Assembly (NCBI GenBank): GCA_052055015.1 | Contig: JBQJIT010000080.1 | Length of the DNA stretch: 33,104 nt | Source: Malassezia furfur | Taxonomy: Eukaryota | Strand: one strand, 5' to 3' | Shown: piece by piece, positions 1 through 33,104 of the stretch | Layout of the letters: each line of letters begins with the position of its first letter | Numbering within the stretch: position 1 is the stretch's first letter | The notes under the pieces: model-generated | What the model was told of the DNA's origin: nothing | What the model saw: only the letters and a program-made list of their open reading frames with translations | The model's database searches: none | Made by a program: the position numbers and the translations under genes

Positions 1-319
1 TGCGCCGCACGCGGCGCATACGACGCGTACAGCAGGTCGCCGTGTCTGTGTCAGTGGGCACCCACGTACTTTATGCCGAGAGCGTCCAGCGTCGAGCCGA
101 CCAGCTCGCGCGCCGGCCGCGCGGGGCCGTGCGGGCCGTCGGCGAACGTCAGCGAGTCGGCGTCGGCGTCGGGCATCGCTTCGAGCGCCTGTGTGAGCGC
201 GCGCGACGTACCTTGTCGACCAGCACGCGTGCGTCATCCTGTGCATCAACCGTGATGCGGAATTGCCCGTCCTTCGAGCGGATACGCACGAGCTGCATGA
301 GCGCACGCGGACCTACCAT
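1..319 (-). CDS. NPL4: Npl4 (Cdc48/Ufd1 cofactor), 5' part only; runs off the window start
   Basis: Spliced translation M|LVRIRSKDGQFRITV...LVDK|ALEAMP...LDALGIK|HGDLLYASY fits the Npl4 N-terminal ubiquitin-like domain. GT-AG introns at 293-316 (24 nt), 189-211 (23 nt) and 46-69 (24 nt). Confidence 0.8.
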
Positions 320-382
320 GGCCATTGCCACTCAAGCGCCGCGGCGCACGCGTCACCCTACGTAAGCCATGTGGAGGAGGCA

Positions 383-1957
383 CTACGGCGCACGGCGCAA
401 CAGAAACGAGGTGAGCGCCTCGTTGAAGCGCCGCGGGTTGTCGAGGTACAGGTGGTGTCCTGTGTGTGAGTCGCGTACGACGTACCGGCCTTGGATATCT
501 TGACCAGATGCGAGTCCGTGTTGCCTGCGTCGTGCAGGCGCTGCAGCGCGTCCTGCCCGCCGCGGATGTCCATCCAGTCGCTGTCGCCCTGCGGTCAGTC
601 GCGCCGCACACAACACGCTACCCACATAGAGGAACAGCGTCGGCATTTTGAGTTTCCCGATGCGGTGAATGAGCGGCGAGCGCGCATACGCGCCGGGTGC
701 AAGAATGTCGGATACTGGGTCAGCACACGAAGACATACAGCAGTATTCGCTGCTCCCGCGCCCGGCAAAGATCCCGTGGCAGTACGCGTGCATGCACTGC
801 AGCTCCTCAGGCGGGATGTTGGCAAAGCGCCGGCGCGTGTAACCACTCACGAGCCACGGCGCAAAGAACGACGTCGAACGCAGCAGGCTGAAGATGCTTA
901 CGTTGCGGTCCCACAGCCAGCCCAGCACACTCATCGTGCGGGTGTTCAGCCGGCGCGGGGGCATGGGCGGCTGGACGGACGAGTCCGAACAGTCCGACGC
1001 AGCGTCGTCGCTCACCGCCTCGTCCTGCGCCGGCCGCTCAGGCGCCGCCCCCGGGTGCCACGATCCCTCGGGGATACCGACGGGCGACACCAGCACGAGT
1101 CGCTCGACACGCTCGGGGTACCGCAGCGCGTATGCAACCGACAGGTAGCCACCCAGGCTGTGCCCCACCAGCACCATCTTGTCGATCTGCATTTTTTCGC
1201 GCCACTGCTCGAGCGACGCAAGGAAATACGACTCGGCAGCCTCGATGCGCTCCGCACTGCGCGCCTTGCTGTGCGGTAGAGCGTACGGCGGGCGCGACGA
1301 GCGGCCCATCCCAAGCCAGTCCAGTGCAAAGAACCGCGAGTTGGGCAACGAGCCAAACATTTGCATGTTGCGGTAGAAGAATGCGAGACCCGCCGCGTAG
1401 CCGTGCACCAGGACCACCTTTTGCTCGTGCGGGTCCTGCTCGGCGCGCGGCACGGGCGTGCCGATCTCGAGCGTGTTGATCTTCCGCGGGTGGTGCCGGA
1501 GACCGAGGCGCGACAGCACACCCTCACGACTTGTACCCGCGGGCGGCGCACCAATGTCGACAAGGCGGATGCACCCGACCTTGCCGTCACTTTCGCACTG
1601 CGTGCCCACGGTGAAGAATTTGGCGGGACCCGTAGCTAGGGGCTGTGCCTCCTTTGCAGATCCAGTCACGAGCCGGTACGCGGCGCTTAGCGCGTCGGGG
1701 CCGTCGTCTGTACACTCGGAAGCATTGCCGACCGTTGCGCCCTTAAAGTATCCCGATCGGCGCACCAGGAACAGCTCGGCCTCGGCGGTCTGCGCGGGGC
1801 TTAGGTTCCACCAGCTCGAAAAGGACGACATCATCGACGTGGGCAACGGCAGGATGCTGGACGGCAGCCGCATCTCCGGAGCAACCTCATCGACCGCATC
1901 GCTCGCCACGGTGGTCATCCCTCCAAGCCCTTGCGGTTCCTCTGGTGTGGTAGACAT
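383..1957 (-). CDS. Alpha/beta hydrolase of the ABHD4/5-Cld1/Ict1 family (lipid deacylase or acyltransferase)
   Basis: Motifs HGYAAG, DWLGMGRSSRP, nucleophile GHSLGG and, after splicing, YGDSDWMD and AGHHLYLDNP. Introns at 715-738, a 37-nt one near 587-623, and 460-485. Confidence 0.85.
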   Translation of the reverse strand: MSTTPEEPQGLGGMTTVASDAVDEVAPEMRLPSSILPLPTSMMSSFSSWWNLSPAQTAEAELFLVRRSGYFKGATVGNASECTDDGPDALSAAYRLVTGSAKEAQPLATGPAKFFTVGTQCESDGKVGCIRLVDIGAPPAGTSREGVLSRLGLRHHPRKINTLEIGTPVPRAEQDPHEQKVVLVHGYAAGLAFFYRNMQMFGSLPNSRFFALDWLGMGRSSRPPYALPHSKARSAERIEAAESYFLASLEQWREKMQIDKMVLVGHSLGGYLSVAYALRYPERVERLVLVSPVGIPEGSWHPGAAPERPAQDEAVSDDAASDCSDSSVQPPMPPRRLNTRTMSVLGWLWDRNVSIFSLLRSTSFFAPWLVSGYTRRRFANIPPEELQCMHAYCHGIFAGRGSSEYCCMSSCADPVSDILAPGAYARSPLIHRIGKLKMPTLFLYVGSVLCAARLTAGRQRLDGHPRRAGRAAAPARRRQHGLASGQDIQGRYVVRDSHTGHHLYLDNPRRFNEALTSFLLRRAP

Positions 1958-2070
1958 GACCTACGAATTCTCCGCGGACTCTTGCCTATCCCCGCGCATT
2001 GGGGCGTGCGGCAAAATCGCGCACGTACCGCGCATAACGCCGCGCGTACCACCTCCACACGACACGCATT

Positions 2071-2905
2071 ATGGACGAAGCCACGCGCCGCTCGCTGCAG
2101 TCGGTCGTCGCCGAGGTCGAGGCAGAGCGTGCTACGAGCGAAGTACGCACGCCCATTTATTAACGCAGACGCTCCGTGAGCTCGCACGCAACTTGGACCG
2201 CACGCAGCGCATGATCGCCATGCAGCTGGGGCAGGTCTACGCTCTGCCGCCCGCAGAACGTAGGTCGCGCGCACTCACACAGTCTCGGCGCACGTCACAG
2301 CCACCGCGCAGCAGTTTGCCGACGTACGCGCAGACATTGCGCGCCTGTGCGAAGCTGTGCCCGCGCAGGAGTACTACAAGGTGCGTTGCACTCGCACTCG
2401 CTGACGCAGTGGAATGAGACGTGGTCGTGGGCCATGCGCAATGCCGCCTTCGGCGCATGCTTCACCTACTACCTTGGCACGGGTCTCCTCCTGTCAAAGG
2501 AACAGACTGCCGATGTGCTCGGCATGCATGCACTGCCGAGCGATCGCATGATGCTCGCGACCGACGAGTACCTGCATGGGCTCATCAGCATGGCTAACGA
2601 ATTGCCACGCCTCGCGATGAACGCCGTGACGGCGGGCGACTTTGGCGCGCCTGTGCGCATCGCGGCGTTTGTCAAGCAGCTGCATGCGGCGTTCCAGGTG
2701 CTCAATCTGAAAAACGATATCCTGCGCAAGCGCTTCGACGGACTCAAGGTGCGTCTACGCCCGCCCACTCACGCAGTACGACGTGAAACGCGTCGAAGAG
2801 ATTATGTACGATATCCGCTTGCGCAACCTGGCCTCCGACCAGGCGGCCACAGCGCCTCACAATGACCCTACCGCGCTGCTGGCCACGCTCGCCGGGCACG
2901 CCTAG
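2071..2905 (+). CDS. TSN1: Translin (C3PO subunit), about 242 aa
   Basis: DEYLHGLISMANELPRLAMNAVTAGD...LNLKNDILRKRFDGLK|YDVKRVEEIMYDIRLRNL is the translin signature. Four introns of 26, 23, 29 and 28 nt give an intact frame. Confidence 0.9.
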
Positions 2906-2970
2906 CGCTCCGGAAAAAAAAGGGGGGGTATCATTCTATAGAGATACGAAAGAGAAGAAATACAATGCGT

Positions 2971-4082
2971 TTACTCGCCCGGCGTGCCGTCCCCCTTGTT
3001 CTCGTCCATGGGGTACGACACCATATTCAGAAATCCGCCGCGCTGCTGGTGCGGAGGCATCGGCAGAGACGAACCAGCGTCCATGAACGGTGACGCGTCC
3101 ATCCCGCCGCGCGGCAGACCGGGTGCACCCGGCGGCGCGCCGCGCATCGGCATACCGGCCCCGAGGTGGACGCGACTGTCACCCATGGCACCCGCCCCGT
3201 GGAAGGGGTACATCGGAGAGGCCCACTCGCCGCCCATGGGCGGCTTGGGCATGCCCTTCATCGCCTGGGCGGCCGGGTGCATGCCCATATCGCCCTCCAT
3301 GCGAGCACGCATGTCGGGTTGGTTGGGGCGCAGCGGCATGAAGCCGGACCCCTTGGGTTCCAGCACCGGCTCGTTCATGGACCCACGGGCGCCGACGTCA
3401 CCGCCGAGCACGGGTGCGACGTTGGGCGCCGAGAGTGCGTTGCGGATCGGCACACTCGAGCTGCGGTTGCGCACCATGTCGGAGCGCGGTACAATGTCGA
3501 TCAAGAAGTCGAACAGGTCGGAGCGGGCGATCGCATTGGCGATGTCGGAGCGCTGGATGGTGCGGCGCTTGTTTTCCTCGGCAACCATGAACGCGCGGCA
3601 GGTGAGGTCGGAGATGAAGACTGGGTCAGCAAGCAATCACCTACTCTCGCAGGCCCGGGAGAAGAGGATGGGCGCCTCGGCGGAGATCATCTGGACATGA
3701 GAAGACGCGGACCTACCTTGACCTCGTCGTCGTTCTTCATCACCTTCTTGATGCGCGCCAGCGGAAGCGCGCTGCTGCTCCCATTCGGGGTCGATCCAAG
3801 GTTGTAAAAGTCAATCGTCTTGCCGTCCGAGTCGAAGCCGTTCTCGACCAGATCCATCTGGTGACGCCAGAAATGGCGCTGGAACTGCGCGGGGTTCCGC
3901 GAAAACTGCTGGATCAACGTGCTGAGTGGTACATAGTTCGACGCCTGGCTACCGCCAGACTCTTGCGCGGGCGGCATGCCTTCCACGGCGCCCACCGCCT
4001 TGCCTTCCGCCGCACCCGACAGAGCGTGCGGAACTGGCGCGTTGGGGCTCATCGTGCCCGATTCCGAGGGGTAGAACGACAT
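2971..4082 (-). CDS. HAP5: CCAAT-binding complex subunit Hap5/NF-YC
   Basis: Histone fold LPLARIKKVMKNDDEVK|MISAEAPILFSRACE|IFISDLTCRAF...KRRTIQRSDIANAIARSDLFDFLIDIVPR. Introns of 26 and 24 nt. Confidence 0.93.
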
Positions 4083-4352
4083 CGTCGCGGGGGCTTGGGC
4101 AGCACACTTAAGCAAGGCCAATCAAGAAGCACACGGATCAATACAATGCCCCGCCTCTGCACACGCGAGAGAAGCCGTCACCGGAGGTCGCGAGATGGCC
4201 GTTCGTCGCAGACCGCGTCTCGACGTGCCGCGGCACACGTTTTGGGGCCTCTAAGGTCCATGCCACGTGGGTCTGGCGCGCGGAGCAAAAACACTACGGG
4301 GCGACGCGTGCCGCGTCCGCTCGGCGGGGCGCACGGGCGCACATGCCGACGG

Positions 4353-5082
4353 CTACGTAGACGCCTCAATCTTCTCCAGATGAGGGCCAATAAGCTGGAG
4401 TCAGTGCTGAGCGTGCCTACTTTTGCCATCTCGAACGAACTGCATCAGTCTCGTGCACGTACTCCACAGTGTCCTTGCCAAACAGACTGCTTAGCTTCGC
4501 ATCACACATGATCTGAGTAAGCGCACGCCCCGCACAACGCACCTGCCGCTTGTTGTTCTCGTTCTGCAGGTTGTGTTCCTTGATGTAGGCCCACAGCTGC
4601 TTCACCACGCCGTGCCGCGGCATCTCGTTCCCACCACACACCTCGGCCATCGCAGACGACAGCCGCATCGGGCGGTTCAGTGGGCTGTTGGGGTTCGGAG
4701 CACGCTTCTTCTTCGGCTCCTCGTCGTCCTGCGCACTGGTGCCCCGCTTCTTAGTCGTCTTCTTCGGCGCCGCAGCCGCCTTCGGCTTGGCCGCGCGCTT
4801 CTTGGACGCATCAGCGGTATTGCTCCCCGTGGACGCGGACGCCTTGCTGCTCGTAGTGCCCTTGCTCGTCACCTCGTCGTAGCACTTGCGGATCTCTGCA
4901 TCCACCGCCTTCTTTTGGACCACCAGATTCACGCTCGCAGGCAACGATCCTTCCGGCAGCTCAGCGAGAGCCACACGGATCTTCTTGGCGGAAACCACCG
5001 AGAGGTCTGCATCTTTCAGCACATCGAATATCCGCTCACGCAGAGTGGGCAACGCGGTTGGGTCGAGCGTGTTGTTGCTCAT
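4353..5082 (-). CDS. DEK-C plus SWIB domain protein (Uaf30/Tri1/Spp27-like), about 216 aa
   Basis: N-terminal DADLSVVSAKKIR (DEK-C-like) and SWIB motif RHGVVKQLWAYIKEHNLQ...|IMCDAKLSSLFG...V|DSFEMAK|LIGPHL. Introns of 30, 23 and 26 nt, with a 19-nt exon between the last two. Confidence 0.85.
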
Positions 5083-5170
5083 GCTGGACGCGCTGCAGAC
5101 GCGGCGCGCGAGTGGAGACCGAATTTTGCCCACGTGGAGGCGCCGGCGTACGGAGGTGAACGGCTCCGCC

Positions 5171-5633
5171 ATGCACCGCACTGTGATCCGGCGCCTCGCG
5201 CAAAGCGCGCCCAGCACCCCCATGGCGGACGTGCAGGCGGCGTCGAAAATGCTGCTTCCGCCTATACCCTTGTATCGCGCGCTTCTGCGCGCACACAGGA
5301 GCCTCCCGCCTGAGATGCGTTCGCTCGGCGACGACTACGTCAAGTCGGAGTTCCGGCGACACCAGAAAATCGACAACCCGCTGCAGATCGTCGGCTTCTG
5401 CAGCCAGTGGAAGATGTACTTGGACTCTTTGCGTATGGACCAGTTTACTCCGGGCGGCTCTCGCGGGCAGAGCTTGGATCCCAAGCTGATCGACAAGGTA
5501 GGCAGGGGACACTGACGCAGTTCTCCGACGAGCAACTCTATCAGCTCTACGAGCTCAAGCTCGCCGCATCCGAAGTGTTTGATCCGGAACGTGCGCAAGC
5601 GCGCCCCCCTCCCAAGAAGGACGATTCGGACTC

Positions 5634-5637
<4 letters not shown>
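5171..5637 (+). CDS. SDH7: Succinate dehydrogenase assembly factor 3 (Sdh7/Acn9, LYR family)
   Basis: LYRALLRAHRSLPPEMRSLGDDYVKSEFRRH...GFCSQWKMY. Intron 5498-5520 (23 nt), then FSDEQLYQLYEL. Confidence 0.9.
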
Positions 5638-7428
<1,791 letters not shown>

Positions 7429-7789
7429 AGTGTTGGATCAGTCGGAACAGGGCGCGAGGCTACGCAATGTCCAGCCAGAGGCGCTGCGATCGTTCTGGCA
7501 GGGATTTGCCCCGGGCCTCGTCAGCCTCCACCGCGGTGCGGACCCGCACGTGGCGCGAGGCGCGCTGCCTTACCCCACGCCGCCCCCCTTCCGCGCGCCA
7601 AGAGTTGGGCTGATACACCGGCGCCGGCGCCTGGCGCCTGGACACAGCGTGCGTACGGCGTACACTATGTCGAATGCTACTACTGTAAACAACGCGCCCA
7701 TACACGAGGAAAAATGAATATTTCTGAGACTGGAGGGTGGTTCTACACCGCTATTACCAAGATGAAATTGCAAGAGAGTGCAATTTTGC

Positions 7790-8519
7790 TTACTTGAGCT
7801 GCTTCTTGGTGTACTTGGTAGCGAAGTAGCTCTCGCTGCCAAGGACCGTCACGATACCGACAGCAGCGGCACCGAGCAGCTTCTGGTCCTGCGCCTTGAT
7901 CTGGTTGCGGTTCTGGTAACCGAAGTAGCCAGCAGCACCAAGCACAGCGGCGTTGACTGTCGTTAGCAACCCATGCAACATGGTACATACCAATGCTGAG
8001 CGTCGTGAGCCAGTACTTGGGCTGGCTCGAGAACTCCTTCCAGAACGACTTGGCCTTGTCGAGACCGTTGTGGAAGCTCTTGGAGATGCTGATGTGAGCC
8101 ATACGCGACGTACCTCTTGCCGGCCTCGTTGGCACGGTCCTGCAGGTCCTCGGCCTCCTTCGAGATATAGTCACCGACCTTGTTGGCAGCGGCCTTGGCA
8201 TCGTCGTAGAAGTGCTCGGCGTGCTCCTGGGCCTGCTGAGCAGCCTTGTCGGCGTCCTTCGACAGGTTCGAAGCAGTCTTCTTGGCCTTCTCCGAGACGT
8301 CGTGGGCGGTCTTGTCCGCCTTGTCAGCGGCGTCCTTGGCAGCCTTGTCAACCTTGTTGGCCGTCTCGTTCGTGGCCTTCTGGGCCTGGTTGGCAGCCTT
8401 GTCAGCCTTGTCGGAGGCCTTGTCGGCGGCCTTGTTGGCTTGGCTGTAAAGAGCGTGTTAGTACCAAAATCTTCATATCATAAAGGGCACACATACTTCT
8501 TAACGTCGTTCTGAGACAT
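7790..8519 (-). CDS. Small membrane protein: Ala/Lys/Asp-rich LEA-like helical N-terminus and two C-terminal hydrophobic segments; possibly OM14-like mitochondrial outer membrane protein
   Basis: Spliced MSQNDVK|NQANKAADKASDKADKAANQAQKA...|...LTTLSI|VNAAVLGAAGYFGY...LLGAAAVGIVTVLGSESYFATKY. Strongly biased codons; introns of 53, 25 and 34 nt. The gene model is solid, the OM14 assignment is tentative. Confidence 0.6.
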
Positions 8520-8763
8520 GGTGGTAGGGCAAGATGACCCTGCTCGCGCCGTTTCACTCCGCTTCTGAGGCAGCCGCGCCGCGGACGGGTATTTGCCAGC
8601 TGCACTATTGAGCCGCTAATTCGGCTGCGCTCGGCTCGGCCCTGCATCAGGGTGGCCTGCAGCAAATCAAGATGCGCGACCCCGGCAAATTACGTAATTT
8701 AACACGACCGTGCAGAGCCGCGCTCCAGATGGCTCGAGCGAGACAGCACACGGGGGAGCCGCC

Positions 8764-9752
8764 ATGCTGGACAAGGAGGAGGCTATTGTTGCGTTCCTAC
8801 GAAGGGAATTGAAAGGACATCGGCAGAGTCGTGTGGGAAGCGCATCTCCATTGGTTGTTGGACTGCAGGGGCCGCAAGGAAGTGGTGCGTATTTCGCCGC
8901 GCTGACCGAGGTAAGTCGTATACATCGGCGCGCGTCGCCAAAGACTTGGCCGCTCTCCAGCCTCCTGTCCGTGTAGCCGTCTTTTCCTTGGATGGTAGGT
9001 CCACGTGTATGCTCACGCCAGATCTCTACCTTCACCATGCCGATATGCTCGCTGTTGGCCGGAAACATGCGTCCAATCCATTGATGCAAGGGCGTGGGCA
9101 GCCGGGCACACACGATGTTGCCTTGGGCTCGTCTATCCTACGCGCACTCCGCTCCATCAACGACAGTCCTTCCCAGTCCGTGCAGCTTCCAGTGTACGAC
9201 AAAAGCGCGTGGGATGGTCAGGGCGACCGTGCCGCGGACGCTGTCACGGTGCACGGGCCAATTGACCTGGTCCTGTTCGAAGGCTGGTGCTTGGGCTTCC
9301 ATGCCTTGACCAAGGCCGAGATTGAGCAGCGGCTCCGCACAAGCATGGGAGATGCAGGCAGCTGTCTTACATCGTATTCGGCTGACAACCTCGCGGTTAT
9401 CAGCGAGAATTTGGGCGTGTGGGAGCGGGAATGGTACCCCCTACTGGATGCGTTCATCCAGTTCCATCCCTGTGCCGAGAACGGCAAGAGCCCCTGGTCG
9501 ATGGTTTACCCTTGGCGCCTTCAGGCGGAGCACGCGATGAAGCGTATCAACGGAGGGCGTGGGATGACCGACGAGCAGGTGGCCTCCTTCGTCCAACGGT
9601 GCGCATTCCGCGAGAGAGACTGACGGTACAGTTACCTCCCTAGCTATGAGCTGTTCTGCACCGATCTGCATGCTAGCAACCCATGGAAAGGACACACATT
9701 GCTAGTCGAAATCGGCGCAGACCGCCAAGCACGCGCGATTGAGCACATCTAG
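8764..9752 (+). CDS. TDA10: P-loop kinase, Tda10/D-glycerate 3-kinase-like, about 300 aa
   Basis: Walker A GPQGS|GKS, SLD|DLYL, RGQPGTHD, PVYDKS, FEGWCLGF, WRLQAEH and GMTDEQVASFVQR|YLPSYEL. Introns 8885-8910, 8995-9021 and a 33-nt one near 9599-9631. Confidence 0.85.
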
Positions 9753-9818
9753 CATAACACGATACCTCACGACCGTAGATTATGTCTACAACAAAATCCA
9801 ATGTGACACCGACGGAAC

Positions 9819-10357
9819 TTAGTAGTCGTTCTTCGGGCGGAGCAGCACATTGTAGTTCCCTGGGGTAAGTCGCTATTCCACATACGGTGCTGAATGAGCC
9901 ACTGGTCCACGGGCGGGGCGCCGTTCTCGCCGGGCGTGCGCGTCACGCGGAAGTCGCCCTCGACGTACATCAGCGTACTACAGGTCAGCTGAACACCACG
10001 TACCCCTTGGGCAGGTCACGCAGACGGTTCACCGTCGTCTCACCGAACGCAAAGATCGAGTGGAACGAAGAGGTAGGCTGGGCGGGCGCTGGGTAAGTGA
10101 TTCGGCGCAAACACGTACTGCCATCCTCGTTGGGCGGGCCAAGCGGGTCGGTGGTGGCCACGGTGTAGCGGAGGTACTCCTTGCCCGAGCGCGTCTCGCG
10201 CACCTCGGGCTGGCCCACGAGGCGGCCGATGATGTTCACACGGGCCAGCTGAGCAGCCGAAGTCGACGAGAACGACTGTGGTGTTAATTGTGCAACACTT
10301 CATACATACCCGGGCGTTGACATTGCGAGCAGCAGAGAGGAGCGACTGGCGGAACAT
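9819..10357 (-). CDS. RIM1: Mitochondrial single-stranded DNA-binding protein
   Basis: Presequence MFRQSLLSAARNVNAR|SFSST followed by an SSB OB fold: IIGRLVGQPE...YLRYTVAT...LPKG|TLMYVEG. Four introns of 34, 30, 26 and 26 nt. Confidence 0.85.
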
Positions 10358-10477
10358 GTTGGTGAGGGGTTAATGAATGGCGATGCGACGCGCTTTCCCC
10401 GGCGCGTCGGCGTAACGCGTCTCGGCCGATGGGGGGCGTTTCGGGGGCGCGCACCGCGTGTTGGCTATGGGGTACGT

Positions 10478-12076
10478 CTAGTAGCGTGGCAGCTCGACGC
10501 GGCCGCCCTTTTCCATCCACTCCGCGATGCGACGAGACACGGTAATCTGGCAGGTGAGCCGGCTCGATGCGCGGCGGTCGATCGCGTATTCGAGCATGTC
10601 ATCCTCCTCGTCCGACATCGGACCAAACAGCGCGTCGGCCTCGGCTGGCACGTGGTCCACGTCGCCACGTGCTTGGGGATCCTTCCGCTGGGCGTCACAG
10701 AGGTAGGCATGGCAGGTCGCGCATTCGAGCTCGCCGCCGCACGTAGCTTCAATTGAGGGGAGATCGTGACGCTTTGCCGTCTCCATAAGCGTTTCTCCGA
10801 TGATGCCCTCCACGTCGTACCACTGTCCATCGTAGCCGTGGAAACGCAGCGGCGCATGCGTCGCCTGCGTGCGCGAGGACGGCGCATCGGGTGCCGCGTC
10901 CGCGGGCGCCGTCGATGCCGCCGCAGAGGGCGGGGGTGCCGCTGCAGGTGCGCCGCGCGCGCGCGGTGCAATCTGTGCCGAATAGACCACGGGAGGACCC
11001 CACAAGTTCATGTGTTCGCGTGCGTCCTGCGACGACATGCCAAGCCGTCCGCGCCATCGTGGCCATACCACGAGCCGTTCACGGAGGTCTTGTAAGTCGT
11101 GTCGCGACGACGCTGGTGCGAGAGCCGCACGTAGCAGTAGGCTGGGGTCAGTGGCGTGGTGCGACGTACGGTGCATCCGACACGCGGAGGTTGCCGTACC
11201 AATCGCCGTGGGGGTATACGAGGGCATTGGCAGCCCACTAGGGTGAGTATGCGGGTGACGGACCTTGTGGCCACCGACGTGGCTTATGTCGAGCACGCGC
11301 ACGCGGCGTGCTGGCTCGCTGCCGTCTTGCTTGCACTGGGCGATGTGCTCCTGGACCTTTTGCTGGAGGGCCTCGCGGAGTTCGGTGCCTACCACACCGC
11401 ACCGGCAGTCGCGCGTGCCGTGCGTGCACACGAAGATGTGCGTCTCCGAGTCGAGACGCGCTTCGGGGCGCGCAAAGAGCGCGTCGAGCTTTTTGCGGAG
11501 GGCCTCGCCGCTTGGGAGCGTGCGCAGTGACAGTGGCTCCGGGTATTCGACAAAGAGGCCAGGCGTGCGGTAGGCATACAGCGTAAACGTTTCGTCCTCG
11601 ACGGCCTGGTTGGGCGGCGACCGCATGGCGGCGGCACGATGCGGGTCCCATGGCGACAGCCCTTGGGTGCCGTTCGGGGTGATGGTTGTGTCACTGGATG
11701 CAAAGCTCAGTCCGTAGCCCTCGAGCGAGCCGCCCTGGCGCGCGCGACTGGACAGCTCCGCGTGGAGGGGGCATGCCGCGTCGATGTGCGAGGGCCACGT
11801 CGTGTCTGGGTGCGGGTACTCTCGGGGCAAGAGGATGAGGTGCGTCTGGTACTCGGGCGCCGATCCGGGCAGCGGCGACAAGTCGTACGGCGCCGCAGGA
11901 ATGTGCCCGTGCTCGTCGAGGGCGCCCGCGGGATCAAACGGGTACTTTTTCCAGCGCTCAGTCGCGATGCCGCGCGATATGGTACGCACGCAGACAGCGG
12001 CGTACCTCGGTGCGAGATGCGGGCCGCGTGCGGCCGTGCGCAGGGCGGGGTGCGTGAGGCGGAGGGCACGCAGCAT
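10478..12076 (-). CDS. Mitochondrial Aim32/Apd1-type (sucrase/ferredoxin-like) protein fused to a C-terminal adrenodoxin-type [2Fe-2S] ferredoxin, about 514 aa
   Basis: Arg-rich presequence; FVCTHGTRDCRCG, SHVGGHK|WAANALVYP, GDWYG and WRGRLG; Ala/Pro linker; CGGELECATCH, EEDDML and SRLTCQI. Introns 11238-11263 and 11142-11169. Confidence 0.85.
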   Translation of the reverse strand: MLRALRLTHPALRTAARGPHLAPRYAAVCVRTISRGIATERWKKYPFDPAGALDEHGHIPAAPYDLSPLPGSAPEYQTHLILLPREYPHPDTTWPSHIDAACPLHAELSSRARQGGSLEGYGLSFASSDTTITPNGTQGLSPWDPHRAAAMRSPPNQAVEDETFTLYAYRTPGLFVEYPEPLSLRTLPSGEALRKKLDALFARPEARLDSETHIFVCTHGTRDCRCGVVGTELREALQQKVQEHIAQCKQDGSEPARRVRVLDISHVGGHKVRHPHTHPSGLPMPSYTPTAIGTATSACRMHRTSHHATDPSLLLRAALAPASSRHDLQDLRERLVVWPRWRGRLGMSSQDAREHMNLWGPPVVYSAQIAPRARGAPAAAPPPSAAASTAPADAAPDAPSSRTQATHAPLRFHGYDGQWYDVEGIIGETLMETAKRHDLPSIEATCGGELECATCHAYLCDAQRKDPQARGDVDHVPAEADALFGPMSDEEDDMLEYAIDRRASSRLTCQITVSRRIAEWMEKGGRVELPRY

Positions 12077-12184
12077 GCGGTACGCTCTATCAAAAAAAAA
12101 AAAGTGGCAAGGGACATCACCTCCACACGGGCACCGTGCGTACCTGCCGCTTGGTGGCAATTTTGGGCGTGCGGGGTTTCGGCG

Positions 12185-14373
12185 ATGTCGGATCGAGAGA
12201 GTGCGGCCCACCGGAGCCCACACACAGCATCGTCTGCGTCTGGCTCCCCCGATTCGTTCGGGCGTGATCCAGACCACCTTGCAGAGATCATGGCGGCACA
12301 GGGGATGCCCGAGAGCGAGTTCGATGACGACTATGAGGAGTGCGTCGTGGCCGCTGACGCAGCGAGGACGACGAAGATGAGGAAGACGACGACGACGATG
12401 AGGTCGAGGACCTGGACGAGGACCTGGACGAGGAAGATGCGGAGGATGTCGACGAGGACGATGTGATGCACCCTGGTGCCATCGAGGGCGGCCCGGGCGG
12501 CGTGTTCTTCCTCGAAACCGAGGGCGCGGACGGGACGACCATCGAGCACCATGTGCGGCATCTGAGTCTGCGCGAGCTGCAGCAGCTGTTGACGTACGGC
12601 ATGTCGTCGTTCGATGCAGACGACCCGGCGAGCGAGGACTCGGAGGACGACTCGGGCGTACGTCGACGTGACTTACGCAGCTCATGTCCCGCTGGGAGCG
12701 CCCCCTGGACGCGCCGCTGGATCTCTGGGAGCCGGTGACCGAGCCGGTGCGCGCCGGCCAGGAGCTCAAGTACAGTGGCGACTTTGGCATGGTACGTGGC
12801 CCGCCAACCCAGCCCTATACCGCGCACACACAGACCCTCGCGGCGCAGATTACGCGGCGCAAGCAGCTCGCCCGCGCGCCGCGCAAGGCCGACATGGCAT
12901 ACGCCCTACTGCCGAGCTCGCGCGGCGTGCTCGTGGCCGAGTACCCCGCGCCGTGCTACAGCGGGCAGTACTCGGAAGGTGCGTGTGTGCCCTGACGCAG
13001 ACTCCTCCTTCTTCTACACGTGTACGCGCGATATGCGTGTCCATGTATGTGGCGCGACTGACGCAGGTGTACGACACGACCATGGCCCCGCGCAAGCGCC
13101 CCGAGACGGTGCGCGACACTAGCTACTTTGGCGGGATGGACGACGACGCGATCGAGCAGGTCACCTCGCTGAACCTCATCCAGACCGTCGAAGCGCAGCG
13201 GGGGCAGTGGACGATCACCGACGTGAACCTGTCGCCAGACAACCAGTGGATCGTGTACTCGAGCATCTCGCCGTACGTCGGCCTGTCGCCCGTGCGCCAC
13301 GTCGACGACGACGCGGGCGGCGCCGCGAACCAGGTGACGCTCGACTTCTCGGCCAACACCGGGCAGCACTCGGGCGTACGTCGCACCCACTCACGCAGAT
13401 CTGGTCGCTGCGCTTCTCGGGCGACTCGCGCGAGATCATCGCGGGCGCGCACTACGGCTACATCTACGTATATGACATCGAGGCTCAGCGCCGCGTGCTC
13501 AGCGTCGGTGCGCACAACGACGACGTGAACAGTGTGACGTTTGCGGACGCCACCTCCTCGAACGTGTTTGTGAGCGGGAGCGACGACTCGATGCTCAAGG
13601 TGTGGGACCGCCGCTCGCTCGTGCGCGGCAAGCCCGCGGGGTGCCTGCCGGGGCACACCGAGGGCATTACGTACATTGCGCCCAAGGGCGACGGGCGCTA
13701 CTGCATCTCCAACTCCAAGGACCAGAGCGTGCGGCTGTGGGACCTGCGCAACCTCGTCTCGCTCGAGACCGTGGAGAACTGGGCGCCGCTCGACTACAGC
13801 CTGCGCAACTGGGACTACCGGTACATGCCCTACCGCCGCCCGCGGTACTATGCACACCCCGAGGACTGCTCGGTGATGACCTACCGTACGTGTCCTTATG
13901 CACTCACACAGGCGGCCACTCGGTGCTCCGCACGCTCATCCGCTGCTACTTCAGTCCGCGCGCCACCACGGGGCAACAGTACATCTACTCGGGCAGCGCC
14001 GACGGGCGCATCCATGTACGTTGGTCTCCGCGCGCTGACACAGATCTGGTCGCTCGACGGGCGCGTCGTCCAGGTGATCGACCGCAACTATGTACACCCG
14101 CTGCAGCACGACGACGGGCGCGCCAGCGACCCGTTCGCGCCCGAATGGGACCTGCCGCCCGCACGGCGCGCGCAGCGCAGCCACTTTGTGCCGCGCTACG
14201 GCCGCATGCGCAGCGCATCGCAGCGCGACAAGTGCATCGTGCGCGACGTCAGCTGGCACTCGGACGAGCCGACGCTCATGAGCACGTCGTGGGACGGCGG
14301 CGACGGCCAGGCGGGCAGCGTCGCGCAGCATCGCTGGCGCGGCCCCACGGCAGCCGACCCCGCGGAGATGTAG
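12185..14373 (+). CDS. WD40 protein DCAF11/WDR23 (LEC14B-like CUL4-DDB1 substrate receptor)
   Basis: Acidic N-terminus; GQYSE|DSSFFY, WTITD, HNDDVN, SGSDD...KVWDRR, GHTEG, KGDGRY, KDQSVRLWDLR, WDYR and Y|RGHSVLRTLIRCYFSP...TGQQYIYSGS. Seven clear introns of 22-28 nt plus one 21-nt candidate. Confidence 0.88.
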
Positions 14374-14430
14374 TTGAAATGGGCGTTTTTGTAGAATTTG
14401 CCCACGTGGGGGGTAACGCCGTCTGCCACG

Positions 14431-15493
14431 ATGCTTCTTCTGCGTAGCGTGGGCGCTGGACTCGGTGCGCGCCCTGTGGCGCCTTGCGCGACTGCAATGC
14501 GCGGTCTGCGCACGTCGTGTGCGGCGTACGAACAGGACCGCAACACGCACTTTGGCTTCCGCACCGTGCAGGAGAGCGACAAGGAGACGTTGGGTACGTG
14601 TGCCATCCCTCTGACGCAGTCGGCTCCGTGTTCTCGTCGGTCGCCTCGTCGTACGACATGATGAACGACGCCATGTCGCTCGGCATCCACCGCTTGTGGA
14701 AGAACCACTTCGTCGAGATGCTCAACCCGCGCGGCGGCATCCAGTGCCTCGACGTGGCGGGCGGCACCGGCGACATTGCGCTGCGCCTCCTCGACCACGC
14801 GCGCACGAAGCACCTCGACCGCGAGACGCGCGTCACCGTGCTTGACATCAACCCGCAGATGCTCATCGAGGGCCAAAAGCGGCTCAAGGAGACCATGTAC
14901 TGGAACACGCCGCAGATCAAGTTCCAGCTCGGCAACGCCGAGGCGCTGGACAAGACGATGGAGGTGCCCGAGCGCCCCAACCCGCCCGCAAGCACGCGCA
15001 AGAACCCCATTCTGCCGCCGCTCGTGAGCGAGCCGATCGCAAGCGAGTCGATGGACCTGTACACGATCGCGTTCGGCATTCGGAACTGCACGCACATCGA
15101 CCAGGTAATCCGTGAGGCCTACCGCGTGCTCAAGCCGGGCGGCATCTTTGCGTGCCTCGAGTTCGGCAAGGTCTCGGTGCCGTTCCTCGCACAGTACGTC
15201 GCCCTATTGACTCACCCAGGCTGTACAAGCAGTACTCCTTCTCGGTCATCCCGCCGCTTGGTCAGCTGCTCGTCGGCGACCGCGAGTCGTACCAGTACTT
15301 GGTCGAGTCGATCGAGCGCTTCCCAACGCAGACCGAGTTTGCCAACATGGTCGCCGACGCCGGCTTTCTCTCGCCCGGCTCCGTCGAGGCGCAGTCGATG
15401 GGCTTACCTCGTCTCAGCGGGCCGAACGGCGCGTACGAGGACCTGTCGCTCGGCATTGCGACGATCTGGACCGGTATTAAGCCGTTTGCATAG
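14431..15493 (+). CDS. COQ5: Ubiquinone biosynthesis C-methyltransferase Coq5
   Basis: THFGF, VFSSVASSYDMMNDAMSLGIHRLWK, LDVAGGTGDIA, YTIAFGIRNCT and ESYQYLVESIERFP. Two 26-nt introns. Confidence 0.95.
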
Positions 15494-15506
15494 TCTACGG
15501 TAGACA

Positions 15507-15890
15507 CTAGCTGGGGATCTTCTCGCACCGGATGTATGTCTTGGCCGGGTCGTGCGGCAGGATGCAAAAGAATCCGAGCGACTGTGTCAGCGCGCGCGAC
15601 GTACCTGCATCGTCTGGAACAGGTCGCGTGCCTCTAGCGCAATCGTTGCGCACTGCTCCTCGCCGTTCGGCAGCTTGCGGCACAGCAACGAACTCTTCTC
15701 GCCGCGCTCGCTGCGTGAGACTGGCGCCAACGTACCCAAAGAAGGTGAACTGCGAGCTCTTGCCATTCTGGCTCTCCGCATCCTGCGTCACGAGTTTCCG
15801 CACGTCCTCGTGCGCTTCCGTGTCGAGCTTATTGATCAAGTTGGAACTCTGTGCAGACCTGCATTAGCTGCTGCACCGCACGACCTACAT
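15507..15890 (-). CDS. Uncharacterised small protein (about 101 aa) with four C-terminal cysteines
   Basis: Three canonical introns (15859-15888, a 25-nt one, 15582-15604) join one frame: MSAQSSNLINKL...SLLCRK...EQCATIAL...MQ|SLGFFCILPHDPAKTYIRCEKIPS. The start codon is split as AT|G. Confidence 0.65.
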
Positions 15891-15978
15891 TTTCGTCGAC
15901 GCCAACTCGCCCAGACCCGCTCGAAGGCTTAGTCAGCGCACACACCAAACGTGGGGCGCCGCATTTTGTGCGCCGGGT

Positions 15979-17526
15979 ATGTCGGAACACCATCTTCGCG
16001 TGCAGGTCGCGTCGTTCAATGCAGGCCAGCACCTCGAAGAAAATGCGCTCCCGGACTTTACTTCGTGGCTGATTCCTACGGTCCAGCAGGATCCATCGAG
16101 CGGCTACGCTGTCGCGGAAAAGACGGCGTCGCGACACCCGCAGGCGTTCGCGCTGGGACCACGCGATGCGCCAGATGTCTACGCGGTGGGCTTCCAGGAG
16201 TTTGCCCTGCTGCCGCACGGCCTCGCCGGGTTCACCGAGTCGATGCGTACTGCGATCGATCGCGAGATTCGGCGCACCGTGCGCCTGCACCAGGCGACCG
16301 TCCGTCCCGACCGCATGTACGACCCGTTGGAGCTCGGCGGTGGACCGGAGAACTATGCACGCATCGCCGAGATCGTACATGGCGGCATGGTCCTGTTTGT
16401 GTATGCGCGTGAGCGCCCGTCGCGCGAGGCCGCCAACCTGCCGAGCGCCGCCGAGCGTGTCAAGGAAGTGCGCATGGCCACGGTGGGGACCGGCATCTTC
16501 AACCTGATGGGAAACAAGGGCGCCGTGGGTGCACGCGTGACGCTTGCGCCGCTCCATGCAGGTGGCGAGGACGAGGTACTGACGTTCGTATGCGCGCATC
16601 TCGCCGCGCACGACCACAACGTCGAGCGCCGCAACCGCGACTGGCAAAACATTGTGCAGCGCCTCGTGTTTAGTCCGGACGATCTCGGCTACGTGCCCAA
16701 CGTGGTGCCCTCGACCATGCCCGGCGACGTGAAGGAAACCATGGGCCAGATCCACAGCGTACCCACGAAGCCCGCGTCGCAGCACCGGACCAAGGCGCTG
16801 GATTCGAACGAATACTCAGTGTACGACACACACCATCTCTTCGTCCTGGGCGACCTCAACTATCGTATCGGTACGGGCGTCCCTGGCGCACCGCCGTCGG
16901 GTGGACCCGTGTCGCGCAACACGTATCCACCGATGAAGCGCTCCGATGTCAAGATGCTTGCCCAGTCGAAAAACCCCAAGCGCTGGGCCTGGCTTCTGCC
17001 CTACGACCAGCTGGCGCTGCAGCATGCCGTGTCGCCGCCGCGTGCGTTCCAGTCGCTATACATCCCGGACCTGAGTGTGTACAACCTCCCACCTACCTAC
17101 AAATACAAGGTCCCCAAGACGCCCGCAGATACTCAGGACGTCTTGAGCAAGAAGCGCGTGCCGGGCTGGCCAGACCGCATCCTGTGGAGCGAGCCGCAGA
17201 GCGTGGGGTGCGAGCTGTACCGCAGCCTGATGGAGTACCGCGTGTCGGACCACAAGCCGATCACGGCGATTCTCACAGTGCCGTCGACGCGTGCGCGTAC
17301 CTTCCTTGCGGCGCCCTACCCCATCGACCCTGCGTGGCGTACGATGCAGTTCCGTGGTCGTTGGCTCGACCGCATCATCGGCTACCTCTGGTCGCTGTTG
17401 CTGCTGTTCGGCAACGGTAGCCTGCCGCTCGCCGCGATCGAGGTCGCCCTGCTTGCGATTCTTGGCGCATGGTGGGTTAGTGGGCACCCGATCCCGCTGA
17501 TCCGTCCGAACGGCGCCGCCATCTAG
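15979..17526 (+). CDS. Inositol polyphosphate 5-phosphatase with C-terminal membrane anchor (Inp54-like)
   Basis: GFQE, MGNKGAV, FVCAHLAAH, GDLNYR, PPTYKY, PGWPDRIL and SDHKPI, then a hydrophobic C-terminus. Intronless. Confidence 0.9.
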   Translation: MSEHHLRVQVASFNAGQHLEENALPDFTSWLIPTVQQDPSSGYAVAEKTASRHPQAFALGPRDAPDVYAVGFQEFALLPHGLAGFTESMRTAIDREIRRTVRLHQATVRPDRMYDPLELGGGPENYARIAEIVHGGMVLFVYARERPSREAANLPSAAERVKEVRMATVGTGIFNLMGNKGAVGARVTLAPLHAGGEDEVLTFVCAHLAAHDHNVERRNRDWQNIVQRLVFSPDDLGYVPNVVPSTMPGDVKETMGQIHSVPTKPASQHRTKALDSNEYSVYDTHHLFVLGDLNYRIGTGVPGAPPSGGPVSRNTYPPMKRSDVKMLAQSKNPKRWAWLLPYDQLALQHAVSPPRAFQSLYIPDLSVYNLPPTYKYKVPKTPADTQDVLSKKRVPGWPDRILWSEPQSVGCELYRSLMEYRVSDHKPITAILTVPSTRARTFLAAPYPIDPAWRTMQFRGRWLDRIIGYLWSLLLLFGNGSLPLAAIEVALLAILGAWWVSGHPIPLIRPNGAAI

Positions 17527-18230
17527 TCTTCCGTCTCGATGCGCATGGTAAAATCATACGTGTTTCCGTCTTGGTCAGGAGCATGAAGAAGATGATACCA
17601 CGTCCGTAGCGCTTTCATACACCGGTCGTCGTGGGCCTGAATCTGTTTTGTGAGGGTGCCCTCGTCCACCTCGGCGTGCTTCTGGTCGTAGTCGGACACG
17701 AGCGCCGACTCGGCCGCACTCGTCTCGACCTCCGGTACTGTGCGCAGCAGTGTGCCGAGCCAGTTTAGCTTGCTGTCGGGGATCGGAACACACGGGTGCA
17801 CGGCGAGCTCTGGTAGCTGGCTCTTAGGGTCGTGGTCCTCGACGGGGGGGAGCTGGGAGTCGTGGTCGTTGCTGTCGTACAGGAGGGAATTCATCTCGGT
17901 GTCGTTCTGCTCGTCACCGAACAGGTTGGTATCTTGGGCCTCGGTCTCGAGGAATTCGTTGAGCGTCGCAAGCTGCGACGCAACAAAGTGCGGGCTCGGC
18001 GAGTGCAGTGCAGACGCGATCGAGAAGACGTGCGAAAGCAGGTTGGTATAGTTGCTTTGCACCGACAGCCAATCCTCAATGCCGGGTGTATGTAGGGTCT
18101 GCTCACGGAGCAGCGCAATCGAATTGCGCAGGGAGTCGTAACGCTGATATAGCGTCATCAGATGGCTCAGCGGCGGAGCAGCCGAGGCGAGCGTCGGCTC
18201 GGTCGATCCCCCACCACGACGCTGGCTCAT
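17523..18230 (-). CDS. MED8: Probable Mediator subunit Med8
   Basis: Pattern SLRNSI...DWLSVQSNYTNLLSHVFSIASAL...LAVHPCVPIP...LGTLLRT resembles the fungal Med8 profile. Start taken at MSQRRGG. Confidence 0.6.
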   Translation of the reverse strand: MSQRRGGGSTEPTLASAAPPLSHLMTLYQRYDSLRNSIALLREQTLHTPGIEDWLSVQSNYTNLLSHVFSIASALHSPSPHFVASQLATLNEFLETEAQDTNLFGDEQNDTEMNSLLYDSNDHDSQLPPVEDHDPKSQLPELAVHPCVPIPDSKLNWLGTLLRTVPEVETSAAESALVSDYDQKHAEVDEGTLTKQIQAHDDRCMKALRTWYHLLHAPDQDGNTYDFTMRIETED

Positions 18231-18290
18231 CGTGGTCTTAGTCAGCCAAAAGACCCTACATACGCGGGGTCCCGCTTTCCTTAAGGGACC

Positions 18291-19720
18291 ATGTCGCACA
18301 TTGAGCAGGAGATCGAGAGCCATCACACGTACAGTGCGCAGGATGACGAAGGCGTTGGTCGTTACTCGGCTTACGCCATGCGCTTGCGTACGCTGCTGAC
18401 GTCGAGCTCGCGGTACATTGCCTACTCGTCCGATGTGGGGGAAGCCTTCCGGCCCCTGACCCGACCCGGTGTGGTCACGGCCGCGTACGCCGTGAGTTGG
18501 GCGTACATCTTTACGGATGTTGGCTACACATGCTACAAGTCGTGTGAGGGTCGCGACCTGTCGACACGCCAGGCCAAGGAGGACATCTCGTGGATCGCGT
18601 CGCGTCGCTTCACGTTCCAGCTCCTGTCGAGGTACGTGCATTCCCACTAACTTCTCTAGTCTGCTGCTGCGTACGTTCTGCAAAGTGGTCCTACTTACCT
18701 CGCAGCCGCTGTCACGATTCACAGCGTGGTCAAGTACTCTGCGCCGGTCTTTGCCCGGTCGCGTTTCCTGCGCGTGCGCAGTGTCGGCCCAACGGTCGCC
18801 GGTCTGCTGACTGTGCCGCTTTTGGTGCGTTTGAGATACACTAACATGTACAGCCCATAATCTTTGATGAGCCGGTCGAGATCGGCGTGGACCACGCGTT
18901 CGATCTGCTCGAGCTCAAGGTTCAGGCCTACTATGGGAACCGCGAGGCCCAAAAAGTGCTCGACGAGAAGATGGCGCGGCTGAAGACGAAGCTCGGCTTT
19001 GATGTTAGCTCGAGCCCCAAGCCGCCGGCGCTGGCTCCGGCACCGGCACCGGCCAAGCGCCCGGTCGACGCCATCGGTTCGAACCCCCCACCGGAGTTGT
19101 CGTCGAACACTTCGACGGCCGCCCAGCTTGCGGTGCTGGGCGTCGGTGTGGATCTCCTGTACCTTCCTCGGATGCGCAGCCTCGTCTCGCGGCATGCTCA
19201 GCGGCTCTGCAGCACACCGTGGCGCGGTGCCTTCTCCCAGGCGCCGCGTATTGCGATGCCGCAGCGCCAAGACAGCCCGCCCTCTACCGAGTCGGTCCTT
19301 GCGCAGGCGGCGCAACACTTTGCGCGCCGGACGCTCTCCAAGTCCGAGTCGGCTGTCTGGGCAGACGTTGCACCGGGCATGACGCACGAGGACCGCCTGC
19401 GCTTCCTTGCGACGAGGTGAGCTCTGCCAAGTGCGCAGCGGCGCGTTCGTTCGTTACTAACCGCGTCTAGATGGGCATGCAAGGAAGCCACATACAAGGC
19501 AGTGTATCCGCATATCCAGCTCCGCGCACGCGACATCATTATGGAACGGGGCCACACCCCGCTCACCGTCAAGCCGCGCCTGCGCCTTGACCCTGAGGTA
19601 CAGTACACGGGGGCCGATGGACGTTTGGCGAATGCGCTTGTCGAGCAACTACGCCTGCACCTAAGCGTATCGCACGATGGCGACTACGTCATAGCTTCTG
19701 TACTGGCAGAAACACCGTGA
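18291..19720 (+). CDS. MTP18/MTFP1 fused in frame to an AcpS/Ppt2-type 4'-phosphopantetheinyl transferase, about 427 aa
   Basis: MTP18: RYIAYSSDVGEAFRPL...AYAVSWAYIFTDV...FQLLS|SLLL|PAVTIHSVVK...PLL|PIIFDEPVE. PPTase: LGVGVDLL, FARRTL, FLATR|WACKEATYKA and LSVSHDGDYVIA. Introns 18632-18659, 18671-18705, 18825-18853 and 19417-19470; spliced length 1284 nt with no internal stop. Confidence 0.85.
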
Positions 19721-19769
19721 TACTGTCTGAAACAATTAGAATGGGAAATCGACGCTATCGGCGTCCTAT

Positions 19770-20133
19770 CTAAGCAGAAGCATGCTTCTGGATAGCGTTC
19801 TGGGGTTAGTATGCGAGCCTGGACCAATGTACGTACTTGGAGCTTGGTCAAGTCGGCACCGACAACCGTCTCGATCTTCTCGCCATTCTTGAAGAAGACA
19901 AAGGTGGGCATCGCACGGATGCCGACCTCCTGGGCAATCTGGCTCTGCTCGTCCACGTCGACCTTGTAGAAGCCGAGCGTCTCGCCAGCCTTGGTGTCCG
20001 AAATCTTCTCGAAGACCGGGCCGATCATCTTGCAGGGGCCACACCAGGTGGCCCAGAAGTCGATGACGACGATCTTGTCACCACCGGTCACTTCCTTGAA
20101 CTGGTCGTACGACGAAATCACTTGCACACCCAT
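19770..20133 (-). CDS. TRX1: Thioredoxin (Mala s 13 allergen homologue)
   Basis: IDFWATWCGPCK active site and IRAMPTF. One 37-nt intron with TACTAAC, then NAIQKHASA*. Confidence 0.95.
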
Positions 20134-20520
20134 GATTGATTCGGGACGAAGATAGGATCCTCGCCACCCCGGCGAGCTTTATAGCCCAGGCTCAGCTGCA
20201 CAATGCTGATGTAATCACTGTGCACGGAACATCGATCACTGCGCACGCGCCACATCGAAGTTTTTTTACCCCGGGGAATCTCCGCAAACACCGTAGGTGC
20301 CCCACGGAGTGGCAGCTCGTACGATGGCGCCATTTGTCTTGGGCGAAATTTGCGCTGAGGCGATTAGCACCGATGACGGGATCATCGAAATTCACGCAGG
20401 TTCGTCCCCTGGAGCGTGTGGCTTAGGGGCTTCGATTCGCCATCCACCGCGTGCCAAGCCTTAGGTACCTCACCGTATTGCTATCAGATAATCCACAGCG
20501 TCTACAATTCCAACCCCCAC

Positions 20521-22311
20521 TTATGCCCCCATCCGCTCCCGGTTAATCTCGGGCGTCTCCGAGGGGTCCACATGAGGGGTCTTACCGAGACCCAGCCAGC
20601 TGCCGAGCGACTGCCACCACGGAATGGACGGCTGAGTCTGGTTGTTGGGAAGGTATTTGTACATGAAGTCGCTGTACACCGGGAACCAGGTGCGCAGCGC
20701 AAACTTCCACTGCCAGTCAGGGTACACGGCAGTGACACGGCCCGACTTCGGGTCGCGGTACCACGAATCGCACGTCGTGAAGACGAGCTCCTTCATCCGC
20801 TTGACGACCCAATGCTGCTCATCGAGCTCCGCCTTGAGCTTCACGTCGAAAGTGGGGACGTGTGTCAGTTGCGTCGTGGCCTTGGTGCCGGGCAGGTGTG
20901 CGATATCGGCGTCCGACGGGCGCGGAGACTCCAGCACGGGCTTGGCAATATACATAGTGAGCTCTTGCTGGCGCTCCGAGGTGTAAATCACCGACATGTG
21001 GCCCGTGCCCGAGTTGGGGCCAACGAGCATCGACATGTTCGGGAAGCCGGACAGGAAACAGGTGTGGTACGCAATCATACTGCCCTCGCCGTACTTGTTA
21101 AAGTGCTCCATCTGCGTCATGTCCGCGCCGCGGATCTCCAGAGGGAAGCCGGCCATCTGGGGGTTGAAGCCGTTAGCCATGACAATGACGTCTGCAGGGA
21201 GGCGGCGGCCATCGGCAGTGACCACGGCGTTCTCCTCAATCTTGACCAGCTTCGAGGTCTCCAGGTCCAGGTTTTCGCGGTGCAGCGCTGGCAGGTAACG
21301 GTTATCGAGGATGCGTCGACGGCAAGCGACCATCAGCTCGTTCTGCTTGGGCAGCAGCTGCTCTTGGTATTGCTTCGGCGCCGCCCTTTTCACATAGTTG
21401 CGGCACTGCTTTTCCCAGTCGGAGCGCATCATCTCGCCCATTGTGGTGCGTGTCGCCATCGTAAATTGAGACTCGAGGACAAGCCAGATGAGGACGCGTT
21501 GCAGCCACATAAAGAATCTAAAGTGCATCACGAGCCATCGCCAACCGGGGATGTACTCGAGCGGGATCTTGGGCTCGGGAGCGTACCAGTGCTTGGAGCG
21601 CACAAACTGCGTCACATGCTTTGCCTCCTCGGCAATGATGGGGACAAACTGCGTCGCAGAGCAACCGTTGCCCACGACAATCACATTCTTGTCCTTCATG
21701 CTGACCGAGTGGTCCCAGCGTGCGGAATGGAAAATAGGGCCCTTGAAGTTCTCGTGGCCAGGGATGGTGCACGGGTTCGGCTGGGACAGACCGCCCACCG
21801 CCGTGATCATCAGCTTGCACACGTAGTAGTGCAACTTGCCCCGTGCGTCCTTCGACTTGCTCTCCGGCACATCCTCGGCAACGATGTGCCACAGACCGGT
21901 GGCCGAGTCATAGCGGGCCTGACGCGTAAGCACCTTGAAGCGGAACTTGTCCCACAGGCCATACTCGGACACCACCGTGTGCACGTACTCACGCAACTCC
22001 TTCTGTTGCGGGAACATGCCACTCCAGTCCGACTTCTGACGGAAGCTGAAGCTGTACACGGGTGCAGGAATATCACACGCACAGCCAGGGTATGTGTTCG
22101 ATTCCCAGGTGCCGGCTGGGCCAGGGAGCTTCTCCAGAATAACGACATCAGTAACGTTGTGCTTGTCCTTGAGCTTGCACGCAACACTGACGCCGCTCAG
22201 GCCAGCACCGATCACAACTACATCGTGATACTCAGGCTTGAGGTCACCCAGGTTGACAGGGTCTTGTGTGAGCTGAAGACCGTCGGGAAGTGATTGAATT
22301 TCTTCACTCAT
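20521..22311 (-). CDS. Baeyer-Villiger-type flavin monooxygenase
   Basis: GAGLSG, WESNTYPGCACD, BVMO fingerprint FKGPIFHSARWD, GNGCSA and ANGF. Intronless; start taken at MSEEIQ. Confidence 0.9.
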   Translation of the reverse strand: MSEEIQSLPDGLQLTQDPVNLGDLKPEYHDVVVIGAGLSGVSVACKLKDKHNVTDVVILEKLPGPAGTWESNTYPGCACDIPAPVYSFSFRQKSDWSGMFPQQKELREYVHTVVSEYGLWDKFRFKVLTRQARYDSATGLWHIVAEDVPESKSKDARGKLHYYVCKLMITAVGGLSQPNPCTIPGHENFKGPIFHSARWDHSVSMKDKNVIVVGNGCSATQFVPIIAEEAKHVTQFVRSKHWYAPEPKIPLEYIPGWRWLVMHFRFFMWLQRVLIWLVLESQFTMATRTTMGEMMRSDWEKQCRNYVKRAAPKQYQEQLLPKQNELMVACRRRILDNRYLPALHRENLDLETSKLVKIEENAVVTADGRRLPADVIVMANGFNPQMAGFPLEIRGADMTQMEHFNKYGEGSMIAYHTCFLSGFPNMSMLVGPNSGTGHMSVIYTSERQQELTMYIAKPVLESPRPSDADIAHLPGTKATTQLTHVPTFDVKLKAELDEQHWVVKRMKELVFTTCDSWYRDPKSGRVTAVYPDWQWKFALRTWFPVYSDFMYKYLPNNQTQPSIPWWQSLGSWLGLGKTPHVDPSETPEINRERMGA

Positions 22312-22488
22312 GATGTCGTAAGGGAGATGTAGTCGTGCCGATGCCCGCGAATATAAACGTTTTGCCCCACGCACTTTCAACAAGGCACTATCACGTGGCT
22401 CTGGCAACTCCGCACGACGACAAGCGAGGACGGTTTTCACGCCGCCCCAAGATCTCATCGACCAATCATATTACTACAATCTCGAAAT

Positions 22489-23895
22489 TTAGTCGAAGAC
22501 AATCTTCTTCCCTTGGGGCCTGGCGGCTGCTTGTGCCTCTTTTGCGCGTTGTTTCGCAACCCAGCTCGGATGCGGTGATTCGGGTTTCGGTGCCGGTATT
22601 TTAAGTTCGCCCGGCACGGCAGATTTGGACGGCATGGGTGCGGACGCCGAGTGCGCATGATTGTGCAAGGGCGCATGCGTGTCCCTCGTGAATCCCTTAG
22701 ATGCCGGTGGCCGCTCGTCACGTCCAGGGCCGCGTCGCTTCGGCTGGCGCGGCTCTTTGGCGCGAAGCTTAAGGTGGTTGGCATGACGTCCATACTTTTT
22801 CTCCCATATTCTGCCGGTCAGCAGTATAATACATACGCGCGTCGTTCACGTTGGCCTCGTCGGTTTTTTCGCATGGATTTGGCAGGGCCCTTGCCCGACG
22901 CATCTTGATCCGCGAAGTCGGCCTCCGCATCATTCCAGTCATCATCCGCTGCAGCGGGAATAAAACCAGTCGCAAGGCTCGGAAGGAAATTGTCATCCTC
23001 AGGCGATTCACTCCTCGGTCGCTTCGCCCGCCTCGATGAGTTATAGTCACTTGAGTTGCCTTCGTCATCACTGTCACTGTCCGCATCGTTTTCGTCGTCC
23101 GACTCATCGCTTCCCGAGCCCACCAATGCATCGAGCTTGTCCATATCGCTCAGATTCCATTGCTGATTCGTGACGCGCTCGGTGTCCTCGTCACCAAAGC
23201 CGTCGTCGCTGCTGTAGTCGTCTTCTTCTGGCGCTGGCGCCGGCGCTTCCTTGCTCTTGGCTTTCTTAGCGGGCTGGACAGGAGCCACCTCTTCACCACC
23301 TTGAGCAGAAGTGTTCGGCTCAGTGACTTTGGATGCTGTATCTTTAGGCGCAGGCGGGAATATCAAAGCTGCAACCGACTTGATGCATGACGCCAATTCT
23401 TCTGCCAAAACTTTGGCACTTTGGACTTGGTGCACGACCCGTTCTTCTCGGACAGAGTCATACCCACTTTTTTGGGTCGGATCAAGACCGAGGTTTCGTG
23501 CAGTTTCAAAGATTGGGAAGTCCTTGGCACGCTCGGCATCCAGGGAAATGGCCAGCTGCGGTCTAGGGAGAAGCTTGCTTTTGACAAGCTTGGACACTAG
23601 TGCATTCGTCGCCACTTGTTGGATGTCCATGCGCTTGAGTATGTTGAGCTCCTCTTCTAGTTCCTCGACGGATTGTTCTTTCGAGGTCTTCCCACTCTGA
23701 CATTGCTTGAGTTGGCGCACATGCCGCTGCAGTTCGAACTGTCTTGCTTTCTTCGTCGCAGTCTTGGCTGCCTTGATCGCGTGAAACTGGGTAAGAAAAA
23801 TGACATACGAGCTTTGCATGCACCTTTTTCAGGTCCACAACGTGCGCGGACGCACCCTGCGTCGCGTCCGCCGCGGCTTCTGCCGTGTTGGCCAT
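22489..23895 (-). CDS. BUD22: Bud22/SRFBP1 ribosome biogenesis factor, about 452 aa
   Basis: FLPSLATGF, KNRRGQRERR|AIWEKKYGRHANHL, HPSWVAK and QGKKIVFD*. Introns 23787-23808 (22 nt) and a 26-nt one near 22812-22837. Confidence 0.9.
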
Positions 23896-23984
23896 GGCCA
23901 ATGCTTCGTGCGAGGCGCACATTTTTTTTTCCACGTGACAGTCAAAAAAAAGTTTGGACCCACTGTGCTTTCCCTTCCGCGAAC
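23896..23984. promoter_or_regulatory. Bidirectional promoter shared by BUD22 and NOP7
   Basis: 89 bp between the divergent ATGs. Contains a T-tract, CACGTG (23932-23937) and an A-tract. Confidence 0.55.
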
Positions 23985-25931
23985 ATGGCCAAGATCAAGA
24001 AGAAGGGTGAGTCCGGTGCCGCGAAAAACTACATTACGCGGAACCAGGCGCTCAAGAAGCTCCAGGTGACGCTGGCAGAGTTTCGTCGGCTATGTATCCT
24101 CAAGGGTATCTTCCCTCGGCAGCCGCGTCATATCAAACGCGCCAACAAAGGCTCCACGGCTCCTACGACATTCTACTATGCCAAAGACATTGCGTACTTG
24201 ATGCATGAGCCTGTGCTTCAGGCGTTTCGTGAACATAAGGCTTTTGCAAAGAAGGTGAACCGCGCAATCGCGCGTCGTGAGTGGTTCGCTGCCAAGAACC
24301 TAGACGAAAACCGTCCCAAGTATCGTCTGGACCACATCATCAAGGAGCGATACCCGACTTTTGTGGACTCCTTGCGCGACCTCGATGATGCTTTGTCGAT
24401 GTTGTTCCTCTTTGCCAACATTCCGTCGTCGCGCAACATTGCCCCCGAGATCACGAGCCACTGTGCGCGTCTTTGCACCGAGTGGCAGCTCTATGTGATG
24501 CGCACCCGTTGCCTGCGCAAGGTCTTTTTGAGTATCAAGGGTATCTATTTCCAGGCGGTCGTGCATGGGCAAGAGATCACCTGGCTCGTGCCCTACATGT
24601 TCACGCAGCAGATCCCCACGGATGTCGACTTCCGCGTGATGATGACCTTTTTGGAGCTCTATCAGACGCTGATGGGCTTTGTGCTGTTCAAGCTGTATGC
24701 GGAGGAGAACCTCGTGTACCCTCCCAAACTGGACGAGGACAAGGACAACCAGGGTGCTGGCTTTGGCTCCCTCTTGCTGACGCCTGCGAACGCCGACGTC
24801 CTGCTCAAGGAAGAGAGCGGGCGGCCTGTGGACGAGGTGGCTGAGGCGGCCGCCAGCAATGCGCTCCTGCGCAAGGACGGTAAAAAGCTCTCGGCGCGCG
24901 ACGTCAAGCGCCAGATTGCGTCGCTTTCCAAGTCGGCTCCGCAGGAGGAGGAAGACAGTGACGAGGCGATGCCGTCGCTGGATACGGAGGCAGAGCCGGA
25001 AGCCGAAGCGCAGGACACGGAGGAGTTCGTGCCCCAACCTTCCAAGACGGCACCGGCCGACGAGCTGACTACGCTCGACGACCTGCAAGACAGCCAGGGC
25101 GAAGACGCCGCGCCTACGCTGTTTAGCCGCTACGTGTTCTACATCTCGCGCGAGTGCCCGCGCAGCGTAATCGAGTTTATTCTGCGCTCTTTTGGTGCGT
25201 TGCCCTCCAACATCGGCTGGGACCCGGTGGCCGGTGCTGGCAGCCAGGTGGACGAGAACGATGAGCGGATTACGCACCACATCATTGACCGCCCTGCAGA
25301 AAACAGCAAGCAGTTTAAGCACCCCGGTCGCCGCGTCTATGTGCAGCCGCAGTGGGTGGTGGACTGCGCAAATCGCCGGACGCTGCTGCCGACAGACCCG
25401 TACCGTCCGGGGCAGGCGCTGCCGCCGCACTTGAGTCCCTTCGTGGACGACCGCGAAGTGGCGCGCCGCGGTGGCTACGTTCCTACCGAGGCGCAAGAGG
25501 CGCTTGGTATGGAGAAGGAGCCTGCGGACGAGGATGAGGACGACGACGAAGACGAAGAGGAGGAAGCGGCGCCTGCGGACACCGAAGAATCGACCGAGCG
25601 TCCAGCGCTGCAGGCGCTTCTGGAGGACCCGCTCGATGCGGGTCTCTTGGAGGCGGCCGAACTGGAGGCTGAGATGGTCGGCGGCGAGGATGCACTTGTC
25701 GACCTGCGGAAGCAATACACTGCCGCGCGCAAAGCCGCCCAGAAGAAGCAGCGTGCTGAGGACGCGCCGCTTTCTGAGGAGGCTGAGGCACGGGATATGG
25801 CCAAGACGCTGCTCTCCAACAAGCAGCGCAAGCTCTACAACCGCATCGGAAACTCTGCGTCCAAGGTCAGTGACGAGAAGCAGCGTCTTCTGGCCAAGAA
25901 GAAGCAGCTGAAGAAGAAGGCGGCCAAGTAG
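23985..25931 (+). CDS. NOP7: Pescadillo/Nop7
   Basis: MAKIKKKGESGAAKNYITRNQALKKLQ...FRRLCILKGIFPR and BRCT ITHHIIDRP...QPQWVVDC...LPPHLSPFV. Confidence 0.97.
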   Translation: MAKIKKKGESGAAKNYITRNQALKKLQVTLAEFRRLCILKGIFPRQPRHIKRANKGSTAPTTFYYAKDIAYLMHEPVLQAFREHKAFAKKVNRAIARREWFAAKNLDENRPKYRLDHIIKERYPTFVDSLRDLDDALSMLFLFANIPSSRNIAPEITSHCARLCTEWQLYVMRTRCLRKVFLSIKGIYFQAVVHGQEITWLVPYMFTQQIPTDVDFRVMMTFLELYQTLMGFVLFKLYAEENLVYPPKLDEDKDNQGAGFGSLLLTPANADVLLKEESGRPVDEVAEAAASNALLRKDGKKLSARDVKRQIASLSKSAPQEEEDSDEAMPSLDTEAEPEAEAQDTEEFVPQPSKTAPADELTTLDDLQDSQGEDAAPTLFSRYVFYISRECPRSVIEFILRSFGALPSNIGWDPVAGAGSQVDENDERITHHIIDRPAENSKQFKHPGRRVYVQPQWVVDCANRRTLLPTDPYRPGQALPPHLSPFVDDREVARRGGYVPTEAQEALGMEKEPADEDEDDDEDEEEEAAPADTEESTERPALQALLEDPLDAGLLEAAELEAEMVGGEDALVDLRKQYTAARKAAQKKQRAEDAPLSEEAEARDMAKTLLSNKQRKLYNRIGNSASKVSDEKQRLLAKKKQLKKKAAK

Positions 25932-25988
25932 CGATCGTAGTATCATCGGGCGATCGGGGTCTCCACATTGGGCTTTTCACCCGCGACG

Positions 25989-26771
25989 ATGGCCGACGTC
26001 GCGACGCGTGCGCCTGTGTCGCAGCCTGAGGGTGCGACAGCGGATGCAGAGCCAAACGAGACATTGTATATCCAGAATTTGAACGAGAACGTCAAGCTTC
26101 CCGTTCTTAAGCAGTCGCTTGAGGCGCTATTTTCCACGTATGGAAAAGTGCTTTCTGTGGTGGCCCATACCAACGTGCGGATGCGAGGGCAGGCGTTTGT
26201 CAGCTTCAAGTCGCGCGATGTTGCCGCGAAAGCGATGCGTGAAGTGAATGGATTCCCTTTGTATGGCAAGGCCATGCGGATTACCTTTGCGAAGAGTAAG
26301 TCGGACAGTGTGGTGCGTTACTTGGCGGGTGCAGACGGCGAATCGGCGCTCGAGGCGCACAAGCGTGCACGACTCGCCGAAAAACCGCTGAAGCGGCGTC
26401 GGAATATCCTGCGGGAGCGCGAGATGCTGCGGAAACGGAAAGCGGCCGAGGCTGGTGTACCCGTCGAGTCCGTGGAACCCAAGTCTGGCTCGCTTGCGCG
26501 CGTACAGGCCAACCAGCTGCCCGATGAATACCTTCCCCCCAACAAGATCCTCTTCCTCCAGCAAATCCCAAGTACGACGACGCGCGACGACCTGCAAAAG
26601 CTATTTGGTGCCTATCCCAATTTACTCGAAGTGCGGACGATCCCGGGGCGGTCCGACATCGCGTTTGTGGAATACAGCGACATCCCTTCGGGTGTGCAGG
26701 CCCGCGAAGCGACCAACGGCTACGTGATGCCCAACGGCGAGCGACTCAAGGTGTCCTATGCACGTGCGTAG
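25989..26771 (+). CDS. U1A/U2B'' family snRNP protein (two RRMs)
   Basis: PNETLYIQNLNE...MRGQAFVSF...FPLYGKAMRITFAKSKSD and LPPNKILFLQ...IAFVEY. Confidence 0.92.
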   Translation: MADVATRAPVSQPEGATADAEPNETLYIQNLNENVKLPVLKQSLEALFSTYGKVLSVVAHTNVRMRGQAFVSFKSRDVAAKAMREVNGFPLYGKAMRITFAKSKSDSVVRYLAGADGESALEAHKRARLAEKPLKRRRNILREREMLRKRKAAEAGVPVESVEPKSGSLARVQANQLPDEYLPPNKILFLQQIPSTTTRDDLQKLFGAYPNLLEVRTIPGRSDIAFVEYSDIPSGVQAREATNGYVMPNGERLKVSYARA

Positions 26772-26907
26772 GTAGCGAGGTGCGCGAGGTAGATGCCACG
26801 TGGTTACGAGACCTAGGAGGCTGGCCGCGGCACTCGGGGCCGGCGTGCGATAATCGTGCAGCTGGTCCCAGCGCCGGGCCATTCCGGCTTTCTTCCCCAC
26901 TTCTGTC

Positions 26908-28483
26908 ATGTCGGCTGTTCGCACCGTACTCTCCTCTGTCCCCCAGCGCGCCGTGCGTGCCTCGGCGACGAGCGCTCGTCTGAGCTCGGTTCGTGCCCTG
27001 GCGACCTCGGCCGTGGCGCGTGAGGCGCCCAAGAGCTCGATTGCCTCGCTGAAAGGCCAGATCCGCAAGGAGCGTGACACGTTCGGCGACCTTGATGTCC
27101 CCGCGGACAAGTACTGGGGTGCGCAGACCCAGCGGTACGTTTCCTGTTTCCTGACGCAGTTCGTCGCAAAACTTCCGCATCGGCGGTGAGGCGGAGCGCA
27201 TGCCGCTGCCGCTGATCAAGGCGTTCGGTGTGCTGAAGAAGGCCGCCGCGACGGTGAACCAGCAGTACGGTCTGGACCCCAAGATTGCCGCGGCGATCTG
27301 CGAGGCGGCCAACGAGGTGATCTCGGGCAAGCTTGCGGACAACTTCCCGCTCGTCGTGTTCCAGACCGGCTCGGGCACGCAGACCAACATGAACGTCAAC
27401 GAGGTCATCTCGAACCGTGCGATTGAGATGCTTGGCGGTGAGCTCGGCTCGAAGAAGCCCGTGCACCCCAACGACGATGTGAACCGCAGCCAGAGCAGCA
27501 ACGACACCTTCCCCACGGCGATGCACATTGCGTCGGTCTTGGAGATCACCCAAGAGCTGCTGCCTGCCCTGCGTCACCTGCGCGAGGCGCTCGAGGCGAA
27601 GCGTGAGGAGTTCAAGGACATTATCAAGATTGGCCGCACCCACCTGCAGGACGCCACGCCGCTCACGCTCGGCCAGGAGTTCAGCGGCTACGTCGCGCAG
27701 CTCGACTCGTCGATCGAGCGCGTCGAGGCGGTGCTGCCGCACCTGCGCATGCTCGCCCAGGGCGGTACCGCGGTCGGCACGGGCCTGAACACGTTCAAGG
27801 GCTTTGACGTGGCCGTCGCTGAGGAGATCTCGCGCATCACCGGCGAGAAGTTCCTCAGCGCGCCGAACAAGTTTGAGGCCCTCGCGACGCACGACGCGAT
27901 GGTCGAGGCGTCTGGTGCGATGAACACCATTGCCGTGTCGTTCATGAAGATCGCCAACGACATCCGCTACCTCGGCTCCGGCCCGCGCTGCGGTCTCGGT
28001 GAGCTGTCGCTGCCCGAGAACGAGCCCGGCTCGTCGATCATGCCCGGCAAGGTCAACCCGACGCAGTGCGAGGCGCTCACGATGGTTGCCGCACAGGTCA
28101 TGGGCAACAACGTCGCCGTGACCGTCGGTGGCTCGTACGGCCAGTTTGAGCTGAACGTGTTCAAGCCGGTGATCGCCAAGAACCTCCTGTCGAGCGTCAA
28201 GCTGCTTGCGGACGGCGCGCGCAGCTTCACGGACCACTGTGTGGTGGGCATCCAGGCGAACAAGAAGCGCATCCACACGCTCCTGAACGAGTCGCTGATG
28301 CTTGCGACCGCGCTCAACGCGCGCCTCGGCTACGACAATGTCGCCAAGGCCGCCAAGAAGGCGCACAAGGAGGACCTCACGCTCAAGGAGGCCACCGTCG
28401 GTCTCGGCCTGCTTACCCCCGAGGAGTTCGACCAGCAGGTGCGCCCCGAGCTCATGCTCGGCCCCAAGGACGCGCCCAAGTAG
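26908..28483 (+). CDS. FUM1: Fumarate hydratase (class II), mitochondrial
   Basis: Presequence; DTFG...[21 protein letters not shown] and signature [15 protein letters not shown]. Intron 27135-27159 (25 nt). Confidence 0.98.
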
Positions 28484-28495
28484 ACGTCAGGGTAT

Positions 28496-29886
28496 CTAGC
28501 TACGGACCAGTGCGAACCCTACCCCGATGCCACACAGCACCACCGCCGCCAAGGCCGGTGCACGCGACGTGGTCCAGTGCCAGGGATGCGCACGCGTTGC
28601 CGGTGCATCGAGCGCCAGCGACTTGGCAAAGAGCTCCTCCAGCCCACTGGAGGCGGACGGCAGCTGCGGGGGGGCCAGGCGCACAGCACGCGGGGTATCG
28701 TCCTCGACCTCCATCGCCTCTTCGACCATCGGCGCGGGCTCAAGCAGCGTGTCGAGCGGCGGCGCGGCCTGCGCGGTACCCAGCGACATGCAGGCCAGCG
28801 GGTCGGCGCTCATCCGCGCCGCCGGTGCGGGCGGCGGCACCTCGCGCGACACAAGATGCAGCGGCTCGGGCGCCGACACGCGGCGCCGACTCCGCGCATA
28901 CACGAGGCACTAGGTTAGCGGGGCACGTACAGTAAAGTGCGCGACCAGGAGGGCCATGACGACCTCGGTCCGCGCCTCGTACATCCACACGAGGAGCACC
29001 AGAGCACAGCGGGCGAGCCAAGCAAGCGCCTGCGCACACTGCGTTAGCCGTGTCTACGCACCTTCCAGCATGTCGCGCCCGACTCGATCGGTTGCGCGCC
29101 GCGCACACGGATCGTTGCGGCATCGTGCCACCCGGGGTCGTACGCGGTCGGCATCAGCGCCAGCGCACCAAGCGCCCAAGTCAGGGAGCTGCGATGCGGC
29201 TGCAGGCAGAGTACGCCCCAAGCAAGTGTCGCCGCCTGCACCACGTACCAATGCCTGCGGCACCATTGCCAGAGCGCTACCTGTGCATGGTACGCATCTG
29301 CGTCTACGCCCTCGCCTGGATCATGGCGCGCGCCCAGCGGCTGCACCCACGTCCCCAGAAGCTGCTGCTGCACTTGGCGGTCCACCGCCTGGATTCGTGC
29401 GCTGGCTTTCCGCGCACACGCTTCACACGCCATGGGGTATCTTTGTTCAAGCGAGTGCTTGTATGCAGGAAGTGCTTCGAGCCGCGCGGTGTCGATGTCG
29501 TCGTCGTCGTGTTCGCCCAGGTAGTTGGCGAGCAGGTTGGTGACAAGCGTCTGGTTCGTGAGGCACGTCCGGCAGAACACGCACGGCGCCGCACTGTCGT
29601 CGGCACTCGCACTCGCAAATCCGTCCGGATTCGCACTTGTGTCCCACATCGCACGCTCCCACACGTCCAAGGTGTGTCCGTCGAGGTCCTGGTGGTTCCA
29701 ACACCCACATGCGGAGCAGAACCAACGCGCGGGGGTCCCACACGAGATGTGCGTGCCCGCCTCGGTCGAAACCGGCTGGTTGCGCGATGATGTGCCGTAC
29801 GGCGGCACCAGCACCGACGCCTGGCCGCAGAAATGGCACACGTAGGGCGCGCGCGACGCCGTCATGCGCCGCCAGAGGCGCAACAT
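28496..29886 (-). CDS. IMA1: Inner nuclear membrane protein Ima1 (Samp1/TMEM201-like), about 448 aa
   Basis: CHFC, CSAC, FCRTCLTNQ...LLANYL and YKHSLEQRYPMACEAC zinc-finger region followed by hydrophobic segments. Introns 29039-29061 (23 nt) and 28910-28930 (21 nt). Confidence 0.85.
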
Positions 29887-29945
29887 GACGACCACGATCG
29901 GGGCCCGATGCGAATTTTTAACGCAGCCACGCCGATTCGTCCAGC

Positions 29946-31853
29946 ATGCGTCTTCTTTCGTCAGGCCGGCGGGGGCTTGCGTGTGTGCCGAGCGTGGCAC
30001 ACAACGTGCGCCGCGCACAGCTGTATGGCGCCGCACAGGTCAGTGGCACACTGGGCTCCGAGTCCCAGGTGCCCGACAGCCGGTTTTACGCCGAGGTGGA
30101 CGAAGCTCCAGCATCGTCGGCACTCCAGCGCCTGTCGCCCGCCGCGCGACTGGGCAGCAGCCGCGTGCAGGGCACCGCGGCGGTGGGAATGCACGAACCG
30201 CTGCAAGATGCCCTTGCACACCAAGTGCTGCGCGCAAATAAGGCGCAGCTGCGCCACGACGCGGCCCACCTCGCCACGCTCACGTACGCCGTTCAAGCGG
30301 AGACGCGGGGGCTGGCACAGCCGCCGTCAGACGCCTTTATGGACTCGCTGCGCGGCACACGCGCTTCGGCGCTGTATGCGGCTGCGCAGATGCCGGGCCG
30401 CTATGCGGTCCTAGCGCGCATCCTTGACGAGGTGCAGCGGCGCATCCCCTCAACAAGCGCCCAGGGATGGGCGCCCGCCAAGCTCGTCGACTGGAATGCC
30501 CAGGCTTTTGATGCGCTGTGGGCGTCGCTTGCCGTGTTCGGCTCGCTCAACGAATACCATGCCGAGGCATGGTCCAAGGAACTGCTGTCGATGGGTACGC
30601 ACCTCCTGGAGCAGCTGCGCAAGGACGATGCAGCGCTGCGCGCTCCGCTCAGGCAGCTGTATGCGCAGCTGCGTCTGCGCGGCGACAAGCCACACATGCT
30701 GGGCCGTGCGCCGCCCATGCCCACGCAGGGCAGCACGCTAGGTGTGTATGCGTATGGCCTCAGCGGCCTGCCGAACGACGCGGCGCGCGAGCGCCAGGTG
30801 CAACGCATGTGGAAGAGCGACGCCGACGTGCTGGTCCTTGTCGAGTCGGCTACGCCGCGCGGGTTCGCGTGCATTGCGGCCGCGCGCGCCCAGCTCTTGT
30901 CGATGCAGACCGCCGAGCGGCCGTGCCACGTCGTTGCACCGTGCTCCCACGACCGTGCATGCCCCATCCTGCGCATGGACACACTCGATGTGCCGCCGAC
31001 GCGTGCGGTGCCGAGCCTGTGTTCGTACTCACAGATGTACCATGCGCCTGCATTCACGCGCGCGACGCTTGAAGACGCACGCAGCGACCGTGTGGAGGAA
31101 TACTGCTATGTGGTCATGCAGCGCGGTGCACGCCCCTCGCTCACCCACGCCGAGGAGGCATGGCGAGCCGAGGTGCCGTCCGCGGCGCAGCCGCACGTCG
31201 CGGCGGCGGTCGAGAAGCTGGCGCGCGCGTCCCGGCAGGGCATCCTCGACTCGCTGCGTGCCGATGCGCCACGCGAGCTGCAGGACGCCGACGTACCCGA
31301 CACGGACGAGGCGCTCGCGTCGTGCCTTGCGGCGCTCGAGGCCGATGGCGTGGATGCGCGTCGCGTGATGCAGCTCGAGGCGTATTCGTGGCCGCGGATC
31401 GTGCGTACGCCGCTGAAGAAAGGCGGACACGTCACATTCGATGCGTGCTGCCCAAACGGCGCCCTTGAGCGGTTCACACTGGCCAAGTCGGCCGGGCGCC
31501 AGGCGTACCAGGATGCGCGGAAGTCGCGGCAGGGCGAGCTGTTCCCGCACGCGGACAAGACGGGCAGGCCGACGATCCAGCGCGAGGGCGCAGACCTCAA
31601 CGCGCTGCCGGAGCGTCTCCCCGTGATGCGGTCTTCGCAGCGCCCCGCACCGGGCGAGGCGTGCGAGCACTTGTACATTGCGCCGGACGCCATGCTGTAT
31701 GCGCGCACGGCAGGCACAGCGCGTGTGCCGAAACGCACGGCGCGGCGTGCGCCCAAGTGGCACGCCAAGCCCGTCTCGGAGCGCGGCACGCGCCTGAGCC
31801 GCAAGCCGAACCGCGCGCGCCTCGACGAGGAGCTCCACCTGTGGGACGCCTAA
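29946..31853 (+). CDS. RSM22: Mitochondrial small-subunit assembly factor Rsm22/METTL17
   Basis: VLVLVESATPRGF, HVVAPCSHDRACP, WPRIVRTPLKKGGHVTFDAC and AYQDARKSRQGELFP. Confidence 0.88.
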   Translation: MRLLSSGRRGLACVPSVAHNVRRAQLYGAAQVSGTLGSESQVPDSRFYAEVDEAPASSALQRLSPAARLGSSRVQGTAAVGMHEPLQDALAHQVLRANKAQLRHDAAHLATLTYAVQAETRGLAQPPSDAFMDSLRGTRASALYAAAQMPGRYAVLARILDEVQRRIPSTSAQGWAPAKLVDWNAQAFDALWASLAVFGSLNEYHAEAWSKELLSMGTHLLEQLRKDDAALRAPLRQLYAQLRLRGDKPHMLGRAPPMPTQGSTLGVYAYGLSGLPNDAARERQVQRMWKSDADVLVLVESATPRGFACIAAARAQLLSMQTAERPCHVVAPCSHDRACPILRMDTLDVPPTRAVPSLCSYSQMYHAPAFTRATLEDARSDRVEEYCYVVMQRGARPSLTHAEEAWRAEVPSAAQPHVAAAVEKLARASRQGILDSLRADAPRELQDADVPDTDEALASCLAALEADGVDARRVMQLEAYSWPRIVRTPLKKGGHVTFDACCPNGALERFTLAKSAGRQAYQDARKSRQGELFPHADKTGRPTIQREGADLNALPERLPVMRSSQRPAPGEACEHLYIAPDAMLYARTAGTARVPKRTARRAPKWHAKPVSERGTRLSRKPNRARLDEELHLWDA

Positions 31854-31906
31854 CCGCGCCTCGATACCCGTAGCCCTTCGTAGTGCTCCTCCACCTCCAC
31901 GTCGTG

Positions 31907-33104
31907 ATGGCGTCCGACCGAGCGGTGCAACTCGCCGCGCAGAGCACGACGCGCGGCGCCGTCGTCGCACCGCCGAAGCCCGGCGAGCGCTCGCTGCGGA
32001 GGCAGGTGGTGCTCGATGAGGACGCGTACACCAGCGGTCTCTCGCGCATTATCCAGCGCGACTTCTTCCCCGACCTCCCTCGCCTGCGCGCCGAGAATGC
32101 GTACCTCGAGGCGCTTGAGTCGGGCGATCTCGATGCAATCCAGGAGACTGCACGCGCGCTCGTGCGGGAAGAGGAGCGGTGCGGCATCCTGGAGGAGACG
32201 ACGCGCCGTGGTGATGCCGGTGAGCCGCTCACGCCGCTCGATGTGCCTGGCACACCGCAATCCGCAACGCCCGTGCCGCTGTGGTCTGCCATGGCAGGCA
32301 CGCCACGCAGCGACACCGAGACACGCCCAAGCGCGCACGACGAGGCGGGAGACGGCGCGGACCCCCTCGCGTCCGTGCGCGTGAACATGACGCTCGACGA
32401 GTATCAAGCAAAGTACACGTCCGAGGACAATGCGTCGTTTGCCCAGCTCATGCAGCTTGCACGCAACCAACGCCGCGCGCGCAACCAGTGGGCGTACGAT
32501 GCAGAAGAGCGCGCACAGGCCGCACGCGCGCTGCCACCACCACACTCTGGCGCCCCGCCGACGACCCAGCGCCTTGCCCTGCCGAATGCACCCGGCGCTG
32601 GTGAAGGCGGCGCAGCGCATGGCAGCACGTCGTCGGCGCTTGTACGCACGTCGAACGACCCCGATACCGCACGCATGCCGCCTCCTGCTGCGCCGAAGAC
32701 GTGGGCATTCAAGGCGCGCAACTCACTCATGTTCCCCCCCGACGAGGACCGCGAGACGCTGACCGCCCGCACGAGCTCGCGTGAGGCACCGGAGCCGCGT
32801 ACATACGGCCCGTATGCGCCGCGCGTGCGCCACGCGAACACGCGACTGAGCGACGAGCCCAGCGCGCCGCTCAGTGCGCCGTCGACGCCGAACAGCAGCG
32901 TAATTGACGCGGCAATCGACGGCGAGGCCTATGTACCGTCGACGCCCGGGATCCAGGGCTACCACTATGTAGGGGCGGTCGCTACGCCGCGACCCGAGGA
33001 CCTGGGCGAGCGCAGGCTGCAGCAGCTCATGACGTGGGGCACGCTGACCGCGCCGTACAGCCCGGCGCGCTGCCCCCCCGTGCGGTGCAGCAGCGTCCGC
33101 GCCG
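31907..33104 (+). CDS. ESS2: Splicing factor ESS2/DGCR14 (Bis1-like); truncated at the window end and absent from the ORF track
   Basis: Translation from ATG 31907 gives VLDEDAYTSGLSRIIQRDFFPDL and MTLDEYQAKYTSEDNASFAQLM, the DGCR14 hallmark motifs. Confidence 0.88.
   Translation, partial: MASDRAVQLAAQSTTRGAVVAPPKPGERSLRRQVVLDEDAYTSGLSRIIQRDFFPDLPRLRAENAYLEALESGDLDAIQETARALVREEERCGILEETTRRGDAGEPLTPLDVPGTPQSATPVPLWSAMAGTPRSDTETRPSAHDEAGDGADPLASVRVNMTLDEYQAKYTSEDNASFAQLMQLARNQRRARNQWAYDAEERAQAARALPPPHSGAPPTTQRLALPNAPGAGEGGAAHGSTSSALVRTSNDPDTARMPPPAAPKTWAFKARNSLMFPPDEDRETLTARTSSREAPEPRTYGPYAPRVRHANTRLSDEPSAPLSAPSTPNSSVIDAAIDGEAYVPSTPGIQGYHYVGAVATPRPEDLGERRLQQLMTWGTLTAPYSPARCPPVRCSSVRA

Follow-up and report, generated by a model that had tools for sequence, protein, structure and literature searches.

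An Aim32/Apd1–ferredoxin fusion protein with two predicted [2Fe-2S] clusters in Malassezia furfur and other fungi

The window analysed here, a stretch of 33 104 nucleotides from Malassezia furfur (GenBank assembly GCA_052055015.1, contig JBQJIT010000080.1), carries on its minus strand (12076-10478) a gene of three exons whose spliced product of 514 residues consists of a presequence, an Aim32/Apd1-type domain, a linker and an adrenodoxin-fold ferredoxin. This Aim32–ferredoxin fusion is real and more widely spread than first thought, and it brings together known families in variant form rather than a wholly different system. In the model that we favour, with a probability of about 0.55, electrons would pass from a reductase to the ferredoxin, from the ferredoxin to the bis-His cluster of the Aim32 domain, and on to a substrate by proton-coupled reduction. 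An earlier note on this DNA had read the gene as a Rosetta-stone fusion that points to ferredoxin as the electron partner of Aim32-family proteins; the fusion proved genuine and conserved, and its wide spread much strengthens that reading, whereas transfer from ferredoxin to Aim32 is a putative step.

Gene structure and the Aim32/Apd1-type domain

Both introns sit just past the codon of the second His ligand, inside the Aim32 domain (Table 1). We infer them because a second copy of the gene, on contig C151, retains their splice sites, because the four exon 2 differences between the copies are all third-position changes when the frame is spliced (second-position changes when it is not), and because splicing brings back a segment after the His ligands that is found in relatives; the gene would give a single transcript. 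The intron interiors have diverged between the copies (19/26 and 18/28 identical). The unspliced frame is likewise open in both copies (532 aa), since the introns together measure 26 + 28 = 54 nt and no stop intervenes, and this is probably chance in a GC-rich genome. Three proteins in the databases (P0001-P0003) correspond to this unspliced reading (window 11142-11263) and would lose the conserved post-His segment. The domain junction falls within exon 3, in agreement with the earlier note, which had placed it in a single exon.

Table 1. Features of the fusion gene, with positions in the window and residues in spliced numbering.
Feature	Position	Strand	Remarks
Exon 1	11264..12076	-	Codons 1-271: presequence, N-terminal subdomain, all four Aim32/Apd1-type cluster ligands; PF06999 positions 1-144
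Predicted mitochondrial presequence	11963..12076	-	About residues 1-38, end approximate; Arg-rich
C217-x8-C226, two Cys ligands	11399..11428	-	Both invariant in 30/30 diverse homologues
H266-x-G-G-H270, two His ligands	11267..11281	-	Second His invariant, first at least 90%, in 30 homologues
Intron 1, 26 nt, GT-AG	11238..11263	-	Inferred from sequence
Exon 2, 68 nt	11170..11237	-	Conserved segment past the His ligands; PF06999 positions 145-169, E 0.08 alone
Intron 2, 28 nt, GT-AG	11142..11169	-	Inferred from sequence
Exon 3	10478..11141	-	End of Aim32 domain, linker, entire ferredoxin, stop
WRGRLG, basic end of Aim32-type domain (323-328)	11039..11056	-	W, R, G, R invariant in 30/30
Linker (346-390)	10853..10987	-	Ala/Pro-rich, predicted disordered, no MPP-type motif; pLDDT<50 in homologue P0004
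Adrenodoxin-fold [2Fe-2S] ferredoxin, non-Yah1 type (391-514)	10481..10852	-	Cys codons 10741, 10723, 10714, 10552

Among named relatives the closest are Malassezia proteins, and the 13.7-Mb assembly has the gene twice, with 90% identity between the two proteins, as might be the case in a hybrid. Between the two copies, dN/dS is 0.036 in the ligand-bearing core (residues 210-345), 0.074 in the ferredoxin, 0.17 in the linker and 0.20 in the presequence; selection on the two domains is strongly purifying, and the low values in the core and the ferredoxin argue that the fusion is not due to chance. The first 45 residues contain eight Arg and two Lys against one acidic residue, a composition that agrees with the presequence claimed earlier and suggests mitochondrial import, and a similarly Arg-rich, acid-poor N-terminus is found in 60 of 67 full-length fusions. 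It is this presequence, judged by its composition, that makes orthology with Aim32 rather than Apd1 a possibility, our trees having been built without yeast sequences. A genome-wide PF06999 search matched at least the two fusion copies and, at this lower bound, found no separate cytosolic Apd1 gene.

The earlier note had named two profiles for the protein: Suc_Fer-like (PF06999) did match (E 1.3e-18, 68.2 bits against a cut-off of 34.9), whereas Fer2, although recorded for many homologues, gave no match to the C-terminal domain of the Malassezia protein. The two ligand pairs and the WRGRLG domain end that it had described are all present, and the ligand pattern, C217-x8-C226-x39-H266-x3-H270, fits the published Aim32/Apd1 motif C-X8-C-X24-75-H-X-G-G-H (PMC11138216). 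Across 30 homologues chosen for diversity, six of the eight ligands of the two clusters are invariant and two are at least 90% conserved. In models of the homologues P0004 and P0107, from which the fold matches of both domains were obtained rather than from the Malassezia protein itself, the Aim32 domain has a thioredoxin-like ferredoxin fold matching 1f37 (E 2.3e-3), with Z 14.5 and rmsd 1.9 over 95 aligned residues for a chytrid homologue. The domain is predicted to bind a 2Cys-2His [2Fe-2S] cluster. Conserved Arg residues adjoin the ligands and are kept in unfused forms too (37/39), and a comparison of fused with unfused forms, in which the ligand and WRG columns are 100% by construction of the filter, gave no clear position conserved in fused forms only.

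With yeast Aim32 (mitochondrial) and Apd1 (cytosolic), both of PF06999, the protein has in common the motif, the conserved Trp, the thioredoxin-like ferredoxin fold and a predicted presequence. Unlike yeast Aim32, which ends about 33 residues past the conserved Trp and has no space for a ferredoxin (PMC8482512), it carries an additional ferredoxin of 124 residues. An unfused homologue from Diphylleia (P0177) ends in Leu-Asp-Trp, of the cytosolic Fe-S targeting type (PMC10245660), and is Apd1-like outside the fungi.

The downstream neighbour (about 9820-10357, minus strand) presumably is a mitochondrial single-strand DNA-binding gene, which it resembles; PF00436 and the fusion are joined in two Malassezia records, so the gene order is conserved. 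Elsewhere in the window, an intronless ORF of 645 aa in a lower-GC stretch (20521-22458, +) resembles what we take to be a flavin monooxygenase, and we presume that 14448-15503 (+), 27200-28483 (+) and 29946-31853 (+) encode a Coq5-like methyltransferase, a fumarase and an Rsm22-like protein, all of mitochondrial type.

The ferredoxin domain and its linker

A search of PDB sequences with the C-terminal 124 residues gave 33 matches at E<=0.01 (best 3hui, 1.6e-13), nearly all of them adrenodoxin- or putidaredoxin-type ferredoxins, and the ferredoxin of the chytrid homologue model superposes on 3hui with Z 19.7 and rmsd 1.6 over 107 aligned residues. These matches and the four cysteines (C428, C434, C437 and C491) bear out the intact ferredoxin of the earlier note, and the domain is predicted to bind a cluster. 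Measured against the adrenodoxin-type spacing C-x5-C-x2-C-x35-37-C, the last gap is 53 owing to an insertion of about 17 residues; it is 36 in 119 of 120 Yah1 sequences and also 36 in the chytrid homologues checked.

Canonical YAH1, which the earlier note proposed to look for as a separate gene, is present as two copies (L005 and L006, 97% identical), and the fused ferredoxin is 36% identical (31/86) to the Yah1 of its own genome. A Glu precedes the second ligand Cys in all 131 fused domains that were readable (of 153 two-domain proteins, the pattern failing on 22), compared with none of 120 Yah1 sequences and none of 46 readable short bacterial-type rows; in 113 of 118 fused domains the residue after the acidic helix is Tyr or Phe, where Yah1 has Leu or Met (119/119). 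The helix itself is kept, with four to six Asp/Glu in 89 of 94 readable fused domains. In a quick tree of 100 rows and 109 columns, with 50 of 97 inner branches open, the Yah1 rows (15 of the 120, basidiomycete only) form one branch (support 100, length 0.95) with no fused row inside it; the fused rows are not one clade (six changes), and the tree is compatible with either an early duplication or a bacterial gain as the origin of the ferredoxin. The separate YAH1 copies, the low identity, the diagnostic residues and the tree together rule out an identification of the C-terminal domain with the Yah1 of this genome. In the earlier reading, which set the domain beside Yah1/adrenodoxin, the fold stands but the name Yah1 does not: as judged from sequence, the fused ferredoxin is a distinct lineage. 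It shares with Yah1, FDX2 and adrenodoxin the fold, the C-x5-C-x2-C...C ligands and the acidic helix, but differs from Yah1 in the Glu and Tyr/Phe, in faster evolution, in its covalent tether and, in many basidiomycetes, in the loop insertion.

By sequence and by structure, the best PDB matches are proteobacterial ferredoxins of the FdVI/PuxB/putidaredoxin type (3hui, 1e9m), and three bacterial matches have 45-51% local identity to the fused domain, a likeness that is biased because the bacterial rows were retrieved with the fused-domain profile. After the fungal matches, that search returned mostly short proteobacterial-type ferredoxins (best 120 of 576). Unlike the fused domains these lack the diagnostic Glu, and 44 of 47 short rows form a branch of their own (95); the three 'bacterial' rows outside it are one fungal fragment and two that resemble ISC-type bacterial ferredoxins. 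Tilletia has five stand-alone records of a Glu-type ferredoxin with its own presequence-like N-terminus (P0144, P0156, P0188, P0247 and P0251), four of which group with the Tilletia fusion in the tree (96); the fused and stand-alone ferredoxins both recorded for T. horrida are 78% identical in the domain. Four chytrid proteins (P0092, P0121, P0124 and P0262) have long linkers that hold an apparent second copy of the first beta-hairpin of the ferredoxin.

The Ala/Pro linker of about 40 residues noted earlier is present in the Malassezia protein but is not a family feature, since across 108 fusions the linker has a median length of 17 aa (range 6-86), with many of just 6-20 aa. The S. pombe Etp1 fusion reportedly helped to tie Yah1 to haem A synthesis. 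Etp1 (Cox15-Yah1) and other tandem precursors also have a redox protein N-terminal to an adrenodoxin-type ferredoxin, but Etp1-type precursors use Yah1 itself and contain an internal signal at which MPP cleaves them (PMC8734313), whereas the Aim32–ferredoxin fusion has no such signal and coexists with YAH1. Several mitochondrial tandem precursors are cut by MPP at internal presequence-like stretches, and they often join unrelated proteins (PMC8734313, PMC5881500). With the strict consensus of PMC5881500, used as a motif scan and not as a validated predictor, an MPP motif was found in none of 110 ferredoxin-fusion linkers, and with a relaxed form in two of 110; because the linkers lack an internal processing motif, the fusion probably stays one uncleaved, two-cluster protein. 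Single-chain AlphaFold models of the homologues P0004 (pLDDT 78, pTM 0.70) and P0107 (pLDDT 88, pTM 0.67) have pTM values that lie between those roughly expected if the domains are undocked and if they are docked (0.58/0.75 and 0.59/0.79, by crude arithmetic).

Distribution of the fusion and the smut variant

Among 93 matches of 292-931 aa from the best 8000 candidates, 71 contain both domains, 17 an Aim32 domain with lipoyl synthase and five the Aim32 domain only. Named carriers come from Malassezia, Tilletia, Tilletiaria, Ceraceosorus, Rhodotorula, Microbotryum, Rhizoctonia, Hydnum, Cryptococcus, Kwoniella and the chytrid Zopfochytrium. When 1.84 billion representatives were searched with a profile, the best 150 of 9948 matches included 134 new ones, many of them fragments: 52 with both domains, 72 with Aim32 only and 10 with ferredoxin only. 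Fifteen of 18 two-domain proteins looked up bore an organism name and all were fungal (ten chytrid genera, Gonapodya, Dispira, Mortierella, Calcarisporiella and Melampsora, with phylum placements as we presume them). Another 12 proteins looked up have the Aim32 domain only, and those of them that bore a name came from Artomyces, Cyathus, Clathrus, Allomyces, Spiromyces, Diphylleia and Diplonema. No ascomycete with both domains was among the matches, the search not being an ascomycete survey. In all, 153 of 442 collected proteins have both domains. All three basidiomycete subphyla have the architecture, which recurs from chytrids to basidiomycetes, and a Malassezia-specific fusion is rejected on that distribution.

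A FastTree of 64 Aim32 domains (28 fused, six of the 17 Lip5-fused and 30 unfused) left the deep branches without resolution and the outgroup not monophyletic. Within it, 16 unfused rows, including Artomyces and Cyathus, form a clade (99) inside a group (91) of Rhizoctonia, Tulasnella and Cryptococcus fusions, and the six Lip5 rows form a clade (99) nested in the ferredoxin fusions of Ustilaginomycotina (100). The fusion appears to date from early fungal evolution and to have been lost or replaced several times, with at least two apparent losses of the ferredoxin domain; the unfused forms of yeasts and mushrooms probably arose secondarily, since the fusion is spread across basidiomycetes, chytrids and other early fungi.

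In the smuts Ustilago, Sporisorium, Moesziomyces, Melanopsichium and Violaceomyces, the Aim32 domain is fused in frame to a full lipoyl synthase (P0029-P0043, P0056 and P0061); the 17th record is labelled chicory and is probably a contaminant. Lipoyl synthase seems here to have replaced the ferredoxin at the same junction, and no smut-named match was found with the fused-ferredoxin profile among the best 120 of 576. The Lip5 linkers contain an acid-free run rich in Arg, Ser and Thr (36-55 aa in 15 of 16) that ends in R-x-Y/F-A-T, and an MPP motif was found in one of 17 by the strict scan and in 16 of 17 by the relaxed one; the protein does resemble the mitochondrial tandem precursors and is a probable, undescribed MPP-cleaved member of that class. 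A DNA scan of 80 metagenomic lipoyl-synthase loci found no Suc_Fer-like domain, so the Aim32–Lip5 fusion stands on the 17 protein records (NCBI, ENA and Logan); for P0029, the ESM Atlas gave only lipoyl synthase clusters under 0.9. The Malassezia genome has a free LIP5 (L010), which gave a single match where other genes gave two copies in this fragmented assembly. Seven database records (P0005, P0006, P0013-P0015, P0018 and P0035) are named 'lipoyl synthase' without a radical-SAM motif; for the Malassezia orthologues the name is rejected, there being no such domain, and it was probably carried over from the smut fusion.

Electron flow and its alternatives

Adrenodoxin-type ferredoxins receive electrons from a flavin reductase, which binds the acidic helix of adrenodoxin. 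In the model favoured here, the presequence would be removed on import and the rest left intact, giving one mitochondrial protein with two [2Fe-2S] clusters. The ferredoxin would draw single electrons, through its acidic helix, from Arh1, the NADPH-dependent ferredoxin reductase, and would swing on its flexible linker to hand them to the 2Cys-2His cluster, whose higher potential and proton coupling would serve to reduce a substrate; Arh1 as the source, the direction of flow and the class of substrate are all putative. Each His that takes the place of a Cys ligand raises the potential by as much as about 200 mV and makes proton coupling possible (bioRxiv 10.64898/2026.10.21.760712), so flow from ferredoxin to Aim32 would be downhill. 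The relay is not 'self-contained', as it had been called, because it has no flavin reductase domain and needs an external reductase; a PF07992 search of the genome did not identify an Arh1 gene among 11 unlabelled flavoprotein matches. The substrate would most likely lie in redox defence, in the detoxification of polyphenols, quinones or oxidants or in thiol redox control, a role suggested by the yeast phenotypes: AIM32 overexpression rescues sod2 cells from their sensitivity to primaquine (PMC4683384), apd1 cells show gallobenzophenone sensitivity (PMC11126956), and aim32 cells fail anaerobically and with hydroxyurea (PMC8482512). In lineages without the ferredoxin domain (yeasts, mushrooms and smuts), Yah1 would act in trans. 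Against the model, the ferredoxin is dispensable in several lineages, as seen in the 72 Aim32-only proteins among the 134 new matches, some of them fragments, and in the smut replacement; the Tilletia copies imply that it can exist apart; and the partners reported for yeast Aim32 are Erv1, Osm1 and TIM subunits, with Yah1 never named in the main text (PMC8482512).

That two adjoining genes were simply read as one is very improbable: P0014 and P0018, both from Malassezia, do carry the neighbouring single-strand-binding domain as well, but the junction lies in one stop-free exon in both copies, neither a presequence nor a conserved Met precedes the ferredoxin, and so many collected proteins have both domains. 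Less easily set aside, although we consider it unlikely, is the idea that the ferredoxin borrows the presequence and promoter of Aim32 and, cleaved or not, serves other acceptors such as Cox15, Coq6, a P450 or a radical-SAM enzyme. The same junction took up Lip5 with an internal presequence-like stretch, and fusions there need not mean partnership, since Aim32 was re-fused to Lip5 through a linker that is probably cut; Rsm22-Cox11 and other known tandem precursors, the stand-alone ferredoxins of Tilletia and the repeated losses point the same way. To our knowledge, however, tandem precursors of unrelated proteins are lineage-limited, whereas this fusion is retained from chytrids to basidiomycetes, its linkers lack a strict cleavage motif, and no genome was seen with a Glu-type ferredoxin but no evidence of the fusion in its genus.

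The Lip5 fusions might instead be a second Rosetta stone, in which the Aim32 domain and the ferredoxin, as the fungal counterpart of human FDX1, support lipoyl synthase. We consider this improbable: human FDX1 donates electrons to LIAS (PMC12670532), the Aim32–Lip5 proteins (17/93; six in the tree) form their clade amid ferredoxin fusions, and their Lip5 part is 74% identical to the free Malassezia Lip5, but their linker looks cleavable, the ferredoxin was apparently lost exactly where Lip5 arrived, the swap was a single event, and 'lipo-' terms are absent from the two yeast Aim32 papers searched (PMC8482512, PMC4683384). Still somewhat less probable is that a labile His-ligated cluster acts as a sensor or cluster store, gating or reloading the ferredoxin or passing electrons to it; a redox-switch role has been proposed for thioredoxin-like ferredoxins (PMC11138216, PMC4683384) and Aim32 overexpression partially protects aconitase (PMC4683384), yet the expected potentials favour flow towards the His-ligated cluster and the sequence gives no sign of cluster transfer.

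Aim32/Apd1 proteins have been well studied by spectroscopy, and the literature covered assigns them neither an electron donor nor a reaction. The architecture is known as an automatic annotation (Pfam PF06999+PF00111) and as three ESM Atlas clusters with unnamed function (for P0004), but we found no description of the fusion in titles, the beginnings of abstracts or text passages; the possible exception is Stegmaier et al. (2019, JACS), reportedly the founding Aim32/Apd1 paper, which may note such fusions. By-products of the analysis are the probable tandem precursor of the smuts and the 'lipoyl synthase' database error.

A bolder proposal, which we hold to be rather unlikely, is that fungi ancestrally own a second, Yah1-independent mitochondrial ferredoxin as the private electron line of Aim32, that yeast Aim32 is a truncated remnant relying on Yah1, and that the pathway touches lipoyl synthase, hence the smut fusion; if true, it would parallel the division of labour between animal FDX1 and FDX2 and put a name to the chemistry that bis-His Aim32/Apd1 proteins perform. 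Under the favoured model, with flow from reductase through ferredoxin to Aim32, Yah1-Arh1 would be expected to reduce yeast Aim32. The analysis brings to light an overlooked second family of mitochondrial ferredoxins in Malassezia, Cryptococcus, Rhodotorula and chytrids, and a fusion found across most of the fungal tree offers a specific candidate donor and a ready two-cluster protein for stopped-flow and EPR work, which makes the question of what reduces the Aim32/Apd1 cluster directly testable.

What the first reader, a model, noticed from the sequence alone, without database searches (positions are those of the whole stretch)
18291..19720. MTP18/MTFP1 fused to a mitochondrial-type phosphopantetheinyl transferase
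Seen: after removing four canonical introns, a complete MTP18 domain continues without a stop through a helical segment and a Pro/Ala linker (SSSPKPPALAPAPAPAKRP) into a complete AcpS-type PPTase (GVD, RWACKEA, SVSHDGDY). The junction lies inside one exon (18854-19416), so it does not depend on a splice guess. Known: MTFP1 is an inner-membrane morphology protein. Ppt2 is normally a stand-alone enzyme that activates mitochondrial ACP, and Malassezia lacks cytosolic fatty acid synthase. Inference: ACP activation may be tethered to the membrane or coupled to mitochondrial dynamics, or the product is a polyprotein that is cleaved after import, as known for some fungal tandem mitochondrial precursors. 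I do not know of a description of this fusion.
Basis: partly seen in the sequence, partly recalled or inferred. Interest (0 to 1): 0.85.

Follow-up and report, generated by a model that had tools for sequence, protein, structure and literature searches.

The report
MTFP1 fused to mitochondrial ACP-priming enzyme

Summary
Removing four GT-AG introns (28, 35, 29 and 54 nt; one exon is only 11 nt) gives a 427-aa ORF, 18291-19720 on the + strand. It is 70% identical end to end to M. yamatoensis MYAM1_000989, which Pfam reads as MTP18 plus ACPS.

The junction lies inside exon 4 (18854-19416). That exon has no in-frame stop, and GC3 in the linker matches the coding exons.

Fifteen sequences carry the MTP18 end motif and the AcpS start motif in one frame. 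They are the window, six named species models (five Malassezia and Tilletiaria anomala) and eight unnamed database ORFs. The spacer is 57-88 aa. Deposited models of Ustilago, Thecaphora, Tilletia, Tilletiopsis, Microstroma and Sympodiomycopsis show no PPTase.

The C-terminal domain is a group-I (AcpS/Ppt2-like) PPTase with catalytic residues intact. It is predicted to form the AcpS trimer.

Cleavage by MPP as a polyprotein looks unlikely, because the N-terminus and the spacer are acidic. The best reading is therefore a membrane-tethered holo-ACP synthase. Topology, processing and transcripts could not be tested.

The architecture sits in databases under an MTFP1-only name, and four literature searches found no description. 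I rate it a new variant of a known kind, of moderate interest.

The parts
18291..18631 (+). Exon 1: ATG and the N-terminal two thirds of the MTP18 domain
   Evidence: Pfam MTP18 1.3e-28, 100.5 bits, profile 4-69 of 171. A stop lies directly upstream.
18632..18659 (+). Intron 1, 28 nt, GT..AG with CTAAC
18660..18670 (+). Exon 2: 11-nt micro-exon completing ...SSLLLP...
   Evidence: It is needed to keep the frame. The same residues are contiguous in M. yamatoensis and in the unspliced ORFs P0004, P0005 and P0007.
18671..18705 (+). Intron 2, 35 nt, GT..AG
18706..18824 (+). Exon 3: MTP18 helices (AVTIHS...GPTVAGLLTVPLL)
18825..18853 (+). Intron 3, 29 nt, GT..AG with CTAAC. If retained, the frame meets TAA at 18858-18860.
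18854..19416 (+). Exon 4: the junction exon. It holds the end of MTP18 (FDEPVE 18863-18880), the helical extension (18884-18997), the Pro/Ala/Ser linker (18998-19120) and the PPTase N-half (from 19121; GVGVD 19139-19153).
   Evidence: 0 in-frame stops; GC3 is 0.79 in the linker against 0.65-0.83 in the four flanking coding segments measured. Coordinates.
19417..19470 (+). Intron 4, 54 nt, GT..AG with CTAAC. It sits after ...LATR, where 12 of the 21 database sequences aligned end or run off.
19471..19720 (+). Exon 5: PPTase C-half (WACKEATYKA 19472-19501, SVSHDGDY 19664-19687) and stop TGA 19718-19720
   Evidence: Pfam ACPS 15.3 bits on this piece alone, below the cut-off of 25. It aligns to AcpS in the profile search.
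18360..18883 (+). MTP18/MTFP1 domain (residues 24-167, spliced)
   Evidence: AF2 pLDDT is about 87-98 over residues 41-200 of the ortholog.
19121..19717 (+). AcpS-type PPTase domain (residues 247-427, spliced), with an insertion between the first strand/helix and the AAQHFARR helix (about 27 profile columns)
19058..19081 (+). Short conserved linker motif R-x-V-D-x-I-G-S/T, function unknown
   Evidence: Alignments. The full motif is seen in the window and P0016; near matches (one or two positions changed or missing) are in P0001, P0186, P0020, P0057 and P0154.

Best explanation
A genuine single gene makes one 427-residue polypeptide.

- The N-terminal MTFP1/MTP18 domain inserts into the mitochondrial inner membrane.
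- A helical extension and a 40-90-residue low-complexity spacer follow.
- The spacer carries a complete group-I (AcpS/Ppt2-type) 4'-phosphopantetheinyl transferase.
- The PPTase domain keeps the Mg/CoA-binding Asp and the Glu/Lys of the KEAxxK helix.
- It most likely assembles as the usual AcpS trimer and converts apo- to holo-mitochondrial ACP while tethered at the membrane.

Shown here: the gene structure, the domain identities, the conservation of the fused frame, and the intact motifs.

Inferred: that the protein stays uncleaved, that its client is mitochondrial ACP, that it is the Ppt2 equivalent of these fungi, and on which side of the membrane the enzyme sits.
For: - Gene model and end-to-end match to an annotated fused ortholog.
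- Pfam MTP18 and ACPS are both above cut-off on that ortholog.
- A profile of the fused family hits solved AcpS structures: 3qmn at E 5.7e-12, and 5vbx in two stretches covering AcpS residues 1-28 and 18-125. The GxD and KEAxxKA motifs are aligned.
- TIGR00556 is above its cut-off in 2 of 4 full-length orthologs, at 51.1 and 47.9 bits against 45.35.
- Fifteen sequences carry FDxPVE...LGxGxD in one frame although the spacer varies from 57 to 88 aa. The two unnamed ORF clusters found in metagenome and run assemblies stand for 170 and 148 member sequences, so the open frame is not one assembly's error.
- The spacers are acidic or neutral (net -5 to +1, at least 8 D/E in 15 of 15). The first 30 residues are net acidic in 6 of 6 full-length proteins. 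Internal MPP cleavage is reported to need an iMTS-like junction and a strong N-terminal presequence (PMC8734313, passages read).
- Three of 15 spacers have no Met.
- The trimer model of residues 243-427 of P0001 scored 0.85 against a best control of 0.01. The runs agree in at least 90% of contacts and partner pLDDT is at least 78. The mark was reached by 21 of 30 proteins solved as pairs of one chain and by 0 of 23 solved as single chains; the tool notes these counts hold only roughly for three copies and were set on microbes (on eukaryotes 17 of 29, but only 1 of the 7 with no older solved relative). The interface runs through 250-263, 350-358 and 408-425, the motif-bearing segments. AcpS trimers are solved, so this pass may come from memory and shows likeness only.
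Against: - No transcript, peptide or localisation data could be obtained.
- Family-wide charge counts over the 64-row alignment A2 (47-55 rows counted per segment): helix 22-43 is +4.1, the loop between the 2nd and 3rd hydrophobic helices is +3.3, and the tail after the 3rd is -3.2. By the positive-inside rule this would place the C-terminal side, and hence the PPTase, in the intermembrane space. ACP priming is a matrix event in mammals (abstract of PMC12671336). The rule is weak for imported inner-membrane proteins (recalled).
- All nine Malassezia-type full spacers have a Met 20-31 residues after FDxPVE, and a short motif R-x-V-D-x-I-G-S/T recurs in the linker. Both leave room for an internal start or for a protease other than MPP.
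- A trimeric enzyme on a multi-pass membrane anchor is unusual.
- The AF2 model of the whole ortholog folded the PPTase part poorly, and Foldseek found no match with E <= 0.001.
Confidence: 0.6

Rival explanations
1. Polyprotein. The fusion is made as one precursor and cut in the spacer after import, which releases free MTFP1 and a soluble Ppt2-like enzyme. Arg5,6, Atp25, Etp1 and Rsm22-Cox11 behave this way.
For: - Fungal mitochondrial tandem precursors are a known class (PMC8734313, abstract and passages).
- The spacer is long, low-complexity and poorly modelled, with pLDDT 36-41 over residues 221-250.
- The motif R-x-V-D-x-I-G-S/T is conserved in several lineages.
- Stand-alone fungal ACPS proteins of 156-176 aa are the nearest clusters.
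- AcpS works as a trimer (solved AcpS entries).
Against: - No presequence: the first 30 residues are net acidic in 6 of 6 full-length proteins.
- The spacers are not presequence-like: at least 8 acidic residues in 15 of 15, net charge -5 to +1.
- No Arg is conserved at -2 or -3 before the PPTase start across the alignment.
- The N-terminal partner is a multi-pass membrane protein, not a matrix protein led by a presequence, and a presequence is what the reported MPP scanning needs.
Confidence: 0.2
2. Two products from one locus. An internal promoter or start codon (Met197, ATG 18971) gives a stand-alone PPTase in addition to, or instead of, the fusion. Alternatively, retention of intron 3 gives an MTP18-only product.
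For: - A Met lies 20-31 residues after FDxPVE in all nine Malassezia-type full spacers.
- In this window it is followed by MARLKTKLGF..., which is basic.
- Retaining intron 3 brings TAA at 18858-18860 into frame.
Against: - Three of 15 spacers (P0057, Tilletiaria P0009, P0026) have no Met.
- In most Malassezia lineages the residues after that Met are acidic, not presequence-like.
- An intron-3-retained product would lack the nearly invariant D162/E166 of FDxPVE.
- The frame between the domains is kept open in every lineage seen.
Confidence: 0.12
3. Artefact: an assembly error, a wrong splice model or a decaying pseudogene joins two neighbouring genes by chance.
For: Several deposited models of the family are visibly imperfect. 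P0186 lacks exon 5 and internal segments, P0187 lacks the PPTase insertion, and P0009 ends at the conserved intron.
Against: - The junction is inside one exon with no stop.
- Independent assemblies of many lineages keep the same frame.
- The catalytic motifs are intact.
- GC3 in the linker is like coding sequence.
Confidence: 0.02

Closest known systems
Saccharomyces cerevisiae Ppt2 and other stand-alone fungal mitochondrial AcpS-type PPTases (Pfam PF01648, group I)
   Same: The core is small and AcpS-like, with GxD, KEAxxKA and S-x-S-H-D motifs. It matches solved bacterial AcpS over the full AcpS length. Its nearest feature-space clusters are fungal ACPS proteins of 156-176 aa. A trimer is predicted.
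   Different: Here it is the C-terminal domain of a 427-aa membrane protein and carries an insertion (about 27 profile columns) after the first helix. Orthology to Ppt2 and activity on mitochondrial ACP are inferred, not tested. The name Ppt2 and its role are recalled knowledge.
Human/animal MTFP1 (MTP18), Pfam PF10558
   Same: The full MTP18 domain is present: profile 4-169 of 171 in the ortholog. It is an inner-membrane protein in mouse heart (PMC9636241, passages read).
   Different: Animal MTFP1 is recalled to be a protein of about 166 aa with no enzymatic domain. This family has a helical C-terminal extension, also present in unfused Ustilaginomycotina, plus the PPTase.
Mitochondrial tandem precursors cleaved by MPP (Arg5,6, Atp25, Etp1, Rsm22-Cox11)
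   Same: Two unrelated mitochondrial functions are encoded in one fungal ORF.
   Different: There is no N-terminal presequence and no presequence-like junction (against the criteria). The first moiety is a multi-pass membrane protein.
PPTase domain at the C-terminus of fungal FAS alpha subunit (recalled)
   Same: An AcpS-type PPTase fused to another protein in fungi.
   Different: There the partner is the enzyme's own client megasynthase. Here the partner is a membrane-morphology protein with no carrier domain.

Membership tests
MTP18 / MTFP1 (PF10558) | Match to the Pfam model above the gathering score over most of its length | tested here: met
   Window exon 1 scores 100.5 bits against a cut-off of 25, profile 4-69 of 171. 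The 70%-identical ortholog P0001 scores 172.8 bits, profile 4-169 of 171. The spliced window protein itself could not be sent to Pfam as one piece.
MTP18 / MTFP1 (PF10558) | Conserved C-terminal FDxPVE motif and hydrophobic helices | tested here: met
   FDEPVE lies at 18863-18880. D162 and E166 are nearly invariant in 64 sequences. Hydrophobic segments lie at about 99-134 and 138-169.
MTP18 / MTFP1 (PF10558) | Inner-membrane localisation and effect on mitochondrial morphology | not testable with these tools
   Known for mouse MTFP1. There are no data for this fungus.
AcpS-type (group I) PPTase, PF01648 / TIGR00556 | Match to family models above curated cut-offs | tested here: met
   P0001 scores 31.9 bits for PF01648 against a cut-off of 25. 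TIGR00556 is above 45.35 in P0001 (51.1) and P0166 (47.9) and below it in P0185 (42.3) and P0187 (42.6). Window exon 5 alone scores only 15.3 bits.
AcpS-type (group I) PPTase, PF01648 / TIGR00556 | acpS equivalog model TIGR00516 (bacterial holo-ACP synthase) | tested here: not met
   The best score is 47.1 bits against a cut-off of 59.8, and 0 of 4 orthologs reach it. It is a diverged eukaryotic relative and not a bacterial-type equivalog.
AcpS-type (group I) PPTase, PF01648 / TIGR00556 | Catalytic Asp of GxD and Glu/Lys of KEAxxK present; single-domain size rather than the Sfp-type double domain | tested here: met
   GVGVD, CKEATYK and SVSHDGDY are present and align to AcpS motifs. The match covers the AcpS length once. 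The roles of these residues are recalled from AcpS literature.
AcpS-type (group I) PPTase, PF01648 / TIGR00556 | Homotrimer with active sites at the interfaces | tested here: inconclusive
   The model scored 0.85 against a best control of 0.01. The runs agree in at least 90% of contacts and pLDDT is at least 78. The mark was reached by 21 of 30 solved pairs of one chain and by 0 of 23 single chains (counts rough for three copies; set on microbes). The pass may be from memory of solved AcpS trimers.
AcpS-type (group I) PPTase, PF01648 / TIGR00556 | Transfers 4'-phosphopantetheine from CoA to mitochondrial apo-ACP | not testable with these tools
   This needs an enzyme assay or ppt2 complementation.
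MPP-cleaved mitochondrial tandem precursor | Strong N-terminal presequence | tested here: not met
   In the first 30 residues K+R / D+E is 1/6, 1/6, 2/7, 2/7, 3/5 and 2/3 in the 6 full-length proteins. The criterion comes from PMC8734313. No targeting predictor was available.
MPP-cleaved mitochondrial tandem precursor | Presequence-like segment with an R-2/R-3 motif at the junction | tested here: inconclusive
   The spacers have net charge -5 to +1 and at least 8 acidic residues in 15 of 15. The window itself has a basic stretch and KRP|VD, but this is not conserved. TargetP and MitoFates were not available.

The most novel reading that the evidence does not exclude
The fusion is a Rosetta stone. 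On this reading the MTFP1 family works physically with the mitochondrial ACP / 4'-phosphopantetheine system. MTFP1 would organise an inner-membrane site where ACP is primed and handed to mtFAS, lipoylation and LYR-dependent respiratory-complex assembly. Its effects on fission and inner-membrane integrity in animals would then be downstream of that. A bolder sub-reading, if the charge-based topology is right, is that a PPTase acts on the intermembrane-space side on an unknown client.
Probability: 0.2. Interest if true: 0.8.

Novelty: new variant of a known kind. Interest (0 to 1): 0.58.

Why it matters
MTFP1 is studied for its roles in mitochondrial fission, fusion control, inner-membrane integrity and heart failure. 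Its biochemical activity is, as far as I recall, unknown.

A fusion to the holo-ACP synthase that is kept in frame across a whole yeast class gives a concrete hypothesis to test: a functional or spatial link to mitochondrial ACP and mtFAS. It would also be a natural example of a membrane-tethered mitochondrial PPTase.

For Malassezia, skin yeasts that are recalled to lack cytosolic FAS, this may be the only AcpS-type PPTase. That would make it a single point on which lipoylation and respiration depend.

If the fusion only secures co-expression, it is a minor annotation point. In that case the deposited models should be renamed and several of them repaired.

Tried and rejected
- **Own genome:** none is held, so I could not look for a second PPT2, for ACP, or at synteny.
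- **Single-intron model 18632-18705:** rejected because it breaks the frame.
- **Metagenome locus search:** With A3, 585 pattern matches gave only 1 confirmed locus, L001. That locus is a chance AAQHFARR match in an unrelated ORF on a contig with no MTP18 or PPTase gene, and I discarded it.
- **Word-indexed protein searches for stand-alone or fused PPTases:** these gave only 6, 4 and 2 hits. Stand-alone Ppt2 of Ustilaginomycotina was therefore not found, which is no evidence that it is absent.
- **AF2 model of the whole ortholog:** mean pLDDT was 76.5 and the MTP18 part was good, but the PPTase part came out mostly helical and unlike AcpS. Foldseek against PDB gave 0 matches with E <= 0.001. 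I used it only for the MTP18 helices and the spacer disorder.
- **MTFP1 topology in the literature:** two searches and three papers read by passage gave no statement on which side the C-terminus faces. Several hits in the second search were probably the fluorescent protein mTFP1, judging from their titles.
- **Rfam on the window:** 0 matches.
- **Earlier scan notes:** none for this genome and none mentioning MTP18 or MTFP1.

Full report
**1. What is in the sequence**

The + strand from 18291 to 19720 reads as a five-exon gene:
- exon 1, 18291-18631
- exon 2, 18660-18670
- exon 3, 18706-18824
- exon 4, 18854-19416
- exon 5, 19471-19720

The four introns are 28, 35, 29 and 54 nt. All are GT..AG, and three have a CTAAC branch motif. 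The second exon is only 11 nt. Treating 18632-18705 as one intron breaks the frame. The residues that the micro-exon supplies (SLLLP) are contiguous in orthologs that have no intron there.

The ATG at 18291 follows a stop directly, and TGA ends the frame at 19718-19720. The product is 427 aa.

**2. Check of the model**

A local BLASTP aligns the spliced product 1-426 to 1-426 of P0001 at 70% identity. P0001 is the annotated M. yamatoensis protein MYAM1_000989, also 427 aa. P0001 scores 172.8 bits for Pfam MTP18 (residues 24-167) and 31.9 bits for ACPS (308-373); both cut-offs are 25.

I could not send a joined sequence to the family tools, so the window was tested piecewise:
- Exon 1 gives MTP18 at 100.5 bits.
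- Exon 5 alone gives ACPS at 15.3 bits, below the cut-off.
- Exon 4 alone matches nothing.

tblastn of P0001 on the window finds only this locus.

**3. The junction**

Exon 4 contains the end of MTP18, a helical extension, the Pro/Ala/Ser-rich linker and the start of the PPTase:
- FDEPVE at 18863-18880
- the linker motif SSSPKPP...AKRP at 19007-19063
- GVGVD at 19139-19153

The reading frame has 0 stops across the exon, against 3 and 4 in the other two frames. GC3 in the linker is 0.79, against 0.65-0.83 in the four flanking coding segments measured.

**4. Conservation**

Database searches returned named fused models for six species:
- M. yamatoensis, 427 aa
- M. caprae, 401 aa
- M. nana, 400 aa
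- M. pachydermatis, 355 aa
- M. brasiliensis, 311 aa, truncated
- Tilletiaria anomala, 397 aa; its model stops at the conserved intron after ...WLALR

They also returned unnamed ORFs from metagenome and run assemblies. In P0004, P0005 and P0007 the whole MTP18 domain, the spacer and the PPTase N-half form one uninterrupted ORF with no introns. That ORF ends only where the last intron begins. P0004 and P0005 stand for 170 and 148 member sequences.

In all, 15 sequences (the window plus 14) carry FDxPVE and LGxGxD in one frame, with 57-88 residues between. P0016 was dropped from that count because its ORF starts after the first motif.

In the exhaustive representative search, 1084 proteins had E <= 0.001. 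Of the 150 listed, most match only query residues ~1-200, the MTP18 part.

Deposited models with no PPTase fall into two groups:
- Pfam scan of the protein, or of its cluster representative, finds MTP18 only: Ustilago (P0010), Thecaphora frezii (P0011), the Tilletiopsis washingtonensis cluster (P0012), Tilletia horrida (P0013), Sympodiomycopsis kandeliae (P0014), the Microstroma glucosiphilum cluster (P0015) and Penicillium manginii (P0031) (names).
- Inferred from length only (202 and 215 aa), not scanned: Brettanomyces nanus and Basidiobolus meristosporus.

These unfused states rest on other people's gene models, some of which may be truncated, and I could not read their DNA. The distribution is therefore patchy within Ustilaginomycotina. 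One origin with later losses and several independent origins both remain possible.

**5. The enzyme domain**

A profile of the fused family matches solved AcpS structures. 3qmn scores E 5.7e-12. 5vbx matches in two stretches that cover AcpS residues 1-28 and 18-125. The motifs LGxGxD and RxAxKEAxxKA are aligned, and the family has an insertion of about 27 profile columns between the two stretches.

TIGR00556 is above its cut-off in 2 of 4 orthologs. The bacterial equivalog model TIGR00516 is reached in 0 of 4. In feature space, the nearest Atlas clusters to residues 236-427 are stand-alone eukaryotic ACPS proteins of 156-176 aa, mostly from Ascomycota; the top score is 0.92 with 200 of 256 shared features.

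A three-copy model of residues 243-427 scored 0.85 against a best control of 0.01. The runs agree in at least 90% of contacts and pLDDT is at least 78. The mark was reached by 21 of 30 proteins solved as pairs of one chain and by 0 of 23 solved as single chains; the tool notes these counts hold only roughly for three copies and were set on microbes. The interface runs through the motif-bearing segments. AcpS trimers are solved, so this pass may be from memory and shows likeness only.

The domain is thus a diverged group-I PPTase of the Ppt2 kind. Its client and activity are inferred.

**6. How it may work**

Three options were weighed.

(a) *Intact, membrane-tethered enzyme.* This is the favoured option, because the features reported for MPP-cleaved tandem precursors are missing. 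Friedl et al. 2020 (PMC8734313; abstract and passages read) describe two such features: a presequence-like junction, and dependence on a strong N-terminal presequence. Here:
- the first 30 residues are net acidic in 6 of 6 full-length proteins;
- all 15 spacers have at least 8 acidic residues, with net charge -5 to +1.

(b) *Cleavage by another protease.* This stays possible. The spacer is disordered (pLDDT 36-41) and holds a short recurrent motif, R-x-V-D-x-I-G-S/T.

(c) *Internal start.* A Met lies 20-31 residues after FDxPVE in all nine Malassezia-type full spacers. It is absent in 3 of 15 sequences, and what follows it is mostly acidic.

**7. An unresolved conflict**

Charge counts over the 64-row alignment A2 (47-55 rows counted per segment) give:
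- helix 22-43, net +4.1
- the loop between the second and third hydrophobic helices, net +3.3
- the tail after the third helix, net -3.2

Read by the positive-inside rule, the C-terminal side would face the intermembrane space. ACP priming is a matrix event in mammals (abstract of PMC12671336). The rule is weak for imported inner-membrane proteins (recalled). I also found no published topology for MTFP1 in what I could read. This is the key experiment.

**8. What is known**

Four full-text searches returned no paper describing the fusion, judging from the titles and abstract starts listed:
- MTP18 with "phosphopantetheinyl transferase": 0 papers.
- PPT2, mitochondrial, fusion, basidiomycete terms: 6 papers (5 listed), none on this.
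- Malassezia with phosphopantetheinyl: 6 papers, none on this.
- MTFP1 with ACP and mtFAS terms: none of the 15 papers listed holds MTFP1.

The library lacks most subscription journals. The architecture is present in NCBI and UniRef under "hypothetical protein" or "Mitochondrial fission process protein 1", so it is deposited but undescribed.

**9. Surroundings**

- Upstream, on the - strand, a 235-aa ORF (17526-18230) with no Pfam match starts 60 bp from this gene's ATG.
- Further upstream lies an Exo_endo_phos2 phosphatase-family ORF (15979-17523, +).
- Downstream, on the - strand, an ORF with a WCGPC thioredoxin-like motif converges on the 3' end (read by eye).
- Nothing in the neighbourhood relates to ACP or fatty-acid synthesis.

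**10. Verdict**

The polyprotein option is disfavoured, and the tie to lipid dependence is weakened by Tilletiaria. I rate it a new variant of a known kind, of moderate interest. The main reason is the hint it gives about what MTFP1 does.

Noticed in passing
window 18632-18705: An 11-nt micro-exon (18660-18670) sits between introns of 28 and 35 nt. Other Malassezia-type ORFs (P0004, P0005, P0007) have no introns at all in the MTP18 part, so intron content of this gene varies strongly among these related lineages.
   Followed up: partly
window 18825-18860: Retaining the 29-nt intron 3 would bring TAA (18858-18860) into frame. The product would be an MTP18-only protein lacking the nearly invariant FDxPVE motif. 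An ENA ORF from a relative (P0008) reads into the same intron.
   Followed up: no
window 19058-19081: A short motif R-x-V-D-x-I-G-S/T inside the otherwise variable linker recurs, fully or nearly, in seven lineages (window, P0001, P0186, P0016, P0020, P0057, P0154). Its function is unknown. It could be a processing or docking site.
   Followed up: partly
window 17526-18230 (-): A divergently oriented 235-aa ORF with no Pfam family at E <= 0.001. Its ATG is only 60 bp from the fusion gene's ATG, so the two probably share a very short bidirectional promoter.
   Followed up: partly
window 19770-20180 (-): A convergent ORF with a WCGPC motif, thioredoxin-like by eye. Its 3' end lies within about 50-100 bp of the fusion gene's stop. 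It was not scanned with Pfam.
   Followed up: no
database proteins P0186, P0187, P0009: The deposited models of M. brasiliensis (lacks exon 5 and two internal segments), M. pachydermatis (PPTase insertion spliced out) and Tilletiaria anomala (ends at the conserved intron after ...WLALR) look mis-annotated when compared with the alignment.
   Followed up: partly
database proteins P0169, P0015, P0009: Ustilaginomycotina MTP18 proteins, fused or not, carry a long charged helical tail after FDxPVE, with weak Phasin and DUF883 hits in Tilletiaria. The PPTase seems to have been appended to an already extended MTFP1.
   Followed up: partly
database proteins P0068, P0092: Other MTP18 architectures appear among the hits: EF-hand plus MTP18 (355 aa) and WD40-like plus MTP18 (474 aa). 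I did not check whether these are real or gene-model artefacts.
   Followed up: no
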